Part shown: positions 1 through 26,426 of the stretch, piece after piece | Layout: each line of letters opens with the position of its first letter | How positions within the stretch are numbered: position 1 is the stretch's first letter | The notes under the pieces: generated by a model | What the model was told of the DNA's origin: nothing | The model's input: only the letters and a program-made list of their open reading frames with translations | The model's database searches: none | Virus record (IMG/VR): IMGVR_UViG_2540341016_000013 | Source of the DNA: a virus | Taxonomy: Duplodnaviria; Heunggongvirae; Uroviricota; Caudoviricetes | DNA: 26,426 bases | Reading direction: 5' to 3' (one strand) | Made by a program: the position numbers and the translations under genes

Positions 1-296
1 ATCCATATCACCACGTCAAAGGGTGACAGCAGGCTCATAAGACGCCCCAGCGTCGCCATAGTGCGTTCACCGAATACGTGCGCAACAACCGTCTTCCGGA
101 GCCTGTCATACGCGTAAAACAGCCAGCGCTGGCGCGATTTAGCCCCGACATAGCCCCACTGTTCGTCCATTTCCGCGCAGACGATGACGTCACTGCCCGG
201 CTGTATGCGCGAGGTTACCGACTGCGGCCTGAGTTTTTTAAGTGACGTAAAATCGTGTTGAGGCCAACGCCCATAATGCGGGCTGTTGCCCGGCAT
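1..296 (-). CDS. insB: IS1 transposase InsB, 5' part only (3' end lies beyond the window start)
   Basis: Start ATGCCGGGCAACAGCCCGCATTATGGG (reverse complement of 270-296) overlaps the insA 3' end in the usual IS1 insA/insB frameshift arrangement; open to the window edge. Confidence 0.85.
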
Positions 297-490
297 CCAA
301 CGCCATTCATGGCCATATCAATGATTTTCTGGTGCGTACCGGGTTGAGAAGCAGTGTAAGTGAACTGCAGTTGCCATGTTTTACGGCAGTGAGAGCAGAG
401 ATAGTGCTGATGTCCGGCAGTGCTTTTGCCGTTACGCACCACCCCGTCAGTAGCTGAACAGGAGGGACAGCTGATAGAAACAGAAGCCAC
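215..490 (-). CDS. insA: IS1 transposase protein InsA
   Basis: 91-aa [31 protein letters not shown]... with the CxxC...CxxC zinc-finger N-terminus typical of IS1 InsA. Confidence 0.95.
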
Positions 491-522
491 TGGAGCACCT
501 CAAAAACACCATCATACACTAA

Positions 523-545
523 ATCAGTAAGTTGGCAGCATCACC
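523..545. repeat. IS1 terminal inverted repeat (insA-proximal end)
   Basis: Sequence atcagtaagttggcagcatcacc is the reverse complement of the IS1 terminal IR; host sequence starts at 546. Confidence 0.85.
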
Positions 546-1309
546 CAAAGCCCTGACGATCAACATCGACCATTACGGTGGCATTCGGTTTATTGCCTGT
601 CAGATAATAATAATCAACAACCGTCATACCCTGGGTATATTTCCCCTGTGTTTCCACGCCAACCCAGCGCTCAACAGAGGTAAATAACTCCGGTTTCAAC
701 AGCCAGGCGATGGTGCATGGGTCATGCAGTGGTGCGCCGACAAAGCCCCATTTTTCGTCTTTATGATATTCGAGGAAGAAATCCAGCAGTTCGGCAACAA
801 TGGTTGAAACAGGGTTGCCAATCGCGCGGAAACGCTCAGTGTCTTCAACGTGGATTTGTGCTTTGTGAGTAACATCCAGACCGGCCATCACCACCGGGAT
901 CCCTGACTGGAAGACAATTTCTGCCGCTTCCGGGTCAACGTAAATATTAAATTCAGCCGCAGGCGTCCAATTACCCAGCCCCATTGCGCCGCCCATAATC
1001 ACGATACGGGCAATTTTGCTATGCAGTTCCGGATGGCTATTGAGCAGCAAGGCAACGTTAGTTTGCGGTCCGGTAGACACAATCGTGACAGGTTCCGCAC
1101 TTTCGCGCAGCGTTTTCGCCATCAGCTCTACCGCCGTACAGTTTTGCGGTGCGAACGTCGGTTCCGGTAATGCCGGGCCATCCAGACCGCTTTCGCCGTG
1201 CACATTGTCCGCGATAATCAACTCACGCATTAACGGTTTTACCGCACCGCCTGCTACCGGAATATCGGTGCGATTAAGCAAGGTCAGCATACGCAGAACA
1301 TTGCGTAAG
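546..1309 (-). pseudogene. rihA: IU-nucleoside hydrolase family gene fragment (RihA-like), truncated at both ends
   Basis: ORF 541-1290 translates to a ribonucleoside hydrolase with the GPQTN motif. Its C-terminus ends ...DVDRQGFG then a TGA supplied by the IS1 terminus. Upstream of 1309 the frame stays open but lacks the N-terminal DxDPGxDD calcium-binding motif, so the 5' end is also missing. The rihA paralog assignment is from memory. Confidence 0.7.
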
Positions 1310-1353
1310 TGATGCGCCGCGCGATAAATGCACTCTATCTTGTGCGATAAATG
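1310..1353. repeat. Prophage terminal transposase-binding-like repeats (Mu attR R1/R2-like)
   Basis: TGATGCGCCGCGCGATAAATGC followed by ACTCTATCTTGTGCGATAAATG: two adjacent 22-bp units sharing GCGATAAATG, starting with TG exactly where hydrolase homology stops. Resembles the Mu right end as I recall it. Confidence 0.6.
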
Positions 1354-1387
1354 GCATCCACGCGGCGTTTCATTATTTGAAAAAGAA

Positions 1388-1960
1388 TTACATTTCAGGT
1401 TGCGTTATGACAGTCCCAACAGGGTGATAGCGGTAGATCGTTGACAGTCCAATATCATAGATAATTGCCAGCCGCTTTCTGTCATACCCTTTCTGGAGCA
1501 ATCTTGCGATCTGCTCATGCTGCTCCTTCGTCAGTTTCGGGCGACGTCCTCCAACTCTTCCTTGTGCTCGCGCAGCAGCCAGTCCTGCCAGCGTGCGCTC
1601 AACTATCAGTTCACGCTCCATTTCTGCCAGTGCACCCATCATATGAAAAAAGAACCTTCCCATCGGAGTGCTGGTATCGATTGAATCCGTCAGACTGCGA
1701 AAATTGACACCTTTTGCGCGTAGCTCTTCTGTGAGAGCAATGAGGTGTTTCATTCTTCTACCCAACCGATCCAGCTTCCAGACCACCAATGTATCCCCTC
1801 TTTTAAGGCACTTTAAAGCGCGTTTCAGGCCTGGTCGTTCCGACTTGGTTCCGCTCATTTTGTCCTCAAAAATCTGTTCACATCCTGCGCACATTAATGC
1901 ATTGCGTTGCAAATCTATGTTTTGGTCATTTGTTGACACACGTATGTAGCCAATCAGCAT
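1388..1960 (-). CDS. Serine DNA invertase (Gin/Hin/Cin/Pin family)
   Basis: [22 protein letters not shown]...[10 protein letters not shown]...[21 protein letters not shown] is a resolvase/invertase catalytic domain with a C-terminal HTH. Start taken at the internal ATG 1958-1960, which has an AAGGGAG SD; the longer ORF N-terminus looks like out-of-gene read-through. Confidence 0.9.
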
Positions 1961-2014
1961 TAAAAATACTCCCTTTTGAGTGGTTAAAGTACTGAGATAA
2001 TGTGGGGAGGATTT

Positions 2015-2040
2015 GAGAGATAAACGTTGGTTTGGGGGAA
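2015..2040. other. Left recombination crossover site (hix/gix-like) of the invertible segment
   Basis: Reverse complement TTCCCCCAAACC-AA-CGTTTATCTCTC; the shared half TTCCCCCAAACC plus AA core resembles the hix/gix half-site (AAACC-AA-GG). Sits at the outer boundary of the left inverted repeat. Confidence 0.5.
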
Positions 2041-2226
2041 GGCTCTGCATTGCCTGTTGGTGTACCGGTTCCATGGCCCACCGCCACACCGCCAGCAGGC
2101 TGGTTAAAGTGCGACGGGCGCGCCTTTACAAAAGAACAATATCCTGTTCTGGCCAGAGTCTACCCGACCCTCCGTCTTCCCGATTTACGCGGTGAGTTTA
2201 TCCGTGGATGGGACGACGGGCGCAAA
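2027..2226. repeat. Left 200-bp inverted repeat of the invertible tail-fiber segment
   Basis: Identical by eye to the reverse complement of 3445-3644; encodes GEGSALPVGVPVPWPTATPPAGWLKCDGRAFTKEQYPVLARVYPTLRLPDLRGEFIRGWDDGRK in both copies. Confidence 0.85.
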
Positions 2227-2544
2227 GTTGATACAGGACGTAAGTTGCTGTCCGCACAAGGGGCAACGCTGTTAAGAACAGCAATGCTGGATTATTATAA
2301 CCAGGACACTACGGGAACCTCGGGGATAGTCGGCATGGGATTCAACAATGAAGATTCCATTACAGACCTTCGTGAGGGCAGCTTTAAAATGCCGGACGGG
2401 ACAACATTCAGCGATCCTGTCGTGGCAATGTCAGACAATGGTATGCAGGCTACTATTCTGACCTCTATCAGAAGCGGGTATGCGAAGGGTATCACTGTCA
2501 GACCCCGTAGCATTGCACTTAATTACATTGTGAGGGCAGTTTAA
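2032..2544 (+). CDS. Alternative tail-fiber C-terminal cassette (Sv-prime), promoterless in this orientation
   Basis: Frame opens inside the left IR with no genuine start (the listed M is TTG); after the shared IR-encoded region it diverges into a distinct C-terminal domain ending ...IALNYIVRAV; stop overlaps the tfa start (TAATG). Confidence 0.7.
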   Translation: MGEGSALPVGVPVPWPTATPPAGWLKCDGRAFTKEQYPVLARVYPTLRLPDLRGEFIRGWDDGRKVDTGRKLLSAQGATLLRTAMLDYYNQDTTGTSGIVGMGFNNEDSITDLREGSFKMPDGTTFSDPVVAMSDNGMQATILTSIRSGYAKGITVRPRSIALNYIVRAV

Positions 2545-3158
2545 TGAGTAACACTGCAGTTCTGGATGAAAACGGTATCGCCACTGTAGCGGGCGATATC
2601 ACTGTATATCACTATGACGAGGAAACCCGGGAATACACCTCATCCTCTGTGGAGTATCTCGCCCTTGGGGTGGGTACTCCGGCACATTCGTGCGCCGATG
2701 CACCGCCGGAGGCAATTTCGGGTTACGTGGTTTGCCGGACTGCCACGCTGAACGGGTGGGAGCATGTGCCTGATCACCGCGGCGAGACGGTATACAGCAC
2801 GGAGAACGGTAACCCTGTTCTGATTACCCAACCGGGTGATTACCCGGCGGACACCACCACAAAACAGCCAGCCACGCCATGGGATACCTGGAACGGTGAG
2901 GCGTGGGTAACCGATACTGAACGGCAGCGAGCCGCAGAACTGGAGGTTGCCAGACAGCAACGCCAGCAACGGGTGAAACAGGCGATGGCGTCAGTCGATC
3001 TTATCAACCTCAAACTGCGTGCTGGTCGCAGTCTGACACCAGAAGAAACGGCAAAACTGAACGCCGTGCTGGATTATATCGACGAGCTGAACGCACTGGA
3101 TATCAGCACGGCACCTGAAATCAGCTGGCCGGAAGCGCCACTGGCACTTGCCAGTTGA
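2544..3158 (+). CDS. Tail fiber assembly protein (Tfa/U-like chaperone)
   Basis: 204-aa ORF directly coupled to the Sv-prime cassette; N-terminal MSNTAVLDENGIATVAGDITVYHYDEETREYT resembles phage Tfa chaperones. Confidence 0.75.
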   Translation: MSNTAVLDENGIATVAGDITVYHYDEETREYTSSSVEYLALGVGTPAHSCADAPPEAISGYVVCRTATLNGWEHVPDHRGETVYSTENGNPVLITQPGDYPADTTTKQPATPWDTWNGEAWVTDTERQRAAELEVARQQRQQRVKQAMASVDLINLKLRAGRSLTPEETAKLNAVLDYIDELNALDISTAPEISWPEAPLALAS

Positions 3159-3164
3159 ACGGTA

Positions 3165-4456
3165 TCACGCCGCCCTCACGATATAGTTAAACGCGATATT
3201 GCGGGGGCGGGTTATGTTAAAGAATGCTCCGTTTAATTCGGCTTTTGCGCGACTGTTTGTTCCACCCAGAATTACGTACCACAAATAATCGCTACGGTAA
3301 TTCCCCGCAAACACCTTATCGCCGCCATAGTCAATATTATTTCCGTTACTCATGTACGAGATATCAAGCGAAGAATCGTTATCGTCATGACCGCCGACCA
3401 GTGTACCTTTCTGCCATGAAAGCAACTTACGCCCCTCGTCAATCTTGCGCCCGTCGTCCCATCCACGGATAAACTCACCGCGTAAATCGGGAAGACGGAG
3501 GGTCGGGTAGACTCTGGCCAGAACAGGATATTGTTCTTTTGTAAAGGCGCGCCCGTCGCACTTTAACCAGCCTGCTGGCGGTGTGGCGGTGGGCCATGGA
3601 ACCGGTACACCAACAGGCAATGCAGAGCCTTCCCCCAAACCAAGGTAATTGAGGACATCTTTTATACTGCCCTTAGCGATAATAGCGCGACCAATAGCTG
3701 TAAGGGTTGCCAGCGCTGCGCGGTCTGCTCCGGTAAAATAAGGCAACCGATCTGCTGCAGTGGCAAGTCCTGCCAGAGCAGTGAGCGTGGCATCTGCCGG
3801 TTGTTTTCCGTTTGCCAGATCGTATGCAGCCTTGACCGCTTTCGGTGTGGCGGCCAGTATTTCAGACGTGCTGTTGATGGCACTGCTCAGTTGTACGGTG
3901 CCTTTTGCCGTCAGCGAGGCAGCAGGCACTCCCGTTATCTGACTCCACGGGTGAGTGTGGCTGACGGGCGCCTTGCCGGCTGCAAGGTCGTATGCAGCCT
4001 TGACCGCCTTCGGCGTGGCAGCCTCAGTTTCTGATTGACTGTCCGTGGCGCTGCTCAGTTGTACGGTGCCTTTTGCCGTCAGTGAAGCCGCAGGCACTCC
4101 CGTTATCTGACTCCACGGGTGAGTGTGGCTGGCAGGCGCCTTGCCGGCTGCCAGGTCGTATGCAGCCTTGACCGCTTTTGGTGTGGCGGCCAGCGTTTCA
4201 GAGGTGCTGTTGGTGGCACTGCTCAGTTGGGTGAACCCCTTAGCTGTCAGTGTCGCGTCCGGGTGGTTACGGGAACGTACGTGTTCAGCCAGTGACTGTG
4301 CGGCTTCCTCCGTTTTCTTCTTCAGCCATTTCGTCCTGTTTGCCAGTTGCCGGGGGCTCGATTTGATATCCCGTCTGCACCACCCAGAACCGGATCTGAT
4401 GTCTCCAGTTGATAGATATTTTCTTCCCACTTTTCTGTTTCATTCAGGTTTCCCAT
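3165..4456 (-). CDS. Tail fiber protein (P2 gpH / Mu S-like), currently fused to the Sv cassette; apparently frameshifted near the N-terminus
   Basis: ORF 3165-4430 has P2 H-like shaft repeats and a C-terminus ...NIAFNYIVRAA. The only ATG with coupling to the upstream gene is at 4454-4456 (MGNLNETEKWEENIYQLETSDPVLGGADGISNRAP...), which is one frame off and joins the long frame at a 5-nt homopolymer (4352-4356). Confidence 0.8.
3445..3644. repeat. Right 200-bp inverted repeat of the invertible segment
   Basis: Reverse complement matches 2027-2226; lies inside the expressed tail fiber gene. Confidence 0.85.
3631..3656. other. Right recombination crossover site (hix/gix-like)
   Basis: TTCCCCCAAACC-AA-GGTAATTGAGGA; the AAACCAAGGT core matches the hix-type centre as I recall it; at the outer boundary of the right IR. 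Confidence 0.5.
3783..4247. repeat. About 2.8 tandem 168-bp (56-aa) repeats in the tail fiber shaft
   Basis: cgtatgcagccttgaccgc recurs at 3821, 3989 and 4157 (period 168); protein repeats TAKG(F/T)(T/V)QLSSA...AATPKAVKAAYDLAAGKAP(A/V)SHTHPWSQITGVPAASL. Confidence 0.8.
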
Positions 4457-4458
4457 AA

Positions 4459-5037
4459 TCAACTGCTCCCGTGGTTATAACTGCCATCATGGATGGCGGT
4501 ATTGTTATAGCGAATGGCCACAGACTGATACTCCAGGCTGGCCAGATGGCAGCGGGCCGGTGCAAATGCAGCCAGCGTCTGACGCAGCATCGCGGCCTGA
4601 TCGTTAGTAATGGGCTGTTTCAGAATAACGCGATAAACTGCCCAGGCGGCTGCATCTCCATGAACAAACAGTCCGTTATAGCTGCGATTGCCGTCGTAAC
4701 TGAGACGACCTGTGCCTTCAATCAGATCCACTTCACCAAAGCCAAAACGGCGGATAACTTCCCGGATTGACCACGGCGTCCCTTTATACCGGTGCAGTTC
4801 GATGGCTGCTTTTATAAGCATGCGGCGAACATCGTCCGATTCCGCCAGCTCCCAGCCATCGCCAGACAGTGAGAACTGCTCGCCCAGCCATGGCAGCGCG
4901 GAACTGTCGACGATATCGACGAGAAAGACCATCAGTACGCTCAGGTCGATGTTATCCAGCCGTCCTGCCAGTCTTCCCAGCGTCCTGAGACTGATATCAC
5001 CCTCAAGCGGTGGCGGGAGTTGTAATGGCTCAGTCAT
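4459..5037 (-). CDS. Baseplate/tail protein I-like (P2 gpI family)
   Basis: 192 aa, position between the J-like and fiber genes; N-terminal MTEPLQLPPPLEGDISLRTL pattern fits gpI. Confidence 0.75.
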   Translation of the reverse strand: MTEPLQLPPPLEGDISLRTLGRLAGRLDNIDLSVLMVFLVDIVDSSALPWLGEQFSLSGDGWELAESDDVRRMLIKAAIELHRYKGTPWSIREVIRRFGFGEVDLIEGTGRLSYDGNRSYNGLFVHGDAAAWAVYRVILKQPITNDQAAMLRQTLAAFAPARCHLASLEYQSVAIRYNNTAIHDGSYNHGSS

Positions 5038-6133
5038 CAGACACTCCAGTCATGTTAAGAGTGATTGCCGTACAGTTTGCCCATTCGTTTTCTGCCACCA
5101 CCCGCAGTGCCGGTGTCACCAGTTCAACCTGGTACACCCCGGAAACGGACAATGCACTGATAATCTGGCTGGGGACAATATCGCGCCCCAGCGTGGCGGC
5201 ACGTGATGCCACCCAGTTCTGTATGGCGCTGTTAGCGGCATCTTTTACAGACCTGGCATCCTGATCACGATAGATCGTAATCCTGGCTTCAATGGTGTAA
5301 TCCACCTTCACTGGTGTTTTAGCCCGCACTGTATCAGTGAGTGGCCTGACTTTCTCATCAGAGCAGAAACTCTCTACCAGCGTGAGAACACCGCCGTCCG
5401 GCAGACCGGTACTGAGCAGCGGATACAGATCTACGGTCCCGGGAACCGGGGAAAGCACAGCAACATCGACAATGTTGGGATGGGCCTGCATGGCATGAAA
5501 GCGGTATGCGCCACGGCTTCCGGCATTGGTGAATGACTCCGGGGCCAGCCTGATACGCTCCCGGAGCCTGTCATCGTCTTCCTGTTCTGAACCGCCGGAA
5601 CTGGCCGTCAGATTGCTCACCAGCAGGTCGACGTTATCAATCTCATCGAGTAACTGACTGACCTGCGCAGGTTGCCAGCCGTTACCAGCGGTACCGGGTT
5701 CGGTACAGGTGGACGTGACATTGACCAGCAGCAATCCGGCCTTCAGTACCACATCTGTATCGGTGGCAAAAATAACGCTGTCGGAAGCGCTGACGCGGGT
5801 GCCTGCCGGGATCAGCACATCAATGGCCAGTGCCTCATCTACGGAGAACTGGAGCGTGGTGGTGGCAGGCTGCGCGGCAAGACGGTATACACCAACCAGT
5901 TCACCGAGGTAATCAATCATCGGCTCACGGGCAAAGGCGACCAGATTCTGCTTTGCTGCCTCCTGTACCGCAACCCTGACCAGCATTTCGCGATAGGCCC
6001 ACAGATCAATCAGCAGACGTTCTGCCTGTGCCGGGTACAGCGTTTTGCCGGTATCCGCTTCATACTTCGCAATCATTTCTGCCGTAATTTTGTCGGCATC
6101 GCGTTCAATAAAATCGGGTTCTGTCAGCGCCAT
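5030..6133 (-). CDS. Baseplate assembly protein J-like
   Basis: 367 aa, between the W-like and I-like genes as in P2/Mu baseplate modules. Confidence 0.8.
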   Translation of the reverse strand: MALTEPDFIERDADKITAEMIAKYEADTGKTLYPAQAERLLIDLWAYREMLVRVAVQEAAKQNLVAFAREPMIDYLGELVGVYRLAAQPATTTLQFSVDEALAIDVLIPAGTRVSASDSVIFATDTDVVLKAGLLLVNVTSTCTEPGTAGNGWQPAQVSQLLDEIDNVDLLVSNLTASSGGSEQEDDDRLRERIRLAPESFTNAGSRGAYRFHAMQAHPNIVDVAVLSPVPGTVDLYPLLSTGLPDGGVLTLVESFCSDEKVRPLTDTVRAKTPVKVDYTIEARITIYRDQDARSVKDAANSAIQNWVASRAATLGRDIVPSQIISALSVSGVYQVELVTPALRVVAENEWANCTAITLNMTGVSDD

Positions 6134-6471
6134 AGCAGCTCCTGAGTCCGGGTCTGTCCGTCTGAGCCTTTCCAGCTCACCCGGAGCGTAAGATGTTCGC
6201 CGTCGACGGCGGGTTTAACTGACATAAGCTGGCAGCGGGGCTCCCAGCGCCGGATGGCATCGACGGATTCGCGCACCACATGCGGAATGGCCCGGTCTAC
6301 AGGCCAGTCGATATAAAGATGCAGATTGCTGCCGAACTCCGGGCGATGCGGGTCGCTGCCGCGGGGAGTCCGCAGGATAATTTGAATCGCCTGCCGGATA
6401 TCATCCAGCCCCCGGACAATTTCGCCGGGAGCCTGCAGGGCTGGTTGCCAGAATACTGAGGTTGTTTTCAT
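6124..6471 (-). CDS. Baseplate protein W-like (GPW/gp25 family)
   Basis: 115 aa, typical size and position; overlaps the J-like start by 10 nt. Confidence 0.75.
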   Translation of the reverse strand: MKTTSVFWQPALQAPGEIVRGLDDIRQAIQIILRTPRGSDPHRPEFGSNLHLYIDWPVDRAIPHVVRESVDAIRRWEPRCQLMSVKPAVDGEHLTLRVSWKGSDGQTRTQELLWR

Positions 6472-6525
6472 GGGGGCAGTATTGCCCCCGTGCGGGAACG
6501 CTGATATTAAAGGCGTTTAAAAAGC

Positions 6526-7122
6526 TCAGTGGGAGTGGTGGCTGGAGTTTTCGCCATCAGACAACATACTGCCCGTGGCATGGGCATTCCCTTTAATCTC
6601 GATATTGCCATGGATGGTCGCGGTAACACCTTCACCACCAGAACCCGCCATGCCTCCTTCGTAAATCAGCTTACCCCTGACACGCAGATCTCCGGTAAGT
6701 TCGGTTTCCGGTGCGTCAATCGTGGCTTTCTGTGTTTTCAATACCACATCAGCACCACACTCAATGACAATATGCTCAATGCCGCCCCGGATGGTCAGAG
6801 TGTGCGTCTTCCGGTTGTAGCTGTACTCTGCACCATCAGCAAACCGGGTTCCCCGGATATTTTTGTCACTGAACGGTGGTTTATCGACGTCTGAATACAC
6901 CGCGCCCAGAATAACACCATCCTCGCCGTTGGCATCGAGCAGCACCTCAACCTGCTCCCCCACGTCAGGGAGCCAGTAATCTTTGTTATCCTGGGTATTG
7001 CGCTGCAGCACGTTAAGCCAGTTTGTGCGCAGGTTATCGCATTCAGGCAGACGAACGCGGGCCTGAACCCTGTCGGCATCAACGGCACTGACCGTACCGA
7101 CCTGACGAGTGACACCAGTCAT
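6526..7122 (-). CDS. Baseplate spike protein V-like
   Basis: 198 aa; size and position match gpV/Mu gp45; Gly-rich C-terminal region. Confidence 0.75.
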   Translation of the reverse strand: MTGVTRQVGTVSAVDADRVQARVRLPECDNLRTNWLNVLQRNTQDNKDYWLPDVGEQVEVLLDANGEDGVILGAVYSDVDKPPFSDKNIRGTRFADGAEYSYNRKTHTLTIRGGIEHIVIECGADVVLKTQKATIDAPETELTGDLRVRGKLIYEGGMAGSGGEGVTATIHGNIEIKGNAHATGSMLSDGENSSHHSH

Positions 7123-8273
7123 TTTTTCTTCTCCTTAATCACCGTCGATGTACTGCCATCCGGGTGATAAACCGTGAGTTTCTGAGTTTTTTGTTTTTTC
7201 CCTCTTGTGACTGGCCCCCGTGCCACTTCCAGCTCTGTGGTGTAGCCGCTGTTACGGTCAAACGCATGGCGGGCAGTGGTTATGAGCCATGGCCCGGATA
7301 ACTGCCCAAAACCCACCAGTTCAATTTTGTTGCCTGCTGTCAGTTGAGGTGTTCCCGTCAGCGTCAGGGAGCCGTTCTGCTGGTATTCGTTATGTCTGGC
7401 CAGTGCTGAATCCGCTTTAATCCGGGCACTGTCCGGGTCGCTGACGCGGCTGTTAACTTTAAGTGAGTCAGCGCTGGTAACCTTACCACCTTTGAGCTTT
7501 TTGTCGCTTTCACGGGTACCACCATCAGCTTCGTAGACGATCAGTTTTTTACTGCTGCTTTTCTGGTGTTTTACCTTTGCAGATTTATAGACCCGGTTGA
7601 TGGTGTCACGCAGGGAAAAGCGGGCCACATCCTGCGGTTTTAACTGCCTGACCGGCTCCTGACTGCGCAGTGTGGCCAGATGAGAAAAAATCAGCTGGTC
7701 ACTGACCACTTTCACTGCATAACCATACTCGCTGGCCAGCCGGCGCAGAAAACCCACGTCGGTTTCAGCATACTGGGTCACCCGGTCGATTCTGATGGAC
7801 TCAATGCTGCCCACCAGTTTCAGTCGGTGCTTTCTGGCAATCCGCCCCGCAACAGCTGCCAGCGTGGTGTTCTCAAAACCACGACTGGTTTTAGTCCGCA
7901 GGGCACTGTTAACCGAGGTGGCCACCCCACGGATAGAAACAACGGAAGCGGGCGAACTCACTTCGATCTCGTCTATAGAGAACGTACCGCAGGACAGCAG
8001 CTTCTCGCCCTGATAGCCCATTTTCAGCGTCAGCGTGTCACCCTTGCCCGGATACCACTTATCCAGCCAGCGGCCATCGGTGTCGTCCAGCTCCACCTCA
8101 ATGGTATCGGACTCATTTTTGATGTTATCGCTCCAGGTCACACGGGTGACATAAGGCGCGATATCAGAGGTGATGTTTTTCTGCAGATACCACAGAGTGA
8201 ACACCGGTGTCAGCACATCGCTGACGCCGGTTAACGCTGATGTGACTTGCGCAGTGCTGTTTATCTCAGCCAT
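7119..8273 (-). CDS. Tail protein D-like (late control D / baseplate hub family)
   Basis: 384 aa, located between the X-like and V-like genes. Confidence 0.7.
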   Translation of the reverse strand: MAEINSTAQVTSALTGVSDVLTPVFTLWYLQKNITSDIAPYVTRVTWSDNIKNESDTIEVELDDTDGRWLDKWYPGKGDTLTLKMGYQGEKLLSCGTFSIDEIEVSSPASVVSIRGVATSVNSALRTKTSRGFENTTLAAVAGRIARKHRLKLVGSIESIRIDRVTQYAETDVGFLRRLASEYGYAVKVVSDQLIFSHLATLRSQEPVRQLKPQDVARFSLRDTINRVYKSAKVKHQKSSSKKLIVYEADGGTRESDKKLKGGKVTSADSLKVNSRVSDPDSARIKADSALARHNEYQQNGSLTLTGTPQLTAGNKIELVGFGQLSGPWLITTARHAFDRNSGYTTELEVARGPVTRGKKQKTQKLTVYHPDGSTSTVIKEKKK

Positions 8274-8476
8274 GGGGCAATATCCTCTTCTGTACGGGCT
8301 TCTTCAGCCTCAATCACCGGGATCAGTAACAACAGCCCGGAGGGCAGCACCGGCGTGATGGCCACGTGCGGATTGGCGGCAATAATCCGGGGATAGCCCA
8401 GCGGGTCACCGTAGTACTGCCATGCCAGCGAATCCCAGCGCTCTCCGTCACGGGTAACATGTTCAAGAAACATCAC
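8261..8476 (-). CDS. Tail protein X-like (small LysM-like tail protein)
   Basis: 71 aa, MMFLEHVTRDGERWDSLAWQYYGDP... resembles the P2 gpX family; placed between the U-like and D-like genes. Confidence 0.6.
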   Translation of the reverse strand: MMFLEHVTRDGERWDSLAWQYYGDPLGYPRIIAANPHVAITPVLPSGLLLLIPVIEAEEARTEEDIAPWLR

Positions 8477-9357
8477 ACACTCCTCGTCAGTATTCTGGCG
8501 GCCATTGCACTTAATCCCGGAGACATGCGGTTGAATGCTGTTCCGACGGCGTTAAGCTGCCCGGAAACGGTATCCAGAGCACCTGCAATATTTCTTTTGT
8601 CCACACCACTCAGCGCAGACTGTGCCTGCTGTACATACGTGGCTGCTTCGCTGGCTGTTCTGGCCAGACTGATGGCATCGGGCATGGATTCAGAGAGTGC
8701 GTTAAACGCCGGAACACTTTTCCCCAGAGCCCCGGAGATATTACCCAGTCCGCTCATCAGCCCCGGCACACGGGTCAGTGCGACAACGGGGTTATCCTTC
8801 ATTTTCTGTGTCACCCGAACGGCGCTGATAGTGGTCTGGAGTACAGACTGCGCCTGTTTCGCATAGTTGACGCCGTTGCGGATGAACTGCGCCACCCCGG
8901 AAGGTGAAGGAATGGCACCGGAGACCGCCCCGACACCCGGGAGCTTCGTGCGTATTGCCGGTGGTTGCAGAGGATTTTTCGGGTCACCGGTGTATTCCCG
9001 GAGAGACACGGTGGCACTGACAGCCAGCACGTTGCCGATACTGTCAGTCTGCTCGCTGGTTGCAGTCACATCGGTAATCACGAACCAGCCGCGATAGTCA
9101 CCGTTGCCGAAGACCAGCGCCAGTGCCTGATGGGCTTTCATGGCTGTTCGCAGTCTCGCCAGCTCCACATCGGGTACACAATAATGCTGATGGAAAACCA
9201 GAGTTATCTGGATTTCGTCCAGCCTGTCGCCGACGAACTGCAGGCCAGGCTTACCCCCGATGCGGGCATGCTCCGCATAATCGACGCCGAACGTGGCCTC
9301 GAAGCCGTCCCAGTAGGTAATCAGCTCAAACTCAATATCACCCAGTACGGCAAACAT
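8473..9357 (-). CDS. Tail protein downstream of tape measure (gpU-like / DNA-circulation N-domain-like)
   Basis: 294 aa; start overlaps the tape measure stop; assignment by position and N-terminal MFAVLGDIEFEL pattern. Confidence 0.6.
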   Translation of the reverse strand: MFAVLGDIEFELITYWDGFEATFGVDYAEHARIGGKPGLQFVGDRLDEIQITLVFHQHYCVPDVELARLRTAMKAHQALALVFGNGDYRGWFVITDVTATSEQTDSIGNVLAVSATVSLREYTGDPKNPLQPPAIRTKLPGVGAVSGAIPSPSGVAQFIRNGVNYAKQAQSVLQTTISAVRVTQKMKDNPVVALTRVPGLMSGLGNISGALGKSVPAFNALSESMPDAISLARTASEAATYVQQAQSALSGVDKRNIAGALDTVSGQLNAVGTAFNRMSPGLSAMAARILTRSV

Positions 9358-12308
9358 CAGCGGTACTCCTTACGTTGTTTCTGAGCAAGCAGACGCTCCA
9401 GCATTTTTTCCAGCTCATGCAGACTCATATTCAGGGCCCCAGTCAGTCCTGCAGGCGCTGTGGTTTCCCTGCCATTGAGGAAAAACTGAGGATTAAAGCT
9501 GACCTGGATACCACCAGACGTTCCACCGCCGGTTGCAGCTGCACCACGGCCTGAATATCCGGCAGCCAGGATTTCAGGCGAGGGGATACGGGGAACATCC
9601 GGTGTCATCTCATTTGCCAGACGTTGCCCTGGTAAAATCGATGCCCGGGTGGAGAGCGGAATAGCGGGCATGGAAGACAAACTATTGATTACGGCTCCGA
9701 TCGCATTTTTAGCAGACGACATAAACCCATTGATATCGGGCAACGGCATACTGAAGCGAACACCTGAAGTGTTATCCCGTATTTCTGGCCCCTGAATGCT
9801 CACGGGCATTTTGGGGAGCAGTTCACTGGCCATTCGCTGCCCGGCCAGAGCTGCAAGCGGAGTGGTCCGCTGCAGGCCAATGGCGGCCCCCTGCGCGATA
9901 TTGTCACCAAAGCCCATAAACACGCGGCTCGGCGAATGAATGCCCAGCTTTTCGCTGAACCAGCCACTGATGCTGTCGCCCATTCCGGTTACACTGGATT
10001 TGAGCGACTCCCATTTGTTTTTGATACCGTTAATCAGACCATCGACAAGATGGCCACCGAAGTCGGTAAACTTTGCCGGCAGATCAACACCAAGATATTT
10101 CAGCGCAGCTGCAAAGGCTTTATAGAGCAGACCTGCCGGCGACCAGTTAATCAGCAGCTTACCAGTTCCCGCGATACCGCCGTTAAAGGCTTCCTGAATG
10201 TCAGCCCAGCACTGTTTAAACCAGCTACTGATGCTGTCACCCATTCCGGTTACACTGGATTTGAGCGACCCCCATTTGTTTTTGATACCGTTAATCAGAC
10301 CGTCGATAAGATGGCCACCGAAGTCGGTGAACTTTGCCGGCAGAGTAACGCCGAAATATTTCAGCGCAGCCGCAAAGGCTTTATAGAGCAGGCCTGCCGG
10401 CGACCAGTTAATCAGCAACTTACCAGTTCCCACAATGCCGCCGTTAAAGGCTTCCTGAATGTCAGCCCAGCGCTGTTTAAACCAACCACTGACAGCCCCC
10501 CAGTTGCGGTAGATAAGGTAAGCTGCTGCCGCGACAGCGGTGATAACGAGACCGATGGGATTCATCATCAGCGCTCGCCCAATCCAGAGAACGGCACGTG
10601 CAGCGCTCATAAAACCGCGAACGAGGCTGCCCGCCAGAACTTTGCTGAGTTTCAGTCCTCCGCTGGTCAGTCGGCTGAATCCAGTGACAAGCCAGCGTAA
10701 TTTGCCACCTTCTCCGAGTGCGGTAGTCAGTCGATGCCAGTTGGTCCGGAGTAAAACAGCATTTTTCCAGACACTTACAAAGGGGGAAATAAGGAGATTC
10801 AGCCCCAGTTTGAGACCAACAGTCGCTATCTTAATCGCAAGGAGCGCACTGATGAGCTTAAAAGCCCCACTGACAAATTGCGGGTGAGTCGCTACCCAGT
10901 GTTTTGCCCCCTGAATGAGTGGAAGCAGTTCCTGAGTCAAAGAAATAAAAGATGGAGCTAATTGATCGCCCAGCGTAATTGCCAGATCGCGACTGCTGAC
11001 CATAAGTGTTTTAGTGGCTTCAAGGGGGGATTTCAGTCGCTGATCGTAAGCACTGGCAAGCAAATCGTTATCCGCAGCCCTGAGAGCACCGGCACGGATC
11101 TCTCGATATCTGTCCATGTTGGCCAGCATCGGGCGGATAAATGCCATGACCTGCATATCCGCGAACATATCACCCAGACCAAAGTTTTTCGCCAGAGCCT
11201 GAAGTGCCTCATCTCTTGCCGTATCATTCTTTATTTTCATGGCGGATTTGAAGCCGGCCAGCGCTTCGGGGCTTTTGGCATTGAGGTAACGTTCTATAAC
11301 ACTCAACATCCCTTCAATCGGAGAGATCCCCGCAGCCTTATAACTCGCAATAGATCCCTGCAAATCAATACCCAGATCAGCAAACTGTTTCTGAGTATCG
11401 CGGGCAAAAATTTTGGTAAGAAAGTTTTTAAAATTATTGGCTGCTTCGTCGGTGGAACCTGCACCGATTTTTGCTATCTGGAGACTGGCCCCGATTTCAG
11501 CAACAGCCTCTTTTCCACTGGCAATACCCGCCATCATTGGGGCCAGGGACTGCATCCACTTGACCTGATCCGGGATTTCAAATGACCCCTGGTCACCGGC
11601 ATAAGCCATAATATTCTGAACGGCACCAAAATCTCTGGCCGCACCTTTCAGGGAGTTTTGCCAGACTGCGGCCACTTTTGCCCAGTCCTGAGCAGACGTG
11701 CGTGTTGCCGTTGCCGCGCGGGCAATATCCGGCATCAGAAAACCGATATCTGACACATTATCAATATTGTCGCTGATGAGTGAACCCACCGCCTCCTGCA
11801 GCTCATCCTGATACTGATTGTATTTAAGCGCCCAGCCTTTTATCTGTCCGGCAAGTGCATCCCGCGTTTTATTGTCATATTTTGCGGTGATCGACATATC
11901 AATCATTTTGTCCTGAAAAGACATGGACTGCTGAACGGCAGGGGAAACCGTATGATAAACAGTCTGTGCCATGCCATACGCTTCAATCCCCTGACCATAC
12001 AGCGCCATGCGGTTAGCTTTCAGCGCATCACTGGTAGCGGATGCCGCTGACAGACGGCGCTGCTGGCGCTCAATTTGCTCCATGGTGCGGCTTACCCGCA
12101 GCAGCTCGCTGTTGAGATGCTGCATCCGGGAAGAACCCAGTTGACCATAACGTTCTGTTGCACGGGTTAAAGCGTTCTGACGTTCCTGCAGGCGGCGTGA
12201 GGTATCGCTCAGGGAATCAAGCGCACGGCGGGTACCGCTCATTGCAGAACGGAATGTGCTGCCAATCATCCCGCCGATAACAACGCCGACTGAAAACTGT
12301 CCCGACAT
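9357..12308 (-). CDS. Tail tape measure protein
   Basis: 983 aa, Ala/Gly-rich with hydrophobic segments and predicted coiled-coil N-terminus; GGAGG SD upstream of the ATG at 12306-12308; follows the chaperone genes. Confidence 0.85.
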   Translation of the reverse strand: MSGQFSVGVVIGGMIGSTFRSAMSGTRRALDSLSDTSRRLQERQNALTRATERYGQLGSSRMQHLNSELLRVSRTMEQIERQQRRLSAASATSDALKANRMALYGQGIEAYGMAQTVYHTVSPAVQQSMSFQDKMIDMSITAKYDNKTRDALAGQIKGWALKYNQYQDELQEAVGSLISDNIDNVSDIGFLMPDIARAATATRTSAQDWAKVAAVWQNSLKGAARDFGAVQNIMAYAGDQGSFEIPDQVKWMQSLAPMMAGIASGKEAVAEIGASLQIAKIGAGSTDEAANNFKNFLTKIFARDTQKQFADLGIDLQGSIASYKAAGISPIEGMLSVIERYLNAKSPEALAGFKSAMKIKNDTARDEALQALAKNFGLGDMFADMQVMAFIRPMLANMDRYREIRAGALRAADNDLLASAYDQRLKSPLEATKTLMVSSRDLAITLGDQLAPSFISLTQELLPLIQGAKHWVATHPQFVSGAFKLISALLAIKIATVGLKLGLNLLISPFVSVWKNAVLLRTNWHRLTTALGEGGKLRWLVTGFSRLTSGGLKLSKVLAGSLVRGFMSAARAVLWIGRALMMNPIGLVITAVAAAAYLIYRNWGAVSGWFKQRWADIQEAFNGGIVGTGKLLINWSPAGLLYKAFAAALKYFGVTLPAKFTDFGGHLIDGLINGIKNKWGSLKSSVTGMGDSISSWFKQCWADIQEAFNGGIAGTGKLLINWSPAGLLYKAFAAALKYLGVDLPAKFTDFGGHLVDGLINGIKNKWESLKSSVTGMGDSISGWFSEKLGIHSPSRVFMGFGDNIAQGAAIGLQRTTPLAALAGQRMASELLPKMPVSIQGPEIRDNTSGVRFSMPLPDINGFMSSAKNAIGAVINSLSSMPAIPLSTRASILPGQRLANEMTPDVPRIPSPEILAAGYSGRGAAATGGGTSGGIQVSFNPQFFLNGRETTAPAGLTGALNMSLHELEKMLERLLAQKQRKEYR
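9958..10497. repeat. In-frame tandem duplication (2 copies of 261 bp plus a partial third) inside the tape measure gene
   Basis: cattccggtt recurs at 9981 and 10242 (offset 261 = 87 codons); protein units WFKQ(R/C)WADIQEAFNGGI(V/A)GTGKLLINWSPAGLLYKAFAAALKY... repeated; 57/60 identity over the one 60-nt stretch I compared. Confidence 0.85.
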
Positions 12309-12383
12309 AGTGGTTAACCTCCGGGGAAGGTGAAAAGACGTGAGGGGATAACGCAGAACAGCCGCTACTGGCGGCTGTCTGTA

Positions 12384-12560
12384 CTATGATTTGTCGCCGT
12401 ACTCGCTTTTGATTTGCTCTTCAGCCTGCTCCAGCCACATCTCCAGATCGTCAGTATCGAGGGCATCAATCTCCCCCGGCTGAAACCGGAACCATCTCGC
12501 CAGCAGCCCCTGCGCCTGCGTCAGCGCCCTGGTTGCTCTCACCCATCCCCGTGATGAGCT
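12384..12560 (-). CDS. Putative frameshift extension of the tail assembly chaperone (GT-like C-terminal part, +1 frame)
   Basis: Overlapping frame is open across the chaperone 3' end and encodes an acidic protein-like tail ...GEIDALDTDDLEMWLEQAEEQIKSEYGDKS ending 76 nt before the tape measure start; no independent ATG/SD. The 5' boundary is arbitrary because the slip site was not identified. Confidence 0.35.
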   Translation of the reverse strand, partial: SSSRGWVRATRALTQAQGLLARWFRFQPGEIDALDTDDLEMWLEQAEEQIKSEYGDKS

Positions 12561-12801
12561 GAAATCGTTTCTGTAACTGCAGGTAATCAGCCAGATCCAT
12601 ATTGTCGAGATCCTCCGGGAGAAGACCAGTACTGCGGGCAATCAGCGGTTCGTCCCAGTCTGCCGGGTTTTTGCTGATTTTGCGCACCTGCTTCAGGTCT
12701 TTTACCGTCAGGCGTTTCAGTTCAACCAGCTCAATTCTGGTGCCTGCAGCAGTGGTGAAGGGATAAGACAATTTAAAAGTATCGGATGGGGTCTGTGACA
12801 T
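12466..12801 (-). CDS. Tail assembly chaperone (G-like) upstream of tape measure
   Basis: 111 aa; AGGAG SD 8 nt upstream of the ATG at 12799-12801; position between tube module and tape measure. Confidence 0.65.
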   Translation of the reverse strand: MSQTPSDTFKLSYPFTTAAGTRIELVELKRLTVKDLKQVRKISKNPADWDEPLIARSTGLLPEDLDNMDLADYLQLQKRFQLITGMGESNQGADAGAGAAGEMVPVSAGGD

Positions 12802-12850
12802 GATTGTGCTCCTGTGTAAGTTCAGGGCAGTATGTCGGGAGAAGCGCGTG

Positions 12851-12891
12851 ACGGATATTAAAGGAGATTAAGAAGAAGGGGCCGGAGCCCC
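12851..12891 (-). terminator. Putative weak intra-operon terminator/attenuator
   Basis: Hairpin GGGGC-CGGA-GCCCC 7 nt after the stop of the 93-aa ORF, followed on the sense strand by UUCUUCUUAAUCUCCUUU. Confidence 0.35.
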
Positions 12892-12898
12892 TGTGATG

Positions 12899-13180
12899 TC
12901 AGCAAGTGCGAAACCCCTTGCAGTTACGCAGGAAAGCGATGAGAAGCGTCTTTCCCTCAGATTTGCCGATGCCGGAGAACCAGTGGTCGGGAGGCTCCCA
13001 TGCTTCAATCAAATCCGCCAGTTTGCGGGCCTTTGAACGTGTGCAGTCAATCGGGTCATTGGTTTTACGGGTATTAAAAAGGGTTTCCACCCCCGGAATA
13101 TCAAGGAGGGTAAACCACGTACCATTTGACATGCCCAGTGCCGCACATCGTCCTCCTTTATCCGTCAGTTCAACACTCAC
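12899..13180 (-). CDS. Hypothetical small protein between tube and chaperone genes
   Basis: 93-aa ORF starting at GTG 2 nt after the tube stop, with a GGGGG run upstream; no recognisable motif. Confidence 0.45.
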   Translation of the reverse strand: MSVELTDKGGRCAALGMSNGTWFTLLDIPGVETLFNTRKTNDPIDCTRSKARKLADLIEAWEPPDHWFSGIGKSEGKTLLIAFLRNCKGFRTC

Positions 13181-13182
13181 CG

Positions 13183-13704
13183 TCAGCCCCCGATATTGAT
13201 ACGGTAGTCAGTCAGTTGATCAACACCGCCGACCCGGAAGATGTTGGCCAGATAGTCCAGTTGCAGCAGCTCTTCACCATCCAGTACCTGTCTGATATAC
13301 GTGCAGGTGAAGCTACTGGAGAACTCGGCGTTCTCGTGCTGTTTGAACGTCCCCAGCGGGTTCTTCTTGAACATAATCGTCAGGAAGGTGACCAGCGGGA
13401 TTTCGTCAATCAGCCCCTGCGAGCTGTAGCGCTGGACGCTGGAACGACACTGCAGTGCCAGCGACCTGTACGGGTTCGCGGCAGACAGCATCGCATCGCG
13501 GTAAAAGCTGTTCCATTTGATTTCGCCTTCCAGTTTGTCAAAACCAGCCGGGAGTTCCACCTTACCCACCATCCCCAGCGCCTTGTGTTCCTGCATAATC
13601 ATGGAGACATCGGGGAGTTTAACTTCCTCAGCCCGTCCCAGCAGGTTAGTACCATCCAGATAGATGTTGGCATTCGTGATGCGGTTTATCTCAATCTTTG
13701 ACAT
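13183..13704 (-). CDS. Tail tube protein
   Basis: 173 aa; ATG overlaps the sheath stop (ATGA); canonical sheath-tube order. Confidence 0.8.
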   Translation of the reverse strand: MSKIEINRITNANIYLDGTNLLGRAEEVKLPDVSMIMQEHKALGMVGKVELPAGFDKLEGEIKWNSFYRDAMLSAANPYRSLALQCRSSVQRYSSQGLIDEIPLVTFLTIMFKKNPLGTFKQHENAEFSSSFTCTYIRQVLDGEELLQLDYLANIFRVGGVDQLTDYRINIGG

Positions 13705-15131
13705 CAGTTGCCCCCTTTCAGGGTTAACAGGTATTCCGAGGTGATCTCAGTCTCAAACGTCAGTCGCTCCAGCGGCGGTGGTGGCGTATATTTGTAGCTC
13801 AGCAACAGGTGCCCGGCGGCCAGCTCCGTCTCCGGATTGCGGGCCGGATCAAACCAGCAACGGAAGCCCAGTACCGCACCATCACCAGTCATTTTGCGAC
13901 CGTAGGCGTTGACCGACTCCGTCAGTGCATCAATCAGCGCCTGAGTAATCGGCATGTCGATGTACTGCTGGCTGAAATAACGAATGGACTCGTTGATCAC
14001 ATCACCGGTGCGGCGAACGTTCTCAAAGTTACGCATATGGGTGACCGTTGGCCATGCTGCCGTCCGGTTACCCCACAGACGAAGGCCGCTGCCGTAACTG
14101 CTGAATACCGTGGTGATCCCCTGTTCGTTAAGCAGGTTCACCTCACTCTGCGGGTCATCAATCATCGCGGACAGCTGGCGCTCCACGCCGGTGATCCCCA
14201 GAATCTCCTGATTGGAGGATGACCACCAGTAGCCCTTGTCCAGATCGACTCTGGCACGCAGACCTGCTGCACGCTGGCTGAGCGGCTCCAGACGCTCTGT
14301 GTTTGTCACCGGGTCATATACCTTCACATGCGGATAGCACAGACGGACGCGGTCGGAGCTGGTATTGAAGTTGATGGTGCCTTCCGGGCCACGACCTGCC
14401 AGAGCCTGTGCAAAGGTGGTACCGACAGGCGCATCAATGTAGGTTACCGCGCCCAGCTTCTCTGCCATGGCGATAAGCTCAACTGCGACACTCTTCTGGG
14501 TGCAGAACACCGGCGCAATCAGAATTTTGGCGAAATAGCCGTACAGGTTGAAGCTGTCGTTAAGCAGCTTCATGCCGGTTCGGTTTCCGGCGCTGTTCAC
14601 CCCGCCGATGATGTCCGCCGCAGTCACCTTCGACGGGTCCGCGTACTCATAGCTCACCTTCACGCTGCCACCGGCCTCAATAGCCTTGCCCAGGTTCGTG
14701 AGCACACCCGCCTGCGCATCAACACGGTAGTCCGTGTTCGCCGTGTGGGTGGTGCTGCCTTCACTGTTTTTCACCACCACATTAGCGACAACCGGATGCG
14801 CCAGTCTGGCCTGCCCTGTCGATTTGTCAAAGGTAACCACCTCATCCTCGATCGCCGTTTTATGTTTCGCCGGGTCGAGGACGTTAATGACCAGAACGGT
14901 GCCTGCACCATGGTCATAAATCGCATCCAGCGCCTGCGGAATGGTAAAGCCGGTGAACTGGCTGCCAAATGCCGCTGCGTCTTTCTCAGACAGGCACTGT
15001 ACCAGCGTATTGACATCCCCCATCGGGGCGGTACCAATCAGGCCAATAACGGCAGATTTCACCGTTTTAACCGGGCGGGCACCGTTTTCCACCTCAATGG
15101 TTTCGGGACCATGCAGATAGTTAGCTGCCAT
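13704..15131 (-). CDS. Contractile tail sheath protein
   Basis: 475 aa; GGAGG SD 8 nt upstream of the ATG at 15129-15131; size and position typical of Mu L / P2 FI-type sheath. Confidence 0.88.
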   Translation of the reverse strand: MAANYLHGPETIEVENGARPVKTVKSAVIGLIGTAPMGDVNTLVQCLSEKDAAAFGSQFTGFTIPQALDAIYDHGAGTVLVINVLDPAKHKTAIEDEVVTFDKSTGQARLAHPVVANVVVKNSEGSTTHTANTDYRVDAQAGVLTNLGKAIEAGGSVKVSYEYADPSKVTAADIIGGVNSAGNRTGMKLLNDSFNLYGYFAKILIAPVFCTQKSVAVELIAMAEKLGAVTYIDAPVGTTFAQALAGRGPEGTINFNTSSDRVRLCYPHVKVYDPVTNTERLEPLSQRAAGLRARVDLDKGYWWSSSNQEILGITGVERQLSAMIDDPQSEVNLLNEQGITTVFSSYGSGLRLWGNRTAAWPTVTHMRNFENVRRTGDVINESIRYFSQQYIDMPITQALIDALTESVNAYGRKMTGDGAVLGFRCWFDPARNPETELAAGHLLLSYKYTPPPPLERLTFETEITSEYLLTLKGGN

Positions 15132-15375
15132 GGGTGTCCTCCGTTTTCACTTCGCTGTCACTGCTGCTTCTGCGCTTTGGTGACTGCACAGCCGGTGTGC
15201 CGGCGGGTTTAGTCTCTTCAGGTACCGGCGTCAGATGTTTCAGCGCCACCAGTACCTTCACGTAGTCATGCTCCTCCGGCAGGGAAACCGTCTTCCCCGG
15301 CCAGAGCAGGATTTCGGTTCCGTCCGACAGCGTGACGCCGCTGGCCGGGCCGGAATAGCGGTATTCTTTCATCAC
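15121..15375 (-). CDS. Small conserved protein preceding sheath (Mu gp38 positional equivalent)
   Basis: 84 aa, translationally coupled to neighbours. Confidence 0.5.
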   Translation of the reverse strand: MMKEYRYSGPASGVTLSDGTEILLWPGKTVSLPEEHDYVKVLVALKHLTPVPEETKPAGTPAVQSPKRRSSSDSEVKTEDTHGS

Positions 15376-15836
15376 TCGCTTTCCTCATAGTTCACTTCGG
15401 TTAACAGCGGGCCGGACGGTAAATCGCTGTCTTCGATAAAGACGCTTTCAGTCGCGAAGTCGAGGGCGTACTGCCACAGCCCCCTGACTTCACCGATAAA
15501 CACCTCGCGGGTCAGCCAGATACGGCGGCGGCAGCCGGGCGGGGTGTGGCCACCGAGAATGCGGCGGACAGCATCCAGGACATTAATCGCCCCTTTTTTA
15601 CCGTTGAGCTGGCGGAAGACCACCGTGACGCAGAGCTGGATAGTCTGAGACTGGATCACCGCACCGGTATCATCCGGCCTGTCAAAGCGCGAACCGGCAT
15701 AGCTCAACAGCAACGCGCCAACCGGATGGTTCAGGCGATATTCAGCCGGTTTCTCCGGGAAGTACTCCACCTGCAGTTGCGGCAGCTTCTCGCGTAACCG
15801 GGCCAGTACCGCATCAAGGACGGGCAGAACGTTCAT
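15372..15836 (-). CDS. Head-tail connector/tail completion protein (Mu gp37 positional equivalent)
   Basis: 154 aa, overlapping starts and stops with neighbours. Confidence 0.55.
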   Translation of the reverse strand: MNVLPVLDAVLARLREKLPQLQVEYFPEKPAEYRLNHPVGALLLSYAGSRFDRPDDTGAVIQSQTIQLCVTVVFRQLNGKKGAINVLDAVRRILGGHTPPGCRRRIWLTREVFIGEVRGLWQYALDFATESVFIEDSDLPSGPLLTEVNYEESE

Positions 15837-16282
15837 CAGTATTTCTCCAGTAAACCGTCACGACCGCCGAAAGTAGCCGGGCGACTGCGTACACGAAACT
15901 CGCCAGGCTCAGGCACATCTTTCTGAGTGGACGGCAGCCCCAGCGTGAGCCTGTTATCACGTAACTCCCTGAGTTGCCGCAGCGCTTCTTTGTGGTCATC
16001 CTTCACCGTATCCGGGAGGTCACCTTCCGGGCGGCGGGCGTAGAGCCGGTAACGGACCAGCGTGATGGCAATGTCCCGCAGAACAGTCGGTATCTCTGCC
16101 AGTGGCAGGATATAGCGTCCGCGCAGATGGGCATCAATCAGCTCGTCGGCATAGCGGATACAGCTGTCCACCACACGGGTATTCACTGTTGCAGGTGAGT
16201 CGAAGTCCATCTCTTCACTGGTGAGCTCGATAAGCGTCCGCTCCGGCACCTGCGCAAGCAAATCCTCCAGGGTGCAGTACAT
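15836..16282 (-). CDS. Head-tail connector protein (Mu gp36 positional equivalent)
   Basis: Start placed at the ATG at 16280-16282 (MYCTLEDLLAQ...), 1 nt after the upstream stop; the longer ORF N-terminus overlaps the previous gene in another frame. Confidence 0.55.
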   Translation of the reverse strand: MYCTLEDLLAQVPERTLIELTSEEMDFDSPATVNTRVVDSCIRYADELIDAHLRGRYILPLAEIPTVLRDIAITLVRYRLYARRPEGDLPDTVKDDHKEALRQLRELRDNRLTLGLPSTQKDVPEPGEFRVRSRPATFGGRDGLLEKY

Positions 16283-16283
16283 G

Positions 16284-16622
16284 TCACACCCCGCGCAGGA
16301 TACGAATGACGTCGCCTTCACCCCCGGCTTCATCAAGTGCAATACCACAGGATTTACCGTCGCCGGACTGCGGCACGGCTCTGGCCTGAGCATCTGACTG
16401 AACAGCCACACCACGGCTGACAGCGGCCCCGGCCTCGACAGCAATAATGCCCAGAACGCTCACCGGCGTGCTGTCGCCGGTAACAGCATCCACTTCGGCA
16501 ACCCCGAGCGCTGCGGCACCGGCTTTACAGGGGGTATTATCTGCCCCGACAAAACGCTGCTGTGCCAGTGCTGCCCCTGCCGTTACGGTTGTGATCAGAA
16601 TGACCTGCTGAGTGGTTCCCAT
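16284..16622 (-). CDS. Ala/Gly/Val-rich small structural protein (possible head decoration protein)
   Basis: 112 aa; strong SD AAGGAGG 7 nt upstream; immediately downstream of the major capsid gene. Confidence 0.55.
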   Translation of the reverse strand: MGTTQQVILITTVTAGAALAQQRFVGADNTPCKAGAAALGVAEVDAVTGDSTPVSVLGIIAVEAGAAVSRGVAVQSDAQARAVPQSGDGKSCGIALDEAGGEGDVIRILRGV

Positions 16623-16631
16623 AACGCCTCC

Positions 16632-17585
16632 TTATTTACTGATACCGGTAATGAGATACCCGGCATCGCCACCAACCACGGCGACTTTGTAGATATCGGT
16701 ATAACGGCAGTACTTCACCTTGCCACCGGCTCCGTCGTATTTGTCGGCAACAGGCATCCCCTTACGACGCAGGGTGTAGCCGAAGGACGGCTCGTTCTCG
16801 TCCGCGCTGTCCGCCCCCGGCTGCGGTTTGCCGACATAGTGCAGCATCAGATTGTCTCCCCAGATATCCGCCGGCACGCTGTTCTTATCCATTGCCGCTT
16901 TCATGGACGGCAGGGAGACTGGGGCACCGATGACGATCTCTTCGATCTGAAAGAGGTCCTGCAGGATTTCTGTGGTGATGCGCTTGCGTTCGTTGGCTCC
17001 GATGGCGGCCTGAATCGCCGGGTGGAACTTCAGCAGCGCCATCACGCCGGCCCCCATGGTCATCAGGTTAGGACGCAGCCCCGTGGCCGTACGGACCGCT
17101 TCCATACCGGCTTCAATCACCCCGATGGGGTCCCCCTTACCACCGGCCCAGCGATCACTGGCTGTCAGTTTTTTGACGTGCCCGGTACGGTAGACCTTTT
17201 CATCCTGAGCCAGACGGGCAGCGATAAGTTCACGGCGCAGGTTCACGCCATTCGTGGCGCGACGGATGGCCTTGCTCTCTTCGTTAAACATGGACTCCGC
17301 CTGCTCGCGATAGTCCACCGGCGCAGCCAGATCGTGTTCACCCAGCACCAGGTCCAGCGTGCCTGTTTTTTCACGGACCAGAACATTGCTGTCCGCCCCG
17401 ACGGCACGCTCGGTGTCATATTCCACAAAGGCGGTTTTCCCGAAGGTCGGTACACGCACGCCTTCCTTGTCCGTCAGCACGACGGGGAAAATACGTTCGC
17501 CGATGAATGCGGCATTTTTATAGCCACGGGCGATACTGGTCAGTACCGGATCAACGACACGTTTACCTTTTAAGTAATCAGACAT
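16632..17585 (-). CDS. Major capsid (head) protein
   Basis: 317 aa; AAGGAGAG SD; follows the protease/scaffold gene as in Mu (T). Confidence 0.8.
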   Translation of the reverse strand: MSDYLKGKRVVDPVLTSIARGYKNAAFIGERIFPVVLTDKEGVRVPTFGKTAFVEYDTERAVGADSNVLVREKTGTLDLVLGEHDLAAPVDYREQAESMFNEESKAIRRATNGVNLRRELIAARLAQDEKVYRTGHVKKLTASDRWAGGKGDPIGVIEAGMEAVRTATGLRPNLMTMGAGVMALLKFHPAIQAAIGANERKRITTEILQDLFQIEEIVIGAPVSLPSMKAAMDKNSVPADIWGDNLMLHYVGKPQPGADSADENEPSFGYTLRRKGMPVADKYDGAGGKVKYCRYTDIYKVAVVGGDAGYLITGISK

Positions 17586-17599
17586 GCTCTCTCCTTAAA

Positions 17600-18715
17600 T
17601 TACAGGCAGCGTGCGACAGCAGCCTCATAGCTGATGCCTTCTTTTTTGGACAGGGCCACTGCTTTCTGATGCAGGGCCAGACGCTCAGGATCGGCTTCCG
17701 CAAACTCTGCCACATCCACCTTCACCGTGTCGCCGACACGCTCTTTTGTGGCCTGTTCGGCGAAATTCATCACCGGCTCCCCGTCGGAGAGCAATGAACG
17801 AAAGGCGGTGGCCAGCGGTGTGCGGCTTTCCCCCTCAGCAAACTCCACCGGCTTGTCGCCACCGGCGACGGCATCCAGCAGGGCAACCACCACGGAGGAG
17901 GCGCGGGGAGCCAGACGGCCCTCTGCGACCAGTTTTTCTGCAAAGGCCACATTGTCCTTATGCAGTTGCTCCTGTCTGACCTGTGCATCACGCGCATCGC
18001 GATCAGCAGCCTGCTGCTTCAGGCGGCGGTTCTCCTCCTGAAGGGCTTCAATCTCTTCTTTTGTCATCGATGATTCCTCGTTACTTGCGGAAGACGGCCC
18101 CGGGCCTGTCTCACTGAATTGTGCACCTGCTGCATCCTGCGACAGTGTGTCGCGGTACGCCTCTTCGCGCAGACTGTTGAGCTGCCATTCCGGCAGGACT
18201 TTTTCTGCCTCGTCCAGACTGAAGCGGGCGATCAGAAAATCGCGCAGCTTTCCCCACAGGGAGGCATTCGTGATGGCCTGCCAGTCGGCGAACTCCACCA
18301 CACCTTCTTCCTGCTCACTGAAGGACACCTGTTTCAGCCCCTTGACGGAAGGTGGCTGTGCCCCGAGAAAGCCCACATGGCGAAGGTAGAGCACGCCGGG
18401 CTTCGGATTGGACGGTGAATCCGGGAGGTAGAAAGAGGCGGACACTTTTTTGAATCGTCCGTCGGTGACCATCTCAGCAAACTGCGGGTCCAGCTGGGCA
18501 GGCTCTGCCATCAGATCGACGCCGCTGAGCGACAGGGCTTTCACCCAGCCCCACGCCGGGTCTTCCGTTCTGGGATGACCAATCACGAGTGGTGCTTCAT
18601 GGACGGACGGGTCATAGGCTTTCACGCAGGCGGCAAGATCGTCTGGCGTGAACGGCAGTTTTTTGCCGTGCATATCGGTATGAGTACCGGCTTTAAAAAT
18701 GTGAATGGCTGACAT
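17600..18715 (-). CDS. Head maturation protease / scaffold protein (Mu I-like)
   Basis: 371 aa; N-terminal half protease-like, C-terminal half charged and predicted coiled-coil (scaffold-like); directly precedes the major capsid gene. Confidence 0.7.
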   Translation of the reverse strand: MSAIHIFKAGTHTDMHGKKLPFTPDDLAACVKAYDPSVHEAPLVIGHPRTEDPAWGWVKALSLSGVDLMAEPAQLDPQFAEMVTDGRFKKVSASFYLPDSPSNPKPGVLYLRHVGFLGAQPPSVKGLKQVSFSEQEEGVVEFADWQAITNASLWGKLRDFLIARFSLDEAEKVLPEWQLNSLREEAYRDTLSQDAAGAQFSETGPGPSSASNEESSMTKEEIEALQEENRRLKQQAADRDARDAQVRQEQLHKDNVAFAEKLVAEGRLAPRASSVVVALLDAVAGGDKPVEFAEGESRTPLATAFRSLLSDGEPVMNFAEQATKERVGDTVKVDVAEFAEADPERLALHQKAVALSKKEGISYEAAVARCL

Positions 18716-18929
18716 TTTGCTGTCCCGCGTTATGTTGTCGGAGACAGTTTGTGAGAAATGCAGGCCCGGCGATTTTAATCTGCTTTAGAAAACATCAGGG
18801 GAGAAGGACAGGGAAAGCAATGCGGTGAACCGGAGGCGGTTATAAAACAGAGGCTGTAAAGCCTTTATAAAGGTAATACAGCCCCTCATTCGCTGGCAAT
18901 GATAAATCACCCGCCTGAAGAGAGAAAAC
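18716..18929 (-). promoter_or_regulatory. Intergenic region upstream of the protease/scaffold gene, candidate late promoter
   Basis: Only long non-coding gap (214 bp) in the structural operon; contains the perfect 12-bp palindrome CCTTTATAAAGG (18862-18873) and an AT-rich dyad. Confidence 0.4.
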
Positions 18930-19388
18930 TCAGCGACGGGCCGCTGATTCAAGATGGCGGACAATGGTATCGAGGATGGGGATTACCACTTCAAGCTGTA
19001 GTTCTCCATCCCCCGTCACCGGCAGGAACGGGCGGGCCGGAAGTTCAACAGACTCATTACGCCCCGTTTTCCCCCCGAACTGGTGAATGGCACCGTAAAC
19101 AACGTTGGTCCCCACAACAGCCTGCCGGTCGTCATGGTCGGTTGATACTGACCCCATCAGACGCCCGGTATCCTGCAGTGTCTGCCCGTCACGTTCTTCC
19201 GCTGCCAGCGAGGGCATCCACCCCGGACGCCCCTCATCAAGAAAGTTAAACTGTGTTTCCGCCAGCAGGGTTCCGGCGATTTTGCGCATCGCGGGCTCCA
19301 GGTCTGTGGCAGCAAGATCCAGCGCACGGAGGCTCCGGCGCAGGGACTTATCGTTAATGGTGATACTGACCAGGTTATCGGAAGCCAT
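18930..19388 (-). CDS. Virion morphogenesis protein (Mu G-like)
   Basis: 152 aa, position after the F-like gene. Confidence 0.65.
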   Translation of the reverse strand: MASDNLVSITINDKSLRRSLRALDLAATDLEPAMRKIAGTLLAETQFNFLDEGRPGWMPSLAAEERDGQTLQDTGRLMGSVSTDHDDRQAVVGTNVVYGAIHQFGGKTGRNESVELPARPFLPVTGDGELQLEVVIPILDTIVRHLESAARR

Positions 19389-19390
19389 TG

Positions 19391-20212
19391 TTATCCTCTC
19401 AGTTCCTGTTGTGCCAGTGGCTGAAGCGTACCCTGATAGCGGGCCAGGTCGGGACGGTATGCTGCCCCCGGAGCATAAGACCAGCCGACGTCGGTGGTCA
19501 CCTTCGTGGTGCCGGTATTAAAGGTGGCCACGTTCCGCATTTCGCCGGTTTTCTCTGAGACCAGTTTCAGTTCCTGGCCCATGGCAGAGCCGGAGCTGAT
19601 AACCTTCAGGCCACGGGCACGTACATCCGCCGCACTCAGGGCAATCACACTACAGCGGCAGCGCCAGCCGTTCGGCGGGTAAAATGCCTGCCAGAACGGG
19701 TCATCCCAGCGCAGCACCAGACCATGCAGCGCCAGATGGCTCCTGCGGGTATGGCTGTCGTTGATGCCGGTATACATCCAGTACGGCCTGTCGTCGACGT
19801 TTTCCATCTGTTCCGCCCAACGACCGGCGCTGTAGAGTACGGACATATTGGTGCGAAAGATGGTATCGAGCCGCCACGGACTGCCCTGCTGAATGGTGAC
19901 CGGCTCACCCGTTACCGGGTCAGTCGTGTCACGTGGTCCCCACCATCCCTTACGCTTCAGCACCGGCTCCAGCTCCTGCCGGAACCAGCGATCGGTTTTT
20001 CCTTCATCGACAGCCTGCTGCAGTGCCCCGCGAATATCTTCCAGGATATCCAGGCGGGTCACTTTAGCAACGGTAAAGGCGTGGGCATGGGCCTCCTGCC
20101 ACATTTCTTCCCAGTCCCAGGTAATCTGATATCCTTTGGACTTCAGGTAGTTGATTGCCCGCTTCGGGGGAAGCGTCATGCAGTACGCCAGTTCAGCCGT
20201 TGTCACGCTCAT
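19391..20212 (-). CDS. Head morphogenesis protein (Mu F-like minor head protein)
   Basis: Start chosen at the ATG at 20210-20212, which has a GGGGG SD; the first ATG of the ORF lacks one. Downstream of portal. Confidence 0.7.
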   Translation of the reverse strand: MSVTTAELAYCMTLPPKRAINYLKSKGYQITWDWEEMWQEAHAHAFTVAKVTRLDILEDIRGALQQAVDEGKTDRWFRQELEPVLKRKGWWGPRDTTDPVTGEPVTIQQGSPWRLDTIFRTNMSVLYSAGRWAEQMENVDDRPYWMYTGINDSHTRRSHLALHGLVLRWDDPFWQAFYPPNGWRCRCSVIALSAADVRARGLKVISSGSAMGQELKLVSEKTGEMRNVATFNTGTTKVTTDVGWSYAPGAAYRPDLARYQGTLQPLAQQELRG

Positions 20213-21689
20213 GCAGACGCCCCCAGATATTTGCCACAAAGAGAATGCGGGCCAGCCGCTCCTGCAGATCGTCCGTGTTCATCTGAGGGTAGAGCTCCGC
20301 CAGTTCGCCCAGCAGCTCAGACGGGTTAACCCCGTTTTCGACCCGCCTGAACAGAGGTGCCAGGACGGGTTCCAGCGTGCCATTTAACGCGCCTCCGTTC
20401 ATCAGAATGTCCAGCGCGTCGTCAAGCTGCTGCTGAGCCTGAATATCAGCATCAATCGCCTCGGCAAATGACAGCGGCAGCATGTTATTCTGGCGTTCCG
20501 ACGGTGGTGTCTCGTCAATATCGCCGTCCTGCAGTTGGTACTCACGCTTGAAGTACTGCGGGGTCAGACGCAGACCCGCCCGGGTGAGTTTTTCGTCGCG
20601 GGTGGCACGGGTGTCATCAATGGCCTCCTGTTCCCACATGGCCCAGACCGGACACGGCACATCGCCGAAGTTCAGGGTGACCACCGTTCTGATGACCTGA
20701 TTCACTGCCGCCTGAATGATGTCCGCATCCGCATCGCGGATATCAGCCGTTACCTCCAGCCCGGCCTGTGCAGAGGCCTTGTTACTGTTCGCTTCCGTGG
20801 TCTGATTCTGACCGAGTAATGCAATGGAGATCTTACTGCGTGACAGTGTGATCAGCTCGCGAAATACCTCGCTGCTGTCTGCCTTGCCATCCGCTGCCCT
20901 GAGCTCAATACTGCTGTCATCGGGGATGGCGGCCACCGCTTCCTCCACCATCTGCTCCATGGAGTCCAGCAGTTTTTCAATCTCTGCATCATTTGCGCCC
21001 CTCGGGTGCTTACCGATCACCCACGGGGAGCCAAACTTTTCGGCAAAGCGGAGCCAGAATTTCATCCCGCCTTTCTTGAAGGCGACCGGCCAGAAGCACA
21101 TGGACAGGTCCGGGAAACCGTAAGGATTGTCATACGAGGCATCCTGTGCCGGCACCACGAATTTTGACGGTGACAGCAGCTCACCCTCCACACCCGCATC
21201 ACGCGCCCGAAAGCGCAGGCAGTTGTCCGTATCAAACTGAAACCACTCAGGCGGTTTGCCGACAATATCCGTCACCGCCCACGACCTGACCGAACGGCCC
21301 CACATGATTTCACAGGGCTGATACCCGTAGAGCACGGCATCGCTCATTTCACCGATGATGCGGGACAGATCCAGATCGTCGAGCATGTCGCGGATGAAAC
21401 GGAAGACCCGGGCAGAGGCGTGACCACGCTCCAGTCCACGCTCCAGCGATTTGAGCGCTGCTTTACGTCTGCGGATACAGCCCCCGACCAGCGGGTCGGT
21501 GCGCAGTTCGCGGTAGATACGGATATCCCGTCCCTGAGCCTTGAGAATGGGATCAGGATTGGGCAGATACATGCCCAGTCCGTAAAAGTCGATCGCGCGG
21601 CTGCGGGAGGCAATCTGCGCGGTCAGTGATTTCTGAGGCTCAGAAAAAGCAACAAATTCATCGGGTGAAACCCAGATACCCCTCGCCAT
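20193..21689 (-). CDS. Portal protein (Mu gp29 / DUF935-type)
   Basis: 498 aa immediately downstream of the terminase large subunit; ATG overlaps the terminase stop. Confidence 0.85.
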   Translation of the reverse strand: MARGIWVSPDEFVAFSEPQKSLTAQIASRSRAIDFYGLGMYLPNPDPILKAQGRDIRIYRELRTDPLVGGCIRRRKAALKSLERGLERGHASARVFRFIRDMLDDLDLSRIIGEMSDAVLYGYQPCEIMWGRSVRSWAVTDIVGKPPEWFQFDTDNCLRFRARDAGVEGELLSPSKFVVPAQDASYDNPYGFPDLSMCFWPVAFKKGGMKFWLRFAEKFGSPWVIGKHPRGANDAEIEKLLDSMEQMVEEAVAAIPDDSSIELRAADGKADSSEVFRELITLSRSKISIALLGQNQTTEANSNKASAQAGLEVTADIRDADADIIQAAVNQVIRTVVTLNFGDVPCPVWAMWEQEAIDDTRATRDEKLTRAGLRLTPQYFKREYQLQDGDIDETPPSERQNNMLPLSFAEAIDADIQAQQQLDDALDILMNGGALNGTLEPVLAPLFRRVENGVNPSELLGELAELYPQMNTDDLQERLARILFVANIWGRLHERDNG

Positions 21690-23284
21690 CAGAATCCCCC
21701 CAGCATACGGGCCGCCTGACGACGACGGCGTGAGCTTGCCTTCACCGGCCCTTTGTTAATTTCACGGCTGGCGAAATACGCCAGCGCCAGTGCGATGGCT
21801 GAATCCCCGTGGCGTTTACCACCGTCAGCCTTTGCTTTTGAGCGTTGCTCCGGTACGCGGGGGACACCGTTCACCACCTGAACGGCCCGCAGGTCATCCA
21901 GTGTGTCTTCATCCTTTGGTAAGTCCACCAGGTTGCCGTCTTCCAGTGCAGCTTTGACCGGAGGCATATGCTCCCGGTACCAGCCTTCGGTTGGCATCAC
22001 CTGCTGAACCCGGCCGGAGCCGTAGCGCTGCATGGCGTATTCAGCCAGATAGGCACCATTACCACGGGCATCAAACGCTGCACCCAGCAGACCGGGCAGG
22101 CCATCCATCAGATACCAGGTGATTTGCTCCTGCTGTCTGAACGGCACGTTACGCAGCTCCAGTACGAATGGCACGCGTCGTACCAGGTTCTTCTCCTGCA
22201 GCAGGGGATAGTCCACCGACAAATCACCGCTACGGCCAAAGTCGCGCCCCAGGAAAGAGCGGGCATCAGTGGGGAGTGCCTCCAGCAATGGTTTCAGATA
22301 CTCATCAAGCCAGTCCTGCGTCTCGCGGAAGCGAACCTCATCAGACAGCAGTTCATAACCTTCCTTGCAGGTCAGACGCAATACCGGCGTATCAGCGGAC
22401 ATGCGGGACTCTATCAGGGCACGGGACAGCCAGGCACCGCCACCGTTGGCCGGAATACAGTCAAGCTCTTCGGATGCGCCGGCACCGTAGAATTTGTACA
22501 CCGATGCCATCCAGGCCTGCTCGGATGCCTCCGACCATTCCTTCCCGGTGCGCAGACAGACGCGCCGGAACAGCCCCTCAGATACGGCTTCCCGGAAAGT
22601 GATGCGATGTATGCTGCCTCCCTGACGTCCGGCACGGATATCCCCGATAAGCGTATTGAACGGATTGTCGTCACCGTCATGGGTGGAGATAACGCGTACC
22701 TTTCCCCCCCAGATAAGCATCGCCAGCGCCGCTTTCAGCAGTTCGTCCAGTTGCTCATGGAACGCCGCTTCGTCGATAACAATAATACCCTGACGGCCAC
22801 GCAGGTTAGACGGGCGGCTGGAGAGCGCAACAATACGAAAGCCGGAGTCAGGAAATTTGATGGTGTAAGTCTTGATGTGTTTGTCGTCGTCGTCCTCTTC
22901 CCAGAATCCTTCTTCAATTTCACTGGCCGCATAGTTGAATGCCCGTGCCCACATCGCACACGCCTGAATGTATTCGACGGTCATGTCCTGGTTATAAGCG
23001 ATGTAATACACATTCATCCCGCCTGCTGGCGCAGAAGAGGCGGCGGTCAGTACGTTATCGGATGCCTCAGCCCATGTAATACCGGTACGACGGCTCTTTT
23101 CTATCACCTTAAGCGGAGAGGTGTCTGCCACCCAGCGCTGCTGGTAAGGCAACAGAACGGGAGGGGCATCCAGCGCCGAGGTATCAGGCAAAACGGGAGC
23201 AAGGTTATTCCTCCCGTCCATGGGACTCATCCCTTCGGGGCCGCCGCCAGCGGCGTTTAAAATCCCTCCGGATGATTTTGTCAT
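21689..23284 (-). CDS. Terminase large subunit
   Basis: 531 aa with ATPase-like and nuclease-like regions (IVIDEAAF...); between small terminase and portal. Confidence 0.88.
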   Translation of the reverse strand: MTKSSGGILNAAGGGPEGMSPMDGRNNLAPVLPDTSALDAPPVLLPYQQRWVADTSPLKVIEKSRRTGITWAEASDNVLTAASSAPAGGMNVYYIAYNQDMTVEYIQACAMWARAFNYAASEIEEGFWEEDDDDKHIKTYTIKFPDSGFRIVALSSRPSNLRGRQGIIVIDEAAFHEQLDELLKAALAMLIWGGKVRVISTHDGDDNPFNTLIGDIRAGRQGGSIHRITFREAVSEGLFRRVCLRTGKEWSEASEQAWMASVYKFYGAGASEELDCIPANGGGAWLSRALIESRMSADTPVLRLTCKEGYELLSDEVRFRETQDWLDEYLKPLLEALPTDARSFLGRDFGRSGDLSVDYPLLQEKNLVRRVPFVLELRNVPFRQQEQITWYLMDGLPGLLGAAFDARGNGAYLAEYAMQRYGSGRVQQVMPTEGWYREHMPPVKAALEDGNLVDLPKDEDTLDDLRAVQVVNGVPRVPEQRSKAKADGGKRHGDSAIALALAYFASREINKGPVKASSRRRRQAARMLGGF

Positions 23285-23826
23285 GTGGCAATCCCCAGAA
23301 TCTCGCGACGAAGCGCCTGTACTGCGTCGCTTGACAGTCCCCCCTTACGGGCAATTTTCTCGGCGTTGCTGGCTGCCTGCTGCGCTCTGGCCCGTACTTC
23401 AGACTGGAACTTTTTGAGGTTGACGGACGCGCGGGACAGCGTAGCCACATTCTTCGCCACCTTCGACAGCAGGGCCACGCGTTCTTTAGGATCGACTTCG
23501 CCTTCTTCCGCCTCCTGCAACTGGACAATACTCTCGAACAGCTCGGTCTGAATAAGGGCTATCACAGCCTCCGAACGCGCATCCTGATCGTCTGCTGCGC
23601 CTTCGGTCAGCATGCGGGCCGCTTCTGTTGCCGCACGGATAGCACCATAGCGGCGCTCAATCTTCTGTCCATAGCGATGGATAGCGGATTTGCTGATGAC
23701 GTACCCCCGCTCACGCAACAGGGACTCCAGCTCGTTATACCCGCTGAAGCCGGATTCAGTCAGCGCCCGTTCAAGCCAGCGGCGCACGTCTTCCGGCAGC
23801 TTTTCTATTGTGCTGCGTCTGGCCAT
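23281..23826 (-). CDS. Terminase small subunit (Mu gp27-like)
   Basis: 181 aa, basic HTH-like N-terminus; overlaps the large subunit start by 4 nt. Confidence 0.65.
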   Translation of the reverse strand: MARRSTIEKLPEDVRRWLERALTESGFSGYNELESLLRERGYVISKSAIHRYGQKIERRYGAIRAATEAARMLTEGAADDQDARSEAVIALIQTELFESIVQLQEAEEGEVDPKERVALLSKVAKNVATLSRASVNLKKFQSEVRARAQQAASNAEKIARKGGLSSDAVQALRREILGIAT

Positions 23827-24137
23827 TATTCACTCCAGTACTTTTCCGGGCGGGCAATACCCGGACCACATTCCACGGTGTATTCCACCAGGTCTACGCC
23901 GAGGCGGGTCAGGTCAGCAAACCAGTCGCCAGAAGGTTTTTTCTCCAGCTCAACCATTTTACGGTCAGCCAGATAATCCAGTTCGCGGCGCAGTTCCAGC
24001 GGTGTGGTGTCCGGGTAGATGGCACGGGACACATCCAGCAGCAGCGTCTCGCTGGCGGTGTAAGGGCGGGTCTTGTTCAGGGCAACCAGCAGACTCCAGC
24101 GCAGGGATTCGCGGCGTACCCGGGTAATATCGACCAT
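23826..24137 (-). CDS. Hypothetical protein (Mu gp26 positional equivalent)
   Basis: 103 aa, ATGA-coupled to both neighbours. Confidence 0.5.
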   Translation of the reverse strand: MVDITRVRRESLRWSLLVALNKTRPYTASETLLLDVSRAIYPDTTPLELRRELDYLADRKMVELEKKPSGDWFADLTRLGVDLVEYTVECGPGIARPEKYWSE

Positions 24138-24463
24138 TATTGACCTCCGGTATTGCGGTACTGCTGTACCACTTCCAGTTTGTTATAAAGCGCGTCCAGT
24201 TTGGCCTCAATGACTGTCTGGCCACGGATATAATCCTCTCGACGGACATAATTCAGCGGTAAATCCGCTTTAAATCGCATAAATTCTTTTTCCAGCTCGC
24301 CCCAGTTGGAGGCGGATTGTTGCAGGGCCTGTTCAAGGGAGGCGAATCGTGCCGCCTGGCGTTCTTCTGTTTTACTGAACAACCATTTGGCGAGCCCTCC
24401 CACAAACCCCATGAAGGTGAGCAGAAAACTCACCACCGTCCAGAATTCAACCTGCAGTGTCAT
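24137..24463 (-). CDS. Membrane-anchored small protein (Mu gp25 positional equivalent)
   Basis: 108 aa; N-terminal hydrophobic segment WTVVSFLLTFMGFVGGLAKWLF then a charged helical region. Confidence 0.5.
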   Translation of the reverse strand: MTLQVEFWTVVSFLLTFMGFVGGLAKWLFSKTEERQAARFASLEQALQQSASNWGELEKEFMRFKADLPLNYVRREDYIRGQTVIEAKLDALYNKLEVVQQYRNTGGQ

Positions 24464-25110
24464 TTCTGTAATCCTTCCCGTTCATCCAGCAGCGCGTTTA
24501 TCTGGTTCCGCCAGCGACGACATTGCCATGCGTTGTCGATGATGTTGGCGAGAACGTCACGCTGGGAGACACCCGAATCGCGTAACCGGGTGTCAGTGGT
24601 TTCAGGTTGCCCGGTCGCTGTGCCAGAGCGGGTGCCAGTGGCGGCAACTGAGTCTGAATGACCGGTGTCGACGGATGCGTTGTCATATCCGAGTGCGGCG
24701 TTGTACTGGCGCACGAAACCGCGAGTAAACACGCACTCAATGGGATGACTCTTACCTTTTTCATCAATCCAGCGCTGTGTGACATCGTTAATTTGCCCCT
24801 GTAGTTGTTTGTTCCGGCTCTCCAGTTGAGCAATCTGCTCAAGATAACCGGCTTCAGCCCGCTGCCCGGCGGCCACCTGCTCCTGATACCGTCTGGCCCA
24901 GGCCCGCAGCGCAGCATTCTCAAGCGTTGCCTGCTCCGTTTTGTACGCGTCAAATGCTGACTGCAACTGACTTAGCGCGGTATCACCGTCACGCTTTGCA
25001 GAGTCATGACCACTTCTGTATCCCATGGCATACAGGCCGACCAGAAAGGCATTGATAAGAATGGCCAGCAGAATGCCGCGCCACGGCAGCTTTTTAACCA
25101 GATGCCACAC
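24460..25110 (-). CDS. i-spanin (Rz-like inner-membrane spanin)
   Basis: N-terminal TM (GILLAILINAFLVGLYAMGY) followed by a long periplasmic coiled-coil-like domain. Probable GTG start at 25108-25110 with GGGGAGG SD; the upstream ATGs overlap the endolysin gene. Confidence 0.65.
   Translation of the reverse strand: MWHLVKKLPWRGILLAILINAFLVGLYAMGYRSGHDSAKRDGDTALSQLQSAFDAYKTEQATLENAALRAWARRYQEQVAAGQRAEAGYLEQIAQLESRNKQLQGQINDVTQRWIDEKGKSHPIECVFTRGFVRQYNAALGYDNASVDTGHSDSVAATGTRSGTATGQPETTDTRLRDSGVSQRDVLANIIDNAWQCRRWRNQINALLDEREGLQK
24498..24764 (-). CDS. o-spanin (Rz1-like outer-membrane lipoprotein), embedded in the i-spanin gene
   Basis: MKKVRVIPLSACLLAVSCAS has a lipobox (AVSC) followed by a Pro-rich mature region; lies wholly within the i-spanin gene in the +1 frame. 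Confidence 0.65.
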   Translation of the reverse strand: MKKVRVIPLSACLLAVSCASTTPHSDMTTHPSTPVIQTQLPPLAPALAQRPGNLKPLTPGYAIRVSPSVTFSPTSSTTHGNVVAGGTR

Positions 25111-25834
25111 AACTGCTGCCTCCCCATGTGAGATATCGCGGTGCCAGTTCGTGCAGGATGCGCTGCGGATAATGGCGGTTCTCCCGCCAGCTGGCCGCAT
25201 TGCGTCCGGCATTCACCGTGGCGACATGTCCGAACCAGCGGGTGCTGTCCAGACCTTTCTGTGATGCAAGCCGCCTGTCCCGTTGTACCCAGCCCAGACC
25301 ACCGTTATAGCCCGACAGTGTCATGGCCATACGCTCGCAGTCACTGGCGGCGCTGACACGCTGCCACAGCCAGCGGTCATAGCTGACCAGCGCCCGGATA
25401 GCCCATGCCGGATTAAACGGCTCACGACTGCTCAGCATCGGTATCAACTGGCTTATCCAGTCGGCAGTGGCAGGCATGAACTGCGCCAGTCCCTGAGCGC
25501 CAGCCGGCGAGATCGCATCAGGTCGCCAGCCGCTTTCCTGATGCAGTTGCGCGGCGAAATCGGCCACCGGCGCAGACAGTCCCCATTCAAGCCGGGCATT
25601 ACGGATCACATCATCGCGATACTGCAGCGCAGCCTGCGGAGGTTGTGCTGCGCATGCCTGGCTGAAAAAGCCGCCACACCAGAGCAACATTGCGACAAAG
25701 AATACCCATGCCATATGAACCAGAAAGGTCCCGGCGCGGACTGACAGGCGTTCGGTTCTGATGAAGACCCGAAAGGCTTCGAAAGCCAGTTTCAGGGACA
25801 TGCATACAATCCAGGTGATCTGCGGCCAGTTCAT
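25094..25834 (-). CDS. Endolysin: lytic transglycosylase (SLT domain) with N-terminal signal-anchor
   Basis: SLT catalytic motif LHQESGWRPDAISPAGAQGLAQFMP; hydrophobic segment MAWVFFVAMLLWCGGFF near the N-terminus; start ATG 2 nt after the holin-like stop. Confidence 0.8.
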   Translation of the reverse strand: MNWPQITWIVCMSLKLAFEAFRVFIRTERLSVRAGTFLVHMAWVFFVAMLLWCGGFFSQACAAQPPQAALQYRDDVIRNARLEWGLSAPVADFAAQLHQESGWRPDAISPAGAQGLAQFMPATADWISQLIPMLSSREPFNPAWAIRALVSYDRWLWQRVSAASDCERMAMTLSGYNGGLGWVQRDRRLASQKGLDSTRWFGHVATVNAGRNAASWRENRHYPQRILHELAPRYLTWGGSSCVASG

Positions 25835-25836
25835 GA

Positions 25837-26187
25837 TTAAAGCCCCATCGCAACAGCCAGGCAGACCGCTGCAACAATCAGTGCACGGCGGATTAACGCA
25901 GCAGAAAACACCAGGTGAAGGCCGGTCTGTACCGGGAAACGCCCTTCAGCCATCAGCCTGTCGTCATGTTTCAGGTACTGACCGGGACGGGCTTTGGGGA
26001 AGAGCGAACGGTCAAGCCAGTAACCCAGCACTGCTGCCAGCGTGATGAGTGCCAGCTTGTAGATCACAACAGGCAGCTGCTGTGGTGAGACCAGAGCGAT
26101 GGTGCCCAGCAACAGCACTGAGGTCAGCAGCCAGCCGCTGAGGCGAGGTTTTTTAACAGGGGGAATGAATTTTTTCAGGTTTTTCAT
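25837..26187 (-). CDS. Holin-like membrane protein
   Basis: 116 aa with 2-3 predicted TM helices directly upstream of the endolysin. Start set at the ATG at 26185-26187, which has an AAGGAGA SD; the upstream GTG/ATG lack one. Confidence 0.5.
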   Translation of the reverse strand: MKNLKKFIPPVKKPRLSGWLLTSVLLLGTIALVSPQQLPVVIYKLALITLAAVLGYWLDRSLFPKARPGQYLKHDDRLMAEGRFPVQTGLHLVFSAALIRRALIVAAVCLAVAMGL

Positions 26188-26286
26188 GTGTGTCTCCTTA
26201 TCTGGTGGAGACAGCATCACAAATACAGGGCGCGAAGGATTTTAAAGCGCGTTAAGAGAGCCGGGGATACGGGATGTGCAGGATAA

Positions 26287-26426
<140 letters not shown>

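Follow-up and report, generated by a model that had tools for sequence, protein, structure and literature searches.

The phage to which the prophage described below is most usefully compared is BcepMu (Bcepmuvirus), a Burkholderia phage that was reportedly characterised by Summer et al. in 2004 (J Mol Biol 340:49). Toussaint and Van Gijsegem (2018) are said to have set apart a group of 'transposable phages with a Tn552-related transposase, BcepMu organisation', and Rowland et al. (1995, EMBO J 14:196) reportedly found that each end of Tn552 has two directly repeated 23-bp motifs to which the transposase binds. The papers of Summer et al. and of Toussaint and Van Gijsegem are cited in passages of two later articles (PMC5977238 and PMC8705779). 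Prophages that are related to BcepMu and have an rve transposase characteristically end in TG…CA (PMC2628397), and a 6-bp repeat is the footprint of transposases of the B3/Tn552 family, whereas Mu leaves 5 bp (PMC8705779).

The DNA analysed here (the window) is a complete draft contig of 26,426 bp, APXY01000213.1, from the Escherichia coli assembly GCA_000357565.2. We conclude that a BcepMu-like transposable prophage, one that uses an rve/DDE transposase related to that of Tn552 together with an ExeA-like AAA+ helper, very probably has its right terminus at positions 1310-1387. The element is an already known kind, since the family was described in 2004 with BcepMu and near-identical phage and prophage records are public.

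The prophage and its host locus

On the host side of the terminus lies the 3' portion of rihA, the gene for a pyrimidine-specific ribonucleoside hydrolase, which the prophage has split. The match to this gene begins at 546 and stops exactly at 1309 (minus strand), and it agrees at 100% of its positions with rihA of E. coli 510016 (positions 1501-2264 of our extracted locus L004), so that the end of hydrolase homology given for position 1309 in the preliminary description is borne out. The remaining 134 bp of the gene, its 5' end, are missing from the window and are present on contig APXY01000214.1. At the opposite side, the 3' end of rihA is cut off by a partial IS1 (1-545, minus strand), which lies outside the prophage and bounds the locus. 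We take positions 523-545 to be the terminal repeat of this IS1, and genes with the Pfam domains IS1 InsA and DDE_Tnp_IS1 are found on the corresponding stretch of sister contigs. The gene has been interrupted by the prophage and additionally by IS1, and the region up to ybeL has been lost. The insertion into rihA is common to at least 19 contigs of sister assemblies.

The prophage occupies 1310-26340 (minus strand) and represents the right-hand 25 kb of a BcepMu-like element, being 98-99% identical to, and collinear with, a prophage of E. coli AR_0086. Pfam matches within the window identify genes for a tail fibre, a P2-like baseplate and tail, tape measure, sheath, a Mu-like head, portal, terminase and lysis. 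The far side is formed by the end of an IS100 element (IS21 family; 26341-26426) that has inserted into the prophage and is 100% identical to the IS100 boundary beside istB in another locus (L017, 8691-8776). The contig stops at 26426 because of this insertion. IS elements are where the contigs of the source assembly break.

The copy in E. coli AR_0086 (L001) is complete, measures 38,169 bp and lies in irp2. From its left end onwards it encodes Mor and GemA, both read outward, then an ExeA-like AAA+ protein, an rve transposase, a DUF3102 protein, a repressor and the lysis proteins, followed by a Mu-like head and by P2-like tail genes in the order gpU, X, D, V, W, J and I. It is from this prophage and from others that are 98-99% identical, and not from the source assembly itself, that the genes for the transposase and the ATPase are known. 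Pfam recognises rve alone in the transposase and AAA_22 in the helper, and no Mu-specific Pfam domain was found in the transposase. The AR_0086 transposase shares 69% identity with BcepMu gp09 over its full length, and a phmmer comparison with PDB sequences returned weak retroviral-integrase/rve matches only (E = 0.006 or worse). The segment AIYDAACAELGMSRATLLRRLKEV, together with a weak HTH_8 match in BcepMu gp09, suggests that the transposase might have an N-terminal helix-turn-helix. Among the complete prophage copies no integrase gene is annotated, and a tyrosine integrase is absent.

Paired sites at the right terminus

Read from position 1310, the phage side begins with TG and continues as TGATGCGCCGCGCGATAAATGCACTCTATCTTGTGCGATAAATGG. 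Within it, two copies of GCGATAAATG are found at 1321-1330 and 1344-1353, and because their start-to-start spacing is 23, the repeated units must be 23 nt and not 22 nt long. The terminal unit, R1 (TGATGCGCCGCGCGATAAATGCA; 1310-1332, plus strand), comprises the 5'-TG terminus and the core GCGCGATAAAT. The second unit, R2 (CTCTATCTTGTGCGATAAATGGC; 1333-1355, plus strand), has its core, GTGCGATAAAT, 23 bp past that of R1, and both units are candidate transposase sites. When the terminal 22-mer is compared with Mu R1, 17 of the 22 positions agree, which is the single best score among about 52,800 22-mers on both strands of the window (the next best reaches 15), and CGATAAATG is common to the window's right end and Mu R2. 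The same site agrees with BcepMu R1 at 16 of 22 positions.

Much of the preliminary description of this terminus is upheld by these observations. It had the phage side start with TG, and 1310 is indeed the T of TGATG; it had seen paired candidate transposase sites at the end of a transposable prophage, and the two cores are there. It had also described the pair as 22-bp units resembling Mu R1 and R2, of which the likeness is real and the unit length needs correction to 23 bp.

The alternative that survives best is that the paired repeats are not transposase sites at all, and either arose by chance or serve the neighbouring invertase gene as a terminator or a regulator site. Their position just downstream of the invertase stop is what such signals might occupy, and an imperfect inverted repeat with 83% pairing joins 1310-1321 to 1361-1372. 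We nevertheless consider this very improbable. Across the 26.4 kb of the window the family core GYGMGATAWWT is found just twice, both times at the right end; shuffled sequences lead us to expect 0.12 copies, and none of 100 shuffles contained two. The same pair is present, inverted, at the left end of the prophage, which has no invertase, and it recurs at both ends of BcepMu, a phage without any invertase. Promoter and terminator scans of positions 1200-2200 found no sites of either type. The inverted repeat, for its part, is lost in the right-end variant LR-31. A third, inverted site recalling Mu R3, proposed from the same two arms, was rejected on the loss of pairing in that variant.

Conservation also speaks against signals of the invertase gene and for a transposon end. 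We aligned the window with four diverged copies of the right end, which are 77-84% identical and have other flanks (three of these are genomic, and the fourth record has just two flanking bases). Similarity begins exactly at the T of TGATG in all four. Throughout these copies R1 is nearly invariant and the R2 core, GTG[C/A]GATAAAT, is invariant, whereas the spacer between the cores varies. Further inward, a conserved subterminal non-coding block (TTTCAnTATnTGAAAAAGAAT; 1368-1387, plus strand) continues into the invertase stop, with conservation extending to 1392. This block is kept in five of five right-end variants, including one without an adjacent invertase gene, and might be a third protein-binding site. 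Kept sites, a variable spacer and a conserved inner block together make the pattern that would be expected for protein-binding sites at a transposon terminus. The resemblance between the left and right subterminal motifs, TTTCATTATTTGAAAA and TTACAGTATGTGAAAA, lacks significance, as 22 of 300 shuffles score at least as high. From position, conservation and the analogy with other transposable elements, we infer that the repeats probably act as transposase sites.

The sites also define a simple pattern that can be used to search genomes. Read inward, TGA-N8-GNGATAWWT-N12-GYGMGATAWWT fits four ends, namely the right end in the window, the left end of the E. coli element and both ends of BcepMu. 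A scan of one genome per bacterial species gave at least 120 matches, compared with about four expected by chance (an estimate based on 38 bits and 596 Gb, both strands). Among the matches listed, most come from Beta- and Gammaproteobacteria, and positions that the pattern leaves free are also kept, with the consensus TGAaGcG..GcGaGATAAAT. Both ends of the BcepMu prophage of B. cenocepacia NCTC13227 match, exactly 36,748 bp apart. A quick tblastn comparison tied 28 of the 120 matches listed to recognisable phage genes: 15 lie near Mor/GemA (at about 180 nt) and 13 beside tail-fibre, gpI or invertase genes.

The gene next to the terminus encodes a Gin-family serine DNA invertase of 190 amino acids (1388-1960, minus strand; Pfam Resolvase, E = 6e-51, and HTH_7) that is 76% identical to Mu Gin. 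Its stop codon occupies 1388-1390, which leaves the 78 bp of 1310-1387 before the terminus. Beyond the gene is an invertible tail-fibre segment (2024-3646) bounded by 229-nt inverted repeats (2024-2252 and 3418-3646), whose orientation differs among sister assemblies. In several enterobacterial relatives among the matches listed, an invertase homologue ends 80-115 nt from the terminus, and in this lineage, therefore, the invertase normally lies only a short way from the end. The preliminary description was right about the 78 bp, and right that they leave no com/mom module past the invertase. The Gin-type invertase and the invertible tail-fibre segment form a separate cassette that happens to be the last gene block of the prophage, and because of this no com/mom module is to be expected after it.

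Target duplications and distribution

The distant left end that had been envisaged for this prophage is found on the contig that follows in this assembly, APXY01000214.1, together with matching inverted terminal repeats, the target duplication and the 5' part of rihA. This contig carries gltI-gltJ-gltK-gltL, the start of rihA, the junction of ccttacg with TGATTAGACTTGAGATAAATGACAGGGAATAAGTGAGATATTTATGGG, Mor and a truncated GemA, and it terminates in an IS66-family element. In the orientation of the window, the left junction reads TAATCA followed by CGTAAGGTTTTTT; the left end itself starts with TGATT and carries the same motif pair as the right end, inverted relative to it. The intact rihA site, CATTGCGTAAGGTTTTTT, has a single CGTAAG, and the window junction reads TTGCGTAAG followed by TGATG. 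Comparison of the left junction, the intact site and the window junction establishes a 6-bp target-site duplication, CGTAAG, with its right-hand copy at 1304-1309. The preliminary description had predicted a 5-bp duplication (gtaag, 1305-1309), which has to be replaced by this longer one.

Protein records agree with this length. We predicted the N-terminal RihA fragments that would result from duplications of 0-9 bp and looked each of them up by exact match in a protein collection. The collection includes the 6-bp version (…EKTLRD, 48 aa), which is encoded on APXY01000214.1, and lacks the 5-bp version. The 1-bp and 7-bp versions are also present; these matches are uninformative on the junction because they are plain RihA prefixes labelled 'partial'.

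Other insertions follow the same rule. Independent E. coli copies are flanked by GTTACG in irp2, ACAGAT in idi, ATTACT in an ABC ATPase gene, CGTACA in phoA and GCAGGG in yehY, giving a 6-bp duplication in five of five other insertions, or six of six with rihA. Each of these insertions splits a host gene, and the flanking repeats differ at every site. Among distant relatives, the matches listed from the genome scan include three proper end pairs (in Serratia, for BcepMu in B. cenocepacia, and in a Methylovulum MAG). The Serratia nevei relative has the 6-bp repeat CATAGC. No flanking duplication was found at the BcepMu prophage of B. cenocepacia NCTC13227 or at the Methylovulum MAG pair, and, as the former illustrates, the duplication is not always preserved in the family. 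Family-wide, the six bases outside the ends listed in that scan are biased towards the dyad-symmetric pattern N-C-W-W-G-N, whose centre lies 3 bp from the terminus, which would fit a 6-bp stagger.

The element is common. Of 5426 complete E. coli genomes, 650 (about 12%) carry the 78-bp right end, at 720 places, 15 of them on plasmids. In such genomes the same sequence, with about 99.9% identity in the best matches, starts at window position 1309/1310 beside many unrelated genes. Given the split rihA gene, the duplication and the many unrelated sites, the earlier view that the prophage entered a host gene by transposition is supported. In the source strain the prophage itself has since been altered: IS100 has inserted at about 26341, an IS66-family element lies in gemA, and IS1 adjoins the locus. 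Because of these insertions, this particular prophage may be immobile.

Several deposited phages are close relatives. Escherichia phage PhiKM (PQ738613.1) covers 81% of the window's prophage part at 99.6% identity, and Klebsiella phage KP12 (OM835952.1) covers 80% of it at 86% identity. A prophage of ST131 named 'Entero_P88…' (PV468777.1) and CP025887.1 contain an identical 91-bp end, and Escherichia phage Phi06_2974 B (KM389306/7) is also among the relatives. In the records of PhiKM, KP12, Phi06_2974 B and PV468777.1 the termini are unannotated, and the window differs from them in holding a copy that lies in rihA and has IS insertions. Bcepmuvirus is one of the predicted prophage genera listed in a preprint on ST131, which separately reports reversible inversions in a prophage named 'Entero_P88'.

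With the family described and its mechanism a textbook one for transposable phages, the findings carry little weight as a discovery. Their use lies elsewhere. They supply exact termini and a 6-bp rule for a prophage that about 12% of complete E. coli genomes carry and that disrupts genes such as irp2, phoA, idi and rihA, and they provide a simple end pattern that finds the BcepMu-like family across Proteobacteria. They also correct a mis-annotation, in that a Gin invertase beside a TG end is not enough for a prophage to be called Mu.

Comparison with Mu, BcepMu and Tn552

The preliminary description assigned the terminus to a Mu-type prophage, an attribution that is explained by the Gin-type cassette and the real likeness of R1 to Mu R1. 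If this were a true right end of the Mu/D108 type, a homologue of MuA would recognise it and 5-bp duplications would result. The two systems do agree in the TG terminus, in two adjacent direct sites that have an A-rich CGAWAAA core, and in a Gin invertase and an invertible tail-fibre segment near the end. In other respects they disagree. BLASTP finds no similarity between the AR_0086 transposase and MuA (best E = 0.40), and the protein is instead the close counterpart of BcepMu gp09. The sites of the E. coli element are in a 23-bp phase, compared with 22 bp for Mu R1/R2, and its duplication is 6 bp at every one of the six E. coli insertions, compared with 5 bp. Mu has three sites per end, with R1 and R2 contiguous, whereas two clear sites are seen in the E. 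coli element; between the gin stop and the end of Mu lie 1,044 bp that include com and mom, as against 78 bp here. The early region is inverted as well: the left end of Mu, with c-ner-A-B, is read inward, whereas Mor and GemA at the left end of the E. coli element are read outward, and the tail genes are P2-like. The comparison with the right ends of Mu and D108 that had been suggested for this terminus thus gives a divided result, with R1 matching Mu R1 as described above and a blastn search (word 11) of 50,697 phage records with the 91-bp end finding the same E. coli prophage type only, and neither Mu nor D108. We therefore hold a Mu/D108-type end to be less probable still than repeats of some other function. 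The element is BcepMu-type and not Mu-type, and only its invertase module is Mu-like, apart from the likeness of R1.

That the prophage is instead a site-specifically integrating one with rihA as its attachment site has next to no probability, since, even though some integrase-dependent phages also interrupt conserved host genes, the right end adjoins irp2, idi, phoA, yehY, ssuB and many other genes in other genomes, an rve transposase is encoded and no tyrosine integrase, and the flanking 6-bp repeats are different at each site.

The analogy of Mu, B3 and Tn552 allows a mechanism to be proposed for a BcepMu-like transposable prophage. Its transposase would bind two sites per end through its N-terminal helix-turn-helix region and would pair the ends. 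It should then nick after the terminal CA, and the resulting 3'-OH ends would be joined to target DNA cut with a 6-bp stagger, such that gap repair might yield the 6-bp duplication. The AAA+ protein, if it behaves like its counterparts, would select and deliver the target.

The likeness to BcepMu extends to almost every part of the element. Gene order is the same almost gene for gene, with an ExeA-like AAA+ helper, a Mu-like head and a P2-like tail in both, and both have TG…CA termini with two GNGATAWWT-core sites per end, 23 bp apart. There are also differences: the present element has E. coli as its host, the two DNAs are only about 66-70% identical, over 7.4 kb of late genes, and BcepMu has an acyltransferase gene where the E. 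coli element has its Gin-type invertase and invertible tail-fibre segment. The R1 site of the E. coli element is slightly closer to Mu R1 than to BcepMu R1. The Pseudomonas phage B3 and Tn552 have the 6-bp duplication in common with our element (PMC8705779), and differ from it in that B3 has another genome organisation and Tn552 is a small transposon and not a phage.

The end layout invites one further comparison. A TG terminus followed by two direct, A-rich cores of the CGAWAAA type, one site length apart, is common to phages of the MuA type and to those of the Tn552 type (BcepMu-like), even though their transposases are dissimilar by BLAST. It is conceivable, if rather unlikely, that this reflects deep homology of the end-binding domains, or cross-recognition between Mu-like and BcepMu-like elements that reside together in enterobacteria, with 1368-1387 acting as a third binding site. 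Closer to hand, the layout of two 23-bp motifs at each end that is reported for Tn552 matches the end layout of the E. coli element.

Variation in the tail-fibre and accessory genes

The tail-fibre region includes an invertible segment bounded by 229-nt inverted repeats (window 2024-2252 and 3418-3646) that are 96% complementary. Its orientation varies between sister assemblies of the same lineage (L006, L008 and L011), and in these assemblies it sets the length of the tail-fibre open reading frame at 421, 323 or 443 amino acids. Because the orientation differs among such close relatives, the Gin-like invertase appears to be active. A second kind of variation lies within the tail-fibre gene, where a unit of approximately 425 bp is present in tandem in at least three copies in other copies of the prophage (compare window 3805-4229 with 38183-38775 of L001, the complete copy in E. 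coli AR_0086). The window has fewer copies of this unit, with a fibre of 421 rather than 611 amino acids, and fibre length thus varies with these internal repeats.

Outside the window, the region between the repressor and lysis genes is also variable. Some prophage copies have a DNA adenine methylase gene there (13646-14413 in L001; 13080-13847 in L017, another copy of the prophage) that is absent from others, and this enzyme may correspond in function to the mom-type DNA modification that is missing.

The right end beyond its terminal sites

Window positions 1368-1392 hold the block TTTCAnTATnTGAAAAAGAATTACA, which is kept in all right-end variants, including one that lacks the adjoining invertase gene. 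The left end carries TTACAGTATGTGAAAA at 97-112, although the likeness between TTACAGTATGTGAAAA and TTTCAnTATnTGAAAAAGAATTACA was not significant when tested against shuffles. The same right end is found on a 1,268-bp contig labelled Moraxella osloensis (CAXORL010000041.1; L146), whose invertase is 99.5% identical to that of the window; this contig is probably E. coli contamination of the Moraxella assembly.

Insertion sequences in and beside the prophage

The last 38 bp of rihA have been removed by IS1 (window 1-545; 9785-11801 in L005, a compared locus). In AQET01000023.1, a longer sister contig, ybeL-leuS-lptE-holA comes after IS1 in place of hscC, an arrangement that implies loss of the hscC-ybeQ region through a putative IS1-associated deletion. 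At the opposite edge, the final 86 bp of the contig (26341-26426) match, at 100% identity, the outer end of the IS21-family element IS100 in L017 (8691-8776), from which we infer that IS100 interrupts the prophage just upstream of the holin gene; this insertion explains the contig break at 26426. Furthermore, gemA of the same prophage holds an IS66-family insertion approximately 830 bp from the left end (about 10962-11255 in L026; 11015-13350 in L019), with three open reading frames corresponding to HTH_Tnp_1, TnpB_IS66 and DDE_Tnp_IS66.

Target sites and flanking duplications

We examined the 12 nucleotides outside each of the 120 ends among the matches listed (L034-L153), from a family with at least 120 such ends. 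The six positions exactly outside the terminus exhibit a dyad-symmetric bias, N-C-W-W-G-N, with C in 55 of 118 at -5, A/T in 81 at -4, T/A in 82 at -3 and G in 58 at -2 among the matches listed. This symmetry suggests a weak palindromic target preference in the family. Among the six duplications from E. coli, four look closer to N-G-T-A-(A/C)-N than to N-C-W-W-G-N.

The BcepMu prophage of B. cenocepacia NCTC13227 measures exactly 36,748 bp end to end (contig positions 270179, L036, and 306926, L105), and comparison of its flanks revealed no direct repeat (AGCATG versus AATTGG). In this respect it differs from its E. coli and Serratia relatives, and a rearrangement that followed insertion may have altered its flanks.

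Follow-up and report, generated by a model that had tools for sequence, protein, structure and literature searches.

The window, that is, the whole stretch of 26,426 nucleotides that was analysed, is contig APXY01000213.1 of the draft E. coli assembly GCA_000357565.2. The locus described here lies next to the host gene rihA and comprises the following features.

1310-1387, no strand: terminal 78 bp of a BcepMu-like transposable prophage, starting TGATGCGCCGCGCGATAAATGC...; host rihA stops at 1309
1388-1960, minus strand: serine DNA invertase gene of the Din/Gin family (190 aa), running from the ATG at 1960 to the stop at 1388, with its transcription directed outward from the invertible segment
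1871-1942, minus strand: candidate Fis-dependent recombinational enhancer, assigned by position only (invertase gene nt 19-90)
2015-2040, plus strand: left crossover site, with outer half GAGAGATAAACG, core TT (2027-2028) and inner half GGTTTGGGGGAA
2024-2252 (perfect 2027-2225), no strand: left inverted-repeat arm, coding for the tail-collar domain that heads silent cassette B (Pfam Collar at residues 10-57 of the cassette ORF)
2027-2544 (ORF 2032-2544), plus strand: silent fibre cassette B; counted from the crossover it has 172 codons, and its C-terminus reads ...RPRSIALNYIVRAV; no constant part precedes it
2544-3158, plus strand: tail-fibre assembly (chaperone) gene, 204 aa, Pfam Caudo_TAP (E=3.5e-28)
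3165-3643 (fibre ORF 3165-4430), minus strand: active fibre cassette A, at present fused to the constant part; counted from the crossover it has 159 codons, and its C-terminus reads ...RPRNIAFNYIVRAA
3418-3646 (perfect 3445-3643), no strand: right inverted-repeat arm, coding for the tail-collar domain of the expressed fibre (Pfam Collar at fibre ORF residues 274-321)
3630-3655, minus strand: right crossover site, with outer half TCCTCAATTACC, core TT (3642-3643; AA on the plus strand) and inner half GGTTTGGGGGAA
3644-4456, minus strand: constant 5' part of the fibre gene, ATG at 4456, with three 168-nt repeats (3805-4308)

The carrier of these features is a BcepMu-like transposable prophage inserted in rihA. 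In a comparison with 5,422 E. coli genomes, the rihA homology ends at 1309, and the same prophage end adjoins six different flanks in other genomes. Relatives of the prophage encode a DDE transposase, a MuB-like ATPase, Gam and Mor, and the related phage PhiKM is classified in Bcepmuvirus. When the ST131 prophage was searched by simple matching, its other end showed no inverted counterpart of this terminal sequence.

A first-pass annotation of this DNA had placed a serine invertase gene beside a 1.6-kb segment, which is correct: the gene lies 55 bp from that segment, and its product contains the Pfam domains Resolvase (E=5.7e-51) and HTH_7 (E=1.3e-12). Over residues 1-181 the protein matches structures of Gin (PDB 4M6F with E=1.3e-92; 3UJ3 also at about 1e-92), and Ser9, Arg7, Asp64, Arg65 and Arg68 are invariant in an alignment with Gin, Pin and a P2-like invertase. 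Its identity amounts to 82% with the P2-like invertase, 73-76% with Gin and Pin, and 71% with Cin. From WP_000904922.1 it differs by the single substitution T15I, which is unseen in relatives. The candidate enhancer in the 5' part of the gene corresponds to the Cin enhancer, annotated at cin nt 19-90 in the P1 record; the homologous stretch of the window shares 74% identity with cin and retains a Fis-like G-N13-C 15-mer at nt 22-36. Conservation of this stretch, third codon positions included, does not rise above the coding background. Two other Fis-like motifs, at invertase nt 94-108 and 140-154, lie off the position annotated in P1 and were dropped. A scan of positions 1300-4600 revealed no sigma-70-like promoter on either strand, including for the invertase and the chaperone gene, and terminator-like hits in the same interval occurred at chance level only.

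The two arms of the inverted repeat are 229 nt long, 96% complementary and spaced by 1165 nt. Their longest perfect stretch measures 199 bp (2027-2225 paired with 3445-3643), and the long perfect repeat that had been described thus stands, whereas its proposed length of 200 bp (2027-2226 and 3445-3644) is one base too great. A perfect inverted repeat of 199 bp cannot have arisen by chance. This perfect repeat begins precisely at the core dinucleotide of the crossover sites (2027-2028 and 3642-3643), both of which have a 12-2-12 layout and share the same TT/AA core in inverted orientation. On the opposite strand the left site reads TTCCCCCAAACC AA CGTTTATCTCTC, and the right site reads TTCCCCCAAACC AA GGTAATTGAGGA on the plus strand. 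The pattern TTCNNNNAAACCAANGT occurs twice in the 26.4 kb, both times at the repeat edges, with 0.00 occurrences expected from shuffled sequences. An alignment bears out the earlier proposal of 26-bp hix/gix-like sites at the outer edges of the repeats, as the sites are in register with the gix sites of D108 and the cix sites of P1, read from the genomes, and with a published table of Din-family sites that includes mix and pix (PMC3241671 Table 3). The nearest published sites are the mix sites of p15B and the pix sites of e14; for comparison, pixR, set beside the left site, reads TTCTCCCAAACC AA CGTTTATGAAAA, and mixQ''R' of p15B, set beside the right site, reads TTCCCCCAAACC AA GGTAATCAAGAA. 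Inner half and core of the mix-type pattern (TTCCCC[CT]AAACC AA CGTTT.. / GGTAAT..) are identical in the window, and the outer halves agree with mixQ''R' at 9/12 positions and with pixR and mix over the first 5-7 positions.

As the right site falls within the fibre coding sequence (...VLNYLGLGEGS...), an inversion would swap the tip of the fibre. Inverting the segment in silico indeed gives an in-frame fibre ORF of 434 codons that ends in tip B, which supports the predicted exchange of the fibre C-terminus from tip A (...RNIAFNYIVRAA) to tip B (...RSIALNYIVRAV); both C-termini quoted in the first-pass annotation agree with the translations. In the relatives L006 and L007, cassette B is annotated as part of one fused fibre CDS. 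The only tail-fibre assembly gene in the segment, at 2544-3158, is co-oriented with cassette B, the stop codon of which overlaps the chaperone ATG (TAATG), and none follows cassette A. In the orientation of the window, which is also that of the ST131 complete genome, strain S2, the chaperone gene is antisense to the fibre operon.

The fibre gene is disrupted as sequenced: a 1-nt deletion in the C-run at 4352-4356 of the constant part leaves a stub of 44 aa. The window and four identical sister assemblies have five Cs here (C5); nine relatives have six (C6). Because of this frameshift, flipping in the clone at hand is probably without a change of phenotype at present, as likewise e14 flips although that prophage is defective. 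Annotation pipelines name the pieces of the locus 'phage tail protein, incomplete'. The identity of the locus as a switch explains such 'incomplete' tail-protein annotations as well as the assembly breaks and differences that are met here.

An exact-protein look-up with the T15I form of the invertase retrieved sister assemblies that have both this substitution and the rihA insertion in common with the window. In three of them (L017, L019, L024), 3.5-6.0 kb agree with the window at 100% identity; in another three (L020, L023, L025), 3.5-5.9 kb agree at 100% identity with the window flipped in silico, without a single mismatch or gap. These assemblies are short-read drafts, in which the orientation may be arbitrary wherever the 229-nt repeat exceeds the read or k-mer length, and while six sister contigs cross both arms, three others end inside the right arm. 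It could thus be argued that the switch is a fossil in this genome and that the differing orientations reflect the choices of an assembler at an unresolved repeat, a view to which the T15I substitution in the invertase and the fibre pseudogene would add. We think that this is very unlikely, because the six contigs that span both arms match one or the other orientation without a mismatch, because the sites in the window are intact and identical to those of rearranged loci, and because complete genomes display the same polymorphism of orientation at shared insertion sites. Of these, CE10 (flipped) and AR_0013 (as in the window) share one insertion site in a lom gene; the former is colinear with the flipped window and the latter with the unflipped one, at 99.4-99.5%, and AVS0575 and AVS0754 have a common irp2 insertion site and a different cassette order. 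The rihA-prophage junction of the window was not found among the complete E. coli genomes. Also relevant is a preprint (bioRxiv 10.1101/2022.05.07.487787) that reports a reversible inversion, confirmed by PCR and XmnI, of the tail-fibre genes of the ST131 prophage Entero_P88. The phage record PV468777.1, named Entero_P88, holds this invertase at 99.5% identity together with the same cassettes, and the prophage of the preprint, an apparent homologue, is tied to the present locus by record name and host alone. Compared at the level of assemblies, both states are shown to exist in otherwise identical DNA, and as far as these sequences tell, the DNA switch still flips in an E. coli prophage.

What drives this flipping can be judged from the point of exchange, which is mapped by natural markers in complete genomes. 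The outer 12-bp half-sites stay with the flank, and the SNPs of the arms move with the cassette from index 20 or 32 onward (index 32, 35, 36, 41, 53 and 68 in AR_0013/CE10; 20 and 23 in L001/L005/L011), so that the crossover is confined to 7 (or 19) bp including the core, at both ends. Exchange within 7-19 bp around the core is site-specific and therefore not homologous. It is thus extremely unlikely that RecA-dependent homologous recombination between the repeats of 199-229 bp inverts the segment and that the 26-bp sites and the invertase are incidental. The arms would be long enough for RecA, and their perfect identity over 199 bp in this lineage suggests a past gene conversion between them, but homologous exchange would be expected anywhere along the ~229 bp, whereas all arm-specific SNPs travel with the cassette and exchange is limited to the outer edge. 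A different possibility is that the flipping is site-specific and real, the T15I enzyme is inactive, and some other Din enzyme in the host, such as that of e14 or of a P2-like or P1-like element, acts in trans. Din invertases are known to cross-complement, as reportedly described by Tominaga in 1991; several such loci are common in E. coli, with a median of 2-4 matching places per genome with any match; and T15 is conserved in Gin, Pin and Cin. However, the invertase ORF is intact with all catalytic residues present, and Hin probably carries Ile at the position equivalent to residue 15. That the T15I clone shows both orientations is most simply understood if its own enzyme works, and it would fit flipping in trans equally well. 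Taken together, we consider an inactive T15I enzyme that is replaced in trans to be unlikely.

Hence, the region is with high probability a site-specific inversion switch of the Din family (Hin/Gin/Cin/Pin/Min) for phage host range, located at the right end of a BcepMu-like prophage in E. coli rihA. In the mechanism that we propose, the adjacent 190-aa serine invertase would bind as dimers at the two inverted 26-bp sites, cut both at the central TT/AA, and rotate and religate the ends, by which ~1,617 bp (2027-3643) would be inverted. The last 159 codons of the fibre gene (tip A) would be exchanged for 172 codons (tip B), and the first ~76 codons of either tip are the common tail-collar domain supplied by the repeat arms. 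In the B orientation only, the single chaperone gene would come to lie downstream of the fibre gene, translationally coupled to it. We infer that the flipping is done by the neighboring invertase and not by another Din invertase in the cell, and that the two tips bind different receptors; flipping presumably also depends on an enhancer, bound by Fis, near the 5' end of that invertase's gene.

The position of the chaperone gene permits a more tentative and rather doubtful reading, according to which the switch may toggle the supply of the chaperone along with the fibre tip, so that one assembly gene serves two to four tips. If this holds true, tip A folds without a co-expressed chaperone or with one that is provided in trans. 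Such a design would depart from that of Mu, P1 and e14, where the Sv-U sets are paired.

The carrier prophage is widespread in E. coli: about 830-850 of 5,426 complete genomes gave matches, although loci of related type that belong to other elements are counted among them. Only two sites and two cassettes are present in the window; three sites are present in the same-prophage relatives L003, L005, L006 and L007, and four in the P1-like plasmid L011. By this comparison of sequences, the window represents a multi-cassette system in its two-cassette form; the same module of invertase and cassettes exists in versions with two, three or four tips and is also found in P1-like phage-plasmids. A recent deletion from a three-cassette form was considered as its origin. 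The two-cassette form may instead be old, because a relative in S. Typhi, which is 91% identical, has the same two-cassette layout; the left site of this relative is identical to mixMI''L'.

The switch is a further case of the long-known Gin/Pin/Min invertase family, well supported and ordinary, and it opens no new mechanistic question. The first-pass annotation had called it a distinct variant of the G/C/P-segment family, with repeats much longer than those of Mu and shorter than those of P1. The order of lengths is right, given 21 nt in e14, 58 nt including the gix site in D108, 34 bp in the Mu G segment (PMC4406740) and 636 nt in P1, but the term 'distinct variant' is overstated, as repeat length was its sole basis and as the Min (p15B)/Pin group has the same type of sites and the same cassette layout. 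In the Min multiple-inversion system of plasmid p15B (Sandmeier/Iida/Arber 1990-92; mix sites in PMC3241671 Table 3), the inner half TTCCCCCAAACC and the core AA are identical to those of the window, and the right outer half of the window, GGTAATTGAGGA, has its counterpart in GGTAATCAAGAA of mixQ''R'. In the window's relatives, the third site, CGTTTTTATGCC, equals the outer half of mixMr''N'. Min, like the window and its relatives, some of which have 3-4 cassettes, has short 3' fibre cassettes that can replace one another, with a site at the head of every one; it differs in having more than two sites with overlapping segments on a P1-like plasmid, whereas the window has two sites and two states in a transposable BcepMu-like prophage. 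The invertase of pJIE250-3 (MN510445) is reported to be 98.5% identical to Min.

The Pin system with the P segment of e14 in E. coli K-12 is similarly compact (~1.8 kb), and its adjoining invertase, 75% identical to that of the window, is also transcribed away from the segment. It shares the AA core and has a very similar inner half (TTCTCCCAAACC), but its repeats are only 21 nt long compared with 229 nt, and it has two chaperone genes (tfaP and tfaE) instead of one. Gin of Mu and D108 likewise switches a fibre tip at the right end of a transposable phage, with the invertase gene just outside the segment and directed outward. There, however, the G segment spans 3 kb and has a GA/TC core and two S-U pairs, compared with ~1.6 kb, a TT/AA core and one chaperone gene in the window, and the repeats of D108 fall short of the 229 nt found here. 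In the window, moreover, no com-mom lies downstream, the invertase stop codon is 78 bp from the phage end and the genome order is different. In the C segment of P1, switched by Cin, long repeats also code for a shared part of the variable fibre, the sites lie at the outer ends and the core is AA; P1 differs by its longer repeats, a segment of 4.2 kb, two chaperone genes and a cin gene that points toward the segment and encodes an invertase 71% identical to that of the window. The layout of Mu G and P1 C, with two convergent sets of a fibre part and an assembly gene (Sv-U, Sv'-U'), is absent from the window: D108, P1 and e14 have two assembly genes each, and the orientations of the window, unlike those of Mu and P1, are not symmetrical.

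Flipping of a fibre C-terminus has been seen experimentally in E. coli cultures for two related cases, the P2-like prophage of EPEC E2348/69, described as a tail-fibre 'shufflon' with three repeats and four variants (Goldberg et al. 2014, PMC4272514), and Entero_P88 of ST131. Their layout of three sites and three tips matches the relatives L003, L005 and L006, whereas the window has two cassettes and another insertion site. The reports on both prophages leave sites and crossover undefined. The window provides a cleanly mapped case of invertase-driven host-range switching with the sites, the exchange point and both states documented.

The switch consists of a serine invertase gene and an adjacent invertible segment that carries two alternative 3' parts of a tail fibre, cassette A (expressed in the window) and cassette B (silent), with the following features:

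from 1310: end of the prophage element, TGATGCGCCGCGCGATAAATGC...
1388-1960, minus: invertase ORF, 190 aa, with Resolvase and HTH_7 domains
2015-2040: left 26-mer crossover site, in cassette sense GAGAGATAAACG-TT-GGTTTGGGGGAA
2024-2252 and 3418-3646: inverted-repeat arms, 229 nt, 96%
2027-2225 and 3445-3643: perfect part of the inverted repeat, 199 bp
2032-2544, plus: silent fibre cassette B, with a Collar domain
2544-3158, plus: tail-fibre assembly gene (Caudo_TAP)
3165-4430, minus: expressed fibre ORF with three Phage_fiber_2 repeats and Collar, its 3' end within the segment
3655-3630: right 26-mer crossover site, in cassette sense TCCTCAATTACC-TT-GGTTTGGGGGAA

The inverted repeat had been described in the first-pass annotation as perfect over 200 bp; it exists, and that length is one base too long. 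The tail-collar domain is encoded by the repeat arms, and each cassette therefore brings its own collar copy, together with a variable tip of 80-100 residues and a conserved RPRN/SIA.NYIVRA strand at the end. The assembly gene, whose ATG overlaps the stop codon of the silent cassette (2544), is found after cassette B only. In the orientation of the window it is antisense to the fibre and convergent with the fibre ORF (3165-4430, minus), and cassette A is without a co-expressed chaperone gene. The stop codons of the assembly gene and cassette A are separated by only 6 nt, and no terminator was found at this convergent junction (3158-3165), whereas in D108 a bidirectional terminator separates U from U'.

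The central TT of both 26-mers is the exact start of the perfect repeat, and the pattern TTCNNNNAAACCAANGT occurs at two places in the window, both of them crossover sites, with 0 expected. Both sites align in register with gixL/R of D108 (TTATCCAAAACG-TC-GGTTTACAGGAA) and with cixL/R of P1, all taken directly from the phage genomes. Among the Din-family sites tabulated in PMC3241671, the right site is closest to mixQ''R' of p15B (TTCCCCCAAACC AA GGTAATCAAGAA), and the left site is closest to pixR and to the mix sites (..AA CGTTTAT../CGTTTT..). The right site lies within the fibre reading frame (...VLNYLGLGEGS...), and flipping the segment in silico keeps the ORF in frame, now with tip B at its end, in agreement with the annotation of two relatives with the same prophage (L006, L007), where the fused fibre genes encode 667 aa.

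The invertase matches the Gin crystal-structure sequences 4M6F and 3UJ3 over residues 1-181 (E about 1e-92); its identity is 82% to a P2-like (Gemsvirus) invertase, 75% to e14 Pin, 73-74% to D108 Gin and 71% to P1 Cin. According to the alignment it retains catalytic Ser9 as well as the conserved Arg and Asp residues. A single change, T15I, distinguishes it from WP_000904922.1, the protein of all relatives examined. This change at codon 15 (window 1915-1917) is unique to this clone; the residue is Thr in all other copies examined, and also in Gin, Pin and Cin.

Searching for exact copies of the T15I protein retrieved sister assemblies that share the rihA/IS1 surroundings, and showed the window to be contig APXY01000213.1 of GCA_000357565.2. 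Three of these draft assemblies (L017, L019, L024) have the orientation of the window, with 100% identity over 3.5-6.0 kb, and three (L020, L023, L025) are 100% identical over 3.5-5.9 kb, with 0 mismatches or gaps, to a reference in which 2027-3643 of the window was inverted in silico; L021, L022 and L026 each have one orientation or the other, with 0-2 mismatches. The right arm contains the ends of three sister contigs, as would be expected from mixed orientation or from a repeat left unresolved, and therefore orientation in draft assemblies alone is no proof of flipping. Complete genomes provide independent support. In CE10 and AR_0013 the prophage occupies an identical position in a lom gene; over 5,341 bp CE10 is colinear with the flipped form of the window (99.5%), and over 5,692 bp AR_0013 is colinear with the unflipped form (99.4%). 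AVS0575 and AVS0754 share a common irp2 insertion and differ in cassette order. The junction of the invertase with cassette B was counted in 301 complete E. coli genomes, and that with cassette A in 204.

In all loci the 12-bp outer half-sites keep to their own flanks while the arms travel with the cassettes: GAGAGATAAACG always adjoins the invertase, TCCTCAATTACC always keeps to the constant part of the fibre, and CGCATAAAAACG or GGCATA[AG]AAACG comes after a cassette end. The B arm diverges from the A arm from site index 32 onward in AR_0013 and CE10 and from index 20 in three further loci (L001, L005, L011), and these B-arm markers move with cassette B in every case. The exchange thus takes place within 7-19 bp including the core, which argues against RecA recombination along the 229-nt arms and is the signature of site-specific recombination.

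The fibre gene itself appears to be damaged in this copy. Its ATG is at 4456, and the long ORF that starts from GTG 4430 lacks the true N-terminus. A C-run at 4352-4356 (minus strand) is C5 in the window and in four sister assemblies of 100% identity, whereas nine related loci, and also two near-identical sister assemblies, have C6; the loss of 1 nt results in a frameshift after codon 35 and a 44-aa stub. As it was found again in independent assemblies, the frameshift is probably real for this clone, and the switch would therefore flip a pseudogene, as does that of e14 (PMC4272514). The C5 run may reflect either a fixed mutation or phase variation by strand slippage. With the frameshift repaired, the fibre would have about 457 aa. 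Its shaft (3805-4308) is built from three copies of a 168-nt (56-aa) tandem repeat; seven copies are present in intact relatives (L003, L006), whose fibres have 664-667 aa. Either shaft length differs by repeat copy number, or repeats were collapsed in short-read assembly. The GPW/gp25 baseplate gene is intact in the window (6124-6471) and has an internal stop in AR_0013 (L004 7816-8163) and CE10 (L008 8476-8823); the genes at which this prophage decays thus differ between copies.

Homology to rihA ends at 1309, and the prophage end is 78 bp from the invertase stop codon, with no com-mom found there beyond the invertase. The prophage lies within rihA, whose remnant (541-1290) lacks about 62 N-terminal codons. 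Directly beyond the other end of this remnant is an IS1 copy (215-530; InsA ORF 215-490, minus), within which the window contig and several sister contigs start. In other genomes the element end (TGATGCGCC...) stands against six different flanks, namely rihA, irp2, lom, downstream of aroA, acnA and one unidentified, which is the signature of a BcepMu-like, Mu-type transposable phage. The window runs on into Mu-type late genes, the ST131 copy has genes for a DDE transposase, a MuB-like ATPase, Gam, gp16 and Mor, and PhiKM, a related phage, is placed in Bcepmuvirus. Together with the varied flanks, these findings indicate that the host element is a transposable prophage.

Relatives with the same prophage (L003, L005, L006, L007) have three cassettes and three sites. 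Among the relatives there are at least five types of tip, and the assembly gene is single in every case, so that they share the Min (p15B) design of multiple cassettes with one assembly gene. The window shares its two-cassette form with AR_0013, CE10, phage 503046 and an S. Typhi record of 91% identity (L016), and this form is therefore not restricted to this E. coli lineage. In that record (LT905089.1, 3440-5780) the invertase and two-cassette segment have their own diverged Mu-type end, and its left site has exactly the sequence of p15B mixMI''L'. The P1-like plasmid pKY1497_2 (L011, NZ_AP019805.1) carries an identical invertase and four cassettes next to a Mu-type end (TGATGCGCC..., 6620-6665) that directly adjoins a resident cin-like gene, truncated at codon 13 (MLIGYIRISTNDD). 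This arrangement suggests that the transposable phage entered cin and, by subsequent recombination within the fibre gene, passed the host-range module to P1-like plasmids. Among the plasmids listed, at least eight have homology beginning exactly at window 1310.

Fibre-tip inversion in E. coli cultures has been described for prophage e14, a Mu prophage and P2-like prophages, the latter including a three-repeat, four-variant case (PMC4272514), and a preprint reports PCR-confirmed reversible inversion of ST131 prophage fibre genes (bioRxiv 10.1101/2022.05.07.487787). The phage record PV468777.1, tied to that preprint by name and host only, carries the invertase and cassettes of the window. The invertible fibre switch recognized in the first-pass annotation is correct and now well documented. 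The repeats were also rightly called intermediate in length, the 229 nt of the window comparing with 21 nt in e14, 58 nt including the gix site in D108 and 636 nt in P1, but these lengths mark no meaningful class boundary, and the switch is a further member of a textbook family.

Follow-up and report, generated by a model that had tools for sequence, protein, structure and literature searches.

The invertible G, C and P segments of Mu, P1 and e14 are symmetric, and each alternative fibre tip has its own tail fibre assembly gene (U and U′, or TfaE and TfaP). Their invertase genes (gin, cin and pin) lie just outside the segment, and the 3′ end of the fibre gene is swapped in frame when the segment inverts. 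A different arrangement, the Min multiple-inversion region of plasmid p15B, was reportedly described by Sandmeier, Iida and Arber in 1990-92. We examined p15B through a proxy, the p15B-min-like region of plasmid pMCR_SCKP-LL83 (MF510496; locus L098), which matches p15B min with 99% identity at 92% coverage (PMC5786510). This region has nine tip cassettes, each starting with the core AAACGTTGGTTTRGGGGAA, nine such crossover cores and a single tfa gene, tfaE, which lies within the invertible DNA with one cassette convergent to it. In EPEC E2348/69, a prophage 'shufflon' with three homologous inverted repeats inverts stretches of about 2.2 and 1.8 kb and has three alternative C-termini; all isomers were validated by PCR, and chaperone genes were not discussed (Goldberg et al. 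2014; PMC4272514). By its sizes, not by sequence, the shufflon fits three cassettes and one tfa, the arrangement of an ST131-type locus in our survey (L002).

The DNA analysed here (the window) is a stretch of 26,426 nucleotides from a Mu-like chromosomal prophage, whereas the p15B type resides on a P1-like plasmid. It carries an invertible segment of about 1.6 kb with 229-nt inverted repeats at both ends, adjoining a gene for a serine invertase of the Din family (Table 1). The invertase also matches PHROG 125 'DNA invertase' (E=1.4e-94), and 159 of its 190 residues (84%) are identical to those of the pin/min product of pMCR_SCKP-LL83. The crossover-site pattern was found twice in the window against an expectation of 0; the two matches are in inverted orientation, share a half-site and have a 2-bp centre. 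The crossover core is kept across the 18 loci that have an adjacent invertase gene. Within the segment lie, in order, a silent tip cassette (B), one tfa gene and the expressed tip (A). In cassette B, the left repeat arm codes for the N-terminal portion of the collar domain, and the right arm is the collar-coding stretch of the expressed fibre gene.

Table 1. Features of the invertible segment and its surroundings in the window
Feature	Position	Strand	Description and evidence
Serine DNA invertase, Gin/Cin/Pin/Hin/Min (Din) type, 190 aa	1388-1960	-	Pfam Resolvase E=5.8e-51 and HTH_7
Crossover site, invertase side	2015-2040		GAGAGATAAACG TT GGTTTGGGGGAA; TT centre 2027-2028, inner half-site GGTTTGGGGGAA
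Inverted-repeat arms	2024-2252 / 3418-3646		229 nt, 96% complementary; repeat search of the window
Silent tip cassette B	2032-2544	+	Pfam Collar E=9.8e-16; PHROG 523 'tail collar fiber protein'
tfa, tail fibre assembly gene, 204 aa	2544-3158	+	Pfam Caudo_TAP E=3.5e-28; PHROG 105 E=3.2e-88
Tip A variable part and stop	3165-3417	-	ORF and sequence; runs on into the fibre gene
Tail fibre gene, S-like	3165-4456	-	Constant part, shaft repeats, collar, tip A; Phage_fiber_2 (three) and Collar
Crossover site, fibre-gene side	3630-3655		TTCCCCCAAACC AA GGTAATTGAGGA; AA centre 3642-3643

The true start of the fibre gene is the ATG at 4456, and its shaft is encoded by three repeats of 168 nt each (3805-4308). 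A preliminary description of this DNA had called the fibre currently expressed. Tip A is indeed the tip carried by the fibre gene and convergent with tfa, but the gene itself is broken in the window by a -1 frameshift, a run of five C residues at 4352-4356 where three relatives (L001-L003) have six. When the sixth C was put back in silico, the 430-aa fibre ORF of those relatives was obtained. The tip had also been given as 88 aa encoded at 3165-3444; its presence stands, but the tip-specific coding is shorter (3168-3417, 83 aa), as 3418-3444 belongs to the repeat.

Tip A as a whole is similar to the tip of T4 gp37 (2XGF; E=1.7e-15), and the similarity extends to the C-terminal NIAFNYIVR motif. 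Cassette B consists of a collar domain and the variable B tip, and has neither a promoter nor a proper start codon of its own; inverting the segment in silico made it an in-frame extension of the fibre gene's constant part. The cassettes share a collar like that of T4 gp37 and a C-terminal strand (RPRNIAFNYIVRA) that is conserved, and each has a variable insert of about 80-100 aa. The inserts are putative receptor-binding regions, and the C-terminal strand is predicted from its homology to gp37 to go back into the collar. The long needle domain of gp37 is absent from the window tip, and DNA inversion is absent in T4.

The tfa gene lies directly 3′ of the tip B cassette. Its ATG overlaps the cassette stop codon (TAATG), a Shine-Dalgarno sequence (GAGG) is present about 9 nt 5′ of the ATG, and the stop codons of tfa and tip A converge with 6 nt between them (3159-3164), so that the coupling of tfa to the silent cassette and its convergence with the expressed tip were correctly described. 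The Caudo_TAP domain occupies residues 79-199 of the product, which belongs to the λ Tfa family, as in λ Stf/Tfa. When every ORF of 50 aa or more, in any of the six frames of the entire 26-kb window, was compared with a Tfa profile, tfa was the only match. The segment thus contains one tfa, as had been claimed, and a cryptic second copy can be rejected. Two ORFs antisense to tfa (2640-2969 and 2840-3013, minus strand) gave no match in this search and had no likeness to Tfa by eye. Unlike the Mu G, P1 C and e14 P segments, with their convergent pair of tfa genes, the window therefore has a single Caudo_TAP gene for two tips, and relatives have one for up to eight or nine. A terminator between tfa and tip A was also considered and rejected, since only 6 nt are available and terminator-like matches were at chance level (4, against 3.4 expected).

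The same design was seen in every close relative looked at, among both E. coli prophages and P1-like phage-plasmids. A single tfa accompanies two or three cassettes in P1-like plasmids (L084-86) and in L095-97, three cassettes with three crossover sites in the ST131-type locus L002, six with six sites in L087, and eight with at least eight sites in L091. As in the p15B proxy, a Din-family invertase adjoins collar-type 3′ cassettes in the window, the cassettes start at a crossover core and the only tfa, whose product is 57% identical to that of the proxy, lies inside the invertible DNA. The sequence type of the tfa-convergent cassette differs between the two, and the proxy has nine cassettes where the window has two. 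Regions of the Min type characteristically have three or more crossover sites, with overlapping invertible segments. With exactly two sites, against three, six and at least eight in close relatives, the window is therefore a minimal version. Judged from the proxy sequence and the published comparison (PMC5786510), the window contains a minimal two-cassette switch of the Min type, first described on p15B. The preliminary description had regarded the one-tfa layout as a departure from the norm that a known family of tips sharing one chaperone would overturn. The p15B Min region is already such a family (PMC5786510), with nine cassettes and one tfaE in the proxy. The single tfa is the normal layout of the family, not a loss or defect of this phage, and the tip switch is not a new kind of system.

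It is accordingly extremely unlikely that this prophage has recently lost a second tfa gene cognate to tip A. Such a loss would agree with the presence of one tfa per tip in Mu, P1 and e14, and two e14-like loci (L012 and L014) gave two tfa matches each. However, the 6-nt junction between tfa and the tip, the place between 3158 and 3165 at which relatives might have held another copy, is identical in Mu-like prophages and P1-like plasmids, the p15B type too has a single tfa, and no tfa remnant was detected in the window.

Of 5426 complete E. coli genomes, more than 750 contained matches to the module, ST131-type strains among them, and matches were also present in P1-like phage-plasmids. The Sc-A junction was present in 103 of the 5426 genomes and the in-frame, flipped Sc-B junction in 327, although these counts come from prophages, which are not selected for virion function, and are confounded by multi-cassette variants. 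The flipped state is also carried by phage 503046 and by L095-97. The switch operates, and both the A and B orientations occur naturally. Together with the recombinase domains, the two inverted 26-bp sites and the in-frame exchange of 3′ ends, the finding of both states agrees with membership of the Din family.

These observations suggest how the switch would work. The invertase would recombine the 26-bp sites inside the fibre gene, at the start of the collar coding sequence, and each inversion would join the constant shaft in frame to another 3′ cassette. The cassette directly 5′ of tfa (B in the window) would always be co-transcribed with tfa and is probably also translationally coupled to it, while the cassette convergent with tfa (A in the window) would never be co-transcribed with it. 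In the A orientation the fibre would then be assembled without co-transcribed Tfa, as could happen if collar tips are able to fold with little or no Tfa.

To see whether Tfa follows particular tips, we compared 60 tip-Tfa pairs. Median identity was 29% in the variable parts of the tips, 81% over the last 16 residues of the tips and 45% in the Tfa N-terminal domain. The variable part of the tip and the Tfa N-terminal domain did not covary in these 60 pairs (Spearman rho 0.035). By position, 60 of 61 full-length Tfa homologues lay directly 3′ of a collar tip, while 29 of 35 matches confined to the Tfa C-terminal domain did not directly follow one. The N-terminal domain thus tracks collar-type tips as a class and not their variable parts, so most likely the one Tfa serves every cassette as a generic chaperone. 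Also in favour are the match of the tip to T4 gp37 at both the collar and the extreme C-terminus, together with the ability of λ Tfa to replace T4 gp38, and a C-type tip in Enterobacter that is followed by a similar Tfa (see below). The lack of covariation argues against tip-specific chaperones and shows that the variable insert is not what Tfa is tuned to; in itself it is no proof that Tfa acts on every cassette.

Most of the collar tips surveyed have a tfa gene 6-36 nt downstream. Collar fibres lacking a Tfa also exist: in 15 of 80 surveyed loci there was no Tfa homologue within 7 kb, and among these is a P2-like operon where the sheath gene comes straight after the fibre gene. All seven A/C-type tips in the genome survey were without a Tfa gene in cis. 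The idea that this tip subclass (motif G[HF]DDND) always lacks one was nevertheless rejected, because in an Enterobacter P2-like prophage a C-type tip is followed directly by a Tfa gene, whose product is 50% identical to the window Tfa. This tip and the nearby Tfa of most other collar tips weigh against independence of tip A from Tfa.

The frequency of cis Tfa genes, the need of Mu, P2 and T4 fibres for Tfa-type chaperones, and the threefold excess of the B junction over the A junction would all fit a different reading, in which the A orientation is poorly productive or 'off', its fibre misfolding without co-transcribed Tfa to give particles that are fibreless or weakly infectious. The family would tolerate such a state because only some isomers must work. 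We consider this quite unlikely. In each family member looked at, the tfa-convergent cassette has an intact ORF, and A- and C-type cassettes have been under strong long-term purifying selection (dN/dS about 0.07-0.2, for a set of lineages where the cassette may lie on the tfa side as well); the closest A alleles have too few substitutions for an informative dN/dS. The junction excess, for its part, is subject to the reservations given with the counts.

If tfa were transcribed whatever the orientation, from a rightward promoter located in cassette B or in the spacer that separates the invertase gene from the first crossover site, all isomers would be productive. The Shine-Dalgarno sequence of tfa would allow independent expression, and by eye an extended -10-like sequence, TGAGATAAT, can be seen at 1992-2000 on the plus strand, outside the invertible DNA. 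This sequence is almost palindromic, which makes its strand ambiguous, and it may be part of a promoter for the invertase on the opposite strand. A consensus scan of 1300-4600 for promoters of the sigma-70 type, which covers the DNA 5′ of tfa where a promoter had been suggested, gave no match against 2.4 expected by chance. The spacer between the invertase gene and the crossover site showed no conservation among 18 loci, and a late transcript made in the A state would cross tfa antisense. Expression of tfa from a promoter of its own is therefore unlikely, though it is the least improbable of the alternatives to assembly without co-transcribed Tfa. We infer that the latter accounts for the A state better than supply from an unseen promoter; it is the weakest step in the proposed scheme.

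Tfa might also come in trans from P1-like plasmids or other prophages that share the cell. Homologues about 57-62% identical were found by tblastn in HK97, P2-like and other coliphages, and chaperones of this type are known to substitute for one another, as λ Tfa can for T4 gp38. Against this, resident prophages are repressed while another phage is induced, which makes the supply unreliable, and there would be none after infection of a new host. A source of this kind is very improbable.

Taken as a whole, the locus is probably best explained as a minimal Min-type switch with a generic Tfa, in which the A-state fibre is built without co-transcribed Tfa. Chaperone-free folding, a defective state and independent transcription of tfa, the three options put forward in the preliminary description, are all still live options, while its suggestion that the chaperone had been lost from this prophage is unlikely given the shared 6-nt junction. 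A more speculative version, which we hold to be distinctly improbable, makes the single tfa a second combinatorial layer: tips would be made with or without co-transcribed Tfa according to the isomer, A- and C-type tips having evolved to fold chaperone-free, and any cassette except the two flanking tfa could land on either side of it. Tfa of Mu is reported to stay on the fibre tip. If Tfa does so here, or alters the folding yield, each cassette would have two functional states.

Modules of this kind determine which hosts are open to temperate phages that carry genes from one pathogen to another. The way in which half of the isomers manage with tfa in antisense is a small, well-defined and testable question. 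If one generic Tfa serves many collar tips, or if some tips need none, a cassette could be swapped while the chaperone is kept, and the host range of phages and tailocins would become easier to engineer.

The ends of the invertible segment are marked by inverted-repeat arms, each with a crossover core at its outer end; a pattern search for the core gave 2 matches in the window, against 0 expected. The segment holds the expressed tip (tip A), a silent alternative (cassette B) and a tail fibre assembly (chaperone) gene, tfa. A profile built from the window Tfa matched only Tfa itself among all six-frame ORFs of the window, confirming that there is a single tfa. As previously described, tfa is coupled to cassette B, its ATG overlapping the cassette stop codon (TAATG), and is convergent with tip A, the two stop codons lying 6 nt apart. 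No crossover site separates cassette B from tfa, so the two always travel together.

Features of the invertible segment and its surroundings
Feature	Position	Strand	Remarks
IS1 fragment	1 to ~540	minus	placed by eye from InsA-like ORF 215-490
Nucleoside-hydrolase gene (IU_nuc_hydro)	541-1290	minus	lacks first ~48 codons
Serine invertase	1388-1960	minus	190 aa; Resolvase and HTH_7
Crossover core 1	2015-2040		outer end of repeat; GAGAGATAAACG-TT-GGTTTGGGGGAA
Inverted-repeat arms	2024-2252 and 3418-3646		229 nt, 96% complementary
Cassette B	2032-2544	plus	promoterless; Collar domain
tfa	2544-3158	plus	Caudo_TAP gene, 204 aa
Tip A	3165-3417	minus	fibre gene 3′ end; continues via right repeat arm into shaft
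Tail-fibre gene	3165-4456	minus	true start ATG 4456
Crossover core 2	3630-3655		outer end of repeat; TTCCCCCAAACC-AA-GGTAATTGAGGA

The preliminary description placed the expressed tip at 3165-3444. A tip is indeed found there, but its tip-specific part ends earlier, at 3417, and the fibre gene taken as expressed is frameshifted in the window. A homopolymer at 4352-4356 has 5 C, compared with 6 in three relatives (L001-L003), producing a -1 frameshift, and the reading frame from ATG 4456 ends after 44 codons. The relatives have intact fibre ORFs of 426-474 aa, that of L003 being longer at 474 aa. The missing C reflects either genuine inactivation of the gene or a mistake in sequencing the homopolymer. 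The fibre shaft contains three tandem 168-nt repeats (Phage_fiber_2; 3805-4308), whose copy number differs among relatives, as the longer fibre of L003 illustrates.

When region 1300-4600 was compared by megablast with 5426 complete E. coli genomes, 851 had matches, and in 164 of these the match was nearly full length. The shaft-repeat-tip A junction of the window was present in 103 genomes at a coverage of at least 80%. The flipped shaft-repeat-tip B junction, constructed in silico, is in frame and was present in 327 genomes, with up to 99.9% identity; phage 503046 and the E. coli prophages L095-L097 carry this state. By these matches, the switch works and is widespread. At the left end, the IS1 fragment abuts the nucleoside-hydrolase gene, whose truncation is where the prophage end starts (~1310). 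Because the host genes flanking this end vary between genomes (aroA, paaJ, lom, uxuA, otsA and others), we infer that the element is probably a Mu-like transposable prophage, with a transposase that would lie outside the window.

One chaperone for two tips had been regarded as a departure from Mu-, P1- and e14-type switches. However, relatives and a p15B-min-like region also combine one tfa with several cassettes, so the layout is essentially that of an already described multi-tip, one-chaperone family, the Min type.

Collar cassettes and tfa genes in related loci
Locus	Element	Collar cassettes	tfa
L002	ST131-type prophage	3 (three repeats)	1
L084-L086	P1-like phage-plasmids (neighbours R, gp16, DarA, LydB)	2-3	1
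L095-L097	E. coli prophages	2-3	1
L087	E. coli prophage	6	1
L091	P1-like plasmid	8, then IS26 cut	none before IS26 cut
L098	pMCR_SCKP-LL83, p15B-min-like	9, with 9 copies of core AAACGTTGGTTTRGGGGAA	1 (tfaE)

In the P1-like L084-L086, a cassette of a further sequence type (C) is convergent with tfa across a 6-nt gap, as in the window. p15B Min is 3.5 kb long with six crossover sites, a size that fits six cassettes and one tfa. The pMCR_SCKP-LL83 tfaE product and invertase are 57% and 84% identical to those of the window, and Zhou et al. (PMC5786510) give 99% identity and 92% coverage between its invertible region and p15B min (Sandmeier et al. 1991). A three-repeat prophage shufflon of EPEC undergoes PCR-validated inversions of ~2.2 and ~1.8 kb (Goldberg et al., PMC4272514), sizes that fit three cassettes and one tfa. 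Symmetric two-tfa segments are present in L073, L074 and the e14-like L012 and L014. A single tfa is the rule in the Min-type family, and the window locus is a minimal two-cassette member of it in a Mu-like prophage. The original observation stands, and its interpretation is supported in part.

The identical invertase protein (WP_000904922.1) also adjoins a conventional two-tfa segment on a P1-like plasmid (L090, NZ_CP117014.1), and 'prepilin, shufflon protein A' within the pil operon of an IncI conjugative plasmid (L099, NZ_OP290546.1). The latter could have arisen by recombination or through faulty assembly; its setting is reminiscent of a PilV-tail-collar fusion described elsewhere (PMC9881135).

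Along their entire length, tips A and B both fall into one PHROG, 'tail collar fiber protein'. Tip A resembles the tip of T4 gp37 (2XGF, E=1.7e-15) at the collar and, separately, at the extreme C-terminus (NIAFNYIVR). The gp37 chain returns to the collar; a similar return would account for the ~16 terminal residues being retained in every cassette while the ~80-100 before them differ. We surveyed 80 loci, one genome per species, with profiles for tip, Tfa and invertase. Most collar tips have tfa 6-36 nt downstream. In 60 non-redundant tip-Tfa pairs, the variable tip had a median identity of 29%, compared with 81% over the final 16 aa of the tip and 45% over the Tfa N-domain (first 80 aa); N-domain identity did not track variable-tip identity in these pairs (Spearman rho 0.035, p=0.14). 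Full-length Tfa homologues lay directly after a collar tip in 60 of 61 cases; of the 35 matches confined to the C-terminal domain, 29 did not. In agreement, precomputed Pfam labels place Caudo_TAP_N only on collar-associated Tfa proteins. The Tfa N-domain reportedly binds the C-terminus of the fibre. Taken together, this suggests that the chaperone recognises what the tips share, the collar and C-terminal part, in which case a single copy could serve every cassette.

Other arrangements were also seen. In Photorhabdus akhurstii (L075, 10794-11876), one 361-aa frame apparently encodes a collar tip together with a Tfa homologue; this could be a fusion of the two or a stop codon that was overlooked. 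Short stand-alone collar-fibre genes with intact ORFs of ~260-290 aa (L037, 823-1620; L072, 6599-7459; L035, ~6704-7489) lie beside host genes (rpoD, ubiF/miaB) in Xenorhabdus and Yersinia; genes for Tfa, baseplate or invertase are absent from their vicinity. In Symbiopectobacterium (L094, 4001-5854), a gp37_trimer-type fibre gene and a collar cassette run towards each other, separated by only a 54-aa tfa remnant, and the resolvase gene is degenerate; this looks like a decaying switch.

On the other side of tfa from cassette B is a cassette (type A in the window, type C in P1-like and ST131-type elements) that always runs towards tfa; when the late operon faces this cassette, the transcript is antisense through tfa. 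Most likely, the fibre is then assembled without co-transcribed Tfa. All seven A/C-type tips of the survey lack Tfa in cis. Tfa-free collar fibres are favoured by the 15 of 80 loci with no Tfa homologue within 7 kb, among them a P2-like operon whose fibre gene has the sheath gene directly after it and short orphan fibres of Yersinia, Xenorhabdus and Photorhabdus, and by a Sodalis locus with a C-type tip beside an unrelated tip/Tfa pair. Over long distances, A- and C-type cassettes are also under purifying selection (dN/dS ~0.09 between the A cassette and its 79%-identical relative, 0.07-0.2 for C types). Against Tfa-free folding, Enterobacter has a true C-type tip with a directly coupled Tfa, 50% identical to that of the window. 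Independent transcription of tfa from an orientation-independent promoter, proposed in the preliminary description, ranks second: an ambiguous extended -10-like motif (1992-2000) is the sole candidate, but no sigma-70-type promoter was found in 1300-4600 and the spacer between invertase and site showed no conservation. Third is an unproductive 'off' state in the tfa-convergent orientation. That the chaperone was lost when a second tfa was recently deleted is very unlikely, as different kinds of element have the tfa/tip junction in common.

Follow-up and report, generated by a model that had tools for sequence, protein, structure and literature searches.

A probable one-base deletion at a short cytosine run breaks the tail fibre gene of a BcepMu-like prophage in an Escherichia coli clone

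Introduction

In BcepMu-like phages the tail fibre gene follows two baseplate genes, in the order gpJ, gpI, fibre, and the fibre start codon lies within a few nucleotides of the gpI stop. The fibres of this group (among them BcepMu gp52, phiE255 gp26 and the PhiKM protein named 'GpH') have in common an N-terminal module of about 45 residues, with 37–52% identity over the aligned N-terminal regions. In the Mu G segment, the P1 C segment and the e14 P segment, an invertase (Gin, Cin and Pin) is accompanied by inverted repeats and alternative fibre C-termini. In the contingency loci of Neisseria, Haemophilus and Campylobacter, a C or G run near the 5′ end of a gene for a surface structure sets the reading frame. 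Recognised phase-variable mononucleotide tracts are typically 7–8 or more bases long.

The stretch of DNA analysed here (the window, 26,426 nt) is contig APXY01000213.1 of the E. coli assembly GCA_000357565.2. It carries a prophage that resembles each of these systems in part: the gpJ–gpI–fibre order with a fibre start codon next to the gpI stop, an invertase with inverted repeats and alternative fibre C-termini, and a C run near the 5′ end of the fibre gene. The original prediction, made from the letters of the window alone, was that the fibre gene is split between two frames at this run and would be rejoined if C5 were C6. It offered three causes: a sequencing error, an inactivating mutation, or on/off switching of the fibre by slippage. 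Here we compare the run and its surroundings with related prophages, with distant phages and with assemblies of the same clone, and find that a genuine inactivating deletion is the most likely cause.

Results

The features of the locus are collected in Table 1. The fibre ATG (4456–4454) has GGGAG 9 nt upstream and is separated by 2 nt from the TGA (4461–4459) that ends the gpI-like gene. Translation from this ATG gives MGNLNETEKWEENIYQLETSDPVLGGADGISNRAPGNWQTGRNG before the stop codon at 4324–4322. The long fibre frame extends without interruption from the GTG at position 4430 down to its stop at 3165 and reads VGRKYLSTGDIRSGSGWCRRDIKSSPRQLANRTKWLKK...; its N-terminal part, VGRKYLSTGDIRSGSGWCRRDIKSSP, is followed by RQLANRTKWLKK.... 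This GTG, the sole upstream start in that frame, has no Shine–Dalgarno sequence, and the stretch from the GTG to the run is out-of-frame and has no similarity to fibres. When one C is added to the run the reading becomes ...ISNRAPRQLANRTKWLKK..., which is the exact protein of relatives with C6 (E. coli EC958 and contig L035, from GCA_049980085.1), and a fibre of 430 aa is then encoded at 3165–4456 on the minus strand. The gene has Pfam matches to Phage_fiber_2 (three units, 5e-56) and Collar (3e-15) and is encoded directly after the gpJ–gpI baseplate genes, as is expected of a BcepMu-like/P2-type (gpH-like) tail fibre. The positions originally given for the gene, the ATG, the stub stop, the GTG and the run all proved correct, and the reading of a single fibre gene in two frames, rejoined by C6, is borne out by the identity of the repaired protein with that of the C6 relatives. 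Within the fibre gene, internal direct repeats of ~250 bp with ~85% identity (window 3813–4229) correspond to the three Phage_fiber_2 units, and are a likely cause of short-read contig breaks.

Table 1. Features around the tail fibre gene (window coordinates).
Feature	Coordinates	Strand	Remarks
Host rihA, 5′ part missing	541–1290	−	Similarity to related prophages from about 1310; IS1 further left
Gin/Pin/Hin-type serine recombinase (invertase)	1388–1960	−	Resolvase + HTH_7, 190 aa
Invertible segment, 1,620 bp	2024–3643	.	Inverted-repeat arms 2024–2249 and 3418–3643; includes the C-terminal ~150 codons of the fibre
Alternative C-terminal cassette, in invertible segment	2032–2544	+	
Tail fibre assembly gene, in invertible segment	2544–3158	+	
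Whole tail fibre gene, probable frameshifted pseudogene	3165–4456	−	Conserved N-terminal module, three Phage_fiber_2 repeats, Collar domain
Rest of fibre, −1 frame	3165–4351	−	RQLANRTKWLKK... to NYIVRAA and stop; no start of its own at the right place
44-codon stub ORF	4322–4456	−	True fibre ATG; residues 1–35 fibre, 36–44 (GNWQTGRNG) out-of-frame, TGA
C5 run (G5 on plus)	4352–4356	−	Site of 1-bp deletion relative to C6 of relatives
gpI-like baseplate/tail protein gene, upstream	4459–5037	−	Pfam Tail_P2_I (PF09684)

The fibre is uninterrupted, as one continuous ORF, in EC958, in L035 and in phage PhiKM. The same prophage is present in EC958 at >99% identity; there the run is C6, and a 443-aa ORF continues unbroken from the equivalent ATG. 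The longer run is likewise found in PhiKM, a phage deposited under Bcepmuvirus, in which the annotated 'GpH' fibre begins at that ATG. The repaired first 68 residues were then used as a tblastn query against a database of 50,697 phage records. Matches were obtained in 41 records, 39 of them below 60% identity, and among the alignments listed these are single unbroken pieces, mostly from residue 1, that extend past residue 36 and so cross the 35/36 junction. Distant fibre matches included BcepMu gp52, phiE255, Klebsiella KP12, Pasteurella AFS-2018a, Enterobacter Mulvp2 and Ralstonia RsoM2USA. In all six phage records examined, the aligned Met is precisely the first residue of the annotated fibre CDS, and in four of these six the previous CDS ends no more than 3 nt from the fibre start. 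Invariant columns are found both before the junction (M1, L4, E6, W10, E11, V23, G25, G26, G29 and N32) and after it (Q37, L38, R41 and L45). Several PHROG tail-fibre families match the repaired protein at residues 1–68, 1–61 or 1–57; PHROG matches to the stub as encoded end at residue 33–35, which is the position of the run. A junction-spanning match of this kind can hardly be due to chance.

Among the relatives and distant phages aligned, no homologue starts at the position of GTG 4430. Alignment of the N-terminus across the junction, one of the checks proposed with the original prediction, thus finds homologues that span the junction from the same Met, and the view that the GTG is not the genuine start is upheld, given its missing Shine–Dalgarno sequence and the upstream start of the homologues. 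Fibres that began at the GTG and bore no likeness to the 44-aa frame, which would have counted against a split gene, were not found in this set. The pattern is that of a frameshifted pseudogene: a continuous ORF in homologues, similarity of the upstream ORF that ends at the shift, and a downstream frame without its own start.

The length of the run in other genomes was determined with a 91-bp query centred on it, which was searched against the complete RefSeq E. coli genomes; 589 of these carry the stretch. An exact C5 match was found in a single one, Ec-23, and the others listed span 92 bp, corresponding to C6, which places C6 in about 588 of the 589. In IMG/VR, the C5 41-mer was on no contig and the C6 version was on 16, and the C5 40-mer was absent from all GTDB species representatives. 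On these counts C6 is evidently the normal and ancestral state of the run, and the comparison of run length in related prophages, also proposed at the outset, comes out as C6.

The one exceptional complete genome, Ec-23 (NZ_CM192150.1, 6281–6320), is an otherwise clean ST131 chromosome in which C5 is the sole difference from EC958 in the constant region. It is the only 100% match over 501 bp of the window, and it differs from the window by 43 mismatches over 7.2 kb and in its insertion site. Its C5 may have arisen as a separate, genuine deletion, or may be an error left over from long-read sequencing.

The exact 44-aa stub is recorded on at least 265 contigs, and a variant stub, N13K, on 18 others. 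Eight of the ten long stub-bearing contigs returned (L004, L005 and L007–L012; GenBank, >1 Mb) are noisy assemblies, with 13–35 indel events per ~7–11 kb relative to the window and with aroA, serC, the resolvase, gpJ and the tape measure gene all split. Judged by sequence comparison, C5 in these contigs is one of many homopolymer miscalls; in error-prone long-read assemblies of E. coli, such miscalls recur at this run. Contigs L006 and L013 have other single-base indels nearby besides C5; in L013 (CP165028.1) the fibre gene has a second 1-nt deletion (GAAGAAGAAAAC to GAAGAAAAAAC), ~40 nt downstream from its C5.

The state of the run within the clone was read from sister assemblies. Four further assemblies with the same rihA insertion (AQET01, APZO01, APXW01 and APXX01) all have C5, and the five C5 assemblies, including that of the window, are identical or one SNP apart in the constant region. 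L035 (JAAPLS01), the product of another project, shares the rihA insertion, has C6 and an intact 443-aa fibre, and is identical to the window over 3,647 + 1,553 bases (5.2 kb) except for C6. Against AZ184, the closest full-length relative, the window shows 92 substitutions and one indel, the run itself, in 25,032 bases. This aligned stretch contains 92 homopolymers of 5 or more bases, of which 91 agree in length. GenBank gives 'E. coli P0298942.1' as the origin in the name of the stub. This naming matches the scheme of a study in which several ETEC colonies per patient in Dhaka were sequenced by Illumina HiSeq2000 at >200x and assembled with the Celera Assembler (PMC4462620), so that the window probably comes from that study, its accession probably belongs there, and its host is probably an ETEC clone.

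The C-terminal part of the fibre gene lies within the invertible segment. The two arms of its inverted repeat are 226 bp long and about 96.5% identical (BLAST), with identity between the arms beginning at TTGGTTTGGGGGAAGG. The components are those of a Gin/Pin/Cin/Hin inversion system, namely a small serine recombinase with a C-terminal HTH, inverted repeats, and both orientations. L031, L032 (an exact substring of the window) and L033 have the segment in one orientation and L034 and L035 in the other; Ec-23 and EC958 also differ in orientation, and several assemblies (L036–L039) break at the segment. The occurrence of both orientations in sisters of the same clone, together with these assembly breaks, indicates that the invertase is active despite the broken fibre gene. 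The inversion system is unrelated to the frameshift itself. A single tail fibre assembly (Caudo_TAP) gene is present for the two C-terminal cassettes, and in the orientation of the window the gene that comes after the expressed cassette (3165–3643) is this assembly gene, encoded on the other strand, which leaves the cassette without a co-oriented chaperone gene. The ST131 copies (EC958 and Ec-23) contain one extra C-terminal cassette.

In ST131 the same prophage is a neighbour of serC-aroA, and L006, L008, L013 and L051 carry it elsewhere; such varied insertion sites fit a transposable, BcepMu-like phage. The remaining late genes of the window are all of full length, encoding the tape measure protein (983 aa), sheath (475 aa), gpD (384 aa), gpJ (367 aa) and portal (498 aa), and an ORF of terminase size (531 aa) is also full length.

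The existing annotation of this region is uneven. RefSeq splits the fibre gene into 'incomplete' fragments despite an intact 443-aa ORF (EC958, contig L002, 6189–7526; AZ184, contig L003), and most complete genomes have no annotated feature at the fibre N-terminus, where the 91-bp match lies. The 310-aa downstream fragment was considered as a marker of split genes, and it is not exclusive to them: contig L050 has C6 and yet the same gene call. The AZ184 tape measure gene (L003, 11526–14000) is annotated as a pseudogene with its C-terminus missing, and has no indel relative to window 9357–12308, where the ORF is complete (983 aa); the pseudogene call presumably reflects a substitution or an annotation quirk.

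Discussion

These observations are best explained by the loss of one base from the run (C6 to C5) within the tail fibre gene of a transposable prophage that is BcepMu-like. That the change is a genuine, recent 1-bp deletion which inactivates the fibre and has been inherited clonally is probable on the sequence data, and is favoured because C5 is found in five separately assembled sisters and the 25 kb compared contain no further indel. The deletion would most likely have arisen by replication slippage in the short run, recently and in one E. coli clone, probably ETEC, and would then have been inherited by all sampled colonies. A young lesion is also suggested by the intact state of the rest of the late region and by an invertase that still flips the C-terminal cassette of the fibre. 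Translation from the true ATG would leave the frame after Pro35 and stop nine codons later, and the remaining 395 codons would be left without a proper start; with the stub ending early and the remainder startless, no full-length fibre with the conserved N-terminal module should be made. Reinitiation after the stub stop was considered as a way around this and rejected: a nearby ATG (4329–4327) is in the third frame, and the next in-frame start used by gene callers is GTG 4097, whose product would lack the N-terminal module. The predicted outcome is loss of fibre function. The N-terminal module is common to fibres and tailspikes with otherwise different bodies, as expected of a part that docks on the baseplate, and it may well be the module that attaches the fibre there; no solved structure matched it at E ≤ 1. 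Particles of the C5 prophage would thus be expected to be fibreless and non-infectious.

The most serious competitor to a real deletion is an error of assembly, in which the isolate has C6 and one C was dropped in the assembler consensus. Homopolymer undercalls are common, and this run is prone to them on other platforms, as the long-read C5 calls attest: C5 is miscalled in the eight noisy long contigs, and L006 and L013 carry further single-base indels nearby. In addition, the sole assembly of the same lineage from another project, L035, has C6 while being otherwise identical, and all five C5 assemblies come from one pipeline, leaving room for a systematic error specific to the site. Against this, the window has no other indel over 25 kb and the 91 other runs are right; five isolates, sequenced and assembled separately, agree on C5; and Illumina sequencing at >200x, the probable platform if the window does belong to the Dhaka study, would be very unlikely to leave an indel in the consensus of a 6-base run. 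We therefore regard a dropped base as unlikely, with a small but real share of the probability. Of the three causes first proposed, the inactivating mutation is the one favoured, and on/off switching is left unsupported.

Switching of that kind would make the run a contingency locus, slipping reversibly to turn the fibre on and off. The lesion does lie at a homopolymer and a +1 slip could in principle undo it, one lineage contains both run lengths without any further difference (L035), C5 is present in the otherwise clean ST131 genome Ec-23, and the N13K form of the stub is found on 18 other contigs. The tract is nevertheless nearly invariant, with C6 in about 588 of 589 complete genomes and in all 16 viral contigs, the clone is uniformly C5 in the five sister assemblies that include the site, and a run of 5–6 bases is well under the length of recognised phase-variable tracts; the prophage, moreover, already has a dedicated and visibly active fibre switch in its invertase system. 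The run is neither polymorphic among relatives or in the clone nor long (5 bases here, 6 in relatives), and reversible control by it seems very improbable. The same low standing is given to a more elaborate version, a low-rate reversible C5/C6 switch, possibly with leaky −1 tRNA-Pro slippage on C_CCC_C, superimposed on host-range switching by the invertase; if it were true, the lysogen would retain a prophage that yields mostly fibreless particles, infectious on occasion. Recurrence is compatible with the two run lengths in otherwise identical copies of one lineage, with C5 in Ec-23 and with the variant stub. Slightly less probable again is recoding, in which a −1 slip on C_CCC_C (tRNA-Pro leaving its CCC for the CCC that overlaps it) or RNA polymerase stutter would yield useful amounts of full-length fibre. 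A −1 P-site slip on the run does restore the exact wild-type ...RAPRQLANRT..., and a low-level leak is chemically plausible. The site, however, is G_CCC_CCG_G with 0-frame codons GCC CCC GGC and contains no X_XXY_YYZ heptamer, no significant fold is predicted for the 90 nt downstream (z = +0.85; 159 of 200 shuffles fold as well), and the relatives examined, near-identical prophages and distant phages alike, encode the fibre N-terminus in a single frame, which argues that there is no conserved recoding signal. Trace slippage that recreates the wild-type protein may occur, and nothing suggests that it has been selected. The proposal that deserves least credence is that of two genes, a 44-aa protein and a fibre starting at GTG 4430. 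It agrees with GenBank gene callers, which annotate 44 aa and 310 aa, or 421 aa from the GTG, and is refuted by the alignments: the homologues all start at the upstream Met and read through, none starts at the GTG, which lacks a Shine–Dalgarno sequence, and the stretch from there to the run has no similarity to fibres.

The lesion is most likely ordinary prophage decay, a known kind of event, and its practical consequences lie mainly in annotation. GenBank already lists the 44-aa stub as a hypothetical protein, with accessions that belong to a 2013-era batch; this 'hypothetical protein' and the 'phage tail protein' annotated with a truncated N-terminus should be joined as one pseudogene. The run can be used as a quick quality flag for long-read E. 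coli assemblies, and annotation pipelines cope poorly with the invertible fibre gene, intact copies included. If the deletion is real, the Mu-like prophage of the ETEC clone should release non-adsorbing particles, a point relevant only to studies of induction or transduction in that lineage.

Among known systems, the prophage is closest to the BcepMu-like phages, and the DNA of PhiKM is 99.4% identical to it. Unlike the fibre genes of that group, the gene in the window is interrupted by a probable 1-bp deletion. Its C-terminal part is an invertible cassette. The prophages of the ST131 strains EC958 and JJ1886, and of many other E. coli, have >99% DNA identity in the tail region and an identical fibre N-terminus; these ST131 copies differ in having C6 and an intact 443-aa ORF, in lying beside serC-aroA instead of rihA, and in the additional cassette. 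The resemblance to the contingency loci of Neisseria, Haemophilus and Campylobacter ends with the position of the run: in contrast to those loci, it is 5–6 bases long, nearly fixed in length over hundreds of genomes and uniform in the clone, and no evidence of switching was found at the C run of the window. The likeness to the Mu G, P1 C and e14 P segments extends to the invertase, the inverted repeats and the alternative fibre C-termini; unlike those segments, the window has one assembly gene for its two cassettes.

Follow-up and report, generated by a model that had tools for sequence, protein, structure and literature searches.

An in-frame tandem duplication and its copy-number alleles in a phage tape measure gene of Escherichia coli

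Two questions are raised by the tandem repeat described here: (i) is it a real and derived duplication within an intact tape measure gene and (ii) would the added residues lengthen the phage tail? The length of the tape measure protein (TMP) is a textbook determinant of tail length, and nearly all of the evidence for this comes from engineered mutants. The repeat lies in a 26,426-nucleotide stretch of tailed-phage DNA (Caudoviricetes, IMG/VR record IMGVR_UViG_2540341016_000013), which is referred to below as the window.

The repeat and the gene that carries it

Tandem Repeats Finder reports one array at 9958–10492, with a period of 261, 2.0 copies, 92% matches and no indels. A separate repeat search resolves two units, A and B (Table 1), that are joined head-to-tail with no spacer, the spacing of 261 being the unit length itself. 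The units are 93% identical (18 differences in 261 positions), a match far beyond chance over this length, and other direct repeats in the 4-kb region reach 20–24 nt at best. Because 261 is 87 × 3, the reading frame is kept across the array, and a single long ORF of 983 aa runs through the locus without stops. The in-frame tandem duplication of an 87-codon unit within the tape measure gene, as the first-pass annotation had described it, is thus borne out.

Table 1. Features of the tape measure locus in the window
Feature	Position	Strand	Basis
TMP gene, two-unit allele, 983 aa	9357..12308	-	ORF list, translation, PF10145, PHROG families
PhageMin_Tail (PF10145) domain, aa 159–340	11289..11834	-	profile match
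Repeat unit A, 5' copy in gene orientation, TMP aa 611–697	10219..10479	-	repeat search, alignment
Repeat unit B, 3' copy, TMP aa 698–784	9958..10218	-	repeat search, alignment
Short direct repeat GTCAGTGGTTGGTT, 14 nt, encodes (V)SGWF, just upstream of unit A	10480..10493	-	junction table
Conserved SEKLGIHSPSRVF motif, right after unit B, aa 785–797	9918..9956	-	translation
Second clade-specific 71-aa insertion, TMP C-terminal region, aa 823–893	9630..9842	-	C-terminal alignment
gpE-type tail assembly chaperone	12466..12801	-	PF10109, E = 5.5e-21
gpU-type tail protein, directly downstream of TMP	8473..9357	-	PF06995, E = 3.2e-38

The identity of this ORF as a phage tail tape measure protein is sound, given its match to the PF10145 profile (E = 2e-20, 74 bits against a cut-off of 33.2), the gpE-type chaperone upstream and the gpU- and gpD-type genes downstream. 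Sheath and tube genes are matched farther upstream, and the order of the tail genes is that of annotated relatives. Three PHROG families annotated as 'tail length tape measure protein' (phrog_28, phrog_794 and phrog_58) also match, and hundreds of E. coli genomes have a gene annotated as 'phage tail tape measure protein' that is 99–99.8% identical to this one. An ORF of 254 aa on the plus strand (9936–10700), antisense to the repeat, was considered and rejected as a coding sequence. The 19 nucleotide differences between the copies in codon-aligned register produce 13 amino-acid changes in that ORF versus seven in the TMP frame, and the latter has the fewest changes among all six frames. The 71-aa insertion nearer the C-terminus is absent from the outgroups and shows a GQRxAxE motif at both of its edges, although the motif match is weak.

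Within the protein, the repeated module lies right behind a hydrophobic segment and directly ahead of a conserved IHSPSR motif. The SEKLGIHSPSRVF motif that follows unit B is conserved in KP12, IAL7250 and the related viral contig L098, and it forms part of larger, independent duplications in L098 and a second such contig, L110.

On sequence comparison, the window belongs to a BcepMu-like, contractile-tail prophage, of a type common in E. coli, that matches Phi2 of EC958, a member of the pandemic E. coli lineage ST131. Its TMP shares 99.0% identity with the gene of EC958. The tail-fibre switch has an inverted repeat of 229 nt (96%) at a distance of 5.7 kb from the TMP gene, and both features agree with the description of Phi2 (PMC4134206). 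That paper (Forde et al. 2014) describes the invertible tail-fibre segment, and the term 'tape measure' is absent from its text. Escherichia phage PhiKM is of the same type, with a TMP 98.3% identical to that of the window; a literature search for PhiKM returned only phiKMV-type results, with no description or micrographs.

At least 80% of the TMP gene is covered in 464 of 5426 complete genomes. The full-length two-unit matches in a spread sample (42 of 42) span exactly 2952 nt, and the same 2952-nt gene is present in about 450 complete E. coli genomes. It is true that the repeat disturbs assemblies, and this is of practical concern, since it breaks or distorts them: a sequencing gap falls inside the PhiKM array, and an IMG/VR contig (L046) with seven apparent units was rejected as a scaffold artefact, with one N, the upstream junction re-used in the middle of the array and a broken frame. 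An artefact of this kind in the window is, however, extremely improbable, because hundreds of complete genomes obtained independently, the PacBio reference EC958 among them, show the identical arrangement. Moreover, A and B share no identical run longer than 34 nt, so that the two-unit form is easy to assemble. The repeat is real.

Polarity and age of the duplication

The TMPs of KP12, Phi06_2974B and IAL7250, at about 85% nucleotide identity, have one unit each, as do those of Burkholderia phiE255, Ralstonia YO107_2 and P2-like AP3, at 35–55% amino-acid identity. Bcepmuvirus phiE255 belongs to the same prophage type as the window but has a single unit. Among 101 related loci, 79 carry one unit, and the 261-nt doublet is restricted to TMPs at least 97% identical to that of the window. 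The family profile phrog_5690 gives a single match to the unit, and A and B are equidistant from the unit of KP12 and IAL7250 (86.6% identity for either copy) and closer to one another, at 93%. These comparisons indicate that the single unit is ancestral and that the duplication is derived and lineage-specific. Within the clade, all two-unit alleles share one pair of diverged A and B copies, as would be expected if an ancient two-domain repeat were common to the entire TMP family, but such a repeat is highly improbable when each outgroup checked has exactly one unit and the doublet is so narrowly confined.

The boundary of the array points to how the duplication may have begun. Immediately before unit A stands the 14-nt sequence GTCAGTGGTTGGTT, which is similar to the final 14 nt of both units (10219–10232 and 9958–9971), and the same repeat brackets the single unit in the outgroup loci L002, L003 and L008. 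What had been read as a partial third copy (10480–10497) is therefore not a truncated unit, but a boundary microhomology that is already present in single-unit outgroups. This short direct repeat is probably the substrate that seeded the founding duplication. We infer that the founding event most likely involved the 14-nt repeat, GTCAGyrGyTGGTT (encoding SxWF), which already bracketed the module, and that it would have proceeded by slipped-strand or illegitimate recombination there.

The description of the duplication as recent in the first-pass annotation does not hold. The copies differ with Sd = 10 and Nd = 8, giving dS = 0.19, dN = 0.041 and omega = 0.22, a rough guide to age in that some of the 7% divergence between A and B could pre-date the duplication and gene conversion could have reduced it. 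Compared with the outgroups, nine of the 18 A/B differences are derived changes in A and seven are derived changes in B. Among the window, IAI39 and HN68, A-to-A and B-to-B comparisons give 2–3 nt differences versus 19–20 nt for A-to-B, while the 5' parts of these three alleles differ by dS of about 0.10. On this pattern each copy is the orthologue of its counterpart in divergent alleles, which places the duplication before the diversification of the prophage clade. The ancestor of one BcepMu-like E. coli prophage clade (the EC958 Phi2 type) thus acquired a tandem copy of an 87-codon module, and both copies were then retained as coding sequence under purifying selection while diverging to 7%.

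Copy-number alleles and unequal crossover

The first-pass annotation had predicted that the locus would be prone to change in copy number, and this instability is seen directly. Protein clusters fall into discrete lengths of 896, 983 and 1070 aa, which correspond to one, two and three units. Strains of the three classes include JMK_KBN3987 and EcPF7 (one unit), EC958, JJ1886 and IAI39 (two) and Z0117EC0117 and AVS0662 (three). One-unit alleles within the clade occur in about 16 complete genomes. Three-unit alleles occur in roughly 115, or about 18–23% of matches, a frequency estimated from match spans in spread samples. A junction-spanning probe does not discriminate between the classes, and the 573 genomes that it covers to at least 80% include joined pieces from two-unit genomes. 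All of the three-unit ORFs at L005, L006 and L007 are intact at 1070 aa, and the NCBI annotation pipeline nevertheless labels intact three-unit genes as pseudogenes.

The units themselves record the exchanges. The single unit at L004 follows A as far as unit position 87 and B from position 108 onwards. The middle unit at L007 follows B as far as position 47 and A from position 61 onwards, so that the chimeras are reciprocal in polarity, A/B in the contraction and B/A in the expansion. L005 and L006 have the arrangement A'-A-B, and three-unit alleles arose in two distinct allele lineages. Most one-unit clusters are chimeras of the pattern 'abbbbbb' or 'aabbbbb', with B-derived residues at diagnostic sites; the outgroup-like pattern at these sites is 'aabbabb'. 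Because the one-unit alleles of the clade are A/B chimeras, they can be read as collapses from two units. In the commonest collapse class the crossover can be placed within unit positions 7 to 47, where the 34-nt identical run also lies. The two 261-nt copies now serve as substrates for homologous unequal crossover, repeated rounds of which have given rise to one-unit alleles (896 aa, with an A/B chimera) and to alleles of three units (1070 aa), whose middle unit is A-like or a B/A chimera.

It is also possible that the duplication was itself born by unequal crossover between already diverged TMP alleles of related co-resident or co-infecting phages. Most of the 7% divergence between A and B would then date from before the event, which could be much more recent than a dS of 0.19 would imply. 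There is opportunity for such an exchange, as many genomes contain several related TMP genes (at a median of two places and up to nine), and the alleles are mosaic: IAI39 and the window differ by dS = 0.095 in their 5' parts and 0.020 in their 3' parts, which implies a recombination breakpoint in or near the repeat. We nevertheless consider an origin from diverged alleles unlikely. No pure-A or pure-B single-unit allele is present in the clade among 28 one-unit clusters, which yield chimeras instead, and the derived changes are divided about evenly between A and B with the outgroup equidistant, although this last pattern fits both models. Even on such an origin, the orthology of A and B across alleles at dS of about 0.10 would still place the event before the clade.

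Consequences for tail length

In-frame changes of TMP length between essential termini are known from lambda gpH (Katsura & Hendrix 1984), T4 gp29 (Abuladze 1994) and the TP901-1 TMP (Pedersen 2000; Mahony 2016, PMC5099701), and the change in the window is of the same form. Those were laboratory constructs with a proportional change in the tail, whereas here there is a natural series of one, two and three units that segregates in E. coli prophages. The lambda and T4 studies are cited for the ruler principle in PMC13585406, and the relation between TMP length and tail length is linear, at about 0.146–0.15 nm per residue (PMC5099701); an earlier 29% duplication in TP901-1 gave a tail about 30% longer (PMC5099701). 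By analogy with these three systems, the allele series probably gives three tail lengths, each added unit being predicted to lengthen the tail by about 13 nm, or roughly three tube/sheath rings.

Some TMPs carry natural tandem repeats whose units are 11 or 18 residues long and marked by W/F (Belcaid, Bergeron & Poisson 2011, PMC3271669; Siponen 2009). Like the clade examined here, these vary in the number of tandem units, and their history of duplication and loss was traced with divergent strains as outgroups (PMC3271669). They differ in that the unit is 11 residues rather than 87 and in that they come mostly from siphophages of Gram-positive hosts, as opposed to a contractile-tail phage of BcepMu/P2 type. 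Neither of the published patterns 1 and 2 ([FW]-x10, at least seven markers; PMC3271669) has a match in the window TMP, nor does that protein contain three aromatic residues at 11-residue spacing. Myovirus (contractile-tail) TMPs typically lack tandem repeats (PMC13585406).

An extra unit might instead have little or no effect on tail length, either because changes in copy number are neutral in a prophage that is largely domesticated or decaying, or because the unit adopts a compact fold or acts in the membrane or DNA channel. The unit is the TMP segment best conserved across genera: the sole nucleotide-level matches to Burkholderia phages fall there, and its second half matches many TMP PHROG families. 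This conservation suggests a specific function, and the unit may act as a functional module and not simply as a spacer, in which case its contribution could differ from 0.15 nm per residue. It is rich in Gly and Pro, and a single-sequence AlphaFold2 model of the two-unit segment, built with no alignment, is mostly helical but has a pLDDT of only 38.6 and is uninformative on the fold. Decay is suggested at the one-unit locus L004, where two genes next to the TMP gene are flagged as frameshifted or as having an internal stop. By contrast, the neighbouring tail genes are intact in the window and at L005–L007, the ORF is intact in all three allele classes, omega between the copies is low, and the phage record PhiKM carries at least two units. 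In addition, independent duplications of 188 and 235 aa have arisen over the same segment in other lineages (L098 and L110), and the length changes in lambda, T4 and TP901-1 scale the tail even outside recognisable repeats (PMC5099701). We therefore regard a length effect that is small or absent as quite unlikely. The account that we favor, in which a tandem duplication in the clade ancestor was followed by retention of both copies and by unequal crossover to give an allele series with stepwise tail lengths, is likely to be correct as a whole.

A bolder extension, offered tentatively and judged less likely than not, is that the module of 87 residues acts as a natural 'quantum' of tail length. 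The one-, two- and three-unit alleles, together with the independent duplications of 188 and 235 aa in related phages, would then underlie a standing, selectively maintained tail-length polymorphism in a family of contractile-tail prophages of pandemic E. coli. If this is true, unit number could tune penetration depth to the thickness of the envelope or capsule, and the alleles would form a near-isogenic series in which to probe how a non-integer ring length is rounded to whole tube/sheath rings.

The locus provides a clear, well-documented natural case of a kind of change that is already known, and it reveals no new mechanism. Its significance lies in the natural 896/983/1070-aa series, which is spread over hundreds of sequenced E. 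coli strains (ST131 references among them) and bears clear signatures of recombination. Such a series may be used to test, in a contractile tail, both the ruler rule and the rounding to whole tube rings.

Structure and context of the repeat

The 983-aa open reading frame that contains the repeat matches PF10145 (PhageMin_Tail) and several PHROG 'tail length tape measure protein' families, and belongs to the P2/Mu-type contractile tail module of the window, which also includes baseplate genes and a tail fibre, with a Mu-type portal further along. The sole array in this region, found by Tandem Repeats Finder at 9958-10492, has a period of 261 nt, 2.0 copies, 92% matches and zero indels. A gap-free repeat finder resolves two units, A (5′) and B (3′), that are 93% identical (18 of 261 nt different) and differ at 7 of 87 residues. 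Across the array, the tape measure protein (TMP) reads ...NWGAVSGWF / KQRWADIQ...GDSISSWF / KQCWADIQ...GDSISGWF / SEKLGIHSPSRVF... The in-frame tandem duplication proposed in the first-pass annotation is therefore borne out, with both units lying inside an intact frame, but the 'partial third copy' is something other than a truncated unit, namely a 14-nt short direct repeat, GTCAGTGGTTGGTT, which codes for SGWF, abuts unit A upstream and resembles the end of each unit. When the A/B differences are read in six frames, the TMP frame has the fewest amino-acid changes, which argues against an antisense 254-aa ORF (9936-10700) as a real gene.

Escherichia phage PhiKM, of the genus Bcepmuvirus, is the nearest phage record (98.3% identity across the TMP), and the gene is 99.0% identical to those of the ST131 reference strains EC958 and JJ1886. 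The invertible tail-fibre segment of EC958 prophage Phi2 fits an inverted repeat in the window (229 nt, 96%) and its distance of 5.7 kb from the TMP gene; the description of Phi2 leaves the tape measure gene unmentioned (Forde et al. 2014, PMC4134206). The switch segment in the window is 1623 bp, as opposed to 2067 bp in Phi2, and unlike the Phi2 switch has just one assembly-protein gene (Forde et al. 2014). A nucleoside hydrolase gene adjoining the invertase is a host gene, which places the prophage end near 1300-1390; its product may be truncated at the N-terminus, or its start may lie further upstream.

Tail assembly chaperones encoded upstream of tape measure genes usually involve a programmed frameshift. 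Here, an 85-aa ORF overlaps the 3′ part of the chaperone gene in another frame, and relatives annotate a distinct 'GpE family' protein at this position (1285-1425 in related locus L004), an arrangement that would be consistent with such a frameshift.

Features of the window and of two related viral contigs
Feature	Coordinates	Strand	Remarks
TMP gene	9357-12308	minus	983 aa
Unit A	10219-10479	minus	aa 611-697 of TMP; 87 residues
Unit B	9958-10218	minus	aa 698-784 of TMP; 87 residues
71-aa TMP insertion	9630-9842	minus	aa 823-893 of TMP
Sheath	13704-15131		
Tube	13183-13704		
gpE-type chaperone	12466-12801	minus	
Overlapping ORF	12384-12641	minus	85 aa
gpU type	8473-9357		
gpD type	7119-8273		
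Invertible tail-fibre segment	1388-3646		inverted repeat arms 2024-2252 and 3418-3646
Resolvase-type invertase	1388-2089		
Alternative collar-domain fibre end	2032-2544	plus	
Tail-fibre assembly gene	2544-3158	plus	
Inosine-uridine nucleoside hydrolase	541-1290	minus	PF01156, profile positions 49-295 only
L098 (viral contig), duplicated block	3020-4150		564 nt (188 aa), copies identical; TMP 1009 aa
L110 (viral contig), duplicated block	2950-4360		705 nt (235 aa), ~89% identity; TMP 1056 aa

Ancestral state and age of the duplication

Klebsiella phage KP12, Phi06_2974B and E. coli IAL7250 (~85% nucleotide identity; TMPs of 821-825 aa) have one unit each, which is 86.6% identical to A and to B alike, against 93% between A and B. 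Exactly one unit is also present in Burkholderia phage phiE255 (TMP 870 aa; 54% identity to A), Ralstonia phage YO107_2 (901 aa; 55%) and the P2-like phage AP3 (1083 aa; 35%). In a census of 101 related loci from species-representative genomes and IMG/VR, 79 carry one unit, 11 carry the 261-nt doublet (all with a TMP at least 97% identical to that of the window), two have three tandem units, two (L098 and L110) have two spaced units, six are fragments without the unit and one (L046) is an artefact. The single-unit outgroups and the 79 single-unit loci lead us to reject an ancient repeat common to all homologues.

The duplication is also older than the 'recent' event first proposed. Units A and B differ by 10 synonymous and 8 non-synonymous changes (dS = 0.19, dN = 0.041, omega = 0.22), with the caveat that some of this 7% divergence would have been present at birth had the event joined alleles that had diverged beforehand; the dS of the units against the outgroups is 0.45-0.52. 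Polarization of the 18 differences with three outgroups assigns 9 as derived in A and 7 in B, with 2 ambiguous. Among the window, IAI39 and HN68, A-to-A and B-to-B comparisons differ by 2-3 nt and A-to-B comparisons within each by 19-20 nt, and the 5′ parts of these genes are dS ~0.10 apart. This orthology across divergent alleles indicates that the duplication predates diversification of the prophage clade, and both copies have been kept as coding sequence. The alleles are mosaic: IAI39 and the window differ by a dS of 0.095 in the 5′ 1830 nt but 0.020 in the 3′ 600 nt (loci L012 and L013 compared with 9357-12308), which places a recombination breakpoint in or near the repeat.

Short direct repeats flanking a segment are a classic substrate of slippage and illegitimate recombination. 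The single-unit outgroups have a short direct repeat, ...GTCAGyrGyTGGTT, at both unit edges, and we infer that the founding duplication could have arisen by either route at this pre-existing repeat. L098 and L110, from a ~50%-identical lineage, contain independent in-frame tandem duplications that have other boundaries and involve the same unit and its flanks. A separate 71-aa insertion downstream, bordered at both edges by a GQRxAxE motif, is present in the clade of the window and missing from KP12, IAL7250 and L098; it is a second, older length gain in the same gene. The independent duplications and the insertion show that growth in steps is tolerated, or favoured, in this part of the TMP.

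Copy-number classes and sequencing artefacts

The predicted copy-number instability of the locus is realized in alleles with one, two and three units, including A/B and B/A chimeras. The only unit of L004 (JMK_KBN3987; TMP 896 aa) is A-type to unit position 87 and B-type from 108, the product expected of an unequal A × B crossover deletion. The middle of the three units in L007 (AVS0662) is B-type to position 47 and A-type from 61, which is the reciprocal product, that of an expansion. Loci L005 and L006 have three units each in the order A′-A-B and, like L007, an intact TMP of 1070 aa. Three-unit alleles are found in two lineages (Z0117 near the window and AVS0662 near IAI39) and are therefore independent events.

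Among the best 120 clusters of a large protein collection, TMP lengths are discrete: 896 aa in 28 clusters, 983 aa in 42 and 1070 aa in 17; the remainder are mostly partial sequences. At seven diagnostic residues the one-unit clusters are mostly 'abbbbbb' or 'aabbbbb', with A at the 5′ side, B at the 3′ side and B-derived residues included. The outgroup pattern 'aabbabb' is absent from the one-unit clusters in this set, so they are secondary collapses. In the commonest one-unit class the crossover falls within the interval from unit position 7 to 47, in which the longest identical A/B run lies.

A TMP homologue is present in 636 of 5426 complete E. coli genomes, 464 of them covering at least 80% of the gene. 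The exact 2952-nt span occurs in a single piece in 60 of the 60 best matches and in 42 of 60 taken evenly down the ranking, and this recurrence rules out an assembly artefact; with no A/B identical run longer than 34 nt, the two-unit form is easy to assemble. The contiguous one-unit arrangement is found in 68 complete genomes, ~16 in-clade (at least 96% identity) and the others of the outgroup lineage; two units are present, by subtraction, in ~450. Roughly 18-23% of matches have three units (11/60 and 7/30 in two samples), a class verified in all three fetched examples.

Other records are affected at this locus. PhiKM (L001, PQ738613) has an N-gap exactly within the array (4915-5015). A seven-unit array in IMG/VR contig L046 (4114-4223) contains an N, re-uses the upstream junction and has its frame broken by a frameshift, and we regard it as spurious. 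RefSeq (PGAP) calls the three-unit genes of L005, L006 and L007 (2501-5713) pseudogenes, 'incomplete; missing C-terminus', and splits that of L007 into two partial features; these labels are annotation artefacts, as the 1070-aa frames are uninterrupted. Three short, low-coverage contigs assigned to Arthrobacter (L014, NZ_PJIO01000028.1, 'Arthrobacter sp. GMC3'; L035 and L036, 'Arthrobacter sp. Y81') have TMPs 98-99% identical to that of the E. coli prophage and are most likely E. coli contamination of the assemblies; L014 is the same 8241-bp contig as IMG/VR L043.

Implications for tail length

P2/pyocin-type tails have a ring rise of ~3.8-4 nm. By the per-residue rule, each 87-residue unit would add ~13 nm of tail, or about three tube/sheath rings, and the predicted ruler lengths are ~134 nm for 896 aa, ~147 nm for 983 aa and ~160 nm for 1070 aa. 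This rule comes from lambda, T4 and TP901-1 experiments, in which tail length scales with TMP length at ~0.146-0.15 nm per residue, as summarized in PMC5099701 and in references in PMC13585406; in an earlier TP901-1 study, as related in PMC5099701, tails were ~30% longer after a 29% duplication. No other TMP segment is as well conserved across genera as the unit, which is Gly- and Pro-rich and has an unreliable structure model (pLDDT 38.6), so its per-residue contribution could differ. It is also possible that the module has a function besides spacing.

Natural tandem repeats of 11 or 18 residues with W/F are known in TMPs (Belcaid et al. 2011, PMC3271669), and contractile-tail phages are reported as a rule to lack TMP tandem repeats (PMC13585406). 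The TMP of the window, which belongs to a contractile-tail phage, matches none of the Belcaid et al. patterns and has a large repeat unit of 87 aa. The mechanism is not new; the locus is a well-supported further case of a known type of event, in-frame TMP duplication with duplication/loss dynamics. Assembly and annotation errors are documented at the repeat locus, whose allele series offers useful natural material for tests of the ruler model in contractile tails.
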